Source of the DNA: Candidatus Staskawiczbacteria bacterium
GTDB lineage: Bacteria > Patescibacteriota > Minisyncoccia > Minisyncoccales > Staskawiczbacteraceae
Direction of reading: 5' to 3'
DNA length: 63,458 bases
Assembly: GCA_026395215.1 (NCBI GenBank)
Contig: JAPLZC010000012.1
Coordinates: 1-63,458 of the forward strand
In this document: piece by piece, positions 1 to 63,458 of the stretch
Position numbering within the stretch: the stretch's first letter is position 1
How the letters are laid out: each line of letters begins with the position of its first letter
Notes under the pieces: generated by a model
Seen by the model: only the letters and a program-made list of their open reading frames with translations
Told to the model about the DNA's origin: nothing
The model's database searches: none
Translations under genes and position numbers: made by a program

Positions 1-3000
1 GATAGTCTCATCACTAGTGAAAGACAAAGTAACCTGGTTACCAACTTTGGCTTTGGTTGTAACTGAGTTGTCAGAGACAATAGAGACAGAAGAAAGTGTC
101 GGCGCAGTCCCAATACCTCCACTTCCTGTTGGATATTTGACAATTACAACTCCCGAACCTCCATTACCACCCTCTGCTGAAGCTCCGCCACCACCTCCAC
201 CACCACCGCCAAGTCCATCTGTTCCATTTACACCTGGTACGCCTGTACCTGAACCACCGCCACCTCCACCACCAGCACCACCATCTCCATACCCACCATT
301 CCAATTTCCTCCTCCACCACCACCAGCATATACAACACTACTTCCACTAATTGTATAAGTTCCACCATCGCCCCCATTATGAGCACCTCCCTGAGCTCCA
401 AGGCCACCTCCATATGTTCCTCCTGAAACTTGAGCCCCTCCACTACTATTTCCACCATTGCCTCCTAAAGCAACAATTGAACCAAAAGAAGAATTACCCC
501 CAACACCTCCCCAACCACCCGTACCACCAGCACCGACTATAACATCTATACTTCCACTGGCAGAATAAGAAGCATCATAATTCAAACTGCCTGCGCCTCC
601 TCCACCAGAGTTACCTCCACCGCCACCTCCACCAGCAACAACCAAAGCAGTAACACTACAGCTTTTAGCTGGAGCAAAGGTTCCGGCTCCGGTGAATGTG
701 TGTACGGTATAACCACCGTCATATGGCGTATCTGGACGAGGATTTAAACCACTTGAGTCTGTATATGTAATTGTTCCACCTGTTGCAGAACAGCCACCGT
801 TTGTGCCTGAGTTTGGAGTGCCAACTATGTTGCCGATAGTGTCTTTGACATTGGCTTGGGTAACAGTAATATAGTTACCAGCAGTGGTAACACCGTCTCC
901 CATTGCCTCGCTAAAAGTGACATCAACAGTCAAACCTGTCTGCACTGTCACAGCCGTGACAGTTGGAGCGGTGACGTCTAAAATAAAGTTGCCCATGTTT
1001 GTCCAATCAGAGGTTACTGAGCCATCGTTATTTTGTGCACACCAATAATATGTACCGCTACTTCCAATTGAGTCAGACGGCGTCCATGTGGTGGCATAAT
1101 TAGTATTGGCATCAGGTGCAGAAACGGGATCAGAAGTTCCGCTTCCATTTGATGCAAGACTTGTTGGCGAAGCAAGAATACAATCATCGGCTGACAAAGT
1201 ATCAATTCTGTAATTTGTTGTAGCTCCAGTAGTTCCAGTATCTGGGTCTGAAAAGTTTGCAGACAAAGTTGGTGTGGTATCTGTGGTAACAGAAGCGTTA
1301 GCCGGCGAAACCAAAGTCGGCACATTTGGCGCAGCGTTTGCGCCCGGTGTCAAATACCTTACAATAACAATTCCAGAACCACCGTTTCCACCATTATAAG
1401 CACCACCAGCACCATTTCCTCCGCCTCCACCTCCTCCACCTAAACCATCTGTTCCATTATTTCCTACTGAACTTAGTTTTCCATCTCCACCGCCACCCGA
1501 ACCTCCTGTTCCGCCTGAACCTGATAAATAAATTCCTCCACCACCACCTCCTGCATAATAAACATCAGAGCCACTTATAGTATAATTTAATCCTGATCCA
1601 CCATTTCCACCTTTAGCAGTTTCTCCAATTGCACCTGCTGTTCCTGCACCACCTCCACCACCACCACCATAATTATCTGTATTAACACCATCTCCTCCGC
1701 TATTTCCTTGGTCTGTTGTTCCGCTAGAACCAAATTTACAATCAGGAGTACCTCCTCCAATACCCTTACCTCCACCACCAGAACCACCTGTTATTGCAGC
1801 ATATGTTACATTATTTCCACCACCTCCTCCACTTCCCCCAACTGCATCTAAAGTTCCAAATGAGGAATTGGTTCCATCTCCTCTTGTATCTTCCCCGGCC
1901 ACTCCTCCGGCACCAACGACAACATCTGTTGATCCACTTACAGCATAAGAACTATTGTAAATTAATCCGCCGGCACCTCCTCCACCACCTTCTAAAGAAC
2001 CTCCAGATCCTCCGCCAGCTACAACCAAAACCTTAACGGAAGTGACGCCGATTGGCGGAGTGAATGATGTAGTTCCAACTGTTGTGTATGTACAAACAGT
2101 ATATAGAGGATCGTCAGTTGCGGTGGTGCAAGCAGATTGCCCCTCCGACCCCGCCCCATTATTATAAAGTGTCAAAATATCATCCGCCGTCAAAGCCGTG
2201 TCATAAATACGGCCGTCGTCCATTGAACCCTTCCAGTGACCAGAAGACCAAGGGGATAAACCAATATATAATGGACTATCCCCATTTATAAGAGCAGAAA
2301 ATGAACCGGCAGAATTATCTGTAGTAGTGAGAAGATTTGTATTGTCATACATTTTAATTCCAGTACTAGAAGTGCTTCCATCCCAAGTTGCAACAACATG
2401 ATGCCAACCACCATCACAAGCTGCTACACCATTATTCCCTGTTAGTTGTCTTCGCCCAATATATGCATTATTAGTTTGATCATAAATAATTGTTTCAAAC
2501 ATATTATCCCCATCATTTAAGCAATCAAACGCAAAATAATATTCCCTATTAGTGTTATCAGATTTATATTTACCCATTATAACCGAATAACCATTGCCTG
2601 ACCCATCATCTGTATTTTTTACCCACGCAGACAAAGTAAAACCTGTTGCCGGTGTTAAGCTATCTGAATCTGGAACAGTTACATAATCACTCGTTCCGTT
2701 GAAGCTTAAGGCTTTGCCGATTTTGGCGGTGGCTAGAAGGTCTGTGTTTTGTTGAGCGGTTCCTGTGTGTCCACCAACGCTGTCTGCCACTGTTTTATTT
2801 GTTGAATCTTCATTCATCTTGTAATGAGCCGCGAGGCCTGTTCCCAAAGCCTCCACCTCACTTTCAGTTCCTGCCCCACTATTATATAGAGAAGCAATTA
2901 CACTTGTATCTGTTCCACCAGAAGTAATATCAGAATTATAAATACGAAAATCATCCATTGAACCCTTGAAATAAGTTGAATTAGGAGAAAAATCACCATG

Positions 3001-6000
3001 TTCTTCGTGTCCAATTATCCAACCCTTATTACTATCTAAAGGTGCTGGAAGTGAAGTTTCACCATACGTTGGACTTTGTGCAACACCATTGTAATATACA
3101 TGAGCCATTCCTGAATAATAAGCTACAGTCATGTGCGTCCAAGTATTTATAGAAGGAGGACTAAAATATACATAACCAAATGATCCACCATTACCCCTAT
3201 TTGTAGCAATCACAAGATAAGTGGGACCCATATATGCTTCTATATCGTCTACATTTCCAGATCCTCTTGTAAAAAGAGAATTATAATCTGACAAAAGGGT
3301 AGGATATACCCAAGTTGCCAAAGTAAAATTATTCGTGAAATCAAGAGCTTCATTTTGAGGTATTGAAACATAATCACTGGTGCCGTTGAAAGTTAGGGCA
3401 CTGGCGATTTTAGAGGTAGTTATAAGATTTGTATTTTGTTGGGCTGTGCCGGTATTTGAACCAATGCTATCTGTAACCGTAGCTGAAGAAGCGCTGTCAT
3501 CATTCATTGTGTAATGAGCCACCAGCCCACTCCCCAAATCCGTCGGAGTCAAATATCGAACAATCACAACTCCAGAACCACCATCTCCACCAGTAGATGA
3601 TGAACCATGATTTCCGCCACCCCCACCACCACCGCCAAGTCCATCTGTTCCATTTGTTCCATTTACTGAAGAATCATTTCCTCCATTTCCTCCGCCACCA
3701 TTTCCACCATTTCCAACCGAACCACTTCTACAACCTCCGCCACCACCACCTGCATAATAAACATCAGAACCACTTATAGTATAATTTAATCCTGCTCCAC
3801 CATTTCCTGCCTGACCTGCCGCACCATTCGCACCAATAGCTCCCGATCCACCACCGCCTCCCGCAAAATAATCTGAAGAGTATACTCCTGCTCCTCCCCC
3901 ATAACCCTGTGCACTTGTTCCACTTCCGCCCGCTCTTTCATATCCACCATTACCGCCTCCACCAGAACCACCATCTCCACCAGCAACATCACCCGAAGAC
4001 CCTCCTCCTCCACCAACAGCCACCAAACTTCCAAAAGAAGAATTTTCTCCATTATTTATTGTTGTACTATAGGTTGAGTTAGTTAACCCTGTTCCACCTG
4101 CTCCAACAACAACATCTGTTGCTCCACTTACAGCATAAGAACTATTGTAAATTAATCCACCCGCTCCTCCACCACCTGCTCCAGCACCTGCTGCTCCACC
4201 CCCTCCACCTCCAGCGACAACCAAAACCTTAACGGAAGTGACGCCGGTTGGCGGGGTGAATGATGTGGTTCCAACTGCTGTGTATGTACAAACAGTATAT
4301 AGAGGATCGTCTGGCGCGGTTGCACAAACCGGGTCTACAATGTAGTCAATTTCAATATTGCCGGAGAATAATAAGTCATAGACGGCGGAGTTAGTGTAAT
4401 TTGGATAAATCTTGTAAGTGTTTTCGCCGTTGATGGCGAATTCACCAATGATATCGTTACCATTTTCGTTAAAGACGGTAATGGTTCCTGTACCTTTGGC
4501 ATAGATGGTCATATCATTTCCGGCGGTTAGGTTGTGTTCAAAGGTTGCTCTTATATAGTGAGTGTCGGGGATGGTCACCCAAACATTGTCTTGGGTAACT
4601 GTTTGCTCATAAACATCATTAACAATTTCTTTGTTGGCATCTAACTCAAATGCTTTTGAAATAAAAATAATTTCAAAGGTTTGTTCAGACAAGTGTGGGA
4701 CTGTCCATTCTACGTAGTCCAGTTTGCCGTTACCGTTGGTGTCGTATGCGTGGAAGGCAACTTCTTTATTGTCTTCATTAGTCCACTTAATTTTGATTTT
4801 GTTTTCTTGGCCAACTTTGAATATTTCTGGGATTTTTGTAGAAGCCAAAACATCAACAATTGGAGCGTTTTCGTTTGAGGCGGTAATGCGGGCTGTGCCT
4901 TCGCCAACAGGAGTAACCAAACCTGTATTGTCTACTACGGCAACTGCGGTGTTGTTTGACGCCCAGTTGACTACTGTCTCCATTGGCTGATTGTTTTGGT
5001 CTAAAGTGTTAGCAACTAATTGCTGAGTGCTTCCGCCAGCAGTTAAATTGGCTGTTAACGGAGTAATATTTATTTTTGTGAGAACCGGTGAAATTATTGC
5101 CGAAGAAATATCAGCCGCTAAAAAATGGGTAAAAGAAGCAATAGCGCGCACAAAACCGGAGATAAGCGAAGCCGCCGCATCAATTGGAGATACTTCTTCA
5201 ACTGGCGCGGGAATTTCTATAGTTGGAGTTTCCTCCACCGGAACAGGTGTCTCTGCCGGAGTCTCTACTGGTGCTGGCGCGACTTCCGGTGCCGGCGTTT
5301 CTTCAGGTGTAGGTGTAACTTCTGGCGCCTCGGGTGTAACATCAGTCGGTGGGATGTCCGACGTCCCACCACTCTCTACCGGTGCCGATGTTTCAGCCGG
5401 TGCTGGCACAACCTCCCGCCCTTCGGGGGCGAGGCTCGCCCCTTCGGGGGCGGCTGGTGCTGTATATATAGAAGGAGAAACTGTAATAATTGCCGGGGCT
5501 GTGCTGGTGACTGCAGGTCCCGAGCCGGGTACTTCATCGGGAGCTGAAACAGTAACAATTTTTCCGGTGTCTGTTTCTTGCTCGGTAATAACTGGAGCAG
5601 GTGTTTCATAGGTAACTTGCACATATGTCTCTTCGACAACCGGAGTCTCTTCGACAACCGGAGTCTCTTCGACAACCGGAGTCTCTTCGACAACCGGAGT
5701 CTCTTCGACAACCGGAGTCTCTTCGACGACCTGTTCAATCAAACCTGCCTGCGCAGTCAGGTCTACAACGGTTTCATCGGGGGTTGACGCTACTATGTTT
5801 TCTACAGCGTCTCCAAGATCGGCAAGCAAAGAACCAAAACCGTCGCTAACGCTGGCAAGAAATGAATTATTCTTTTGTTTTGATGGGACAACTGCTTCGG
5901 CTAATTGCTGTCTTTGGTTAAAAGATAATTGTTCTGTTTTTTTTGTTTGCAAAACTTCCTTCGCCTGTTCTGCGGAAATTTTTATAATTTTAATGTTGCT

Positions 6001-6363
6001 GGCATTTTTGGGAAGCACCAGCAAACTTTTGCCGGACTTAATGTCACTAATTTTAACTAACTTTGTCCAGGCAACAGAATTTCCATTGGCAACTATGTTT
6101 GTGTTTTGTTTGGTAACTGCCGTGTTAATTACAGCCAACTGGTTTATTTTATTTTGCGGAATAAAAAATGAGGCAACAACAAAAAGCAAAACAAAAATAG
6201 CCAAACCCTGATATGCAAGAAATGGCTTAAACGAAAAAGAATATTTTGAGTTTGCAAAAATGGTTACTTCTTTTTTGGCTTGGTTGCGTAAAGTTATTCC
6301 CCAGCGTAAACGCAACATTTTATATCGCAGAACAATTTTTTGCCAATAAGCAAAATTAATCAT
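1..6363 (-). CDS. giant cell-surface protein, partial (C-terminus beyond window start): N-terminal TM anchor, P/E/T/A-rich linker, Big_2-like Ig domain, ~180-aa module shared with 12531..17327, three glycine-rich domains (VLVVAGGGGGG...GSGVVIVRY), two LamG/concanavalin-like domains, Ig/FN3-like region
   Basis: ATG at 6363-6361 with an in-frame stop upstream at 6385-6387. I hand-checked many 60-nt lines of the minus frame and found no stops down to position 1. It is absent from the ORF track because its stop is off-window. N-terminus reads MINFAYWQK...GLAIFVLLFVVASFFI (TM). LamG-type motifs present (FNGTSDYV, GSMDD.RIY). Clear paralogy to the 1598-aa ORF. Confidence 0.8.
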   Translation of the reverse strand, partial: MINFAYWQKIVLRYKMLRLRWGITLRNQAKKEVTIFANSKYSFSFKPFLAYQGLAIFVLLFVVASFFIPQNKINQLAVINTAVTKQNTNIVANGNSVAWTKLVKISDIKSGKSLLVLPKNASNIKIIKISAEQAKEVLQTKKTEQLSFNQRQQLAEAVVPSKQKNNSFLASVSDGFGSLLADLGDAVENIVASTPDETVVDLTAQAGLIEQVVEETPVVEETPVVEETPVVEETPVVEETPVVEETYVQVTYETPAPVITEQETDTGKIVTVSAPDEVPGSGPAVTSTAPAIITVSPSIYTAPAAPEGASLAPEGREVVPAPAETSAPVESGGTSDIPPTDVTPEAPEVTPTPEETPAPEVAPAPVETPAETPVPVEETPTIEIPAPVEEVSPIDAAASLISGFVRAIASFTHFLAADISSAIISPVLTKINITPLTANLTAGGSTQQLVANTLDQNNQPMETVVNWASNNTAVAVVDNTGLVTPVGEGTARITASNENAPIVDVLASTKIPEIFKVGQENKIKIKWTNEDNKEVAFHAYDTNGNGKLDYVEWTVPHLSEQTFEIIFISKAFELDANKEIVNDVYEQTVTQDNVWVTIPDTHYIRATFEHNLTAGNDMTIYAKGTGTITVFNENGNDIIGEFAINGENTYKIYPNYTNSAVYDLLFSGNIEIDYIVDPVCATAPDDPLYTVCTYTAVGTTSFTPPTGVTSVKVLVVAGGGGGGAAGAGAGGGGAGGLIYNSSYAVSGATDVVVGAGGTGLTNSTYSTTINNGENSSFGSLVAVGGGGGSSGDVAGGDGGSGGGGNGGYERAGGSGTSAQGYGGGAGVYSSDYFAGGGGGSGAIGANGAAGQAGNGGAGLNYTISGSDVYYAGGGGGGCRSGSVGNGGNGGGGNGGNDSSVNGTNGTDGLGGGGGGGGNHGSSSTGGDGGSGVVIVRYLTPTDLGSGLVAHYTMNDDSASSATVTDSIGSNTGTAQQNTNLITTSKIASALTFNGTSDYVSIPQNEALDFTNNFTLATWVYPTLLSDYNSLFTRGSGNVDDIEAYMGPTYLVIATNRGNGGSFGYVYFSPPSINTWTHMTVAYYSGMAHVYYNGVAQSPTYGETSLPAPLDSNKGWIIGHEEHGDFSPNSTYFKGSMDDFRIYNSDITSGGTDTSVIASLYNSGAGTESEVEALGTGLAAHYKMNEDSTNKTVADSVGGHTGTAQQNTDLLATAKIGKALSFNGTSDYVTVPDSDSLTPATGFTLSAWVKNTDDGSGNGYSVIMGKYKSDNTNREYYFAFDCLNDGDNMFETIIYDQTNNAYIGRRQLTGNNGVAACDGGWHHVVATWDGSTSSTGIKMYDNTNLLTTTDNSAGSFSALINGDSPLYIGLSPWSSGHWKGSMDDGRIYDTALTADDILTLYNNGAGSEGQSACTTATDDPLYTVCTYTTVGTTSFTPPIGVTSVKVLVVAGGGSGGSLEGGGGGAGGLIYNSSYAVSGSTDVVVGAGGVAGEDTRGDGTNSSFGTLDAVGGSGGGGGNNVTYAAITGGSGGGGKGIGGGTPDCKFGSSGTTDQGNSGGDGVNTDNYGGGGGGGAGTAGAIGETAKGGNGGSGLNYTISGSDVYYAGGGGGGIYLSGSGGTGGSGGGGDGKLSSVGNNGTDGLGGGGGGGGNGAGGAYNGGNGGSGIVIVRYLTPGANAAPNVPTLVSPANASVTTDTTPTLSANFSDPDTGTTGATTNYRIDTLSADDCILASPTSLASNGSGTSDPVSAPDANTNYATTWTPSDSIGSSGTYYWCAQNNDGSVTSDWTNMGNFILDVTAPTVTAVTVQTGLTVDVTFSEAMGDGVTTAGNYITVTQANVKDTIGNIVGTPNSGTNGGCSATGGTITYTDSSGLNPRPDTPYDGGYTVHTFTGAGTFAPAKSCSVTALVVAGGGGGGGNSGGGGAGSLNYDASYSASGSIDVIVGAGGTGGWGGVGGNSSFGSIVALGGNGGNSSGGAQVSGGTYGGGLGAQGGAHNGGDGGTYTISGSSVVYAGGGGGGNWNGGYGDGGAGGGGGGGSGTGVPGVNGTDGLGGGGGGGGGASAEGGNGGSGVVIVKYPTGSGGIGTAPTLSSVSIVSDNSVTTKAKVGNQVTLSFTSDETI
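5348..5370. repeat. 23-nt GC-rich palindrome, 'SDIPP' family, in frame in giant protein
   Basis: GGTGGGATGTC-C-GACGTCCCACC. The coding (minus) strand gives GGTSDIPP. Copies also at 17469 and 18174. Confidence 0.85.
5416..5453. repeat. 38-nt double-hairpin GC-rich element, 'ASLAPEGRE' family, in frame
   Basis: CCGCCCTTCGGGGGCGAGGCTCGCCCCTTCGGGGGCGG encodes APEGASLAPEGR. Homologous copies in rpsF and ssb. Confidence 0.8.
5627..5730. repeat. 18-nt perfect tandem repeat (5 full copies + 1 partial) encoding (EETPVV)n
   Basis: gtctcttcgacaaccgga repeated head to tail. Unit length is a multiple of 3. Confidence 0.95.
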
Positions 6364-6507
6364 TTTTAAAAAATTTAATATAAACTATTATTAAATTATA
6401 GCACCGCCAGAGAACATTGCAATAGTGAATAACTATTAATTACCGCGAACAAAAACTTCGCTAACTATTGTAGCAAATTTTTAAAAAATATGTTATAACT
6501 TCTGTAT

Positions 6508-6591
6508 GGAGGAGTCGCATAGTGGCTATTGCAACGCCCTGGAAAGGCGTGTCTCGAAAGGGACCCGTGAGTTCGAGTCTCACCTCCTCCG
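6508..6591 (+). tRNA. tRNA-Ser (anticodon GGA), class II with long variable arm
   Basis: Hand-folded: acceptor GGAGGAG/CTCCTCC, anticodon stem ACGCC/GGCGT with loop CTGGAAA, T arm GTGAG-TTCGAGT-CTCAC, discriminator G. No encoded CCA. Confidence 0.9.
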
Positions 6592-6603
6592 CTATTTCTA
6601 AAA

Positions 6604-7509
6604 TTAAATCTCCATTCCTCGCAATGCTTTTATGCGTTCTTCTATTGGAGGATGTGTCAAAAAAAGTTTTGTAAACCAACTAGCTTTTTGTTTACCTTTA
6701 TATGGCGAATCAATAAAAAGTGAAGCCGATGCGCTATTGGTAACTTTCATTGGTGTTGAATCTGAAGAAATTTTTTCCAGTGCGCTAACCAAACCTTCTG
6801 GGAATCTTGTTAATAGGGCGCCATCAGCATCTGCTAAAAATTCTCTTTTTCTAGAAATTGCCAGTTGCACCATTGTTGCGGCAATTGGAGCTAAAATGGC
6901 TGCCACAATTCCTAAAACCATTAAAATTGCTCCTGCTTTTCCATTGTCATCATTTGATCTTCTATTTCCACCAAAAAAACTAATTCTCATAAACATATTG
7001 GCTAACATTGCTATAACTCCAGCTAAAACCGCAACAACCGTTGCCAACAACATGTCTTTATTTCCAATGTGTGACAATTCGTGTGCCAAAACTCCCTGCA
7101 ATTCATTTTTGTCTAACCTATTTAAAAGCCCTTGTGTTACGGCCACAACTGCATGTTTTGAATCTCTTCCGGTTGCAAAAGCATTTGGTTGCATTTCTGG
7201 AATAATATATATTCTTGGCAAAGGCAAACCTGCCGTTATACAAAGATTTTCTACAACGTGGTAAAGTTCCGGATTTTTATTGTGCTCAATTGGAATTGCT
7301 TTATACATAGATAAAACAATTTTATCTGACCACCAATAACTTCCAAAAGACATACACACACTCAAAATAACTGCAAAATATAAAATTACGCTATCGTTTA
7401 GCACATAGCTGAAAAGCCAACCAATGGCAATAATAAATACCAAAAACCCAGTTAACAAAAACCAGGTTTTCCGCGTGTTAGAATCAGCTTGTGTATAAAT
7501 TGACGCCAT
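6604..7509 (-). CDS. htpX: zinc metalloprotease HtpX (M48 family)
   Basis: HELSHIGNKD (HExxH) motif, 4 TM segments, typical HtpX C-terminus. The track ORF runs to 7719, but that N-extension overlaps lemA and crosses a GC-rich structured spacer. The start at MASIYTQ (ATG 7509) is preferred. Confidence 0.85.
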   Translation of the reverse strand: MASIYTQADSNTRKTWFLLTGFLVFIIAIGWLFSYVLNDSVILYFAVILSVCMSFGSYWWSDKIVLSMYKAIPIEHNKNPELYHVVENLCITAGLPLPRIYIIPEMQPNAFATGRDSKHAVVAVTQGLLNRLDKNELQGVLAHELSHIGNKDMLLATVVAVLAGVIAMLANMFMRISFFGGNRRSNDDNGKAGAILMVLGIVAAILAPIAATMVQLAISRKREFLADADGALLTRFPEGLVSALEKISSDSTPMKVTNSASASLFIDSPYKGKQKASWFTKLFLTHPPIEERIKALRGMEI

Positions 7510-7633
7510 ATATATTAGAGCGAGGCGGTAAGTTTCCAGCGTATTTCTGAGACACGAAGTGCCAGACCTAGTGAGTTTTCCCCGCAACGCGGGGACAACG
7601 AACGTTAGCTGGAAATTTATTGCCGAGCGATGT
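7510..7633. other. GC-rich structured intergenic element between lemA and htpX
   Basis: Outer inverted repeat TTTCCAGC (7533-7540) / GCTGGAAA (7609-7616) encloses a strong hairpin CCCCGC-AAC-GCGGGG (7580-7594). Confidence 0.5.
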
Positions 7634-8188
7634 TTAGAACTTGACTGCGACGGGTTGTTTTTCGGCTTCGCTGGTTGTTTGGAATAAATCCATTTGGGCA
7701 AATCCAAATTGTTTTGCAACCATATTTACAGGAAAACTTTCTACCTTAATATTTAAGTCTCTGACATTTGTGTTGTAGAATCTGCGGGCTGCCTGAACTT
7801 TGTCTTCTGTATCTGTTAGCTCTCTTTGCAATTCCAAAAAGTTTGTAGAAGCTTTTAAATCTGGATAAGCTTCTGCAACGGCAAATAAACTTTTCAAAGT
7901 ATTTGATAACATATTTTCTGCCTGCTCTTTCTGAGCTGATCCTTCTGCATTCATTGCAGCTGCCCTTGCCTGTGTAACTTTTTCAAAAACTCCGCTCTCG
8001 TGAGCCGCGTATCCCTTTACAGTTTCCACTAAATTTGGAATTAAATCATATCTTCTTTTTGTTTGTACGTCTATGTCAGACAAAGCTTCTTTTGCCCTAT
8101 TTTTTAACACCACTAGACTGTTAAATGCCATTATCAGCCACAAAACTAACAAAACTACTACCAATAAAATAATATAAAATATTGACAT
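7634..8188 (-). CDS. lemA: LemA family membrane protein
   Basis: N-terminal TM, then LemA-type sequence (NSLVVLKNRAKEALSDIDVQTKRRYDLIPNLVETVKGYA...RRFYN). The start at MSIFYI (8188) abuts the upstream stop at 8190. Confidence 0.85.
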   Translation of the reverse strand: MSIFYIILLVVVLLVLWLIMAFNSLVVLKNRAKEALSDIDVQTKRRYDLIPNLVETVKGYAAHESGVFEKVTQARAAAMNAEGSAQKEQAENMLSNTLKSLFAVAEAYPDLKASTNFLELQRELTDTEDKVQAARRFYNTNVRDLNIKVESFPVNMVAKQFGFAQMDLFQTTSEAEKQPVAVKF

Positions 8189-8189
8189 G

Positions 8190-8720
8190 TTATTTTGGCA
8201 AACTATCAATCAAACCCTCAATGCGAGGATATTGAGTAATAAATTTGTAATTAAATAATTTTATTAACATTAAAAAGTCTCCTAACTCTGAACGAAATCC
8301 TTCCGGCCCTGAAAAAACTTCCCACAATTGTTTAATAGAATTTTTAGTATAATTATGCAAAACCTCATAATCAGATTTTTTCTTCAAATAGTTAATTATC
8401 TGTTTAAACTCTCCCCTGTCTAGCCAAATACCTCCGCACATTTTACAAAAATCAACTTTTGTCTTTGATCCACCATATTTAACTTCCGTCAGGCCTGCTC
8501 TATCAACAGGACAATGTTTATCTCCATGTGAAACTTTGAACTTTGTTTTATCTCTCCACAAATCAATATCTACCCAATTTAATTGTTTGTCTTTGTCATC
8601 TTTTGCCAAACGTAATTCATTTTTATCAAACCAAATACCCAAACACCTTGGGCAGTATTCAACTTCCATGTCATGAAACAAAATTTTCTCTAAATACTCT
8701 TTATCATTTGGACACTCCAT
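8190..8720 (-). CDS. double zinc-ribbon protein (TFIIB-type zf, PF13453-like)
   Basis: Two CPxC...C..CGGIW.D..E motifs (CPRCLGIWFDKNEL; CKMCGGIWLDRGEF). Start at MECPND is chosen because a terminator occupies 8802-8831. Confidence 0.6.
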   Translation of the reverse strand: MECPNDKEYLEKILFHDMEVEYCPRCLGIWFDKNELRLAKDDKDKQLNWVDIDLWRDKTKFKVSHGDKHCPVDRAGLTEVKYGGSKTKVDFCKMCGGIWLDRGEFKQIINYLKKKSDYEVLHNYTKNSIKQLWEVFSGPEGFRSELGDFLMLIKLFNYKFITQYPRIEGLIDSLPK

Positions 8721-8801
8721 TAATCTAATTTTACACAAATAAGCAAGTAAATACAAGTTTATATTCGCATGGGCACATTTGTAGCGTGCTTTTCGCATGC
8801 C

Positions 8802-8831
8802 AAAAAAAGAAGAGCCCGCAAGTGCAAGCTC
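8802..8831 (-). terminator. rho-independent terminator after uvrA-receiver operon
   Basis: Minus-strand RNA GAGCUUG-CACUUG-CGGGCUC (2 G:U pairs) followed by UUCUUUUUUU. Confidence 0.55.
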
Positions 8832-8850
8832 CCATAAAATTCGACGACCC

Positions 8851-9192
8851 TCACTTTTCAGTCAGAACCGCCTTTATCGCTTCAAGGTTTTCAAAAACTT
8901 GGACCTTGGGGTAGTTTTTGCGAGCCCTTTCGGCTAAGTTCCCTGACATATTTGCATCAATGATGATGGCTTCTATATTAAGAGAAACCCCCAACATCCT
9001 TTCAGCTTGATCTGTATCCTCGATACAAATCAGCGTAAATCCCGAGTGGGATTTTGCCAGAAAATCTCTCAACGAATTACGAATCCGGTATGTATTGTCT
9101 ACAACAAGAATCGTTTTCACTTTTTGGTTCCTTTCAAGATTAAGAGGTTTTAAATTAAAGGTGCGAGTGTTAATTATACACCCTTTAACCAT
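8851..9192 (-). CDS. single-domain response-regulator receiver (CheY-like), divergent
   Basis: KTILVVDN...IIIDANM pattern, ~113 aa. Start lies 4 nt after the uvrA stop. Confidence 0.55.
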   Translation of the reverse strand: MVKGCIINTRTFNLKPLNLERNQKVKTILVVDNTYRIRNSLRDFLAKSHSGFTLICIEDTDQAERMLGVSLNIEAIIIDANMSGNLAERARKNYPKVQVFENLEAIKAVLTEK

Positions 9193-9196
9193 TTTG

Positions 9197-12016
9197 TCAA
9201 GATTTTATATATTGCCCGGTGTATGACTTTTTTACCTTTGCAACATCAGCAGGAGTTCCTTGTGCAACTATTTGGCCTCCCCCGCTTCCACCCTCAGGTC
9301 CAAGGTCAATCAACCAGTCGGCATTTTTAATTAAATCTATATTGTGTTCAATAACCAAAACTGTGTTGCCTTTGTCAACCAAGCCTCCCAAAACAGCAAT
9401 TAATTTTTTAATATCATCAAAATGCAAACCGGTTGTTGGTTCATCTAAAATATATAAAGTTTTGCCGGTGCCTTTTCGGGAAAGTTCTGTTGCCAATTTT
9501 ACCCTTTGCGCTTCCCCACCAGACAAAGAAGTTGCAGATTGCCCCAGTTGTACATAGGAAAGTCCAACCTCTTTTAAAGTTTTCATTTTTTCATAGAGTC
9601 CGGTAATATTCTTAAAAAATTCCAGTGCCTCTTCAACTGTCATATCTAAAACCTCGGCAATGTTTTTGTCTTTGTAAGTAACCTCCAAAACTTCTTTGCT
9701 ATACCTCTTTCCATGGCATTCCTCACATTCTACATAAATGTCCGGCAAGAAATACATTTCTACTTTTTTCTGTCCTTGTCCTTCACACGCTTCACATCTT
9801 CCACCTTTCACGTTAAAACTAAATCTGCCGGCTGAATATCCGCGTACTCTGGCCTCTTTTGTTTTTACAAAGATATCTCTTATCACTGAAAACGCTCCCG
9901 TATATGTTGCCGGATTACTTCTTGGAGTTCTACCAATTGGAGATTGGTCAACCAAAACCACTTTGTTTATATTTTCTATACCGGTTATTTCTTTGTGCTT
10001 TCCAGGTTCGTCTTTTGCGCGGTAAAACTTTTTTAACAAAAACTTTGCCAAAATATCATTTACAAGAGATGATTTCCCAGACCCCGAAACTCCGGTAACA
10101 CAAACAAATTCGCCCAGGGGTATTTGCACATCAATATTCTTAAGATTATGCTCACTCGCGCCAATTACGCTCAAATACTTTTGAGAGCCCTGGGCGCCCC
10201 GTCGAATGACGGGGTGAGTTTTCTTATCAGCCTTCACCGTCTTCCTCCCAGACAAATACTCTCCGGTTAGCGTATTACTTTTGAGAATCTGCTTATATGT
10301 TCCCTCAAAAACAACTTTTCCTCCGTGTTTTCCTGCTCCCGGCCCAATATCAACAATCCAATCAGACGCCTGCATTGTTTGAGGATCGTGTTCTACCACA
10401 ATAACCGTGTTTCCCAAATCCTTTAACTTAACCAATGTATCAATTAACTTGTGCTGATCTCTGGCATGTAATCCAATAGACGGCTCATCTAAAATATATA
10501 AAACGCCAGACAGTTTAGAACCAATTTGAGTTGCTAATCTTATCCTTTGTTCTTCTCCACCAGCCAATGTCCCAGCCTTTCTGGACAAAGTTAAGTAACT
10601 CAGACCAACATCAGTTAAAAACTGTGTCCTATCAATTATTTCTTTTATAATTGGCGCACAAACCTTTGTTTCTCCTGCATTTAGTTTTTCTGGTAATTTT
10701 GTGAATAATTCTTTTACTTTGTCCACCGGCATATCAACAACTTTATCAATAGATAAATCATTTACTGTTACTGCCAAAACTTCTGGCTTTAATCTTTTGC
10801 CGTTGCACTTTGGACAAATTTTAATAACCATATATTGCTCAATTTCTGCTCTTGTCCAGTCTGAATCTGTTTCGTGATATCTTTTTTCCAAGTTTGGAAT
10901 TACTCCCATAAATTCGGCGTCTCCATTTAAAATAATATCAACTATTTTTGCAGGCAAATCTTTTACTTCTTCATCTAAAGAAAACTTATATTTATCAGCT
11001 AACCCAGAAAGAATAGAATAATAATATCCTTGTCTGCCAACTTTGTGGCTGGCGCGAGACCATGGCCAAATAGCACCTTCGGCAATTGTTAATTTTTTAT
11101 TTGGAATAACCAATTCCGGGTCAACTTCTAACTTTTCTCCCAATCCAGTACATTCTGGGCAAGCTCCATAAGGATTATTAAATGAAAATAATCTTGGCTC
11201 TAACTCCGGCAAAGAAATCCCGCACATTTCACACGCGAAGTGTTCGCTGAAAACTAAATCATCTTTGTCTTTTCCGGCCACAATTACAATTCCCTTGCCT
11301 AAATGCAAAGCGGTTTCTAGAGAATCAACCAGTCGCGAACGATCTAAATCTTTTTCAAGAATTAAACGGTCCACAACAACTTCTATGTCGTGTTTTTTTT
11401 GCTTATCTAAATTTGCATTTAGCGATTCTTCAACTGGATAAATAACTCCGTCTATTCTTACTCTAACAAAACCTCCCCTTTGAATTTCTTCTAGAACTCC
11501 ACGATGCTCGCCCTTTTTTTCCCGGATCACCGGACCTAGAATCGTTAATTCGTATGGGCGCGTTCGTAGTTGCGCTTTTCGCATGCTTAAAACTTGGTCA
11601 ACAATTTGGTCAACTGTCTGGCGAGAAATTAACTTTCCACATTTTGGGCAATGCGGTTTACCTATACGGGCGTAAAGCAATCTTAAATAATCATATATTT
11701 CAGTAATAGTACCAACTGTGGACCTTGGGTTATGAGTAGATTTTCTTTGGTCAATTGAAATTGCAGGAGAAATTCCTTCTATTTTATCTACATCGGGTTT
11801 GTCCATTACACCCAAAAATTGTCTGGCGTAAGCTGACAAACTTTCAACATATCTGCGCTGTCCTTCTGCATATAACGTATCAAAAGCTAAAGATGATTTA
11901 CCAGAGCCAGAAAGCCCGGTAATTACAATCAACTTATTTTTAGGCAAATCCAAATCTATATTCTTTAAATTATGGACTCTTGCCCCGCGAATTTTTATGT
12001 AATTATCTATACTCAT
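9197..12016 (-). CDS. uvrA: excinuclease ABC subunit UvrA
   Basis: 939 aa. Two ABC modules ([23 protein letters not shown] signatures) and Cys4 zinc modules. Confidence 0.98.
10197..10214. repeat. GC-rich stem-loop, 'PVIRPGA' family, in frame in uvrA
   Basis: CCCCGTC-GAAT-GACGGGG, an 18-mer identical to 17797-17814 in uvrC. Encodes HPVIRRGA on the minus strand. Confidence 0.85.
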
Positions 12017-12071
12017 TTTTTATTTGGTCTGTCATTATACATTATTTATTGTCAAGGTTCAAGACTTTATA

Positions 12072-12104
12072 CAAAAACAGGATAGAGCTAATGCCCTATC
12101 CTGT
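12072..12104 (-). terminator. rho-independent terminator downstream of receiver gene 12125..12490
   Basis: 9-bp stem ACAGGATAG/CTATCCTGT followed by a T-run on the minus strand. Confidence 0.6.
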
Positions 12105-12124
12105 GCTAGAACAAAATTTTTATA

Positions 12125-12490
12125 TTAAATAAAGGCGTTTATTTTACCGACAATTTCTTCCAAATCAATTTGTGACTTAATCAAAAAGTCAGATGCCCCC
12201 AGCTTTAATCCTTTATCAATGTCTTCTTTTGAGCTTAAATTAGATAATATAATAATAGGAATTGCAGATGTCTCTGAATCATTTTTTAATGTTGACAGCA
12301 CCTCGTAGCCATCCATTACCGGCAACAAGAGATCTAGCAATATTAAGTCTGGCTTTTCCTCTTTTGCCTTTTTAATCCCCTCTTCGCCGTCTTTTGCAGA
12401 CAAAATACTAAACTCTTTAGAAAAGAGTTTCTTTGATATTAATTCAACAAAAAATGAATCGTCTTCTATTATTAAAATATTCTTTTTCAT
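12125..12490 (-). CDS. single-domain response-regulator receiver (CheY-like)
   Basis: ILIIEDD...DLILLDLLLPVMDGYEVL...PIIILS...K canonical receiver motifs. No output domain. Confidence 0.85.
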   Translation of the reverse strand: MKKNILIIEDDSFFVELISKKLFSKEFSILSAKDGEEGIKKAKEEKPDLILLDLLLPVMDGYEVLSTLKNDSETSAIPIIILSNLSSKEDIDKGLKLGASDFLIKSQIDLEEIVGKINAFI

Positions 12491-12530
12491 AAAATGTTTA
12501 TTATATTATATTACTATACTACTAATCAGT

Positions 12531-15500
12531 TTATATTTCAAACTTTTCGTTAATAATCCCCTTCTTTGAGACGTCGATTGTCTGTGAAGTGTGGACTAAA
12601 GAATACGAGCCATCTTTGTTCTTCTTCTCTATCCTAACATAATATTTACCGGGTGGGACAAGGCAATAATACTTGCCGTACTTGTCGGCGGACTTGGCGG
12701 TAATTTGTATGTTAGAATCTGGTGACATTACACGCACTATGGCAAAGGACAACGGGATGCCTGTTGCTTTGTCTGTTATGTTGCCAAAAACTTTTGGTTT
12801 TAGTCCTATGATTCTTAATAATAAAAGGAATAAATATGCAAAAATGGTAATTGTGTTGTATGGGTATGGGGCAAAGATATATGCTAGGGTGGCGACAAAA
12901 AGACCTACGGCGAAGAAGAGATCGGAGAATTTTCTTGTAGCTACGTCCCACTTAGAATAGAACTTCATTATGTTCTTGTCTTTCTTGGCAAACTCATTCC
13001 AGTCAAACTTAATTGGATCTAAGGGAATGTTTTTGGTAATCACCTCGTCTTGAGCCTTTATCTCAATGTTCTCGCCAAAGTACAAGTCTTTGTGGAGTTC
13101 GTCGTGTGTTTTGCCGGCAAGATTCTTTGATGGGAAGGTGTAGTTGGTTTTGTGGGCTTCTATTTGGTAAATGCCAGGACCTACTAAGAATCCAAACCTG
13201 CCATCTACATCTGTTATTGCAGAAGAAATAACCTGACCTTTAAGATCTTTTAGAACAACGTAAGCGGGGTCTAGGGGACGCTTTGTGACAGAGTCGTAAA
13301 CAGCACCCCATGGGACAACTCTCTTTTTCAAACCAAAGGCAGTGAGCAGAAGTCCTAACAACCTTAATGGAATCAAGAACATTTCTGAGAATGAGAACGG
13401 GACGGAAAACCCTGTTGCCATGGCTGCCACTACAATTCCTGTGGTGGAGACAGCCTTAGTTATTACCGAACCTTGAGGTGAGTTGATTGCGTTCTCTAAA
13501 ACTTTTACAGCTTCTTCTACCGGGTTCACAACTGGCGGTACAACTGGCGGTACAACTGGCGGTACAACTGGCGGTACAACTGGCGGTACAACTGGCGGTA
13601 CAACTGGCGGTACAACTGGCGGTACAACTGGCGGTACAACTGGCGGTACAACTACAACTGGCGGTACAACTGGCGGTACAACTGGCGGTACAACTGGCGG
13701 TACAACTGGCGGTACAACTGGCGGTACAACTGGCGGTACAACTGGCGGCAAAGTTGGTTGTGCTAAAAATATTGCTGAAATGGTGTGACCGCTGGAAATA
13801 CTACTAAATGTGTAGGTAGTTATTGCTCCTTCTGAAACATTATCAACTAACACGTCTTCAATTTTATAACCACTATTTGGGGTAATAGTATATATTTGGC
13901 TACTTCCAGAAACCAAAGATATTAAACCACTCGGGCTAATAGAACCATTTGCTCCGGCTGAGGCAGTAATTGTGTAATAAGTATCGCCTCCACTACCGCT
14001 ACCGGTAATAATTCCGGCAATGTTGGCAGACATAGCGTAGGTTGTATTACCGGCTATATCAACTGCCCTGTAACAAACCTTTGAGCCGTTGTCTGAGCCG
14101 TCTGTAAATGTTTGGTCAGCATAAGTGGCAAATGTGAGTGTGCCATCACAGGTTGAGTTTGCAATGTTGCTCATTGTTAGAGTGCCTTCACTAGTTGAAG
14201 CTGTGATTGTTTTGCTTCTAGTCCAAGCGGTGTCTGGGTTGACTATGGTGATAGTTGGCGCGACTGTATCTATTGTTATACTGTCAGAATAAGTTTGGCT
14301 GATATTGCCGGCGGTGTCTTTAAATTGGACATAGAGAGTTTTGGCACCATCGGAACCAAAATTATAGGCATCTGGTGTGTTGACATATGACGCCCAAGCT
14401 ATTTTTATATCAGTACAATTTGCTCCAGCAATTGCAGAATTTCCACAAAGTTGATACTGACTAGCATCATCGGTCGTCAAAGTAATAGCAGGAGAAGTGG
14501 TTGTGCTATAAGTTGCTCCATCGGCTAAAGTGATGGTACCGGTAGGAGGGGTGGTATCAGGACTTGCGCTATTATCTGCAATATACCAAACAGGACTGAT
14601 GCCAGATAAATATGGATAGCCATTATTTAAATCGGTTTGTCCTCCGGATATATCCCAGTTAGCTCCGCCGTACGCGTTAAAAGTATAAAGTTTCTTCATC
14701 TCTGCTGTGGTCTTTCCCACAACTCCTGCTCCTCCCGCGCTTGTTGACTTACCGGAAGTTTGATTGTCCCAAAAAGAATTTGAAACAGTTGTTACACCAC
14801 CTGAAACTAATCCAATTAATCCCCCCTGATTAGAACCAGCTCCACTTACATTTCCAGTTGAATAAGAATTATTTATTATTCCATTTGCACCATTACCAAC
14901 TAATCCTCCACCACTTCCACTACTAACTATTACATTTCCAGTAGCATATGAATTAGATATTATTGTAGTTGTAGCTGACATACCAAAGTTACCAACCAAA
15001 CCTCCTACCATCGTAGTACTATTTACAATTCCAGTAGCATAAGAATTAGATACTGCTCCATAACCATATCCAACCAAACCGCCTACACCTTGAGTCGTAC
15101 CAGTTACATTTTTTGTAGAATATGAATTACTGATTGTACCACCAACTTGATATCCCACTAATCCTCCTAAAGCAACACCTCCTGTTGCAATCCCTGTCGA
15201 ATAACAGTTATCTATCACTCCTGCATCTTGTTCTCCAACTAAACCTCCTTTCCCAAGACTACCTCCTCCAATAAGATTTCCAGTTGCATAAGAGTTAGAG
15301 ATTGTACCACTAACTTGATATCCCACTAATCCTCCAACCTTGCCGTTGCCATTTACGTCTCCAGTTATATAAGCGTTTGTAATTGTTCCAGCATTTTGCT
15401 GTCCAACCAAACCACCCACACGACTAGAACCAGTTACACTAATATTAATTAATCCAACATTAGAAATTGTCCCAGACAAAATGGCGAATAAACCAACGTT

Positions 15501-17327
15501 GTTGTCTGCCGGCTGGTTTATGGTTAATCCGGTAATGGTATGACTTTGTCCATTAAAAATACCTGAATAACCACCAGAGCATATTGGCGCAATTGTTTCT
15601 CCTGTACAATCTAAGTCTGATGCAAGATTATAGTTTGCAGCGCAATTTACTTCTATAGCTGTTTTCAAAGCAGCACAAGGATCTGGGACAGCATCGCGGA
15701 GACAACGAGTCTGATTGATGGTAGCGCTCTTACCGTTGCCGTAACTGACCACAATGCCTAGGCTGCTCCGATAGTAAGCAACCCAGGCATCGTTGCTTGG
15801 ATTGCCTGAATCCTCAGTACTAGACCAATAAAGAGTGTCGACTGGAAAACCAGCACTTATATAGTCGGTTAGACCAGCAATTAACTGATCCTTAGCTGGT
15901 AAATACCAATCAGAATATCCACCATAGGTTAGAGCATCACAATAATCAGCAGCGGGATAGTCTCCAGTTAGACCAGCAAGAGTAGCGGTGTTAGCTGCTC
16001 CATTTGTGGAATCCTGAACATTAGTTGTTACAAGAGGCGAACCCCAAGCTAAACTATCAACAGCTGGAGACCAACAATCAGCATCAGCCGGCGTCCCATC
16101 ACAGAGATCTGGGTCAACAATATAGTCCACGTCAATGCTGCCGGAGAATAGTAAATCGTAGACAGCGGAGTCGGTATAATTTGGATAAATCTTGTAAGTG
16201 TTCTCGCCGTTGATGGTAAACTCGCCAATGCTGTCAGTGCTATTTTCATTAAAGACGACAATGGTTCCTGTGCCTTTAGCATAAATGGTCATATCATTTC
16301 CAGCGGTTAGATTACGCTCAAAAGTTGCTCTTATATAGTGAGTATCGGGGATGGTCACCCAAACATTGTCTTGGGTAACTGTTTGTTCGTAAACATCATT
16401 AACAATTTCTTTGTTTTCGTCTAGCTCAAAAGCTTTAGAGATAAAGATAATCTCAAATGTCTGAGTTGATAAGTGAGGAACTGTCCATTCTACATAGTCT
16501 AGCTTGCCGTTGCTGTTTAGGTCGTAGGCATGAAATACTACATTCTGATTTCCTTCGTTAACCCATTTAATTTTTACCTTGTCTTCCTGTCCTACTTTAA
16601 ATATCTCTGGAATGTTTGTAAAAGCAAGGACGTCGGTAATTGGAGCTTGCGGGTCTTCAATTGGGTCTGTGACAGTGACGAGTTTGCCGGTGTCTGTGGT
16701 TTGCTCGGTAATCTCCGGAGCTGGAGTAGTGTACTCTACCTGAACAAAAGTCTCGGCAGGAATCTCGGCAGGCTGTTCGGCAATATCACTCACGTCCACA
16801 AGCGTTTCTTCCGAGGTGGTTATAATACTTTCTGTTTCTTGAACAGGAGGAACAATTTGGTCAACAATTTGTTCTACGGTCTGCTCTACGGTTTGCTCTA
16901 CGGCATCTACTAAATCAGCTAAGAAATTGTTTCTGGGGGTGGCTTGTTTTACTAGGGTGAGAAAGTTTTTTCGGTCTTGATTGGTGATTTGTGTTTGTTG
17001 TGTTGTTGGTTTTGCAGAAACTGTTTTAACTGTTATGTTAGTGGCGTGTTTAGGAAGAATAATTAAATTCTTATCTTTAGTAATTTCAGTTATTGGAATT
17101 ATCTTTGTCCAACTGACAAGTTTACCGGAGATAACCTGAGTCTTTTGGATGGTTGCTAACTCTGAACTAATTGATCTCTGAGAAATGTTTTGGTTTTTGA
17201 CGTTGAGCAAAATATAGTTGACGGTTAGAAGTGCTGTGATAAAAAATATAGTAAAAAACAAGGAGAGTACAGTGACTATTCTCCTTTTTTGTCTTTTCCT
17301 TTCCTGTTCAAATGCAGACCAATCCAT
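12531..17327 (-). CDS. giant cell-surface protein: N-terminal TM anchor, shared module, DUF1566-like domain, ~10 GLUG-motif repeats, Ig-like domains, InlB B-repeat-like domain, (PPVV)18 stalk, C-terminal polytopic membrane region with two carboxypeptidase-regulatory-like domains
   Basis: 1598-aa intact ORF. Repeated GGLVG...G.I.NSY.TG.V units. YSDWYLPAKDQL...YWSST (DUF1566-like). DVDGRFGF / KYGKYY beta-sandwich motifs lie between TM helices. Confidence 0.85.
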   Translation of the reverse strand: MDWSAFEQERKRQKRRIVTVLSLFFTIFFITALLTVNYILLNVKNQNISQRSISSELATIQKTQVISGKLVSWTKIIPITEITKDKNLIILPKHATNITVKTVSAKPTTQQTQITNQDRKNFLTLVKQATPRNNFLADLVDAVEQTVEQTVEQIVDQIVPPVQETESIITTSEETLVDVSDIAEQPAEIPAETFVQVEYTTPAPEITEQTTDTGKLVTVTDPIEDPQAPITDVLAFTNIPEIFKVGQEDKVKIKWVNEGNQNVVFHAYDLNSNGKLDYVEWTVPHLSTQTFEIIFISKAFELDENKEIVNDVYEQTVTQDNVWVTIPDTHYIRATFERNLTAGNDMTIYAKGTGTIVVFNENSTDSIGEFTINGENTYKIYPNYTDSAVYDLLFSGSIDVDYIVDPDLCDGTPADADCWSPAVDSLAWGSPLVTTNVQDSTNGAANTATLAGLTGDYPAADYCDALTYGGYSDWYLPAKDQLIAGLTDYISAGFPVDTLYWSSTEDSGNPSNDAWVAYYRSSLGIVVSYGNGKSATINQTRCLRDAVPDPCAALKTAIEVNCAANYNLASDLDCTGETIAPICSGGYSGIFNGQSHTITGLTINQPADNNVGLFAILSGTISNVGLINISVTGSSRVGGLVGQQNAGTITNAYITGDVNGNGKVGGLVGYQVSGTISNSYATGNLIGGGSLGKGGLVGEQDAGVIDNCYSTGIATGGVALGGLVGYQVGGTISNSYSTKNVTGTTQGVGGLVGYGYGAVSNSYATGIVNSTTMVGGLVGNFGMSATTTIISNSYATGNVIVSSGSGGGLVGNGANGIINNSYSTGNVSGAGSNQGGLIGLVSGGVTTVSNSFWDNQTSGKSTSAGGAGVVGKTTAEMKKLYTFNAYGGANWDISGGQTDLNNGYPYLSGISPVWYIADNSASPDTTPPTGTITLADGATYSTTTSPAITLTTDDASQYQLCGNSAIAGANCTDIKIAWASYVNTPDAYNFGSDGAKTLYVQFKDTAGNISQTYSDSITIDTVAPTITIVNPDTAWTRSKTITASTSEGTLTMSNIANSTCDGTLTFATYADQTFTDGSDNGSKVCYRAVDIAGNTTYAMSANIAGIITGSGSGGDTYYTITASAGANGSISPSGLISLVSGSSQIYTITPNSGYKIEDVLVDNVSEGAITTYTFSSISSGHTISAIFLAQPTLPPVVPPVVPPVVPPVVPPVVPPVVPPVVPPVVVVPPVVPPVVPPVVPPVVPPVVPPVVPPVVPPVVPPVVPPVVNPVEEAVKVLENAINSPQGSVITKAVSTTGIVVAAMATGFSVPFSFSEMFLIPLRLLGLLLTAFGLKKRVVPWGAVYDSVTKRPLDPAYVVLKDLKGQVISSAITDVDGRFGFLVGPGIYQIEAHKTNYTFPSKNLAGKTHDELHKDLYFGENIEIKAQDEVITKNIPLDPIKFDWNEFAKKDKNIMKFYSKWDVATRKFSDLFFAVGLFVATLAYIFAPYPYNTITIFAYLFLLLLRIIGLKPKVFGNITDKATGIPLSFAIVRVMSPDSNIQITAKSADKYGKYYCLVPPGKYYVRIEKKNKDGSYSLVHTSQTIDVSKKGIINEKFEI
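13528..13748. repeat. 12-nt perfect tandem repeat (8 + 10 copies separated by one 6-nt half unit) encoding (PPVV)n
   Basis: acaactggcggt iterated. The single interruption 'acaact' lies near 13651. Confidence 0.95.
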
Positions 17328-17355
17328 TTATAAATTGTATCACAAAAAAAAGGGG

Positions 17356-17384
17356 TTGCAAATATCTGTTTTTTAGATTTAAAT
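17356..17384 (+). promoter_or_regulatory. putative sigma70-type promoter of uvrC, possibly leaderless
   Basis: TTGCAA, 17-nt spacer, TTAAAT. The -10 ends 6 nt before ATG 17391 and no SD is present. Confidence 0.3.
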
Positions 17385-17390
17385 AGTTAT

Positions 17391-18671
17391 ATGGATAGAT
17401 TTAAGTTACTACCTAAATCAAAGCTCAACGAACTCCCCAAAACAAGCGGCGTTTATTGCTTTGCAGTCGGTGGGATGTCCGACATCCCACCGATTTATAT
17501 CGGCAAGGCCGTGAATATACAAAGCAGGGTTAAAAATCATTTCCAACAGCCTTCTTACCGAGATAATATATTTATAGACAAAGTTGAGAAAATTGGATAT
17601 TTTGAAACTGGCTCAGAAATTGAGGCTTTGCTTTTGGAAGCCAGCTTAATTAAAAAGCACCAACCAAGGTTTAATGTAGTCTGGAAGGACGATAAGAATT
17701 ATTTTTACGTGGCTATCGAGCAAGATAAAAACAAGATTCCGTATGTCTTTATTACACATAAGCCAAAAAAAATCCACCCGGTCATCCGACCGGGTGCCCC
17801 GTCGAATGACGGGGCAAAATCCCAGTATATCGGACCTTTTGTAGAAGGGACAGCTTTAAAAATGACCCTAAAGTTTTTAAGACGCGTATTCCCCTACTAC
17901 ACTTCTGCGAGGCATCCAAAGAGCAACTGCACCTGGTGCCATTTAGGACTTTGTCCCGGACCAAATCACGATTTGAAGGCGTACAAAAAAAATATAAAAA
18001 AACTAGTTTTAATTCTTCAAGGGAAAAGCAAAACTGTTTTAAATTCCCTGAAACGGGAGATGGCTACTTTTTCTGAACAAAACAAGTTTGAGGAGGCCGG
18101 CAAAGTACGCGATGAAATCGCCAGCTTACAACAAGTCATGTCCCACTCCAGCGTCATTACCCAAGCAAAGTCCGGTGGGGTGTCGGACATCCCACCACTC
18201 TCTGGCAGGGTTGAGTGTTATGATGTGTCTAACATACAGGGCAAACAAGCCACCGGTTCTATGATTGCTTTTACAGATGGAAAACCAGATAAGAGCCAAT
18301 ATAGAAAGTTTAAAATAAAAATGGAAAACACGCCCAATGACATAGCTATGTTAAAAGAAATTATAACCAGACGACTTAACCACGTTAAGTGGCCTTATCC
18401 GGAAGTTATGTTGATAGACGGTGGAAAAGCTCAGTTGAATGCGGCAATAGAAATTAAAAATTATTTTAAAAATTTAAAAATTAGAAATTTAAAAATTATC
18501 TCCATTGCCAAGGGCAGACAAGAATTATTTATTGAGGGGTGCAAGGAACCAATACCACTAAAAAATCTTCCACAAGAAACTTATAACCTGATAAAAAATT
18601 TAGATGACGAAGCTCACAGATTTGCCATAACTTACCATAAAAAATTGAGAAGAAAGGAATTGTTGCAATAG
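17391..18671 (+). CDS. uvrC: excinuclease ABC subunit UvrC, short form (no C-terminal HhH2)
   Basis: GIY-YIG (GVYCF...YIGKA.N...R), UVR motif (KFEEAGKVRDEIASLQ), RNase H-like endonuclease domain (YDVSNIQG...YRKFKIK...IDGGKAQL). Ends right after EAHRFAITYHKKLR. Confidence 0.93.
   Translation: MDRFKLLPKSKLNELPKTSGVYCFAVGGMSDIPPIYIGKAVNIQSRVKNHFQQPSYRDNIFIDKVEKIGYFETGSEIEALLLEASLIKKHQPRFNVVWKDDKNYFYVAIEQDKNKIPYVFITHKPKKIHPVIRPGAPSNDGAKSQYIGPFVEGTALKMTLKFLRRVFPYYTSARHPKSNCTWCHLGLCPGPNHDLKAYKKNIKKLVLILQGKSKTVLNSLKREMATFSEQNKFEEAGKVRDEIASLQQVMSHSSVITQAKSGGVSDIPPLSGRVECYDVSNIQGKQATGSMIAFTDGKPDKSQYRKFKIKMENTPNDIAMLKEIITRRLNHVKWPYPEVMLIDGGKAQLNAAIEIKNYFKNLKIRNLKIISIAKGRQELFIEGCKEPIPLKNLPQETYNLIKNLDDEAHRFAITYHKKLRRKELLQ
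17469..17491. repeat. 23-nt perfect palindrome, 'SDIPP' family, in frame in GIY-YIG domain
   Basis: GGTGGGATGTC-C-GACATCCCACC encodes GGMSDIPP. Confidence 0.9.
17777..17815. repeat. tandem pair of GC-rich stem-loops, 'PVIRPGA' family, in frame
   Basis: CCCGGTC-ATCC-GACCGGG followed by GCCCCGTC-GAAT-GACGGGGC encodes HPVIRPGAPSNDGA. Confidence 0.9.
18174..18196. repeat. 23-nt palindrome, 'SDIPP' family, in frame
   Basis: GGTGGGGTGTC-G-GACATCCCACC encodes GGVSDIPP. Flanks are shared with the copy at 5348. Confidence 0.9.
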
Positions 18672-18710
18672 TTATTGCTTTTTAACAAAAAACCTGCTAT
18701 TATATATCAA

Positions 18711-19103
18711 ATGAAGAGATTACTCTCTCAGATTGTTGCGGCTGCATTAGGATTGTGGCTGGCAATGTTGTATGTGCCCGGGGTTGTAATAAAAGCATAC
18801 CCAACATCCAACTTTTTCGGGTTTCCATTAACAGCTCAGTGGGAAGTTATTTTGGTTCTAGGAATTGTCTTGGGCTTATTAAATTATTTTTTAAGACCTA
18901 TTCTAAAGACCTTGGCTCTGCCGTTAGAAATAATTACTCTTGGACTTTTTACAATAATTATAGATATGGGCTTGATATGGTTACTAGAAACAATGTTTGA
19001 CGAACTGACTGTACCATTTTTCTTACCTCTTCTATATACAACCCTAGTTATTTGGATATCAAATATTATTATCATATTTTTTACAACAAAACATAACAAA
19101 TAA
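18711..19103 (+). CDS. 4-TM membrane protein, phage-holin-4 / DUF360-like family
   Basis: LGLLNYFLRPILKTLALPLEIITLGLFTIIID matches the PF04020-type core. ATG at MKRLLSQ is preferred over the TTG at 18675. Confidence 0.6.
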   Translation: MKRLLSQIVAAALGLWLAMLYVPGVVIKAYPTSNFFGFPLTAQWEVILVLGIVLGLLNYFLRPILKTLALPLEIITLGLFTIIIDMGLIWLLETMFDELTVPFFLPLLYTTLVIWISNIIIIFFTTKHNK

Positions 19104-19107
19104 ACAA

Positions 19108-19332
19108 ATGAATCAAATATTATATTATACACAACTCGCAGTATCTGTAATTTTAATTATACTTATTGTAATACAACAAAGAGGAGCTGCTTTGGGAGCC
19201 GGTTTTGGCGGAAGCGGAGGCGGAGAAGTTTATTCAACCAAACGCGGAGCTCAAAAGAAAATATACTACGCCACAATTGCTATAGCAACCATTTTCTTGG
19301 TCTTGGGCGTATTAAATATATTGCTTCCATAA
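19108..19332 (+). CDS. secG: preprotein translocase subunit SecG
   Basis: 74 aa, two TM helices flanking a Gly-rich loop QQRGAALGAGFGGSGGGE. Confidence 0.8.
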   Translation: MNQILYYTQLAVSVILIILIVIQQRGAALGAGFGGSGGGEVYSTKRGAQKKIYYATIAIATIFLVLGVLNILLP

Positions 19333-19343
19333 AACCATAATAA

Positions 19344-21353
19344 ATGAAGTTTCCTAAGTTTTCTCAGTGGAAACAACTTTTTAAAATACTAGACAAAAAA
19401 GAAAGAACACTTTTTTTAATTTTTGTTGTCCTGGCAATTTTATCTGCCGGATATTTGGTAATTGATCTTTACTTAAGCAATACAAAAATAGTTCCCGCTT
19501 ACAGTGGGACATACACTGAGGGTGTGGTGGGACAACCAAGGTTTATAAATCCTATTTACGGAGAAACCAATGATGTTGATAGGACATTGATTGACTTGGT
19601 TTATTCGGGGCTTATGACCTATGACAAAGACGGAAAAATAGTGAATGACCTGGCAAAAAGTCACAATCTCTCTGACGATGGCAAAACCTACACCTTTTTG
19701 TTAAAAGATAATCTTTATTGGCAAGATGGAACACCTTTGACAGCTGGCGACGTAATTTACACTATAAAAACAATCCAAAACTCCGATTATAAGAGTCCTT
19801 TAAGGGCAAACTGGCTTAATGTTGACATAAAAAAAGTGTCGGATAAATCTTTAAGCTTATCGTTGAACGCGCCTTATAATTCTTTTTTGGAAAACTGCAC
19901 GTTAAAAATAATCCCCGCTCACATTTGGAAAAATGTCTCATCGGAAAATTTTGCTTTGACTTCATATAATTTACAGCCGGTTGGCTCAGGACCCTATACT
20001 CTTTCTGCCCTGCAAGAAAATAAAAGCGGGTTTATAAAAAGTTTAACCTTAGTATCAAACCACAAATATTACGAAAAGTTACCATATATATCACAAATTA
20101 ATTTTAATTTTTTTAGCAGTAAAGAAGATTTAATAAGCGCCGCCAACCAAAAAACAATAAACGGTTTTGACATTTCAGCATTGGGCGACAACCAAGCTTC
20201 TCTGGAAAAGCAAATTCACCAAGGATGGAGCACAAATGAGAAATATAATGTTTATTCTTTTTCTCTGCCAAGATATTTTGCCGTATTTTTTAACAATGGC
20301 CAAGGGGGCACCCCTTCTAAACTTTTATCAGATAGTAATATAACACAAGCTCTCAATGACTCGGTTAATAAACAGGAATTGATTCAAAAAATACAAGACA
20401 CATATAAAGAAAAAATTTCTTTAGTCAATTCCCCGCTTTTACCAGATTATTTTGGATATGCCCAGCCAACAGTAACTTATAGTTTTGACACAGGCGCAGC
20501 AGGAAAACTTTTAGACAAAGCGGGATATAAACTTGATGCCGCCACAGGTTTGAGAGCAAAAGCAAACACCAAAAAACCAGCATTCCAATTTAAAAGCTAC
20601 TTAAAGGTTGGCTCAAGCGGGAACGAAGTTGTAGAACTTCAGGGATGTTTGTCCAGGTTGGACGATAGCTTCAAAAATCCTTTACAGAATGAAACCAGCG
20701 GAAAATTTGGCAAAGGAACCGAAAGTGCAATAAATGCTTTTCAAGAAAAGTATCTGCCGGATACTCAAAGCACAGGAGAAACTGGCCCAACCACACGGAA
20801 AAAACTTAACGAATTGTGCCTTGTTCCGCAAAACAATTCTATTCCTTTACAGTTTACCTTAACAACAATAAATCAACCACAGCTAGTTATGGTTGCAAAC
20901 CTCCTGAGAGATTACTGGCAAAAAGTTGGAGCAACTGTACAAGTAAAAACCGTAGAACTTTCGGAATTAAAAGATATAATTAAAAATAGAAATTATGACG
21001 CTTTGCTTTATGGCCAAGCTTTAGGAATGCTACCCGACTTATATCCATTTTGGCATTCAACTCAAATAAATGCTCCAGGATTAAATTTATCATCGTACCA
21101 AAATAAAAAAGCTGACCAGTTGTTGAAAGATGCCAGAGAAACTTCTGATGATTCTATAAAATCACAAAAATATGAAAACTTACAAAACATAATACTCACC
21201 GATGCCCCTGCCCTATTTTTGTACAACCCAGATTATCTTTATTGGGTTTCTGGAAAAGTAAAAGGAATAGATACAACAAAAATAGTTGACCCAGCCAAAA
21301 GATTTGAAAATATTATTAATTGGTTTATAAATACAAAAAGAGTATGGAAATAA
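19344..21353 (+). CDS. membrane-anchored family-5 (peptide/nickel-type) solute-binding protein with embedded peptidoglycan-binding-like domain
   Basis: SBP_bac_5-like N-terminal part (GVVGQPRFINPIY...DLVYSGLM...W.DG.PLTA.DV). Insert GSSGNEVVELQGCL...GKFGKGTESAINAFQEKY resembles PG_binding_1. Confidence 0.65.
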   Translation: MKFPKFSQWKQLFKILDKKERTLFLIFVVLAILSAGYLVIDLYLSNTKIVPAYSGTYTEGVVGQPRFINPIYGETNDVDRTLIDLVYSGLMTYDKDGKIVNDLAKSHNLSDDGKTYTFLLKDNLYWQDGTPLTAGDVIYTIKTIQNSDYKSPLRANWLNVDIKKVSDKSLSLSLNAPYNSFLENCTLKIIPAHIWKNVSSENFALTSYNLQPVGSGPYTLSALQENKSGFIKSLTLVSNHKYYEKLPYISQINFNFFSSKEDLISAANQKTINGFDISALGDNQASLEKQIHQGWSTNEKYNVYSFSLPRYFAVFFNNGQGGTPSKLLSDSNITQALNDSVNKQELIQKIQDTYKEKISLVNSPLLPDYFGYAQPTVTYSFDTGAAGKLLDKAGYKLDAATGLRAKANTKKPAFQFKSYLKVGSSGNEVVELQGCLSRLDDSFKNPLQNETSGKFGKGTESAINAFQEKYLPDTQSTGETGPTTRKKLNELCLVPQNNSIPLQFTLTTINQPQLVMVANLLRDYWQKVGATVQVKTVELSELKDIIKNRNYDALLYGQALGMLPDLYPFWHSTQINAPGLNLSSYQNKKADQLLKDARETSDDSIKSQKYENLQNIILTDAPALFLYNPDYLYWVSGKVKGIDTTKIVDPAKRFENIINWFINTKRVWK

Positions 21354-21922
21354 GAAAATTAAATGACATGCGTGAAGTTTTAGCAGATAAAGAATTCTCA
21401 AAGAATTCTCCAGATACGGATTTATATTCTATGTACCGTGGTTTAAAAACAAACGGCGAATTAAGATATGACGAAACAATTGTTTTTGCTAAAATGCTTG
21501 GAAATGAATTTAACAAAACCAAAGGACATTACCATGTTGGAGCTTACCCAGAAATATATATGGTTTTAGAAGGCACTGCTATTTATCTCTTACAAAAACG
21601 AAACGATTCCGGGGATATAGAAGACGTTTATGCTGTGACTGTAAAAGCCGGAGAGTGCGCAATAATGCCTGCATTTTATGGACACGTAACAATAAACCCA
21701 TCTGAAACCGAAGACCTTAAAATGGCAAATTGGATTTCTGACAACTGTAAAAGCGACTACTCCCCTTATGTAGAAAAACAAGGCGCTTGCTATTACTATG
21801 TAAAAGAAGACGGCCAGACAAAATGGATAAAAAACGAAAACTATAAAAATACGCCAAACCTGCGATTTGAACAACCTCTGAAAGAAATTCCCCAAGATTT
21901 AGAATTTCTAAAAAAAGGGTAA
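21344..21922 (+). CDS. cupin-type glucose-6-phosphate isomerase (archaeal-type cPGI)
   Basis: TKGHYHVGAYPEIYMVLEG and PAFYGHVTIN match the cPGI signatures (TxGHxH...ExY; P..xxxHxxxN). Start at MEIRKL overlaps the upstream stop by 10 nt. Confidence 0.65.
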   Translation: MEIRKLNDMREVLADKEFSKNSPDTDLYSMYRGLKTNGELRYDETIVFAKMLGNEFNKTKGHYHVGAYPEIYMVLEGTAIYLLQKRNDSGDIEDVYAVTVKAGECAIMPAFYGHVTINPSETEDLKMANWISDNCKSDYSPYVEKQGACYYYVKEDGQTKWIKNENYKNTPNLRFEQPLKEIPQDLEFLKKG

Positions 21923-21927
21923 TACTT

Positions 21928-22010
21928 GCGGACGTGGCGAAATGGCAGACGCATACGCTTCAGGTGCGTACGACCTCACGGTCATGAGGGTTCAACTCCC
22001 TCCGTCCGCA
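21928..22010 (+). tRNA. tRNA-Leu (anticodon CAG), class II
   Basis: Hand-folded: acceptor GCGGACG/CGTCCGC, anticodon stem TACGC/GCGTA with loop TTCAGGT, variable arm GACC-TCAC-GGTC, T arm GAGGG-TTCAACT-CCCTC, discriminator A. Confidence 0.9.
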
Positions 22011-22020
22011 CAAAGGGTTC

Positions 22021-22061
22021 GCCCAGTGATGAACACTGGGCGCCAGGTGTTAATCACCTGG
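22021..22061. repeat. tandem pair of GC-rich stem-loops inside a tRNA 3'-end remnant
   Basis: GCCCAGTG-ATGAA-CACTGGGC then CCAGGTG-TTAAT-CACCTGG. Flanks GGGTTC / CAACTCCCTCCCGCGGCA mimic the T arm + acceptor of the adjacent tRNA. Confidence 0.7.
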
Positions 22062-22146
22062 CAACTCCCTCCCGCGGCACACTTCGGTTTAGACCTCAGT
22101 GTAAACTTAAAATAAAAAAATTAATATAAAATATAATTAAAATAAA

Positions 22147-23952
22147 ATGATGATACAAAAAAGACCGGCCTCTGCCGGTAGACCCTCCTACGCCAAGGCT
22201 TCGGACGGGCAAGCAAGACCAGCGCCAATTAGGAGCTGGCATGAAACAACTCCGGTTCCAACAAAAGTTTGGAAGGGAGATAATACACTTAAAATAATCC
22301 CATTAGGAGGATGCGAAGAAGTTGGAAGAAACATGACTGTCTTTGAATATGGACAGGATATTGTAATTCTAGATATGGGGCTTCAATTCCCCGAGGAAGA
22401 TATGCCGGGAATTGATTATGTAATTCCAAACGTGGAATATCTAAAAAGTAAAGAAAAAAATATACGCGGAGTTATTTTCTCCCACGGTCACTTAGACCAC
22501 ATTGGAGCTGCCGCAATTTTGCTAGATAAACTGGGAAATCCACAAATAATTGGGCGTCCTTTAACTTTAGAGATGGTAAAACACAGGGTTGAAGATACTT
22601 TTAAGGGTGCTTCAAAAAAGCTGCGAACTTTATATGTAAAAGATTTACAACAAAAAATTACTTTGGGAGCTTTCACCTTATCCTTTTTCCAGGTTGACCA
22701 CGCAATTATGGACGCAATGGGAGTTATTTTAGAAACCCCTTCGGCAACTGTTATACACCCTGGCGATTGGACAATTGAAAGAGATCCAGTTGGCAGAAAA
22801 GCAATCAACTACACCCAGCTAGCCAACCTAAAAAGACCGACAGTTTTAATGTTAGAGTCTTTGGGGGCTACAAATCAAAAAGAGCAAGTCACCGAGGAAG
22901 AAATGTTGAATAATTTATTCAGTTTAATAACAAATGCTCCAGGCAGAGTTATTATTACCACTTTTTCTTCACAAATTACTAGGATAAGACAGATATTGGA
23001 GTTTGCCACAAAAAATAACAAAAAAGTTGCTCTGGATGGTTTCTCAATGAAACTAAATATAGAGCTGGCAACAAAATTGGGCTACATAAATATTCCAAAG
23101 GGAGTTTTAATAACAACCGACAAAGCCCACACCTACCCTGACAACAAAGTAATTATTGTTTGCACTGGCGGACAAGGCGAAGAAATGGCGGCACTTTCAA
23201 GAATTGTTGCGGGAAACCACAGATTTGTTAAAATTAAAAAAGAAGATACGGTTATTTTTTCTTCTTCAGTAATTCCGGGAAACGAGCGCACAGTCCAGCG
23301 AGTAAAAGACAATCTTTACCGTCAGTCTGACAACGTTTACCATTCAGACATTATAGATGTCCACATTTCTGGCCACAGCAATATAGAAGGAATAAAAGAA
23401 ATGTTAAAAGAAATCAAACCAGACTACTTTATTCCAGTTTACGCCAACCACTACTTCCTTAAGGAAGCAGCTAAAGTTGCCCAAAGCATTGGATTTAGAA
23501 AAGATAAAATATTTGTGCCAGACAACGGTTCTATAATTAAGTTTTCTAGTGGAGCAATACCGGCTGAAGTTCTGAAAGAAAAAGTTCCAACAAATTATGT
23601 TTTCGTTGACGGTTTGGGTGTTGGAGATGTTGGCGAAATTGTTTTGCGCGACCGCCAAGCACTTGCCGAAGATGGAATGTTTGTGATTGTAACAGTCATA
23701 GACAAACGTACCGGCCAAGTTAAAGGCAGCCCAGACATTATTTCCCGCGGATTTGTCTACTTGCGCGAATCAAAAGACTTGTTGTCACAAACCAGAAAGA
23801 AAGTTATAGAAATAGTCTACAAAACCGCCGGCCACGGAGGCGCTGTAAACTGGACCTACGTAAAAGACGAAATCCGCAACAAAATCGGCGACTTCCTAGC
23901 CACCAAAACCAGCCGAAGACCAATGATACTTCCAGTCGTCATCGAAGTCTAA
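22147..23952 (+). CDS. rnj: ribonuclease J (metallo-beta-lactamase/beta-CASP) with ~40-aa GC-rich N-terminal extension
   Basis: LKIIPLGG...HGHLDHIG...beta-CASP and C-terminal domain. 601 aa. Confidence 0.93.
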   Translation: MMIQKRPASAGRPSYAKASDGQARPAPIRSWHETTPVPTKVWKGDNTLKIIPLGGCEEVGRNMTVFEYGQDIVILDMGLQFPEEDMPGIDYVIPNVEYLKSKEKNIRGVIFSHGHLDHIGAAAILLDKLGNPQIIGRPLTLEMVKHRVEDTFKGASKKLRTLYVKDLQQKITLGAFTLSFFQVDHAIMDAMGVILETPSATVIHPGDWTIERDPVGRKAINYTQLANLKRPTVLMLESLGATNQKEQVTEEEMLNNLFSLITNAPGRVIITTFSSQITRIRQILEFATKNNKKVALDGFSMKLNIELATKLGYINIPKGVLITTDKAHTYPDNKVIIVCTGGQGEEMAALSRIVAGNHRFVKIKKEDTVIFSSSVIPGNERTVQRVKDNLYRQSDNVYHSDIIDVHISGHSNIEGIKEMLKEIKPDYFIPVYANHYFLKEAAKVAQSIGFRKDKIFVPDNGSIIKFSSGAIPAEVLKEKVPTNYVFVDGLGVGDVGEIVLRDRQALAEDGMFVIVTVIDKRTGQVKGSPDIISRGFVYLRESKDLLSQTRKKVIEIVYKTAGHGGAVNWTYVKDEIRNKIGDFLATKTSRRPMILPVVIEV

Positions 23953-24008
23953 TTTACAAACAAAAAAGACCCTTTCGTGATCCCCTTTGTTTAGCATCTG
24001 ATGTAAAA

Positions 24009-24272
24009 TTAATTCTTTTTCAGCGCGAGAATATTTTCTAAATAGTCCACCCTGCTTTCTAATTTGTCGAATTCCGATTTATGAACCACGTCAGCAAGTT
24101 GCCCCTTAATCATTGTCAGGCTTTCATCAATTTTGTGAAATTTCTTATTCAAAAATTCCGTTTGTTCTTCAAACTTTTTATTGAGCACTTCTGTCTGCCC
24201 ATCAAAACTATTCTTCATCATCACCGCCAAATCGTCTATTGTTATTTTTTTCCCAGAATTATCTTTTGCCAT
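24009..24272 (-). CDS. hypothetical 87-aa coiled-coil protein (inserted between rnj and a relic rnj tail)
   Basis: Intact ORF with heptad-like charged sequence. No family recognised. Confidence 0.5.
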   Translation of the reverse strand: MAKDNSGKKITIDDLAVMMKNSFDGQTEVLNKKFEEQTEFLNKKFHKIDESLTMIKGQLADVVHKSEFDKLESRVDYLENILALKKN

Positions 24273-24348
24273 GTATTTTAAATTAAGTTATTATATACCC
24301 ATTATAATCTTTCCAAACTTCATGTCAAATGTTAAAATTAAAATTGTA

Positions 24349-24396
24349 AAAACCTCCCGCCGCCCAATGATTCTGCCAGTAGCAATTGAGGTTTAA
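24349..24396 (+). pseudogene. relic duplicate of the last 15 codons + stop of rnj
   Basis: Encodes KTSRRPMILPVAIEV* versus the rnj end KTSRRPMILPVVIEV* (23905..23952). 13 nt differences, all but one codon synonymous. Confidence 0.75.
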
Positions 24397-24420
24397 AATT
24401 ATTATTAAAAAATAAAAAAT

Positions 24421-24726
24421 ATGAACTTTTGTAAAAATTGGCCAAGCTGGTTAAAAGGAGGGATAATTTTATTAGTTACTTTTTTATTAATTACTATAAT
24501 TTTAATTCCCTTCGGATTTATTGGTGGAAAATGCAATGCGGGAACGTTTTTCTGCATGAATATCCCCTATTATTCCTTACCAACCATTTTAGGCGTTTTG
24601 GTTTATAAAAATTTCATTAATTTTAATTCTCCAGCCGTGGCAATGCTTTTAGCATCAATAAATTATTTCTTGATAGGTGCGTTAATCGGCTGGATAATCG
24701 GAAAAATAAAAAATAAAAAGATATAA
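24421..24726 (+). CDS. hypothetical small membrane protein (3 TM)
   Basis: Hydrophobic ORF in a gene-sized gap upstream of trpS. Confidence 0.45.
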   Translation: MNFCKNWPSWLKGGIILLVTFLLITIILIPFGFIGGKCNAGTFFCMNIPYYSLPTILGVLVYKNFINFNSPAVAMLLASINYFLIGALIGWIIGKIKNKKI

Positions 24727-24744
24727 GAATTAAAAATAAAAACT

Positions 24745-25722
24745 ATGAGAATATTTAGCGGAATACGGCCTACGGGCGGATTACATATTGGGAATTATTT
24801 GGGGGCTATTAAGCAGTGGATTAGTTTGCAGGAAAGCAATGAATGTGTTTTTTGCATTGTGGATTTGCATGCTATTACTACGCCTTATGATCCTAAAGAA
24901 TTGCAGAAAAATATTTTAGATACTACGGCGGTTTATTTGGCGGCGGGAATTAATCCGGAGAAATCTGTTATTTTTGTTCAGTCACAAGTTAAAGAACATG
25001 CAGAACTGGCTTGGCTTTTGGGAACTATAACTCCAATGGGAGAACTTTCTCGCATGACCCAGTTTAAAGACAAATCCAAGCAACACAAAGATTATATTAA
25101 TGCTGGGCTATTCACCTACCCAGTTTTAATGGCCTCAGACATTCTTTTGTATAAGGGGCAAGCAGTGCCTGTTGGAAAAGACCAAGAACAGCACGTTGAA
25201 CTAACGCGAACAATTGCTAAAAAGTTCAATCAAAAGTTTGGAAAAGTGTTTGATGAACCGGAAACAATTTTACCAAAAACTGGAGCTAAAATAATGAGCT
25301 TAACCGATCCAAAAAGAAAGATGTCAAAGTCTGACGAACCAAAAAGCTGTATTTCTTTATTTGATTCTCCAGAAGACATTACCAAAAAAATAATGTCAGC
25401 TGAAACAGATTCTGGCAAAGATGTAATTTACAACGTAACCAAAAAACCTGGCATCTCAAATCTTTTAACTATTTATTCCCTTTTAACCGACAGGCCAGTC
25501 AAAGAAATTGAAAAAGATTTTGTTGGTAAAGGCTACGGCGACTTCAAAAAATCTTTAGCCACCGTTGTAGTCAACTATTTAGAGCCATTTCGCAGAAAAC
25601 AAAAAGAATTACAAACCCGAGACGTTTACGTAAAAGACATTCTAGCCAAAGGCGCTAGCCGAGCCCGCACCATTGCCGAAACCACCATGGCCGAAGTAAG
25701 GTCAAAAATGGGCCTAGCTTAA
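24745..25722 (+). CDS. trpS: tryptophan--tRNA ligase
   Basis: HIGNYLG (HIGH) and KMSKS motifs. 325 aa, class Ic layout. Confidence 0.96.
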   Translation: MRIFSGIRPTGGLHIGNYLGAIKQWISLQESNECVFCIVDLHAITTPYDPKELQKNILDTTAVYLAAGINPEKSVIFVQSQVKEHAELAWLLGTITPMGELSRMTQFKDKSKQHKDYINAGLFTYPVLMASDILLYKGQAVPVGKDQEQHVELTRTIAKKFNQKFGKVFDEPETILPKTGAKIMSLTDPKRKMSKSDEPKSCISLFDSPEDITKKIMSAETDSGKDVIYNVTKKPGISNLLTIYSLLTDRPVKEIEKDFVGKGYGDFKKSLATVVVNYLEPFRRKQKELQTRDVYVKDILAKGASRARTIAETTMAEVRSKMGLA

Positions 25723-25731
25723 ACATAAATT

Positions 25732-25769
25732 AAAAACACTCCTACGCACCAGAGCGTAGGAGTGTTTTT
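25732..25769. terminator. bidirectional rho-independent terminator between convergent trpS and PMM/PGM
   Basis: A-run, 11-bp stem CACTCCTACGC/GCGTAGGAGTG, then T-run. Confidence 0.8.
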
Positions 25770-25776
25770 GTTTTAT

Positions 25777-34136: not shown

Positions 34137-34710
34137 ACATCCGGAAGTGTACCTTAAGTCTATCTTGGTTGTCTATAAAATCTAGCAATCCAAACCGAAC
34201 ATATTTTTCAAGCTTAAACAATTTTATAAAGTCATCAATTTCTTTTTTACAATCATAAGGGTGTAGGAAAATGCTTTCCTGTAATTCATAAAATCCGCCC
34301 ATTTTAAGCCTATAATTTAAAGCATTCCTACCCTTTCTGCACTCATTTGGTATGTCAAAAGCCACCATCCGCCATTTACCGTCCCATTTTTCTTTCTTGT
34401 TAGCCAACCTCCTAAACCTATAATTAATCGCCCGCAACCTCCCCTTCTCAGTCAATGAAACCAAAACAGAGCCTTCATAGCCCTTCTTTTTCCCTGCCTG
34501 CGCAGGCAGGTCAATTAATTTATACCTTTTAAGATCAACAACAGCCCTCCGTAATTGCTTGCCGGTAAAATTATGTATATCTTTTATAATGTCATTTATA
34601 ATAAAAAACCTCGCGTCACCATGCCCACCAATATGGGCGTGATCGGTCTGGTAATATATACTCCACAATATTTCATCCAAAATCTTATTCATACATTTAT
34701 TATACACCAT
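34135..34710 (-). CDS. wHTH + PaaX-middle/Cas2-fold domain protein (PaaX-like), paralog of 49986..50558
   Basis: WDGKWRMVAFDIPNECRKGRNALNYRLKMGGFYELQESIFLHPYD matches the PaaX/Cas2-like ferredoxin-fold pattern, with an N-terminal winged-helix-like segment. M7 may be the true start. Confidence 0.65.
   Translation of the reverse strand: MVYNKCMNKILDEILWSIYYQTDHAHIGGHGDARFFIINDIIKDIHNFTGKQLRRAVVDLKRYKLIDLPAQAGKKKGYEGSVLVSLTEKGRLRAINYRFRRLANKKEKWDGKWRMVAFDIPNECRKGRNALNYRLKMGGFYELQESIFLHPYDCKKEIDDFIKLFKLEKYVRFGLLDFIDNQDRLKVHFRM
34493..34510. repeat. 18-nt perfect GC-rich palindrome in frame
   Basis: CCTGCCTGC|GCAGGCAGG encodes LPAQAG. Confidence 0.75.
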
Positions 34711-34721
34711 TTTCTATTTAT

Positions 34722-34751
34722 AGTACGTTTTTTCGGCTCGAGCCAAAAAAC
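34722..34751. repeat. right inverted repeat of PaaX-like cassette 1
   Basis: AGTACGTTTTTTCGGCTCGAGCCAAAAAAC is nearly the reverse complement of 34101-34136. It lies 12 nt upstream of ATG 34710. Confidence 0.8.
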
Positions 34752-34771
34752 AACACATTCATTTTTTGCAC

Positions 34772-34809
34772 AAAAAAAGACCGCTGGGCTAACCATACGG
34801 TCTTTTTTT
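34772..34809. terminator. rho-independent terminator of rpoB-rpoC (bidirectional shape)
   Basis: A-run, stem AGACCG/CGGTCT with 14-nt loop, then T7. Confidence 0.65.
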
Positions 34810-34811
34810 AT

Positions 34812-37800
34812 TTACTCTTTTATTTTGGGAATAAAGCCGGTGCCTACTGGGATTAGTTTACCGATGATTACGTTTTCTTTTAGGCCACGGAGCTTGTCTT
34901 CTTTACCTTCAAGACATGCTTTAATTAACACTCTGGAGGTTTGCTGGAAAGAAGCTGCTGACAAGAATGATTCTGAGTTCAAGGCAACTTCGGAAATACC
35001 AAGCAGAATTTGAGCGCCGGCTGGCGGAGTTTTCTTTTCTGCTTTTAAATTTTCTACTTCCTCATTGAAAATTGCACTCTCTACAACCTCGCCTCTTATC
35101 CACTCTGAATCTCCCTCTTCTTTGATCTTCATTCTTGAAAACATCTTCTGAATGATTGTCTCAATGTGTTTATCGTTAATATCAACACCCTGAGAAGAAT
35201 AAATTCTTTGGACTTCCTGCAAAATGTATTTCTGAGTTGTTTGCAGTCCAGCTGATTTATAAAGCTTTTTTAAATCCAAACTTCCTTCGCACAATGGCTG
35301 ATTTTCTTTGACCTCTTGTCCTTTTTCAACCATCATTGCAATTCTTCCAGGAATTTTATATTCCATTACATCTTTTTTGCTACCCGAAGCTTTTGAAGGC
35401 TGAATTTTGACAATTCTTTGTTCTTCATCAATACCAATTACCTTTCCTTCGGTTAAAGACATTATGGCTTCTCCCTTTGGAGCTCTACATTCAAAGATTT
35501 CTTCAATTCTAGGCAAACCTTGTGTAATATCGCCTGCTCCCACAATACCTCCCAAGTGGTGAGTTCTCAATGTTAACTGAGTTCCTGGTTCTCCAATTGC
35601 TTGAGCAGCTATAATACCAACTGCTTCTCCAATTTTAATTAATCTGTTTCTTCCCAAATCCCAGCCATAACATTTTTGGCAAACTCCGGTTAAAGATTTA
35701 CAGGTTAAAGGCGAAGCAACAACAACTCTTTCAATCCCCTTTTCTTCAGCAATTGCTTTTGCTATCTGCCAGTTTATTTCTTGGCCTTTTTTAACAAAAA
35801 CTAATTTACCATGTTCAACTGTTTCCATTGCTGTTCTACCAACAATTTTCATTACAAAGTTTTGTTCAATTGCCTCGGCATCCTTTCTGTAAACAGTTAA
35901 GCCGGTTTTCTCTCCACAATCCTCTTCAGAAACAATAACATCATGAGCCACGTCAACCAATCTTCTGGTTAAGTATCCCGCTGAAGAAGTTCTTAAAGCT
36001 GTGTCAGCTGTACCCTTCCTGGCTCCGTGAGTTGAAATAAAGTATTCCAATACGTTAAATCCTTCTGTGAAAGATGCTTTTACCGGCAATTCAATAATAT
36101 CTCCAGAAGGGTTGTTCACCAAACCTTTCATACCCGCCATTTGAACTGGCTGAGCCCAAGTAGCTCTGGCACCGGCTGTAATAATAGACATAACCGGTCC
36201 GTTTGGTGGCAAAGTGGTCTTTAATAAAGCTTCCAGTTTTGTTTTGACTGTCTGCCAAATTAAAATCTTCTGAGATGTTTTTTCGTCTGCCGAGAGCAAT
36301 CCTTTCTTAAAGTGACTGTCAATTTTTTTGACTTCCTCTTCTGCCGCATCAATTAAGCCTTTCTTTTCTTTTGGAACAATCAAGTCATCCATACCCCAGC
36401 TTACGCCAGACAATGTGCAGTATTCAAAACCAAGAGTTTTGATTTTATCTATAATAACTACTGCGTCTTCATTAGGATATTTTTCAATAATTTCCCTGAC
36501 AATTCCTTTCAGTTGTTTGTTATCAACCAATCTATTTATATATGGATAGTCTAACGGTAAGATAGAATTCAAAATCAATCTGCCGACAGTTGTTTCAATT
36601 AATTCTATTTTATCGGTGACCTTCGGGCTAGGAACTTTTATCAAATCATTTTGTCCCAAGAATCCATAATCAAAAGCTGTTGTAGCTTCTGAAACGCTTG
36701 AATATGTTTTTATATCTTCAGGCTTTTGAGGTTTTAAACTGTCTAATTTTGTTAAATAATAACAACCCAAAGCAATATCGCGGAAAGGACCCATAATTGG
36801 CATTCCAGTTGCCGGTCTCAAAAGGTTCAAAGTTGAAAGCATAATTTCTCTTGCTTCTTTTTGAGCCTCGTCAGACAAAGGCAAATAAACAGCCATTTGG
36901 TCTCCGTCAAAGTCAGCGTTAAAGGCCTCACAAACCAAAGGATGTAATTTAATTGTTTCTCCCTCAGTCAAAAGCGGTCTAAACGCTTGTATACCAAGCC
37001 TGTGCAAAGTTGGAGCTCTGTTTAACAACACCAATTTATCTTTAATAACTTCTTCCAAAATTGCCCAAACTTCCGGAGTTTTTTCTTCAACCAAGCGGGC
37101 TGCGCCACGGATGTTATAAGCTAACTCTTTATCAAGAATTCTTTTAATAACAAATGGCTTGAACATTTCCAAGGCCAATGTTTTTGGCAAACCACATTGT
37201 GAAAACTTCAATTCTGGACCAACTGCAATAACGGACCTTCCTGAATAGTCCACACGTTTTCCCAAAAGGTTTTGCCTAAATCTTCCTTGTTTTCCGGCCA
37301 AAATAGCAGCCAAAGATTTTAACAATCTCTTTCCGCCTGTTGTGGCAGTTGTTGTAACTCCTTTTCTCATTTCGTTATCAATTAAAGCGTCAACAGCTTC
37401 CTGCAACATTCTTTTCTCGTTACGTACAATTACTGGAGGAGCTTTAATTTCCTGCAAATATTTCAACCTGTTGTTTCTATTGATAACGCGTCTGTACAAA
37501 TCATTTAAATCTGAAGAAGCATATCTTCCTCCATCAAGTTGAACCATTGGTCTTAGGTCTGGTGGCAAAACAGGCAAAACATCCATAAACATCCATTCTG
37601 GTCTTATGCCGGCTCTTAACATTCCCTGAAAAAGTTTTAATCTTCTCAAAACTTTCTTTCTCATTGCCGGCGGAACTTCTCTGGCTTCTTTGGCTATCTC
37701 GTCGGTTTCTTTTTTCAAATCTACCTTTGTAAACAATTCTCTTACAACTTCAGCGCCTGTTCCGGCTTCAAAAACTTCTCCAAATTTCATTGACAGAGAA

Positions 37801-38387
37801 TGGTAAGCAACTTCATTCAAAATCTTCATTGGCTTGATTTCCAAAAGTTCTTCCTTGGCCTTTTCTCGCGCCTGTTTCAATTCATTTTTTCCGGCTTCTG
37901 TTGTTTCTTTTTTAACTTTTGTTTTATATTCGTCATCAATTGCTTCCATTATGGCGTCTCTGGCAGCTTCATCAACTTTAGTAACAATATATGAAGAAAA
38001 ATAAATAACTTTTTCTAACTGTTGTGAGCTTTTATTCAAAACCAAACCCATTCTTGAAGGAACTCCCCTCAAAAACCAAATATGCGAAACCGGAGTATAC
38101 AATTTAATGTGCCCCATTCTTTCCCTTCTTACAGAAGATTTTGTAACTTCCACGCCACATCTATCACACACCACGCCCTTATACCTTATACGTTTATATT
38201 TTCCGCAAGCACATTCGTAATCTTTCTCAGGCCCGAAAATTCTTTCATCAAAAAGCCCATCCTTCTCAGGCTTTTGAGTCCTATAATTAATAGTTTCCGG
38301 TTTAATTACTTCCCCGTGTGACCAGGACATAATGTCCTCTGGCGAAGCAATTTTTATTCTAATAGATTCTAAGTCTAATACTCGCAT
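34812..38387 (-). CDS. rpoC: DNA-directed RNA polymerase subunit beta'
   Basis: NADFDGDQM catalytic motif, Zn finger CACGKYKRIRYKGVVCDRCG. 1191 aa. Confidence 0.98.
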   Translation of the reverse strand: MRVLDLESIRIKIASPEDIMSWSHGEVIKPETINYRTQKPEKDGLFDERIFGPEKDYECACGKYKRIRYKGVVCDRCGVEVTKSSVRRERMGHIKLYTPVSHIWFLRGVPSRMGLVLNKSSQQLEKVIYFSSYIVTKVDEAARDAIMEAIDDEYKTKVKKETTEAGKNELKQAREKAKEELLEIKPMKILNEVAYHSLSMKFGEVFEAGTGAEVVRELFTKVDLKKETDEIAKEAREVPPAMRKKVLRRLKLFQGMLRAGIRPEWMFMDVLPVLPPDLRPMVQLDGGRYASSDLNDLYRRVINRNNRLKYLQEIKAPPVIVRNEKRMLQEAVDALIDNEMRKGVTTTATTGGKRLLKSLAAILAGKQGRFRQNLLGKRVDYSGRSVIAVGPELKFSQCGLPKTLALEMFKPFVIKRILDKELAYNIRGAARLVEEKTPEVWAILEEVIKDKLVLLNRAPTLHRLGIQAFRPLLTEGETIKLHPLVCEAFNADFDGDQMAVYLPLSDEAQKEAREIMLSTLNLLRPATGMPIMGPFRDIALGCYYLTKLDSLKPQKPEDIKTYSSVSEATTAFDYGFLGQNDLIKVPSPKVTDKIELIETTVGRLILNSILPLDYPYINRLVDNKQLKGIVREIIEKYPNEDAVVIIDKIKTLGFEYCTLSGVSWGMDDLIVPKEKKGLIDAAEEEVKKIDSHFKKGLLSADEKTSQKILIWQTVKTKLEALLKTTLPPNGPVMSIITAGARATWAQPVQMAGMKGLVNNPSGDIIELPVKASFTEGFNVLEYFISTHGARKGTADTALRTSSAGYLTRRLVDVAHDVIVSEEDCGEKTGLTVYRKDAEAIEQNFVMKIVGRTAMETVEHGKLVFVKKGQEINWQIAKAIAEEKGIERVVVASPLTCKSLTGVCQKCYGWDLGRNRLIKIGEAVGIIAAQAIGEPGTQLTLRTHHLGGIVGAGDITQGLPRIEEIFECRAPKGEAIMSLTEGKVIGIDEEQRIVKIQPSKASGSKKDVMEYKIPGRIAMMVEKGQEVKENQPLCEGSLDLKKLYKSAGLQTTQKYILQEVQRIYSSQGVDINDKHIETIIQKMFSRMKIKEEGDSEWIRGEVVESAIFNEEVENLKAEKKTPPAGAQILLGISEVALNSESFLSAASFQQTSRVLIKACLEGKEDKLRGLKENVIIGKLIPVGTGFIPKIKE

Positions 38388-38402
38388 TGGTTTGATTATT
38401 AA

Positions 38403-41400
38403 TTATTTTTGATCGCGGTAATCACGCCTATCTTCACGGATGTCGTCACGAAGTTCTCGTGGGCGCTCTTTGACCTCGACCGACATACCGAGGGATTTTA
38501 ATTCGGCTACAAGTAAGTTAAAGGAAGCTGGAATGTTTGGATTCCTAATTGGCTCGCCTTTTAGAATAGATTCGTAAGCTGCGGCCCTTCCTTGGACGTC
38601 ATCAGATTTTATGGTCAACATTTCCTGCAAAGTGTGGGCAACGCCGTAACCTTCCAAAGCCCAAACTTCCATTTCTCCAAATCTCTGACCTCCAAACTGG
38701 GCTTTTCCTCCAAGTGGCTGTTGAGTAATAAGTGAGTAAGGCCCAATAGATCTGGCGTGAACTTTGTCATCAACCATGTGGATAAGCTTCATAACATACA
38801 TGTATCCTACTGTAATTGGTTTTGGAAATGGTTGACCTGTTCGGCCGTCATACAAAGTAACTTGGCCGGACTCTGGCAATCCTGCTTCTTTCAATTCAGC
38901 TTTTACATCTGCCTGTGTAGCTCCAATCAAAGCTGGTGAAATAGCAATATAGTTTAATTTGTGAGCTGCCCAACCCAAGTGAGTTTCCAAAATTTGTCCC
39001 AAGTTCATACGAGAAGGAACAGACAATGGTGAAATACACAAGTCAATTGGAGTTCCGTCGGCCAAAAATGGCATTTCATGTTCAGCCAAAATTCTAGACA
39101 CAACACCTTTGTTTCCGTGACGTCCAACCAATTTGTCTCCAACTTTTGCTTTTCTGGTTTCGGCAACCTCTACTCTAATTCTTTTTATAACGCCCGGCTC
39201 TAATTTGTGACCAAGGTCTCTTGAGAATATTTTTACATTCACAACCTTTCCTTTCTTTCCGTGTTCCATTCTCAAGGAAGAATCTTTAACATCTTTGGCT
39301 TTGTCTCCAAAAATTGCCCTTAACAATCTTTCTTCCGGAGTTAATTCTGCTTCTCCTTTTGGCGAAATTTTTCCAACCAAAATGTCGTTAGGACCAACTT
39401 CGGCTCCAACTCGCACAATTCCCTCCTCATCCAAGTCTTTCAATTTTTCTTCTCCAACGTTTGGAATATCAGATGTTGTTACTTCGGGCCCAAGTTTTGT
39501 TTCACGCACATCACAGGTAAAGTCTTCCATGTGAATAGATGTGAACTCGTCTTCCTTAGCCAATCTTTCTGAAATTGTAATTGAGTCTTCAAATCCTCCT
39601 CCTCTTAATGGCAAGAAGCAAACCAAAACGTTTCTGCCCAAAGCCAATCTTCCTTGCGAAATTGCAGCTCCATCGGCCAAAACATCTCCTTTTTTAACTT
39701 CTTCGCCTTTAGTGACAATTGGTTTCTGGTGAAAACATGAATATTGGTTTGTTCTTATAAAAGTCTGCAATTCATAATCCTCCTCCCACTTTTTCCCTTT
39801 TTCCTCGTATGCAACCTTAATATGTTGAGCATCAACTTCTTTTATTGTTCCATTAGCTTCGGCCAAAATAACTTGTCCAGAATCTCTGGCAACATTTCTT
39901 TCAGTTCCTGTTCCAACCAAAGGAGCCTCTGGTCTTATCAAAGGTACTGCCTGACGTTGCATGTTAGAACCCATAAGGGCGCGGGATGCATCGTCGTGAT
40001 TTAAAAATGGAATCAAAGATGTAGCAACAGAAATAAACTGCTTTGAAGAAACATCAATATAGTCTATAGATTCAATTTCAACCTCTTCTGGTTCTCCCTT
40101 AACCCTGGCTTCAACCTTGTTTGGCTCAACTTCCGGCATAATCCTGAGAGAATCTGTTAGAGGAACAGAGGCTGGGGCAATATTATGCCTTTCCTCTTCC
40201 TGAGCTGACAAATATTCTATCTCGTCAGTAACTTTCCCATTTTTTACTTTAAAATATGGGGCTTCAATAAATCCATAAGGATTTACCCTGGCAAATGAGG
40301 CCAAATGTCCTACCAGTCCTACATTAGGACCTTCAGGTGTTTCAATAGGACAAATTCTTCCATAGTGAGATGGTTGTACGTCTCTAACCTCAAATCCTGC
40401 TCTTTCTCTAGTTAATCCTCCAGGTCCTGTAGTTGTTAATCTTCTCTTGTGTTCCAATTCAGCCAATGGATTTTCATTATCCATAAACTGCGAAAAGGTT
40501 GAGGAAGTATAAAATTCTTTTACAACGGCCATCAACGGTCTTGGATTTATCAATTGCAAAGGAGTAATAGTATCAGCCTCCAATGTAGACATTTTGTCTT
40601 TGATAATTCTTTCCATTCTCATCAAACCAACCCTCAATCTGTTCTGCAAGAGCTCGGACAATGTCCTAACCCTTCTGTTTCCCAAGTGGTCAACCTGATC
40701 AGCTTTTGCTGTTGGGTCGTTATTAAGCCTTATAACTTCTTTTACAACCTCAACAATGTCGTTTATGCTTAAAATTCTTTCTTCCTTGCTAATTTCCTTA
40801 TTTAAATCTTTAGGAGCCAAAGCAGGCAAGCGCAACCAAGTTTTCCATCGGCCAACTTTTGACAAGTCATACCTGTCAAAATTAAAGAACATATTAAAGA
40901 TTAAATCTTGAGCTGTATCTGGAGTTACCAAATCACCCGGTCTCAACCTTCTATATACTTCAACCAAGGCTTCTTTCTGATCTTTGCAAGTGTCGCGTCT
41001 TAAAGTTTCTTTTATGTATCTTATTTCTCCCGTATCTACATCTTTGAAAGCTTTTTCAACTTTATCTACTCCGTCCAATCCCAAAGCCATTAACAAAGTA
41101 GTTGCTGGAACTTTTCTCTTTCTGTTTATTTTTACCCCAATAAATCCTGACTCTTCTGTTTCAAACTCAAGCCAAGCTCCGCGGTTTGGAATAATTTTTG
41201 ACCCAAAATAATTTCTGCCTCTCCATGTTCTGTTTGTAAAAAATGCTCCAGGAGATCTAATAAGCTGTGAAACAACCACTCTTTCTACTCCGTTGCAAAC
41301 AAAAGTTCCCCTCTCTGTCATAACAGGGAAATCTGCCAAATAGACTTCTTGTTCTTTCACCTCTTTAGTTTTGAGGTTTACAAGTTTAATTTTTACTCTG

Positions 41401-41663
41401 AGGGAAGCCTCAAGAGAATCATTATTTTTCTTGGCTTCCAAACCGTTTTTATAATTTGGCTTTGCAAGTTTATAGTCGCCAAACCAAAGTTCAAACTCTT
41501 TGCCGGTGTAATCTCTAATAGGAGAGATTTCTTCAAATAATTCCTTAACTCTTACTTTCCAAAAATCTTCCCATGTTTCCTTTTGCATTGTCAAAAGGTG
41601 GGGTGTTGAGAACGATAATTTTGATTTTGAAAAGTTCCTTACCTTGCTTATAATTTCAGCCAT
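38403..41663 (-). CDS. rpoB: DNA-directed RNA polymerase subunit beta
   Basis: GDKLVGRHGNKGVVS, PSRMNLGQILETHLG and FGEMEVWALE motifs. 1086 aa. Confidence 0.98.
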   Translation of the reverse strand: MAEIISKVRNFSKSKLSFSTPHLLTMQKETWEDFWKVRVKELFEEISPIRDYTGKEFELWFGDYKLAKPNYKNGLEAKKNNDSLEASLRVKIKLVNLKTKEVKEQEVYLADFPVMTERGTFVCNGVERVVVSQLIRSPGAFFTNRTWRGRNYFGSKIIPNRGAWLEFETEESGFIGVKINRKRKVPATTLLMALGLDGVDKVEKAFKDVDTGEIRYIKETLRRDTCKDQKEALVEVYRRLRPGDLVTPDTAQDLIFNMFFNFDRYDLSKVGRWKTWLRLPALAPKDLNKEISKEERILSINDIVEVVKEVIRLNNDPTAKADQVDHLGNRRVRTLSELLQNRLRVGLMRMERIIKDKMSTLEADTITPLQLINPRPLMAVVKEFYTSSTFSQFMDNENPLAELEHKRRLTTTGPGGLTRERAGFEVRDVQPSHYGRICPIETPEGPNVGLVGHLASFARVNPYGFIEAPYFKVKNGKVTDEIEYLSAQEEERHNIAPASVPLTDSLRIMPEVEPNKVEARVKGEPEEVEIESIDYIDVSSKQFISVATSLIPFLNHDDASRALMGSNMQRQAVPLIRPEAPLVGTGTERNVARDSGQVILAEANGTIKEVDAQHIKVAYEEKGKKWEEDYELQTFIRTNQYSCFHQKPIVTKGEEVKKGDVLADGAAISQGRLALGRNVLVCFLPLRGGGFEDSITISERLAKEDEFTSIHMEDFTCDVRETKLGPEVTTSDIPNVGEEKLKDLDEEGIVRVGAEVGPNDILVGKISPKGEAELTPEERLLRAIFGDKAKDVKDSSLRMEHGKKGKVVNVKIFSRDLGHKLEPGVIKRIRVEVAETRKAKVGDKLVGRHGNKGVVSRILAEHEMPFLADGTPIDLCISPLSVPSRMNLGQILETHLGWAAHKLNYIAISPALIGATQADVKAELKEAGLPESGQVTLYDGRTGQPFPKPITVGYMYVMKLIHMVDDKVHARSIGPYSLITQQPLGGKAQFGGQRFGEMEVWALEGYGVAHTLQEMLTIKSDDVQGRAAAYESILKGEPIRNPNIPASFNLLVAELKSLGMSVEVKERPRELRDDIREDRRDYRDQK

Positions 41664-41903
41664 TTATAAATTTGCGCAGAGAAAGTTCTTGCTCCGCGGT
41701 TAAGAATATATTTTTTATTTATTAAAAAACTTGTTTACTAAAAAACAAAAAATTCGGTATTAAAAATAACCGAAATTTTAGGTATGTAATTTTCCTTAGA
41801 GTAAAGTGGCCACTGCTTTTTTAACGACCTGTTGATCAGACAAGTCTATGTAAATACATCTTATTATATCCCCAAACGAATGTCAAGAGTTTGACAGGTT
41901 TGC

Positions 41904-41932
41904 AAAAAAAATCCACGACATCTCGCGTGGAT
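41904..41932 (-). terminator. rho-independent terminator of GC-rich ORF 41949..42398
   Basis: Minus strand: ATCCACG-CGAGATGT-CGTGGAT followed by T7 (the plus-strand A-run 41904-41910). Confidence 0.7.
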
Positions 41933-41948
41933 CTACGACTGGAGAAAA

Positions 41949-42398
41949 TCACCCAGGCTGTTCAAGCGCTTGTTTAATTTCCGCCTTCGTCATTTTGTCG
42001 ATGTCTTCAGCGATCTTTGCAAGCCTCATAAATCTGTCGACACTTTCAACAATAAGAAGCACTCCAAATTTTCTGGCACACGGCTGCATCAAACCAACTA
42101 CTTTCTTGAGCGCCACGACTTTGTCAGCGTCGGTGACCTGGTTGGCATGCTTTCCTGCCTCAGCCTTCTGCTGGGCAAGAACAAACCCCTTAATTCTTTC
42201 CAATGCAGCCCGTTTCCCTCCTTGCAGGTGCAGGTTTTTTTTCAGCACGCCATCGATCGCCATAACAATGTTATCATGCCCTTCATTGATAGGCATATGA
42301 GTAACGAGATATTCGAAATCGCCAGGCGCAAATGGGCTACAGTCGACCATAGCCTCGGCGATTACCTCACTCAACTGTCTTTCTCCATTCGCATTCAT
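41949..42398 (-). CDS. hypothetical protein in a GC-rich (foreign-looking) island
   Basis: 149-aa ORF preceded by a strong SD AAGGGAGGAAAG 7 nt from the ATG, with its own terminator. An equally long antisense ORF (41970..42419) lacks such signals. Confidence 0.55.
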   Translation of the reverse strand: MNANGERQLSEVIAEAMVDCSPFAPGDFEYLVTHMPINEGHDNIVMAIDGVLKKNLHLQGGKRAALERIKGFVLAQQKAEAGKHANQVTDADKVVALKKVVGLMQPCARKFGVLLIVESVDRFMRLAKIAEDIDKMTKAEIKQALEQPG

Positions 42399-42486
42399 GA
42401 TTTCTTTCCTCCCTTATGATGTGGCTGTGCCACTTGTTAAACAACCAACTAAACCTTACCACCAGTTTTTACCCGCGTCAAGTCAG

Positions 42487-42503
42487 GTTAACATAGTGTT
42501 AAC
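42487..42503. promoter_or_regulatory. 17-bp perfect palindrome (operator-like) upstream of the GC-rich ORF
   Basis: GTTAACA-TAG-TGTTAAC, ~90 nt upstream of ATG 42398. Confidence 0.35.
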
Positions 42504-42507
42504 TTGG

Positions 42508-43596
42508 TTATTTTCGGATTTTTATTGATTGGAGGATGCCTAGGGAGACGAAGTTGCCAATTAGGCCGGAACCGCCGTAGCTAATAAACGGCAAATAGAT
42601 ACCAACAACTGGAAGAAAAGAGAGGTTCATTCCTATGTTTATGAAAAATTGGGCGGTTAGAATTATGGCAAAACCGGAGGCGAAAAGTCTGGGAAAATTT
42701 GATTGCGATTGGATGGCAATTTTTAAAACTCGCCAAACCAAATATCCGTATACTAAAAATAAGAATATAACTCCAACCATCCCCCACTCCTCAGCAATTA
42801 CAGAAAAAATAAAGTCGGTGTGAGGCTCTGGCAAAAATCCATATTGTACCTGGCTTCCTTTGGCCAAACCCTCGCCAAAAATCTGTCCCGAACCAATAGA
42901 AATTTTTGTTTGGTTTTGACTCCACGAAGCCCCAAGATAATCATAGGGAAACAAAAATGCAGTAACGCGTTGCTTTTGGTAGTCTTTAAGCAAAAATCCC
43001 CAAGCAAAACCTGCCACCAAAACAAAACATAATCCTAAAATTAAAAAGTGCTTTATTTTAATTCCAGACACCAACAAAATCCCCAACCAAATAGATAAAA
43101 TCACCATTACACCACCAATGTCGGGTTTTATAAAAATCAGCAAAGCTGGAAGCAAAACATAAAGCCCGGAAAAAATAATATTTCTAATTTTATACATTTC
43201 AACGTGACGCATTGAAAAATATTTTGCCAGCAAAACCACCAAAACAATTTTCATAGGTTCTATTGGGTCTAAAGACAAAATTCCAATTTTATACCACCCC
43301 CTAGTTCCCTTTATTTCTGGCGCAAAAAAATGAAGCCCCGCCAGCATTAACAAACACATTCCATATAAAATTAAAATTAAATAAGAGTTATTCTTTAAAA
43401 TCTTATAATCAAAAAAACTCACCGCCACCATTATCACAAGCCCCACCACAAAAAAAATAATCTGCTTATTAAAATTTCCAAAATCACTTTTCGCCACCGC
43501 CACACTATACAACGCCACCAACCCAAAACAAACCAGCAAGCATGCCGGAATTATAAGCCCCCAATCCAATTTTTTTAAATAAGATCCAAATGCCAT
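42508..43596 (-). CDS. SEDS-family peptidoglycan glycosyltransferase (FtsW/RodA)
   Basis: ~10 TM helices, PEPHTDFIFSVIAEEWG and SYGGSG motifs. Confidence 0.9.
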   Translation of the reverse strand: MAFGSYLKKLDWGLIIPACLLVCFGLVALYSVAVAKSDFGNFNKQIIFFVVGLVIMVAVSFFDYKILKNNSYLILILYGMCLLMLAGLHFFAPEIKGTRGWYKIGILSLDPIEPMKIVLVVLLAKYFSMRHVEMYKIRNIIFSGLYVLLPALLIFIKPDIGGVMVILSIWLGILLVSGIKIKHFLILGLCFVLVAGFAWGFLLKDYQKQRVTAFLFPYDYLGASWSQNQTKISIGSGQIFGEGLAKGSQVQYGFLPEPHTDFIFSVIAEEWGMVGVIFLFLVYGYLVWRVLKIAIQSQSNFPRLFASGFAIILTAQFFINIGMNLSFLPVVGIYLPFISYGGSGLIGNFVSLGILQSIKIRK

Positions 43597-43602
43597 GTGC
43601 CT

Positions 43603-44346
43603 TTAAGTTATAAGTTCGTTAGCTTTTCCATAATAACTGTCCAAAGCAGCATTTTTCAAATAGTTCACTACATCATTTTTAAATTGCTGGTCTTTCAAAA
43701 ACGGCTTTAAAGCCTTAAATGCAAAGGCCGTTGCCGTCCTTTCACGCCTTATCATTTCAGCAACATCGTAATTCTTTTTAGATAAATCAAATTTTAGTCT
43801 GTTTTCGTTTGCCAGATCAATTGTATGCCCGATCTCATGCAACATAATAATAATTGCCCTTGGAGTAACAATGTCGCCTAAAACCTTTATAACCTTATCT
43901 TTTTCGTCAGTCGCACCGTGTATTGTGCCTGGCTCCGGACAAAATAATACTTTATAACCGTTAGGCAAAACATCTAACAAATTAACATCTGCCCCATCAA
44001 TATTAAAAAACATTTGATCTAAGTTTCTCCAATTACCGATGTCATTTTGTTGCTTTTTGTGAGGTATTTTTGATAAATATTCTTCTATCCCGTCTCTTTT
44101 ATCTTCATCCACTCGGGAATATACAAATCTGAAATTTATATTATCATTATTAATCCTTACTTCCCCTTCATCATTATATTTTACTTCTGCCAGTGGCTTG
44201 TCCAACCTTCCCAAAGATTCTTTTATCGGTGTTGCTCTCTCGAGCTCATCCAAAGAAATAAAATCTTCTGCAGGGTCCAATAACCTCCTAAGATAATCAT
44301 CGGGGTTTAGCAAATTATTCGATTCTCTTCGTGGTATGTCTGACAT
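43603..44346 (-). CDS. hypothetical protein with HExxH (HEIGH) metallopeptidase-like motif
   Basis: IIIMLHEIGHTIDL. No further family recognised. Confidence 0.45.
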   Translation of the reverse strand: MSDIPRRESNNLLNPDDYLRRLLDPAEDFISLDELERATPIKESLGRLDKPLAEVKYNDEGEVRINNDNINFRFVYSRVDEDKRDGIEEYLSKIPHKKQQNDIGNWRNLDQMFFNIDGADVNLLDVLPNGYKVLFCPEPGTIHGATDEKDKVIKVLGDIVTPRAIIIMLHEIGHTIDLANENRLKFDLSKKNYDVAEMIRRERTATAFAFKALKPFLKDQQFKNDVVNYLKNAALDSYYGKANELIT

Positions 44347-44348
44347 AA

Positions 44349-46980
<2,632 letters not shown>

Positions 46981-46981
<1 letters not shown>

Positions 46982-47622
46982 TATTGTACAATGTTAAGTG
47001 CCCTTCGCGAAACCGTTGATTGAATTGTCCTTATCGCAGTTTCTCCGGAAACTTGTACGTTTAGGAGTATAGTTACTGCGGGTTGAATGCCGTTTCCACT
47101 TGCGAAAGCCGGAGAGGCTGAATCTGCTGTTCTATTAACTAAAAATTTTAAAGACTTTACTTCAAAGTTAGTTGAAGAAGTAAGAGGGTTTCTAACACCA
47201 TTTTTTGTTTCAAATAAAACCCCTCCTTCTAAGAAAAAATACTGGCAAGTGGTAAGGTCATAATTATTATTCAAAAATTTTATTCCTGACGCAATATTTA
47301 TGCCGTCCCAGTTTGTGAGCAAATAAATATTGTTAGTCCCGGGACAGGTACCGGAAATATCTGTTTTTGCCGCTCTCAAAGCTTTAGCCATATATTCTTG
47401 CACATAGCTAATTTGGTTCAAAAATTGCTGTTCTGCCAAAACCCTTCTTTGGCCCTGAATAATGGAAATAAAAATCCCAAGGGCTGCCCCAATAATAAAC
47501 AAAAACACCGCCATAACCACAATCAGTTCTATTAAAGTAAACCCCGTTAGAGGTCCGCTTTTTTTGTAACCCGTCGAGATGCTTTTGACCTCTAACGGGG
47601 TAAATCCTTTGTTTAACTTCAT
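46981..47622 (-). CDS. type IV minor pilin (prepilin-type N-terminal cleavage/methylation domain; PilW-like) with insertion in leader
   Basis: ...TGFTLIELIVVMAVFLFIIG, with an upstream duplicated KGFT motif. Confidence 0.75.
47537..47604. mobile_element. MITE-like 58-nt element with 14-bp terminal inverted repeats and 5-nt direct repeat, inserted in frame in the prepilin leader
   Basis: ACCCCGTTAGAGGT (47541-47554) / ACCTCTAACGGGGT (47588-47601). GTAAA at 47537-47541 and 47600-47604. 58+5 = 63 nt = 21 codons. Confidence 0.7.
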
Positions 47623-47627
47623 AAAAT

Positions 47628-48422
47628 TTATGGAGCGTTAACAGTAATTGTATATGTCACCGTTTGCCCTTCAACGTTAATAGTCAACATTTCGCTAGCT
47701 ATCGGAGCAGAGGTATCAAAGCCAGATATATTACCAGGAGTAACAGCAACTTGTGCAGTAGTCCCGTTGTCGTATGTACCGGTTACCACTAACCCCGTAA
47801 GATCTAACAAATCTCCTACCGTATAAATAGTTTTGCTTGCCGGAGTTGTAATTGCAATGCTTTGCAATTGTGACCTGTACCAATTATAAAGCGTTTCTTC
47901 GGCGGTAATACAATTTTTGCCTTCGTTACAATCACCCGCCAAAAATCCCGAAGTATCAAGAACGTTTGCCTTTTTGTTCCATGAAACCTGTACGGTAACT
48001 TTTATAACATAAGAAGCCAATGAAGTATCAATTAAAATCCTTCTTTTAAATTTTGTTGCCGTGCCAGCCGCATAACTATAAAACCCGCCAGTTTCTATGT
48101 TCAAATAATCTATTGTACTGCCACCCAAACTCGTTGACTTATAGTCTGCCTCACATCCTGTGCTGGTGCAGGAACCAGATGAGGTAATTCCGTAGAGCCA
48201 GGTGGCACCGGAAACCTCGGCATCCATATTTAGCCAATTTTGGTCTCGTATGTTTCTGACAATTTCCATTCCCTCTTGCGCCAGGTAGGTTGCAGTAAGC
48301 CGGTCAGACGAATCTGAAGTTAAAATTGTTATAATAGAAAAAGCACTGAAAATGCCAACAACAGCAACAGATAAAATAAAAATGGAAATAATCAGTTCGA
48401 TAATTGTAAAACCTTTATTCAT
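47628..48422 (-). CDS. type IV minor pilin (PilV-like) with C-terminal Ig-like domain
   Basis: MNKGFTIIELIISIFIL prepilin motif. C-terminal IAITTPASKTIYTVGD...TYTITV Ig-like repeat. Confidence 0.75.
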   Translation of the reverse strand: MNKGFTIIELIISIFILSVAVVGIFSAFSIITILTSDSSDRLTATYLAQEGMEIVRNIRDQNWLNMDAEVSGATWLYGITSSGSCTSTGCEADYKSTSLGGSTIDYLNIETGGFYSYAAGTATKFKRRILIDTSLASYVIKVTVQVSWNKKANVLDTSGFLAGDCNEGKNCITAEETLYNWYRSQLQSIAITTPASKTIYTVGDLLDLTGLVVTGTYDNGTTAQVAVTPGNISGFDTSAPIASEMLTINVEGQTVTYTITVNAP

Positions 48423-48423
48423 A

Positions 48424-49131
48424 TTATTGAACGTCTATAAGCCCGGATTTATTAATTAAAACTTTTCTGCTTGAGCCATCTGTATTCTTCAAAAAAACTT
48501 TAACTGCAGAAAGTGCCGTGTCACCCGAAGCTGTTATTGTTGTGGTAGGGTTTGGCGGATTAAAATTAACGCTAACATCGTCATATGAATGACTACCGTC
48601 ACTGCCGTCGGCATTAACGTCAATAATTTTTTCTAAGGATAAACTTGCGTTCTCTGCATTAACAGAAATTGTTTCCACAACACAATCTTTTGGGACCGGA
48701 ATAGTTATCCTTATACCGCAATTAGAGCTAGCTTGATAATAACTTGATTGACTACAAAGCACTCCACTGTTGTATCTTTTATCGCTAGTACCGTCCACAC
48801 CTGCTATGTCAGCATATATTAAATACGTTGTAGGCTGGGTGGTATCAACATAAACGCCATATCCCTTGACCGGTACTGGACAATTGTCGGCACCTAGCGT
48901 TTGGACTCCAGAAGTTCCCATGTCTTCGGCCTTTCTGAAATCTTGCGCCATACTATATGTTGCTCTTAAAAGTGCTGACTGCCTTTGAATTTTGGGAAAA
49001 TCAGCAATCATAATCCCGGAAAAAACAGCAATCATAAAAATTACAACAATAAGTTCAATTAAAGTTATGCCCTTCTGAAATTTTAAATTTTGAATATATT
49101 TAAATACCATTGAATTATTTGATTTCCCCAA
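48424..49131 (-). CDS. type IV minor pilin (FimT/GspH-like)
   Basis: QKGITLIELIVVIFMIAVFSG. The 5' end overlaps the pilD 3' end (the true start may be M8 at 49110). Confidence 0.7.
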   Translation of the reverse strand: MGKSNNSMVFKYIQNLKFQKGITLIELIVVIFMIAVFSGIMIADFPKIQRQSALLRATYSMAQDFRKAEDMGTSGVQTLGADNCPVPVKGYGVYVDTTQPTTYLIYADIAGVDGTSDKRYNSGVLCSQSSYYQASSNCGIRITIPVPKDCVVETISVNAENASLSLEKIIDVNADGSDGSHSYDDVSVNFNPPNPTTTITASGDTALSAVKVFLKNTDGSSRKVLINKSGLIDVQ

Positions 49132-49886
49132 AACATTGCCAAAAATGTTCCCATAATTAAAAATGGGCCAAAGGGTATTTCGCTTTTTAATCCTTTTTTC
49201 TGGAAGGCCATTAGTATTAATCCTATTATAGCACCAAAAAAGAATGCCAAAAATAGAGCCACAAAAATATTCGGCATACCCAGCAAAAACCCCATTAAAA
49301 TAGCCAACTTTACGTCCCCAAACCCCATAGCCTTTCCCCGCGATAACAAAAATATAGCTAAAAAGAACCCCGAAGCAATTACCGCCGCAATCAAGAATCC
49401 CGGTATGTCCCTAAAATTTTCGACTAACCTAAAAACAAAAGTAATTATAATTGCGGGAAATAAAACCTTGTCTGGTATAATATAGTGCTTTAAATCGTAC
49501 ACAAAAATTATAATCAAAGAGCTGGCGACATAAAACAGGAAAACGAGGTTTAAACCCCATACCCACCCGGTCATACGACCGGGCGCCCCCGCCAAAATGG
49601 GGGCGAAATTGTAAATTAGCAAAAAAATTAGGCCTGTCGCGAGTTCAACCACAGGATACTGTGCGCTAATTTTTTTGTGGCAGTACCTACATTTACCGCC
49701 CAAAAACACCCAGCTAAAAACCGGAAATAAATCCAACCAACTTAAGTTATGTTTGCAGTGTGGGCAAAAACTCCTTCCCTTCAAACTCTTCTCCTCTTCC
49801 AACCGATAAATAAAACAATTCAAAAAACTCCCAATACAAATCCCCAACACAAACACAAAAACCCCAATTAAATAATTAAAAATCAT
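49083..49886 (-). CDS. pilD: prepilin peptidase PilD (A24 family)
   Basis: Zn-binding CPHCKH...CRYCHKKI, polytopic, GFGDVKL and a second catalytic Asp region. Confidence 0.92.
   Translation of the reverse strand: MIFNYLIGVFVFVLGICIGSFLNCFIYRLEEEKSLKGRSFCPHCKHNLSWLDLFPVFSWVFLGGKCRYCHKKISAQYPVVELATGLIFLLIYNFAPILAGAPGRMTGWVWGLNLVFLFYVASSLIIIFVYDLKHYIIPDKVLFPAIIITFVFRLVENFRDIPGFLIAAVIASGFFLAIFLLSRGKAMGFGDVKLAILMGFLLGMPNIFVALFLAFFFGAIIGLILMAFQKKGLKSEIPFGPFLIMGTFLAMFWGNQIIQWYLNIFKI
49566..49605. repeat. tandem GC-rich stem-loops, 'PVIRPGA' family read in the opposite sense, in frame in pilD
   Basis: CCCGGTC-ATAC-GACCGGG then CGCCCCC-GCCAAAAT-GGGGGCG encodes APILAGAPGRMTGW. Confidence 0.85.
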
Positions 49887-49944
49887 TATCTTATTTTATC
49901 ATCTTTTAACATAATAAAAAACAACCTTTCAACCAAATAATAAA

Positions 49945-49982
49945 ATAGTCGCGTTTTTTGCTGGAGGCAAAAACATGACTAT
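49945..49982. repeat. 38-nt long-stem palindrome, left inverted repeat of PaaX-like cassette 2
   Basis: ATAGTCGCGTTTTTTGC-TGGAG-GCAAAAACATGACTAT. Confidence 0.85.
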
Positions 49983-49985
49983 TTA

Positions 49986-50558
49986 TCAATCAAGCTTAAA
50001 ATGCTTTTTAAGATAATCCCCATTATCTATAAACTCCAATAATGCGAAACGGACATACTTTTCCAGCTTAAACAAACTCACAAAATCCTTTATCTCCTTT
50101 TCACAGTCATAGGGGTATATAAATAAACTCTCTTGTAGCTCGTAAAACCCGGCCATACGCGCCCTATACCTTAAGGCGTTCCTTCCTTTTTTGCATTCGT
50201 CGGGTATGTCAAAAGCTACCATTCGCCACCTCCCGTCCCAAACTCCCTTCTTGTTATTCAGTCTCTTAAATCTGATATTAAGCGCCCTTAATTTACCCTT
50301 GTCGGTTAAAGAAATTATAATAGAACCATCATAGTTCTTTTTCTTTTCAATAAATTTATGCTTTTTCAATTCTGTTATACCATCTTTAAAATCTTTCCTG
50401 CCCGCTCTCGCCAAAGCTCTAATGCTTTTGCCCGATATACCAAATATTTTTTCAGCTCTATAAGAAAATCCAAACTCTACGCAATCAGCCAGATGCAGTA
50501 ATATTTTTTCCGACAATCTCTGTTCTCCCGCTTTGGGAAAGTGTTTTCCTGAATCCAT
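49986..50558 (-). CDS. wHTH + PaaX-middle/Cas2-fold domain protein (PaaX-like), embedded in the pilus cluster
   Basis: WDGRWRMVAFDIPDECKKGRNALRYRARMAGFYELQESLFIYPYD. The C-terminal half is close to 34135..34710. Confidence 0.65.
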   Translation of the reverse strand: MDSGKHFPKAGEQRLSEKILLHLADCVEFGFSYRAEKIFGISGKSIRALARAGRKDFKDGITELKKHKFIEKKKNYDGSIIISLTDKGKLRALNIRFKRLNNKKGVWDGRWRMVAFDIPDECKKGRNALRYRARMAGFYELQESLFIYPYDCEKEIKDFVSLFKLEKYVRFALLEFIDNGDYLKKHFKLD

Positions 50559-50594
50559 ACTTTTTAATTAAATTTATAAATTAATACACCCTTA

Positions 50595-50603
50595 ATTATA
50601 CCA
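50595..50603 (-). promoter_or_regulatory. extended -10 (TGGTATAAT) of PaaX-like gene 2
   Basis: Minus-strand TGGTATAAT ~37 nt upstream of ATG 50558, directly downstream of the 50621-50658 palindrome. Confidence 0.4.
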
Positions 50604-50620
50604 CCGCACTACAAATTAAA

Positions 50621-50658
50621 ATAGTCGCGTTTTTGCCTCCAGCAAAAAATGCGACTAT
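50621..50658. repeat. right inverted repeat of PaaX-like cassette 2
   Basis: ATAGTCGCGTTTTTGC-CTCCA-GCAAAAAATGCGACTAT is the reverse complement of 49945-49982 with 3 mismatches (the loop is inverted). Confidence 0.85.
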
Positions 50659-50689
50659 TAATTAATTACTTCTTTACTTACTGTTCTCT

Positions 50690-50721
50690 ACCCGCTTCCG
50701 ACCACCCGCTTCCGACCACCC
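50690..50721. repeat. 14-nt tandem direct repeat x2 (+4 nt)
   Basis: acccgcttccgacc acccgcttccgacc accc, intergenic. Confidence 0.8.
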
Positions 50722-50765
50722 TTTTCCAACCACTCTCCTCTAAACACTCTTCCAACCAACGCCAC

Positions 50766-50798
50766 AAAAAAACAGAGCCCGTCCCCGAGCCCTGTTTT
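50766..50798 (-). terminator. rho-independent terminator after pilin 50830..51264
   Basis: Minus RNA CAGGGCUCG-GGGA-CGGGCUCUG (2 G:U pairs) followed by U7. Confidence 0.65.
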
Positions 50799-50829
50799 AA
50801 TTTTAACTCACCGAAAATAGTGCTATCAA

Positions 50830-51264
50830 TTACTGGCAAGTAGTAGTTGTAGCATCAGTTGTAGCAGTACATTTACCTGAAGCTAATGTTCCTACATATC
50901 CTGTACTATCTGAACACCAAGTAGTAGCACCAGATGGCATTGTAGATTTGACGCAGTAGGTAGTACCAACAGCACCGGTGGCAGCATTAATATATGTAGT
51001 AACCGTAGGAGCTGGGTTTATAGCACCAATTTTAGATACTATCGCCGCATATGTAGCATCAGAGGTAACTCCGGTATAAGTAAATCCCGACAAATAAAAA
51101 GCCATTGCTGCTGACTGCAATTGGTGAACATATTCAATTACTCCCGCATCTTTAGCCTTGTTTAGATAACTAGTTACATTAACTAATACGATTGAGGCCA
51201 AGATTGCGATGATGGCGATAACTACGATCAACTCGATAATTGTAAAACCTTTTGATTTTTGCAT
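50830..51264 (-). CDS. type IV pilin (prepilin N-terminal methylation motif)
   Basis: MQKSKGFTIIELIVVIAIIAILASIVLVNV. C-terminal Cys pair. Confidence 0.85.
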   Translation of the reverse strand: MQKSKGFTIIELIVVIAIIAILASIVLVNVTSYLNKAKDAGVIEYVHQLQSAAMAFYLSGFTYTGVTSDATYAAIVSKIGAINPAPTVTTYINAATGAVGTTYCVKSTMPSGATTWCSDSTGYVGTLASGKCTATTDATTTTCQ

Positions 51265-51325
51265 TTTATTTTAAAAAATTAATTATAGTCTTTCGACCTT
51301 TGTTTAATTCATTATTTATAATACC

Positions 51326-51359
51326 AAAAAAAACAGAGTCAAGCAAATGACCCTGTTTT
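51326..51359 (-). terminator. rho-independent terminator after pilin 51395..51790
   Basis: Minus RNA CAGGGUCA-UUUGCU-UGACUCUG followed by U8. It overlaps a possible TTGACT -35 for the next pilin. Confidence 0.65.
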
Positions 51360-51394
51360 AATTTTAACTCTACGAGAACGATTCCAAAAAACTA

Positions 51395-51790
51395 TTATGG
51401 TGTTGCACAAACTGATGTTGCTGTTGTACAAACCTTACTTTCAGACGTTACTCCAGTAGAATCGACACAGATTGTACCGCCACCTGGTAAAGTTGAAGAA
51501 GCACAGTAAGCGGTAGTAGGGGTTGCGGTGGTAACAAGGGTACCTCCTTGCTTTGTTATGTCGCCGGATAATGTTGCATCTATAGTACAAGATGCGTAAC
51601 TTAAGTTCTCTGCATAACATGTACCCATACCCAATGCGATACTTGATATATCCGATTTTACAGCTGCAGCTTTGGCTTTGTTTATGTATGTTGTTACGTT
51701 AACCAATACGATTGAGGCCAAGATGGCGATGATGGCGATAACTACGATTAACTCAATGATTGTAAAACCTTTTGATTTTTTAATTTGCAT
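51395..51790 (-). CDS. type IV pilin
   Basis: KSKGFTIIELIVVIAIIAILASIVLVNV. The 5' ~80 nt are nearly identical to those of 50830..51264. Confidence 0.85.
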   Translation of the reverse strand: MQIKKSKGFTIIELIVVIAIIAILASIVLVNVTTYINKAKAAAVKSDISSIALGMGTCYAENLSYASCTIDATLSGDITKQGGTLVTTATPTTAYCASSTLPGGGTICVDSTGVTSESKVCTTATSVCATP

Positions 51791-51939
51791 TTAAATTTTT
51801 GAACGAAGTGAGGAAAATTTATCCCGAGTCTTCAAGACGAGGGAATGCCTTGCTCCGTTTATTTTTAATTAATTTTATTTTATTTTTTTTGGATTTTTTT
51901 GAATTCGACCTTTGTTTATGTATCTACTTTATTTTTAAA

Positions 51940-52341
51940 TTACGGGCAAACGGTCTCTGATGCTATACATGCTGTGGCTGTTGTTGCCCCAGTAGAATCG
52001 ATACAAACATTACCACCACCTGGTAAAACTGAGCCAGCACAATAAGCAGTAGTGGGAGACTCAGTGATGACAATAGCTCCGCCCTGATCCACTACATCAG
52101 ACCTTAATTTATCTGACACATATGCAGGATTAGTAATACAACCTGAATAAGTTCCCGTGGTAGCAAAGCAGCCACTCATTCCAAAAGCAATGTTAACAAA
52201 ATCTGATTTTATCTTTGCAACTTTAGCTCCGTTAATATATGTGGTTACACTAACCATTATAATTACTGCTAATATAGCAATAATTGCAACCGCTACTAAC
52301 AACTCTATAATTGTGAAGCCCTTTTTATTTGAACGTATCAT
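51940..52341 (-). CDS. type IV pilin
   Basis: NKKGFTIIELLVAVAIIAILAVIIMVSV. The C-terminal half is similar to 51395..51790. Confidence 0.85.
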   Translation of the reverse strand: MIRSNKKGFTIIELLVAVAIIAILAVIIMVSVTTYINGAKVAKIKSDFVNIAFGMSGCFATTGTYSGCITNPAYVSDKLRSDVVDQGGAIVITESPTTAYCAGSVLPGGGNVCIDSTGATTATACIASETVCP

Positions 52342-52404
52342 TATGTTTATTTTACAAGATTAAGAATATCTATGCAATAGCGGGGTGTGGATAACTTGGG
52401 CGCG

Positions 52405-52446
52405 AATTATTCTAATTAACCTAATTATACTAATTATTCTAAATAA
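52405..52446 (-). promoter_or_regulatory. 42-nt pilin promoter/leader module, copy 1 (phased CTAATTA motifs, -10 TATAAT at 52424-52429)
   Basis: Identical 42-mer to 52960-53001. Lies upstream of pilin 51940..52341. Confidence 0.45.
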
Positions 52447-52453
52447 TTTGAAA

Positions 52454-52957
52454 TTACGACGAAGGGCACTGTGTTAATGTCATTGTATTAGTGCAAGAAC
52501 TAAGTGGTATTAGGTTATTTTTTACCCCCCTACTGTCCACACAGGAAGCGTATCCGTCACTAAATCTTGGTGCACAGGCTGCCCAGGCCTGACTGACAGC
52601 ATAGCAACAAACTCCGGCATAATTAGAAGTTGCCGACCAATTTGCTGGGTTGGAATCGTTGATATAGCAGGATTGCCCCGAAATTCCTCCTGAATTTTGA
52701 GGCATTTGGGCTATAGTATTTCTTATAACACTATTTTGCAAGGGATTGCAAAAGTCATTTATATCATTATTATAGCTGTTTCCGTTGCCGTTATACCAAA
52801 CTTCGCCGGCGGGAACTAAAATGGCTAAATTGCCGGAAATGTTAGAATCTTTACCTCTGTTTATATACTGAGTAACACTGAACAAAATAATCCCCGATAA
52901 AACAGCGGTTATAGCAATAACAACAATAAGCTCTATAAGTGTAAAACCTTTTTGCAT
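52454..52957 (-). CDS. type IV pilin (largest paralog, first after pilC)
   Basis: MQKGFTLIELIVVIAITAVLSGIILF. Confidence 0.85.
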   Translation of the reverse strand: MQKGFTLIELIVVIAITAVLSGIILFSVTQYINRGKDSNISGNLAILVPAGEVWYNGNGNSYNNDINDFCNPLQNSVIRNTIAQMPQNSGGISGQSCYINDSNPANWSATSNYAGVCCYAVSQAWAACAPRFSDGYASCVDSRGVKNNLIPLSSCTNTMTLTQCPSS

Positions 52958-52959
52958 AA

Positions 52960-53001
52960 AATTATTCTAATTAACCTAATTATACTAATTATTCTAAATA
53001 A
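52960..53001 (-). promoter_or_regulatory. 42-nt pilin promoter/leader module, copy 2 (-10 TATAAT at 52979-52984)
   Basis: AATTATTCTAATTAACCTAATTATACTAATTATTCTAAATAA immediately upstream of ATG 52957. An inverted ATTAG array lies at 53042-53078. Confidence 0.45.
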
Positions 53002-53079
53002 ATATTAATTTCTAATTTCTAAATTTAGTTATTGGTATTTGATTAGGTCAATTAGAGCAATTAGAATAATTAGAGTAAT

Positions 53080-54288
53080 TTATATGGTGCCCAAGGCGCC
53101 GTAGAGCGGTTCTATAACAGAGATCGCCAAAAGCGCCACGACTGCTCCTAAAAATACTATTAATATGGGTTCCAAAAGGGCTGTAAATGTTTCCACCGCC
53201 CTCTTTACTTCTTTATTATAAAAAACAACAATTTCCATTAAATTTTTATCTAAGGTTCCAGTTTCCTCTCCAACCTGTATCATTTGAACCACAAAAGGCG
53301 GAGCATATTCGGGATACTTTATTAAAACAGAACTCATTCTTTCTCCCTGGGAAACTCCTTCCTGTATTTCAATAAGAATTTTTTTATAAACATAATTCCC
53401 CACCATATCTTCAGTAATTTTTAAGGCATTATTAATAGACAAACCGGCTCCTATAAGAGTTGATATGCTCTCGGCAAACCTAATAAGAAAAGTTTTTTTA
53501 AAAAAACCTCCAAGTACCGGCATTTTTAAAGATAACTCGTCCCATTTTTTTCTGCCTTCATCGGTTCTGAAATAATAGAAAAAAAATACCGCCAAAAAGA
53601 AAATACCAACTATTACTGTCCAGCCCCAGTTTGCCAAAAATCCATAAAAATCAATCATCATTCTTGTAAATACCGGAGGCTCTGCAACGGTTTGGTTTAA
53701 TAAATCAACTAACTTTGGCATTACAAACATTATAATCATTGGGATCACCGCAAATAAAACAGCAATAACGAAAATAGGATAAATCATAGCCTGTTTTATT
53801 TGGCTAGATATGTCATATTCCCTTTCCAAATGTTCTGAAAGATATGAGAGCGATTCAGAAATTTTTCCTGAAGCTTCACCAGTTTTTATAAGGCTGGTGT
53901 AAAAAATACTAAATATGTCCGGGAATGCGCCAAATGCCTCCGACAAAGGACTGCCCTCTTCAACTAATTGAGAAATTTTCAAAATTTTATCTTTAAAAAC
54001 TGGATTTTTACCCTGAACCGCCAAACTTTTCAAGCTTTGAGTAATTGGCACCCGCGACTGCACCATCACCGACAATTGTCTTGAAAATATTGCCAGGTCC
54101 TTTTTGGAAACCTTATTTAAAAAACTAAAATTTTCGGTACGGAAAACAAAAGAGTTCTGCTCCTTTATAGAAGTAACAAAAATATTATATTTTTGCAGAA
54201 GAAGGGCGGCTGCTTCCTTGGATGATGCCTCAACTGTGCCCGTTTCGGCCTTGCCTTCTTTGCTTCGAGCCTGATAAATATACTTCAT
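53080..54288 (-). CDS. pilC: type IV pilus platform protein PilC (GspF family)
   Basis: Two T2SSF repeats, 3 TM helices. 402 aa. Confidence 0.93.
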   Translation of the reverse strand: MKYIYQARSKEGKAETGTVEASSKEAAALLLQKYNIFVTSIKEQNSFVFRTENFSFLNKVSKKDLAIFSRQLSVMVQSRVPITQSLKSLAVQGKNPVFKDKILKISQLVEEGSPLSEAFGAFPDIFSIFYTSLIKTGEASGKISESLSYLSEHLEREYDISSQIKQAMIYPIFVIAVLFAVIPMIIMFVMPKLVDLLNQTVAEPPVFTRMMIDFYGFLANWGWTVIVGIFFLAVFFFYYFRTDEGRKKWDELSLKMPVLGGFFKKTFLIRFAESISTLIGAGLSINNALKITEDMVGNYVYKKILIEIQEGVSQGERMSSVLIKYPEYAPPFVVQMIQVGEETGTLDKNLMEIVVFYNKEVKRAVETFTALLEPILIVFLGAVVALLAISVIEPLYGALGTI

Positions 54289-54295
54289 TAAAAAA

Positions 54296-55360
54296 TTATC
54301 TTAGCAAATTTCTTATTTCAGAAGGATCTGAAGAAAAATCAATGGCATTATTTAAAGATACCTCTTTTTTTCTTACCAAATCAACCATTGCTCTGTTAAC
54401 AGAAATCATACCTTCTTTTGAGGAGGTTTCAATAACTGCCGGAACCTCATGTATTTTGTTTTCTCTTATCAAATTAGAAATTGCATTATTGCAAATCATA
54501 ATTTCACAAACAGGTATAAACCCTCCTTTAATTCTTGGAATCAACCTTTGCGAAACTATTCCTAACAGTGAACTAGATAACTGGAATCTTATTTGAGCCT
54601 GCTGTTCTGCCGGAAAAACGTCAACTATTCTATGAATTGTCTGGGCGGCTGAATTTGTGTGCAACGTGGCAAAAACCAAATGCCCTGTTTCTGCCGCGGT
54701 AATTGTTGTACTAATTGTTTCCAAATCTCTCATTTCACCAACCATAATTACGTCCGGATTTTGACGCAAACTGGACCTCAAAGCATTGTTAAAGTTCAAA
54801 GTGTCTATTCCAACTTCCCTCTGGTCAATAATTGCCCTGTCAACGGGGTAAGTATACTCAATTGGGTCTTCAATGGTAATTACGTGAACAGCCCTTGTAT
54901 GATTTATTTCGTCTATCATTGCCGCTAAAGTGGTAGATTTTCCCTGACTGGTAGCGCCTGTCACCAAAATAAGACCTTGAGGACGAGAAGTAAAATCATG
55001 TAAAATTGGTGGAAGATTTAAATCTTCAATTGTTCTTATATCTGAAGGAATAAAACGCAGAGCCAAACTAATTGACCCTCTCTGAAAGAAAATATTGGCC
55101 CTGAACCTGCCTTTATCCTCATACTGATATGAAAAATCAACTTCTTTCTCTTCTAAAAGTTTTTTCCGCTGAATCTCCGACAATATTGCAAAAGCTATAC
55201 CCTCGGAATCCTTCGCTAAAATCACCTTTTCTTGACTCAGAGGAACAAGCTGTCCTGTAATTCTTATATTTGGCACATGCCCAACTGAAATATCCAAGTC
55301 TGAAGCCTCTTGTTGGACCACTATGTCTAAAAGTTTCTTCAAATATTGTAAATAATCCAT
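54296..55360 (-). CDS. pilT: type IV pilus retraction ATPase PilT
   Basis: 354 aa. Walker A GATSQGKST, Asp box, Walker B/His box (GHLVFATLHTNSAAQTI). Lacks the long PilB N-domain. Confidence 0.88.
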   Translation of the reverse strand: MDYLQYLKKLLDIVVQQEASDLDISVGHVPNIRITGQLVPLSQEKVILAKDSEGIAFAILSEIQRKKLLEEKEVDFSYQYEDKGRFRANIFFQRGSISLALRFIPSDIRTIEDLNLPPILHDFTSRPQGLILVTGATSQGKSTTLAAMIDEINHTRAVHVITIEDPIEYTYPVDRAIIDQREVGIDTLNFNNALRSSLRQNPDVIMVGEMRDLETISTTITAAETGHLVFATLHTNSAAQTIHRIVDVFPAEQQAQIRFQLSSSLLGIVSQRLIPRIKGGFIPVCEIMICNNAISNLIRENKIHEVPAVIETSSKEGMISVNRAMVDLVRKKEVSLNNAIDFSSDPSEIRNLLR

Positions 55361-55403
55361 AATTTGGTGTTGGGTGTTAGATATTAAAACCTAACAATTA
55401 ATT

Positions 55404-57137
55404 TTATTTTTCTTCGGTGGCCCTTACAACCTCCTCAATAGTAGTTTGACCGTTTAAAATCTTTAGTATCCCCTCCTGTTCCATTGTAAGCATCCCTTGT
55501 TTCTGAGCAGTTTTAAAAATTAAACTCTCTAGCGGATTATTTTGTATTAATTCCGCCAACTCATCAGACATAGAAAAAACTTCGAAAAGTCCTATTCTGC
55601 CCGCATAACCCGTAAATCCGCAAATCTCGCAACCTTTTGCTTCATAGATAAAAAGCAGCTCGGGAATATTTATTGCATTTTTAACCGATGAAGGCATACT
55701 TTTAATCTTTTCTAAAATATAATTTTTTATTTTTTCTGTAGGTTTTGCCTTTATTTTGCAATGCGAACACAATGTCCTAACCAATCTCTGCGAGATAACA
55801 ACTCTTAAAGTAGACGGAATTAAAAATGGTCTTACTCCCATATCTATCAACCTTGGAATTACACCCACAGAAGAATTTGTGTGCAAGGTAGACAAGACAA
55901 TATGCCCGGTTAAGGCGGCGTTAATGGCTAATCCGGCTGTTTCTTCGTCCCTAATTTCTCCAACCATTATAATGTTAGGGTCTTGCCTCAAAATTTGACG
56001 CAAACCAGAAGCAAATGTATATCCAATTTCCGGCCTTACCTGAGATTGGTTAATACCATCAATAGAATATTCAATTGGATCTTCAACCGTAACAATATTT
56101 ACAGAATCTTGGTTTAAAATACGCAAAATTGCATATTGAGTTGTTGTTTTACCCGAGCCGGTAGGGCCGGTGAATAAAATCATTCCGAATGGTTTTTTTA
56201 TGGCAGTTTTAATAACTTCCAGATTTCTTCCACTTAATCCCAATTCCTCAAAAGATCTGACGCCGGTGGAAGAATCCAAAACTCTTAACTCAACTTTTTC
56301 TCCATAAAGAGTTGGGAATGTTGAAACCCTAAAATCAATGTTTTTGTTATTTATATTCACAGAGAATCTGCCATCTTGCGGAATTCTGTTTTCATCTATT
56401 TTTAGACCGGAAAGAATTTTTATTCTGGCAACAACAGCCAAATGAACTTTTAACGGCAACGTCAGGCTTGAGTGCAAAATTCCATTTAAGCGGAATCTAA
56501 TATTTAATTTTTCTCTGCCCGGTTCTATGTGTATATCAGAAGCATTACCTTCAATAGCATACCTTAGCATAACCATAACCATTTTTATTATGGGCGCATC
56601 CTCGGCTATTGATCCATTTAACAAATCATTTTGCGTTTTATTTATCGCTTTTCCACTCTCATCTGCCAAGGATTTTAAAGCTTTTTCCGTTTCGGTTGTT
56701 ATATTTTTGCGCTGTTTTAAAATGTCCAATAAGTTGCCGGGAGTTATCAAACAAATTTGATAGGCAAAATTTTCTTGGTTTGCCAAAAATCTTAAAGCGT
56801 TTTGAGCTTCTATATTTTCAGGATAAACCATTCCAACTAAAACAACGTTGGGTTTACCTTCAACACCCTTTTCTATAGACGCAATTTTATAATTAATGGC
56901 TGCTTCTTCGGGAATTATGTCTAAAACACTGGCCGGCAGATGATCTGCTTTTACCGTTCTCAGCGGTATACCTGAAACCTTGCTTTTTAAATTAAAAAGG
57001 AAATCTTCTGAAACAATGTTTCTTGCCAAAATAATATCCTCCTCAGTCTTGCTGGTTTTTTCCATCTGCTTCTTCAATTCATTCACTCGTTCCTCGGATA
57101 AAATTCCTTGCGCAAATAATTCCTGTAATAACTTCAT
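55404..57137 (-). CDS. pilB: type IV pilus assembly ATPase PilB (GspE family)
   Basis: N-terminal GspII_E-like domain, Walker A GPTGSGKTT, tetracysteine CSHC...CEIC. Confidence 0.94.
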   Translation of the reverse strand: MKLLQELFAQGILSEERVNELKKQMEKTSKTEEDIILARNIVSEDFLFNLKSKVSGIPLRTVKADHLPASVLDIIPEEAAINYKIASIEKGVEGKPNVVLVGMVYPENIEAQNALRFLANQENFAYQICLITPGNLLDILKQRKNITTETEKALKSLADESGKAINKTQNDLLNGSIAEDAPIIKMVMVMLRYAIEGNASDIHIEPGREKLNIRFRLNGILHSSLTLPLKVHLAVVARIKILSGLKIDENRIPQDGRFSVNINNKNIDFRVSTFPTLYGEKVELRVLDSSTGVRSFEELGLSGRNLEVIKTAIKKPFGMILFTGPTGSGKTTTQYAILRILNQDSVNIVTVEDPIEYSIDGINQSQVRPEIGYTFASGLRQILRQDPNIIMVGEIRDEETAGLAINAALTGHIVLSTLHTNSSVGVIPRLIDMGVRPFLIPSTLRVVISQRLVRTLCSHCKIKAKPTEKIKNYILEKIKSMPSSVKNAINIPELLFIYEAKGCEICGFTGYAGRIGLFEVFSMSDELAELIQNNPLESLIFKTAQKQGMLTMEQEGILKILNGQTTIEEVVRATEEK

Positions 57138-57156
57138 AATCGCTTCGCTCCATCAT

Positions 57157-57217
57157 CGAATTACGAATTTTGTGCGAATGTACTAATTCGTATATTCGTG
57201 ACAGATTCGTTATTCGT
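57157..57217. promoter_or_regulatory. array of seven CGAAT/ATTCG motifs (3 + 4 in opposite orientation) upstream of pilB
   Basis: TCGAATTACGAATTTTGTGCGAATGTACTAATTCGTATATTCGTGACAGATTCGTTATTCGT. Confidence 0.45.
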
Positions 57218-57256
57218 TGATGGTTATTTATTTTTTAGTTGTTGTTTGAACTAGCG

Positions 57257-57661
57257 TTATTGTTTTTGATAATATGGCGTAAAAGGGTTTGTTCTGCCAA
57301 TTTCCGCCTCTTTGATATCATTTACAACTAGTCCAATGGCTTCCAAATCTGCCTTAGCCTGATCTATGGAAACGGACATAATAAATCCAGATTTTTGTTT
57401 TTTATTTTGGTCTGTGGCTGTATAGTTATATTGTATCTGCATTTCCGGAAGTGGCAAAAGATTTTTAAATTGGTCTGTACTAAAAACACTCATATCTATA
57501 TTAACCTTGGGTCTGTTAAAAACCACTGCAAAAGAACCTCCCGAGGGCTTAGACATAAAAACCCCAAGGGAAATAACAACCAATAACAGTAAAAACATTG
57601 CTGTAATTCCCAGAAAAAACATTTTTTGCCGTTGTCTTGGTGATATAAATACTACTGCCAT
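57257..57661 (-). CDS. pilus-cluster membrane-anchored protein (unassigned; PilP-position)
   Basis: 134 aa, single TM. Sits between the pilO-like gene and pilB. Confidence 0.45.
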   Translation of the reverse strand: MAVVFISPRQRQKMFFLGITAMFLLLLVVISLGVFMSKPSGGSFAVVFNRPKVNIDMSVFSTDQFKNLLPLPEMQIQYNYTATDQNKKQKSGFIMSVSIDQAKADLEAIGLVVNDIKEAEIGRTNPFTPYYQKQ

Positions 57662-57663
57662 AA

Positions 57664-58212
57664 TTAATAAGAAAAAGTTTTAATTTGCAAACTGAAACTT
57701 TGTGGCGCCCCGGTGGATTTGCTTTGAGGGCCCGACCCGAAAGAAATTGAAGTAACCTCAAAAATACGTACTGATTTTTCAAGCGCTTTCAAAAAGCTTT
57801 CAAGCGCAGCGTAACTTCCCAATAAATCTGTTGAAAAAACTACTTCCCTAACTTGATTGACTGTTCCACTTTGCTGACTGCCCGAGGAAGTCTTAGACAA
57901 ATATAAATCTTTGACCATTAATCCATTTTGTTTTGCCGTGTCCTGCAGATAATAAACAAGCTTAGCCAAGGCCGGGTCTTGGGGTAAAGCATCATCAACT
58001 TTTTTTAAGTCTTCTTTCTGGCCCTGCAGGTCAAAATATACCTTGTCAATTGCCGCATAGTAATCATATTGCGCGTTGTATTCGGCAGTTTTTTCTGCAA
58101 GGTCGTTTCGTAATTTTACAAAAATATTATATTCTGGCGCCACCAAAAAGAATATCAACAAAAGGATAATAAAGAGGATTAAAGCAATAGTGATTGGTCT
58201 ATCAATTGTCAT
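57664..58212 (-). CDS. pilO: PilO-like pilus assembly protein
   Basis: Single N-terminal TM + coiled coil + alpha/beta domain. Position after the pilN-like gene. Confidence 0.55.
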   Translation of the reverse strand: MTIDRPITIALILFIILLLIFFLVAPEYNIFVKLRNDLAEKTAEYNAQYDYYAAIDKVYFDLQGQKEDLKKVDDALPQDPALAKLVYYLQDTAKQNGLMVKDLYLSKTSSGSQQSGTVNQVREVVFSTDLLGSYAALESFLKALEKSVRIFEVTSISFGSGPQSKSTGAPQSFSLQIKTFSY

Positions 58213-58738
58213 AACTAAAAATACTTTTATCTAGAACAAGATTAATATTAAATTGGATTCTGGACAGCTCTCCAATTGAGGAATTCAATGCGCCTATACT
58301 TTTAACATATTTATTTTTCTCAAAAACAGACACTTGCCTTGAAAGAGCGCCCATATCATCAGACTCACCAGACAACTGTACTGCATTACCTTTTGCATCC
58401 AAGCTGAATTGCTTAAACCAGACATTTGGCAAGGTTTGAGCCTCCATAAAAACAAAAACGTTTGAAGCAAATTCGTGATTCTTTAACAAACCAGAAAAAT
58501 TGCTTATTTTGGATTGGTAATTAATAACTTCTTTTTCCCTTTCCTTCTGCTGATCGGTACCCATTGTCTGTAAGGCCTTAATTTGATTATTTATTTCTTG
58601 TTCCTGCAAACTATTTTTAGTCAAAAAAATTACATAACAAACCAAGGTTGCCACCAATAAAGATATCACAAAATAGAGAATGACATCCATCCACCAGAAT
58701 TTTTTTGTTCTTATTTGAAAAATTGCGGAAAAATTCAT
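58202..58738 (-). CDS. pilN: PilN-like pilus assembly protein
   Basis: Single TM + coiled coil. Directly downstream of pilM. Confidence 0.55.
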   Translation of the reverse strand: MNFSAIFQIRTKKFWWMDVILYFVISLLVATLVCYVIFLTKNSLQEQEINNQIKALQTMGTDQQKEREKEVINYQSKISNFSGLLKNHEFASNVFVFMEAQTLPNVWFKQFSLDAKGNAVQLSGESDDMGALSRQVSVFEKNKYVKSIGALNSSIGELSRIQFNINLVLDKSIFSYDN

Positions 58739-58758
58739 AGTCTTAGTTAATTATACTA

Positions 58759-59874
58759 CTATGTTTCTAATCCCCCAAGTGCTACTCCTATGGCGACTGA
58801 AAAGCTTGGCGCCATCTTTTCTAAAGCTTGTCCTAAAATTGGCGGATATAAAAGCTCAGAAAAGCAATTAGAAATTTCAACCTTTTTTTTCAAAACCTCC
58901 TGGAAATATTCCCTAAGACCAGGAAGACTTGACGTACCACCGGTCAAATAAACTACATCCACTTCTTTACCCTCCTGCTGGTAAAAATCTGACAAAACCT
59001 TTTTTACTTCAAGAACCAACGGGTCTATTAACAAATATAGAGTTTTAGAAATTTCTTCTTTTGATGAAGTCAGTCCTTCGTTATTTTTCAATTCCTCTGC
59101 CTCAGTGTGGCCCAAGCCCAGCGCCGAGGATATTGAGTAAGTAAGCTGACTGCCGGCAAAATCAAAGCTGTAACTTTTTCTCAGTTTTTTTCTGTCAACA
59201 ATATTTATTGTTGTGCTCTGAACTCCAATGTCTATTAAGCACGCGCATTTATTATCTTCTTTAACTAATGACCTGGCCAATCCCAAAGCTTCAGCTTCTA
59301 CTGCATAAAGATCTAGTCCGGCCAGCTGAGCAACTTTTTGATAGTCTTGTACAACTTGGTTTGGTATAGCAACTAAAAATATTTTCAGAGAAGATTGTTT
59401 GTCCCCCGGAGTTCCCTCTATTATTTTCCAATCTAGTGTTGTTTCGGTTATTGGCAAAGGTATATATTGAGCGGCATTATAATAAACTGCTTCATTTATT
59501 TCACTTGCACTCATTGGAGGTAATTCAAAAGATGTGCAAAAAGTTGAAAAATCTGGAATTGAAAATATAACGGCTTTTGTTTTTATTTTTGCTTCATCCA
59601 AAATTGCCCTTATTGCCCTGGAAGCAAAATAATTTGAAAGCATATAACTGCCTTTTTCAACACTTCTAAAAGGCTCTTTATAAAGTGAGACTGATTTAAT
59701 CTCGCCATAATTCTCAAGTGTTTTTCCTTGCCCCCAACGGGACAGCTCAACCACTTTAATAGACGAGGTGCCAATATCAATTCCAATCATTTTCTTTGGA
59801 AAAAACATCTTTGCAGGGTTAGCAAAAATATTAAGCTTTTTTATATCAAAATTGGCTAAAGGATTTGGACTCAT
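58759..59874 (-). CDS. pilM: type IV pilus assembly protein PilM (actin-like ATPase fold)
   Basis: IGIDIGTSSIKVVEL...DIGVQSTTINI...YLTGGTSSLPGL. Confidence 0.88.
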   Translation of the reverse strand: MSPNPLANFDIKKLNIFANPAKMFFPKKMIGIDIGTSSIKVVELSRWGQGKTLENYGEIKSVSLYKEPFRSVEKGSYMLSNYFASRAIRAILDEAKIKTKAVIFSIPDFSTFCTSFELPPMSASEINEAVYYNAAQYIPLPITETTLDWKIIEGTPGDKQSSLKIFLVAIPNQVVQDYQKVAQLAGLDLYAVEAEALGLARSLVKEDNKCACLIDIGVQSTTINIVDRKKLRKSYSFDFAGSQLTYSISSALGLGHTEAEELKNNEGLTSSKEEISKTLYLLIDPLVLEVKKVLSDFYQQEGKEVDVVYLTGGTSSLPGLREYFQEVLKKKVEISNCFSELLYPPILGQALEKMAPSFSVAIGVALGGLET

Positions 59875-59914
59875 AGATTATTTTATTATACAATAAAATA
59901 AATAAAACAACACT

Positions 59915-60658
59915 GTGGATAAGTCAAAAGACTTTTTATTAGATTTATTGTTCCCAAAGTTCTGTTTAGGATGTAAAAAAGAAGGCACATATTTATGCGA
60001 TGATTGCCGGGGGCTTTTGGATATTTCAGAATTTGGTTATTGCCTATGCGAAGCAAATGGACAGCCCAAGCGCCTTTTGGAAGGCCACGTGGGGAAATGT
60101 AGTATTTGCTCTAGAAAAGAATTGGCGGGACTTTATTTTGCGCTTTCCTACAAGGAGAAGACACTGACAAGAAATTTAATTTATCAATTTAAATACAAAC
60201 CGTATTTAAAAGACCTGGCAAAAACTTTAGCCAGCATAATTGTAGAACATCTTGTGATTTCAGGAAAAAACACAAATGACATTTGGGAAAACAGTGTTTT
60301 GGTTCCCGTACCTTTGGATAGTAAAAAAATAAAAGACCGCGGGTACAATCAATCTGAAGAATTGGCAAAAGAATTGTCTGTAGTTCTAAATGTTCCAGTT
60401 GTTTTAAATGTTCTTGTAAAAATAAAACAAACCGATTCTCAAAAAGGCCTGTCAAAAACCGAAAGAGAGAAAAATCTCCAAGGCGCCTTCGCCATCAAAA
60501 GTTGTTCGACGTCGGACGTCGAACAACTTTCCGGGAAAAAAGTCTTTCTAGTTGATGACGTCTACACCACCGGTTCCACAATGACTGAGTGTGCCAAAAC
60601 CCTTAAAACCGGCGGCGCCAAACAAGTTTGGGGAATTTGCCTGGCCCGCGAAGGGTAA
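59915..60658 (+). CDS. comF: ComF family protein (ComFC-type phosphoribosyltransferase-like)
   Basis: N-terminal Cys4 (CLGC...CDDC) and C-terminal VFLVDDVYTTGST PRTase loop. GTG start. Confidence 0.85.
   Translation: MDKSKDFLLDLLFPKFCLGCKKEGTYLCDDCRGLLDISEFGYCLCEANGQPKRLLEGHVGKCSICSRKELAGLYFALSYKEKTLTRNLIYQFKYKPYLKDLAKTLASIIVEHLVISGKNTNDIWENSVLVPVPLDSKKIKDRGYNQSEELAKELSVVLNVPVVLNVLVKIKQTDSQKGLSKTEREKNLQGAFAIKSCSTSDVEQLSGKKVFLVDDVYTTGSTMTECAKTLKTGGAKQVWGICLAREG
60498..60530. repeat. 33-nt perfect palindrome (16-bp arms) in frame in comF
   Basis: AAAGTTGTTCGACGTC-G-GACGTCGAACAACTTT = 11 codons (KSCSTSDVEQL), immediately before the PRTase loop. Confidence 0.9.
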
Positions 60659-60718
60659 AAAATAATAAAAAAACCGGCGATTGAATCGTCGGCTATAGGC
60701 AAACTGTCAGACAGTTGA

Positions 60719-61279
60719 TTATTCTGTTTTGGTGAATTTCCTGTAGGCGTCCCAGCCGTAATCGCAAAGCGAAAAGAGCGTGACACCCACCGCCACTAAA
60801 ACTGCTGAAAACTGAAAATTTTCAAGCGCGCCACCGGCAACAGAAAGGTGTGAAATAACAATAGCTATTTGAGCAACCGCTTGTGTGCCTGCTTTTATTT
60901 TGCCACTCCACCTAGCAGCCAACACTATTCCGCGCCTAATTAGAAAAATTCTGATATTGGAAACTATTGCGTCGCGCGAGAAAAATATAATCACAAAGTA
61001 TGGCGAAATCCAGCCCAATGACAGCAAAGTAATCCAGATTACCATGTGGAAAATGGAGTCACACATAGGGTCGTAGATTTTCCCAAAGTCAGACACGCGA
61101 TTGGTGCCGTCTGGCAATTTGTATCTGGCGACAAAACCGTCAAAAAAGTCTGTGAATTCGCCAAGAACCATCGCTATCAAAGCCGTGCATAGACAGCCAT
61201 GCATTAAGGCAAGGCAAGCTATTGGAGCAAAAAAGATAACACGAAGGCTTGTGATAAAGTTCGGATTTATTCTTTCCAT
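60719..61279 (-). CDS. CDP-alcohol phosphatidyltransferase family protein
   Basis: DFFDGFVAR...G...D...D motif. Start at MERINPNF is preferred over 61330. Confidence 0.85.
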   Translation of the reverse strand: MERINPNFITSLRVIFFAPIACLALMHGCLCTALIAMVLGEFTDFFDGFVARYKLPDGTNRVSDFGKIYDPMCDSIFHMVIWITLLSLGWISPYFVIIFFSRDAIVSNIRIFLIRRGIVLAARWSGKIKAGTQAVAQIAIVISHLSVAGGALENFQFSAVLVAVGVTLFSLCDYGWDAYRKFTKTE

Positions 61280-61358
61280 TATCAACTCCCAGTTTGGTTT
61301 TGATTGTAAAAAAACAAGGTGAAACACCAAAGCGTTTCACCTGAATACTATCACAATT

Positions 61359-61985
61359 TTATCCTTTGTGGAAGCCGAGATCGGCTGGATTTGCTCCGCC
61401 AGAAATTAAAATTATTTTACCTCCTAATTTCTCAAATTCTTTACGCAAAATTTTAACTTCCTGCGCCAAGTTGACAGTTTCCTCTCCAACCTCATATTTA
61501 ATATGCCCTTTTGACCAATATTCTACAACCAACTTACTGTCCCCAAAAACTTTTTTAACATTTTCTTTTATGGCCAACTGCAAAGCATATTTACATGCCA
61601 AAAGTTCCCCATAATTATTTGTTGGCGCGTCGGTCTCCCTTCGGGAGATGTCCCGTAGGGACACAAAATGATGACCCTTTTCATTTAGCTTTCCTTTTGG
61701 TAAAACCTTATGCAATAATTTTTTGCCAGTTTTGTCTGAAACGTTTATTTCTACCCCATTACCTGCTCCCGTACCCGAATCAAAATAGATTCCGTCTTCA
61801 ACTGCCACACTTTTCACAGCATAATCCGCCCCTGCTTTTAACCAGGCGGCGGCTGCTGCCTGGGACTCAAAGCTCTTAAACTTCGCCCCGTTCTTCCCCG
61901 CCACAATCTCCTGACACTCCGGCCAGTTATCTGTAATTCCCTTATCCTTCCCAATTAAATACGCATAATATTTATTTTTTGCCAT
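61359..61985 (-). CDS. rnhA: RNase H1-like protein (N-terminal hybrid-binding/viroplasmin-type domain + RNase H domain)
   Basis: KYYAY..G...GI...W.EC...V.G...A.FKSF......A..WL, then DSGTG...NNYGELLA...GDSKLVV. Confidence 0.8.
   Translation of the reverse strand: MAKNKYYAYLIGKDKGITDNWPECQEIVAGKNGAKFKSFESQAAAAAWLKAGADYAVKSVAVEDGIYFDSGTGAGNGVEINVSDKTGKKLLHKVLPKGKLNEKGHHFVSLRDISRRETDAPTNNYGELLACKYALQLAIKENVKKVFGDSKLVVEYWSKGHIKYEVGEETVNLAQEVKILRKEFEKLGGKIILISGGANPADLGFHKG
61634..61663. repeat. two tandem 15-nt GC-rich hairpins (30 nt = 10 codons) in frame in RNase H
   Basis: TCTCCC-TTC-GGGAGA then TGTCCC-GTA-GGGACA encodes VSLRDISRRE. Confidence 0.85.
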
Positions 61986-62039
61986 AAGTTTACGTAGTGT
62001 AACGATATTTTAAAATTTATAAGATATTTGTTAATTATA

Positions 62040-63458
62040 CTATAGACTTTCGGCGTGGTCACGGATTACTTGCATAAATTGTTTGCCAAATTGTTCTAGT
62101 TTGCGGTCGGCTACGCCGTAAATTTCTAGGAAGGCTTCGGGAGTTTCGGGCATATCTTTGGCCATTTGAATAAGGGCTTTATCTCCAAACACTACGTAAG
62201 GTGGCACATGCAAGCATAGTGCTTCTCTGGCCCTTAAAACTTTCAGTTTCTCAAATAATATTTTGTCATAATTATCGTTTTCAGCATCGGCATGTTGCGC
62301 CAATTTAAGTTTTACTCCGGCCATAAAAGAAGATAATCCAGAACTAATTTTATGCGAAGGCTTTTTTTCTACGCACCTATCGCAATTTCCGCAGTTTTCT
62401 TTTTGATAATCTTCATTAAAATAGTTTAGCAAAAATTTGCGTCTGCATCCATGCAAATCTCCATAATGTAATACTCGGCTTAAATTTTCTTGCGCCTTTT
62501 CTCGCTCATTGTCATCTTGTATATTGTTTATAAAATAGTCCTGTTTAAATTTGTCAGCATACGAAAAAAACAAAACGCATCTGGCCGGCAAACCGTCTCT
62601 CCCCGCGCGCCCGGTTTCCTGATAATATCCTTCAATAGATTTTGGCAAACTATGGTGAATAACCAACCGGACATCGGGTTTATCAATTCCCATACCAAAA
62701 GCAATAGTAGCAACTATAATATTTACTTGGTCTTTAATAAATTTTTCCTGATTTTCTTTTCTGGTTTTAGCATTTAACCCCGCGTGATACGCAAGCGCCT
62801 TAAAACCATGCCTGTTTAACTTTTCAACCATTGTTTCGGTGTCGTTTCGCGAAAAACAATAAATAATCACACTGGCATTTTTATGTTCCTCAACAAGGTC
62901 AACAATAGAAGCAAAAGACTCTTTTTTTGGCAAAACTTCATAACTTAAATTTGGTCTATTAAAACTGGAAATAAACATTTTAGGATTTTCTAGAGAAAGT
63001 TGTTTTACAATGTCTTCTCTAACGTCTTCGGTGGCGGTGGCTGTTAGCGCAATAATTGGAATCTTAGGAAAGTTCTCGCGCAACACTGTTAAATTTCTAT
63101 AGTCCGGTCTAAAGTCATGTCCCCATTGCGAAATACAATGTGCTTCATCAATAGCAATAACGTTAATACAAAGTGAGTGCAAAAAATCTTCAAACCCAGG
63201 CACACTAAGTCTTTCGGGTGCTATATAAATTATTTTTAGTTTTCCAGCACTGGCCTTATCCATTACCTCGGCAATTTTTGCCGGAGTAAGACTACTGTTA
63301 ATAAAATCTGCTGCAACACCATTTGCCGTCAGTGAATCTACTTGGTCCTTCATTAGTGAAATAAGCGGAGAAATAACAATTGCAACGCCTTCCAAAATTA
63401 AAGCGGGCAACTGAAAACACAACGACTTGCCTCCACCCGTAGGCATTAAAACCAAAGA
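62040..63458 (-). CDS. recQ: ATP-dependent DNA helicase RecQ, partial (N-terminus beyond window end)
   Basis: PTGGGKS, DEAH (IAIDEAHCISQWGHDFRPDY), QETGRAGRDG, Zn-binding Cys cluster, HRDC-like tail. The frame stays open to 63458. Confidence 0.95.
   Translation of the reverse strand, partial: SLVLMPTGGGKSLCFQLPALILEGVAIVISPLISLMKDQVDSLTANGVAADFINSSLTPAKIAEVMDKASAGKLKIIYIAPERLSVPGFEDFLHSLCINVIAIDEAHCISQWGHDFRPDYRNLTVLRENFPKIPIIALTATATEDVREDIVKQLSLENPKMFISSFNRPNLSYEVLPKKESFASIVDLVEEHKNASVIIYCFSRNDTETMVEKLNRHGFKALAYHAGLNAKTRKENQEKFIKDQVNIIVATIAFGMGIDKPDVRLVIHHSLPKSIEGYYQETGRAGRDGLPARCVLFFSYADKFKQDYFINNIQDDNEREKAQENLSRVLHYGDLHGCRRKFLLNYFNEDYQKENCGNCDRCVEKKPSHKISSGLSSFMAGVKLKLAQHADAENDNYDKILFEKLKVLRAREALCLHVPPYVVFGDKALIQMAKDMPETPEAFLEIYGVADRKLEQFGKQFMQVIRDHAESL

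What the first reader, a model, noticed from the sequence alone, without database searches (positions are those of the whole stretch)
49945..50658. Second PaaX/Cas2-fold cassette with its own co-varying inverted repeats, embedded between pilin genes and pilD
A 38-nt palindrome ATAGTCGCGTTTTTTGC-TGGAG-GCAAAAACATGACTAT lies at 49945-49982. Its reverse complement, with 3 mismatches and the loop inverted to CTCCA, lies at 50621-50658. Together they bracket the 190-aa paralog (714-bp unit). The architecture is the same as cassette 1 ((A)TAGT.C..-T5/6-GC core-A5/6) but the sequence differs. The repeats therefore co-vary with the protein paralog, as expected for specific protein-DNA (or RNA) recognition. 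An extended -10 (TGGTATAAT) sits between the upstream palindrome and the ATG, so the palindrome is at an operator-like position. Its location inside the type IV pilus block may mean it regulates pilin/pilD expression, or that the block is a preferred landing site.
Basis: partly seen in the sequence, partly recalled or inferred. Interest (0 to 1): 0.7.

Follow-up and report, generated by a model that had tools for sequence, protein, structure and literature searches.

The report
Small regulator gene bracketed by palindromes
A 190-residue DNA-binding protein gene between the pilin genes and pilD of an uncultured Parcubacteria genome is flanked on both sides by its own private 38-base palindrome; the same layout holds for most of its many relatives and most likely marks a self-regulating genetic switch, although a mobile-element past is not excluded.

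Summary
Two 38-nt palindromes (49945-49982 and 50621-50658), reverse complements of each other with 3 mismatches, bracket a minus-strand 190-aa ORF (49986-50558). The ORF has a winged-helix N-terminus and a PaaX_M/Cas2-like domain. The layout is a family rule. In 63 of 76 homologous loci (down to 30% identity, many Parcubacteria lineages) the gene is flanked by a locus-specific pair of ~30-50-nt palindromes. The figure is 8/304 for mismatched loci and 3/142 for neighbouring genes. The upstream copy sits just upstream of a -10 element in 35/39 loci (background 25%), which is an operator position. The downstream copy follows the stop codon, has no U-tail and has no fixed relation to a promoter. 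Dyad symmetry runs through the centre, and the ~38-bp span matches the E. coli PaaX site TGATTC-N27-GAATCA. The most likely reading is a minimal PaaX-type dimeric DNA binder that represses its own promoter and gates transcription into the next gene, here pilD. Three results keep a REP/RAYT-like or nuclease reading alive. Relatives carry solitary copies of cassette-1-type palindromes after unrelated housekeeping genes. Empty and filled sites both exist. Polar residues in the Cas2-like domain are invariant. No publication on this was found. Mechanism confidence is about 0.5.

The parts
50621..50658 (.). Upstream (promoter-proximal) 38-nt palindrome of cassette 2. It is the putative operator and would cover roughly -31 to -69 of the cassette promoter.
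   Evidence: The RNA/DNA hairpin potential has z = -5.7.
50595..50603 (-). Extended -10 promoter element TGGTATAAT of the mini-PaaX gene.
   Evidence: Read directly. One search gives TATAAT with TG, 19 nt after the palindrome.
49986..50558 (-). Mini-PaaX gene (190 aa): N-terminal winged helix plus a PaaX_M/Cas2-like domain, with no PaaX_C effector domain.
49945..49982 (.). Downstream 38-nt palindrome. It starts 3 nt after the TGA-TAA stop and ends 58 nt before the pilD ATG. It is the putative second binding site (roadblock or loop partner), and it is also a 3' hairpin in the mRNA.
49893..49901 (-). Candidate extended -10 (TGATAAAAT) for pilD, 6 nt before the ATG, which would give a leaderless-type start. 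Inferred only.
   Evidence: Read. It is not called by the consensus scan.
49083..49886 (-). pilD (prepilin peptidase), the gene immediately downstream and the likely gated target.
   Evidence: PF06750, PF01478.
50769..50798 (-). Classical intrinsic terminator of the upstream pilin gene (A-tract, GC stem, T-tract). It shows that the upstream palindrome is not needed as that gene's terminator.
34721..34757 (.). Upstream palindrome of cassette 1 (the paralog); its distal arm is degenerate.
34135..34710 (-). Cassette 1 mini-PaaX paralog. The real start is probably the ATG at 34692, because the -10 TGTATAAT overlaps the ATG at 34710.
34100..34137 (.). Downstream palindrome of cassette 1, lying between the paralog's stop and ftsK.

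Best explanation
The 190-aa protein is a minimal PaaX-type DNA-binding protein. It has a winged-helix domain plus a Cas2-like dimerisation domain and lacks the C-terminal effector domain of true PaaX. As a symmetric dimer it recognises its own ~38-bp palindrome. The variable outer arms are probably read by the winged helices, and the T-tract/GC-core/A-tract is shared within subfamilies.

The upstream copy overlaps the -35 region of the gene's extended -10 promoter, so binding there represses the gene's own transcription. The downstream copy, directly after the stop codon, is a second site for the same protein. By roadblock and/or looping with the upstream site it limits transcription running on into the next gene, here pilD and the minor-pilin genes. 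The module therefore acts as a self-limiting promoter unit in front of a housekeeping gene.

Shown: the paired, locus-specific palindromes; the promoter linkage of the upstream copy; the fold; and the operator geometry known for PaaX.

Inferred: binding itself, repression rather than activation, and what the downstream copy does.
For: (1) Pfam PaaX_M at E=2e-18. The AF2 model shows a wHTH plus a ferredoxin-like domain, and the best PDB match is E. coli PaaX 8a39, followed by 3l09 and many wHTH repressors.

(2) The known E. coli PaaX site is TGATTC-N27-GAATCA, 39 bp in all, which is the same span as these palindromes (PMC9493321).

(3) Matched upstream/downstream (U/D) palindromes occur in 63/76 loci, against 8/304 for mismatched loci and 3/142 for neighbouring genes.

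(4) The upstream (U) copy is followed by a -10 element in 35/39 loci (background 25%), at a stereotyped spacing of 13-24 or 1-9 nt. Fourteen of these have TG.

(5) Symmetry runs through the dyad: positions +-1 are complementary in 30/39 and +-2 in 37/39. An RNA hairpin loop would not need this.

(6) There is no U-tail enrichment after the downstream (D) copies, and the upstream genes have their own classical terminators.

(7) Identical 40-mers, arms included, recur at unlinked sites in different metagenomes. A solitary copy on the same 88-kb contig as a cassette shares that cassette's arms.

(8) In the rnhB subgroup the D copy lies in the X-rnhB intercistronic region just before the RBS.

(9) Position and orientation are stable: pilin-X-pilD in 5 genomes and at least 24 contigs.

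(10) There is a weak trend of arms with the N-terminal domain and of the core with the C-terminal domain.
Against: No binding or expression data exist. The metatranscriptomes cover only the major pilin.

The downstream copy is present even when the next gene is convergent (16/74). D and solitary copies show no fixed relation to promoters, so their role is guessed.

Differences between U and D are as often compensated on both arms as single (37 against 33). Independent half-site recognition by a dimer does not predict this.

Seven polar residues of the Cas2-like domain are invariant in 77-79 of 79 members, and the Cas2-type Asp is absent from E. coli PaaX. That hints at catalysis or ligand binding rather than simple dimerisation.

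Solitary palindromes lie after unrelated genes, and empty and filled sites both exist.

No effector domain is present, so it is unclear what the switch would respond to.
Confidence: 0.5

Rival explanations
1. A REP/RAYT-like system built on a different fold. The palindromes are small, hairpin-forming DNA elements that spread, or once spread, to the 3' ends of genes. The bracketed gene encodes their dedicated binding and cutting protein, a wHTH plus an active Cas2-fold nuclease. That protein is now largely immobile or domesticated, and it autoregulates because one element overlaps its promoter, as in many insertion sequences.
For: The gene is flanked by two copies of a palindrome whose type co-varies with the protein clade.

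Solitary copies with the same 20-nt core lie 11-26 nt after the stops of groEL, recG, ATP synthase, RNase J and rpoC.

A palindrome is present after rpoC in L081 but absent in L017, although their RpoC proteins are 95% identical.

Empty and filled pairs exist with one palindrome against two: L084 against L022/L092, and L102 against L003.

In-frame palindrome insertions sit at one loop of rnhB in L035, L044 and L046.

The arms evolve by compensated changes.

D108, D117, R126, Q142, S144, C152 and E155 are invariant, and there is sub-threshold similarity to Cas2.

Different protein clades occupy the same rpoC-ftsK gap.
Against: Copy number is low. Each palindrome of this window occurs exactly twice in metagenomes that hold the genome at 18-20x, and there are about 15-20 solitary family-like palindromes in 581 kb of relatives.

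No identical gene copies were found in different contexts. There are no joints at the palindromes in four DNA runs. No relatives were found on viral contigs or phages.

Genes are intact in nearly all loci of streamlined genomes. The fold is not HUH/Y1. L021 keeps its palindromes with an Asp-to-Asn change.
Confidence: 0.2
2. The palindromes act as RNA hairpins: 3'-end stabilisers or weak bidirectional terminators, and intercistronic structures. The two copies resemble each other because of local duplication or gene conversion. The protein is either unrelated to them or binds the RNA.
For: The hairpins are strong, with z from -5.7 to -6.5. The D copy starts 0-30 nt after the stop. Solitary copies lie at gene 3' ends. 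The outer arms often end in ..ACTATTT. Stem mismatches on the sense strand of D favour G.T over A.C by 11:2, against 6:4 in U. Arm changes are compensated.
Against: Complementarity continues through the centre, where a loop must form. There is no U-tract enrichment. The T-tract precedes the GC stem and the A-tract follows it, which is the reverse of the classical terminators in the same window. The upstream copy lies upstream of the -10, so the gene's own promoter does not transcribe it. The orientation of the asymmetric centres is arbitrary. This reading gives no reason for the 20-nt core to be identical across unrelated sites.
Confidence: 0.12
3. An excisable or invertible cassette. The palindromes are lox/FRT-like recombination sites (inverted arms around a short spacer) and the protein is a novel recombinase. 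A variant of this idea is insertion with duplication of the whole repeat, as happens at a CRISPR leader.
For: The site architecture is 16-nt arms around a 2-6-nt centre. Single palindromes are found at empty sites. In several loci the imperfect palindromes are exact direct repeats, namely L032, L044, L069 and L078. The centre is inverted between the copies in this cassette.
Against: No recombinase or Cas1 homology was found. No excision or inversion joints were seen. Orientation relative to the neighbours is constant in all orthologs. U and D that differ are each internally symmetric, which is not the hybrid pattern a central crossover would leave.
Confidence: 0.05
4. The palindromes are ordinary intrinsic terminators or chance palindromes with no link to the gene.
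For: They are intergenic hairpins in an AT-rich genome.
Against: Shuffles give 0 expected matches. The terminator scan does not call them. Family-wide pairing is 63/76 against 3/142 for neighbouring genes.
Confidence: 0.02

Closest known systems
E. coli PaaX repressor and its operators (paa and pac promoters)
   Same: Both have a winged-helix N-terminus and a central Cas2-like domain (PF20803), and the best structural hit is 8a39. The recognition site is a long palindrome with widely spaced half-sites, about 38-39 bp overall. The protein represses its own promoter by occupying it.
   Different: The protein here has 190 aa instead of 316 and lacks the PaaX_C phenylacetyl-CoA-binding domain. It scores 28 bits against the 264.55-bit cut-off of the PaaX equivalog model. 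No paa gene lies next to the cassette (its neighbours are pilus genes), and the rest of the window was not screened for paa genes. The whole palindrome is symmetric, not only two hexamers. A second copy always follows the stop codon. The Cas2-type Asp and other polar residues are invariant here but absent in E. coli PaaX.
REP elements and their RAYT (TnpA-REP) genes
   Same: A single-copy gene is flanked by two copies of a palindromic element whose sequence class co-varies with the protein clade. Further solitary copies lie at the 3' ends of unrelated genes.
   Different: The protein is wHTH plus Cas2-like, not an HUH/Y1 nuclease. There are a few copies per genome rather than tens to hundreds. 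The upstream copy has a fixed spacing to the promoter.
Auxiliary-operator looping systems (lac O1/O2/O3, gal OE/OI, lambda OL/OR flanking cI)
   Same: Two or more copies of one operator lie hundreds of bp apart. One is at the promoter and another is downstream or inside a coding region (compare the rnhB-internal copy).
   Different: Here the pair encloses the regulator's own gene as a family-wide rule. Oligomerisation beyond a dimer is unknown.
Cas2 / VapD nucleases
   Same: Both share the ferredoxin-like fold and the beta1 '..FDIP' and 'QxSxF' motifs. Similarity to Cas2 models is weak (15-18 bits).
   Different: The score is below the Cas2 cut-off of 24.5 bits. The domain is fused to a wHTH. 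No CRISPR-like array was seen within about 500 bp of the cassette; cas1 and the rest of the window were not screened.

Membership tests
PaaX family (TIGR02277; Pfam PF07848 + PF20803 + PF08223) | Central Cas2-like domain PaaX_M (PF20803) | tested here: met
   E=2.4e-18, 66.4 bits against a cut-off of 24.
PaaX family (TIGR02277; Pfam PF07848 + PF20803 + PF08223) | N-terminal PaaX-type winged helix | tested here: inconclusive
   There is no Pfam PF07848 hit. The AF2 model has a wHTH, and the whole chain matches PaaX 8a39 best, at E=9.6e-4 and TM 0.35. hhalign against E. coli PaaX covers residues 57-153 with 44% probability.
PaaX family (TIGR02277; Pfam PF07848 + PF20803 + PF08223) | C-terminal effector (phenylacetyl-CoA) domain PaaX_C, and full-length equivalog score | tested here: not met
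   The protein ends about 15 residues after the Cas2-like domain. There is no PF08223 hit. NCBIfam gives 28 bits against a cut-off of 264.55.
PaaX family (TIGR02277; Pfam PF07848 + PF20803 + PF08223) | Binds a palindrome with half-sites about 27 bp apart at its own and target promoters | not testable with these tools
   The geometry is compatible: a 38-bp palindrome 19 nt upstream of the -10. Binding was not measured.
CRISPR Cas2 | Reaches the Cas2 model threshold | tested here: not met
   TIGR01573 gives 15.5-18.4 bits against a cut-off of 24.5. PADLOC Cas2 gives E=4e-3 to 4e-4.
CRISPR Cas2 | Linked to cas1 and a CRISPR array | not tested
   The window was not screened for cas1. No array-like repeats were seen in 49500-51000.
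REP/RAYT | Gene flanked by palindromic repeats of its own class | tested here: met
REP/RAYT | HUH/Y1 transposase-like protein | tested here: not met
   Pfam, NCBIfam and fold searches give only PaaX/wHTH/Cas2-like matches.
REP/RAYT | Many dispersed copies of the same repeat in the genome | tested here: not met
   Each palindrome of this window occurs at only its two places in the X1/X2 contig sets. There are none elsewhere in the window. Relatives do have some solitary copies.
Intrinsic (Rho-independent) terminator | GC-rich stem directly followed by a U-tract | tested here: not met
   The terminator scan does not call them. Mean T in the 8 nt after D is 3.5, against 3.4 after U. The T-tract lies 5' of the GC stem.
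Insertion sequence / transposon | Several near-identical copies in different contexts, and a recognisable transposase | tested here: not met
   Paralogs are at most about 60-85% identical. P0002 is always in one context. There is no transposase domain.

The most novel reading that the evidence does not exclude
The wHTH-Cas2-like proteins are active, sequence- and structure-specific nucleases or strand-transferases for their palindromes. That would make this a REP/RAYT-like, or even CRISPR-repeat-duplication-like, system built on the Cas2 fold. The palindromes would be small mobile hairpin elements that seed gene 3' ends and coding loops in Patescibacteria, and each protein gene would sit between two copies of the element it handles.
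Probability: 0.15. Interest if true: 0.85.

Novelty: new variant of a known kind. Interest (0 to 1): 0.62.

Why it matters
Patescibacteria have very small genomes and few recognisable regulators. This family has 4243 clusters at 50% identity, several paralogs per genome, and each paralog has a private 38-bp site. It may therefore be one of their main ways of wiring gene expression, placed in front of core genes such as pilD, ftsK, rnhB, tpiA and alaS.

The family offers a natural set of orthogonal protein/operator pairs with readable specificity, which is useful for studying how DNA recognition diverges and for synthetic circuits.

If the Cas2-like domain proves to be catalytic, the system would link the Cas2 fold to palindromic repeat elements outside CRISPR. 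That bears on the origin of CRISPR adaptation modules.

For this locus it gives a testable idea of how pilin and prepilin-peptidase expression are uncoupled in an organism whose lifestyle depends on type IV pili.

Tried and rejected
(1) RNA evidence. Three metatranscriptomes from the same lake hold only the major pilin (51395-51909). Nothing real maps to either cassette, so transcript ends could not be read.

(2) Excision or inversion variants. Contigs of four DNA runs laid on 48800-51600 show no joints at the palindromes. Two joints, 49888>51187 and 49861>51173, fall in the highly repeated pilin N-terminal segment, and I treated them as graph artefacts or other organisms.

(3) Generic terminator. 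Rejected; see the membership test.

(4) 'The downstream copy is the operator of the next gene's promoter.' Not supported as a general rule. The copy is present with convergent neighbours, the spacing to -10-like hexamers is scattered, and the next gene is co-directional no more often than the preceding one (78% against 73%).

(5) 'Palindromes occur only at the cassette.' This holds for this genome. It is false for relatives of cassette-1 type, so I withdrew my earlier inference.

(6) Rfam search of the ~540-nt segment between the second and third palindromes in L021 found nothing. The segment holds an 83-aa lipoprotein ORF.

(7) Phage or viral carriage: none found.

(8) Literature: no paper links PaaX-like proteins to Patescibacteria or to Cas2 in the searchable library.

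(9) Arm/protein covariation gave only weak, phylogenetically uncontrolled correlations.

Full report
**What is in the window.** They are reverse complements of each other with three mismatches and an inverted centre (TGGAG/CTCCA). No match was seen in 100 dinucleotide-preserving shuffles. They bracket a minus-strand ORF, 49986-50558, of 190 aa. Its only significant Pfam domain is PaaX_M, the Cas2-like central domain of PaaX (E=2.4e-18).

In gene orientation the order of features is as follows:
- pilin gene stop (50830)
- a classical A-tract/GC-stem/T-tract terminator (50798-50769)
- four 14-nt tandem units (50757-50690)
- the upstream palindrome, called U below (50658-50621)
- TGGTATAAT (50603-50595)
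- ATG (50558)
- TGA-TAA stop
- the downstream palindrome, called D below (49982-49945)
- 58 nt of spacer
- the pilD ATG (49886)

A paralog 58% identical lies at 34135-34710 between rpoC and ftsK. It has its own palindromes, 34721-34757 and 34100-34137, and these are direct rather than inverted repeats.

**The protein.** The AlphaFold model (pLDDT 71) shows a winged helix (residues ~15-84), a linker helix and a ferredoxin-like domain. The best PDB match is E. coli PaaX 8a39, then 3l09 and many wHTH repressors. The protein is not a true PaaX. It has no C-terminal effector domain and scores 28 bits against the 264.55-bit cut-off of the equivalog model. Similarity to real Cas2 is below threshold.

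Across 79 family members, W107, D108, W111, D117 (78/79), P119, R126, Q142, S144, P149, C152 and E155 are essentially invariant. E. coli PaaX has no equivalent of D117. The family is large, with 4243 clusters at 50% identity, almost all 170-210 aa. The named hits are Staskawiczbacteria and other Parcubacteria, with several paralogs per genome. No relatives were found on viral contigs or phages.

**The bracket is a family rule.** I fetched 79 loci from GTDB representative genomes and compared 200 nt upstream with 150 nt downstream of each homolog. The two flanks share a match of score >=16 in 63 of 76 loci. The figure is 8 of 304 for flanks taken from different loci and 3 of 142 for the flanks of neighbouring genes. 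The shared segment is a near-perfect palindrome of 30-50 nt whose sequence is private to the locus. Its layout is outer arms, then an A/T tract, then a GC-rich core with a centre such as CTCGAG, CGATCG, GC(G/T)AT(C/A)GC, CACGTG or CTGGAG.

**Upstream copy.** In 35 of 39 cleanly defined loci a -10 hexamer follows the upstream palindrome within 45 nt. It is mostly a perfect TATAAT, and 14 have TG. The background rate is 25%. Spacings cluster at 13-24 nt in the Staskawiczbacteria-type group and at 1-9 nt in distant members. The palindrome thus occupies the -35/spacer region of an extended -10 promoter, which is a classical operator position. The genes upstream of both window cassettes have their own terminators before the palindrome.

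**Downstream copy.** It starts between -8 and +30 of the stop codon in most loci. It is not followed by a U-tract (mean 3.5 T in the next 8 nt, against 3.4 after U). It shows no stereotyped spacing to a -10. It is present whether the next gene is co-directional (58/74) or convergent (16/74). In the rnhB subgroup it lies 10-30 nt before the RBS/ATG of rnhB, so X and rnhB must be one transcript and the palindrome is intercistronic.

Downstream genes are varied housekeeping genes: rnhB x8, tpiA x5, ftsK, pilD, alaS and others.

**DNA or RNA?** Complementarity continues through the dyad: +-1 in 30/39 and +-2 in 37/39. An RNA loop would not need this, and a two-fold symmetric DNA binder would. The orientation of asymmetric centres is arbitrary between the two copies. 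The ~38-bp span equals that of the E. coli PaaX site TGATTC-N27-GAATCA (PMC9493321). These points favour duplex recognition.

Two observations pull the other way. First, differences between U and D are as often compensated on both arms as single (37 against 33), so each palindrome keeps its own symmetry. Second, in D the sense-strand stem mismatches favour G.T over A.C by 11:2. Template-switch homogenisation of palindromes could explain the first. The second may mean that the 3' hairpin also matters in the mRNA.

**Mobility.** The evidence against current mobility is as follows. The closest relative, P0002 (76% identical), is found on at least 24 contigs, always as PilT-PilC-pilin-pilin-X-PilD. 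Four GTDB genomes share that position. No joints at the palindromes appear in four DNA runs. Each palindrome occurs only twice in metagenomes that hold this genome at 18-20x.

The evidence for a dynamic past is as follows:
- An exact-match scan of metagenomes for the cassette-1-type core TTTTTGGCTCGAGCCAAAAA gave 24 stretches. About 18 of them are solitary palindromes with the full architecture but no adjacent family gene.
- These solitary copies lie 11-26 nt after the stops of groEL, recG, an ATP-synthase subunit, RNase J, rpoC and a ferredoxin.
- L084 has one palindrome between homologs of the two genes that flank a filled cassette in L022/L092. L102 and L003 give a second such pair at the RNase J 3' end. 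L081 carries a palindrome after rpoC that L017, whose RpoC is 95% identical, lacks.
- The rpoC-ftsK gap holds clade-B proteins in some genomes and clade-C proteins in others.
- Three rnhB genes carry an in-frame palindrome at the same loop.

Solitary copies are not next to promoters. One on the same contig as a cassette shares that cassette's arms. Identical 40-mers recur in different samples, so the arms are under sequence constraint.

**Verdict.** The best-supported mechanism is a minimal PaaX-type dimer that binds its private palindrome. It would repress its own extended -10 promoter at the upstream site and use the downstream site, with occasional extra sites, as a roadblock or loop partner that limits transcription into the next gene, here pilD (confidence ~0.5).

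The main rival is a REP/RAYT-like arrangement with a Cas2-fold nuclease (~0.2). It is kept alive by the solitary and in-frame copies, the empty and filled sites and the invariant polar residues. RNA-level roles (~0.12) and recombination sites (~0.05) are less likely. Chance or generic terminators are excluded.

No description of this family or its palindromes was found in the searchable literature. I rate it a new variant of a known kind (PaaX-type regulator/operator) with an unusual, conserved bracket architecture.

Noticed in passing
window 50690-50757: Four 14-nt tandem units lie between the pilin terminator and the upstream palindrome: ACCCGCTTCCGACC twice, then two 79% copies. Their function is unknown, and there are no other copies in the window.
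   Followed up: partly
window 17467-17493, 18172-18198, 5346-5358: A different GC-rich palindrome, TCGGTGGGATGTC-C-GACATCCCACCGA, has a second diverged copy and a half copy. It is a dispersed element unrelated to the cassettes, and at least one copy seems to lie in coding sequence.
   Followed up: partly
window 60498-60530: A 33-nt near-perfect palindrome, AAAGTTGTTCGACGTC-G-GACGTCGAACAACTTT, occurs as a single copy in the window. Its context was not examined.
   Followed up: no
window 34692-34710 and 49887-49901: The -10 elements lie only 6-8 nt before the likely start codons of the cassette-1 gene (TGTATAAT overlaps the upstream in-frame ATG at 34710, the start listed for the ORF) and of pilD (TGATAAAAT). 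This suggests leaderless or near-leaderless mRNAs.
   Followed up: partly
window 51395-51909: Only the 131-aa pilin gene and its 5' region are seen in three lake metatranscriptomes. It is presumably the major pilin.
   Followed up: partly
L035 5038-5073; L044 4879-4914; L046 4894-4933: Three RNase HII genes downstream of family cassettes carry an in-frame palindrome insertion at the same loop, between 'KLAMKKA..' and 'FLLIDG'. In L035 the insertion matches the adjacent cassette's palindrome. In L044 it does not.
   Followed up: partly
L021 4354-4950: A third copy of the cassette palindrome follows an 83-aa lipoprotein ORF that has its own TTGACA/TATCAT promoter, so palindromes bracket that gene too. 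L059 shows a similar three-palindrome layout around a divergent 164-aa ORF.
   Followed up: partly
L093 775-1163: Next to a family cassette there is a tandem array of three different 27-nt hairpins spaced 60 nt apart and repeated with a ~181-nt period (for example TAACACCTCGCGTGTCGCGAGGTGTTA).
   Followed up: no
L028 2739-3421: One family member (LBSQ01000022.1) is split into two frames and is a likely pseudogene. It still has both palindromes intact.
   Followed up: no
L101 3742-4550: An ~800-nt insert between rpoB and rpoC (the gap is 70 nt in the window) contains a solitary cassette-1-type palindrome and a ~150-210-aa ORF that is not a family member.
   Followed up: no
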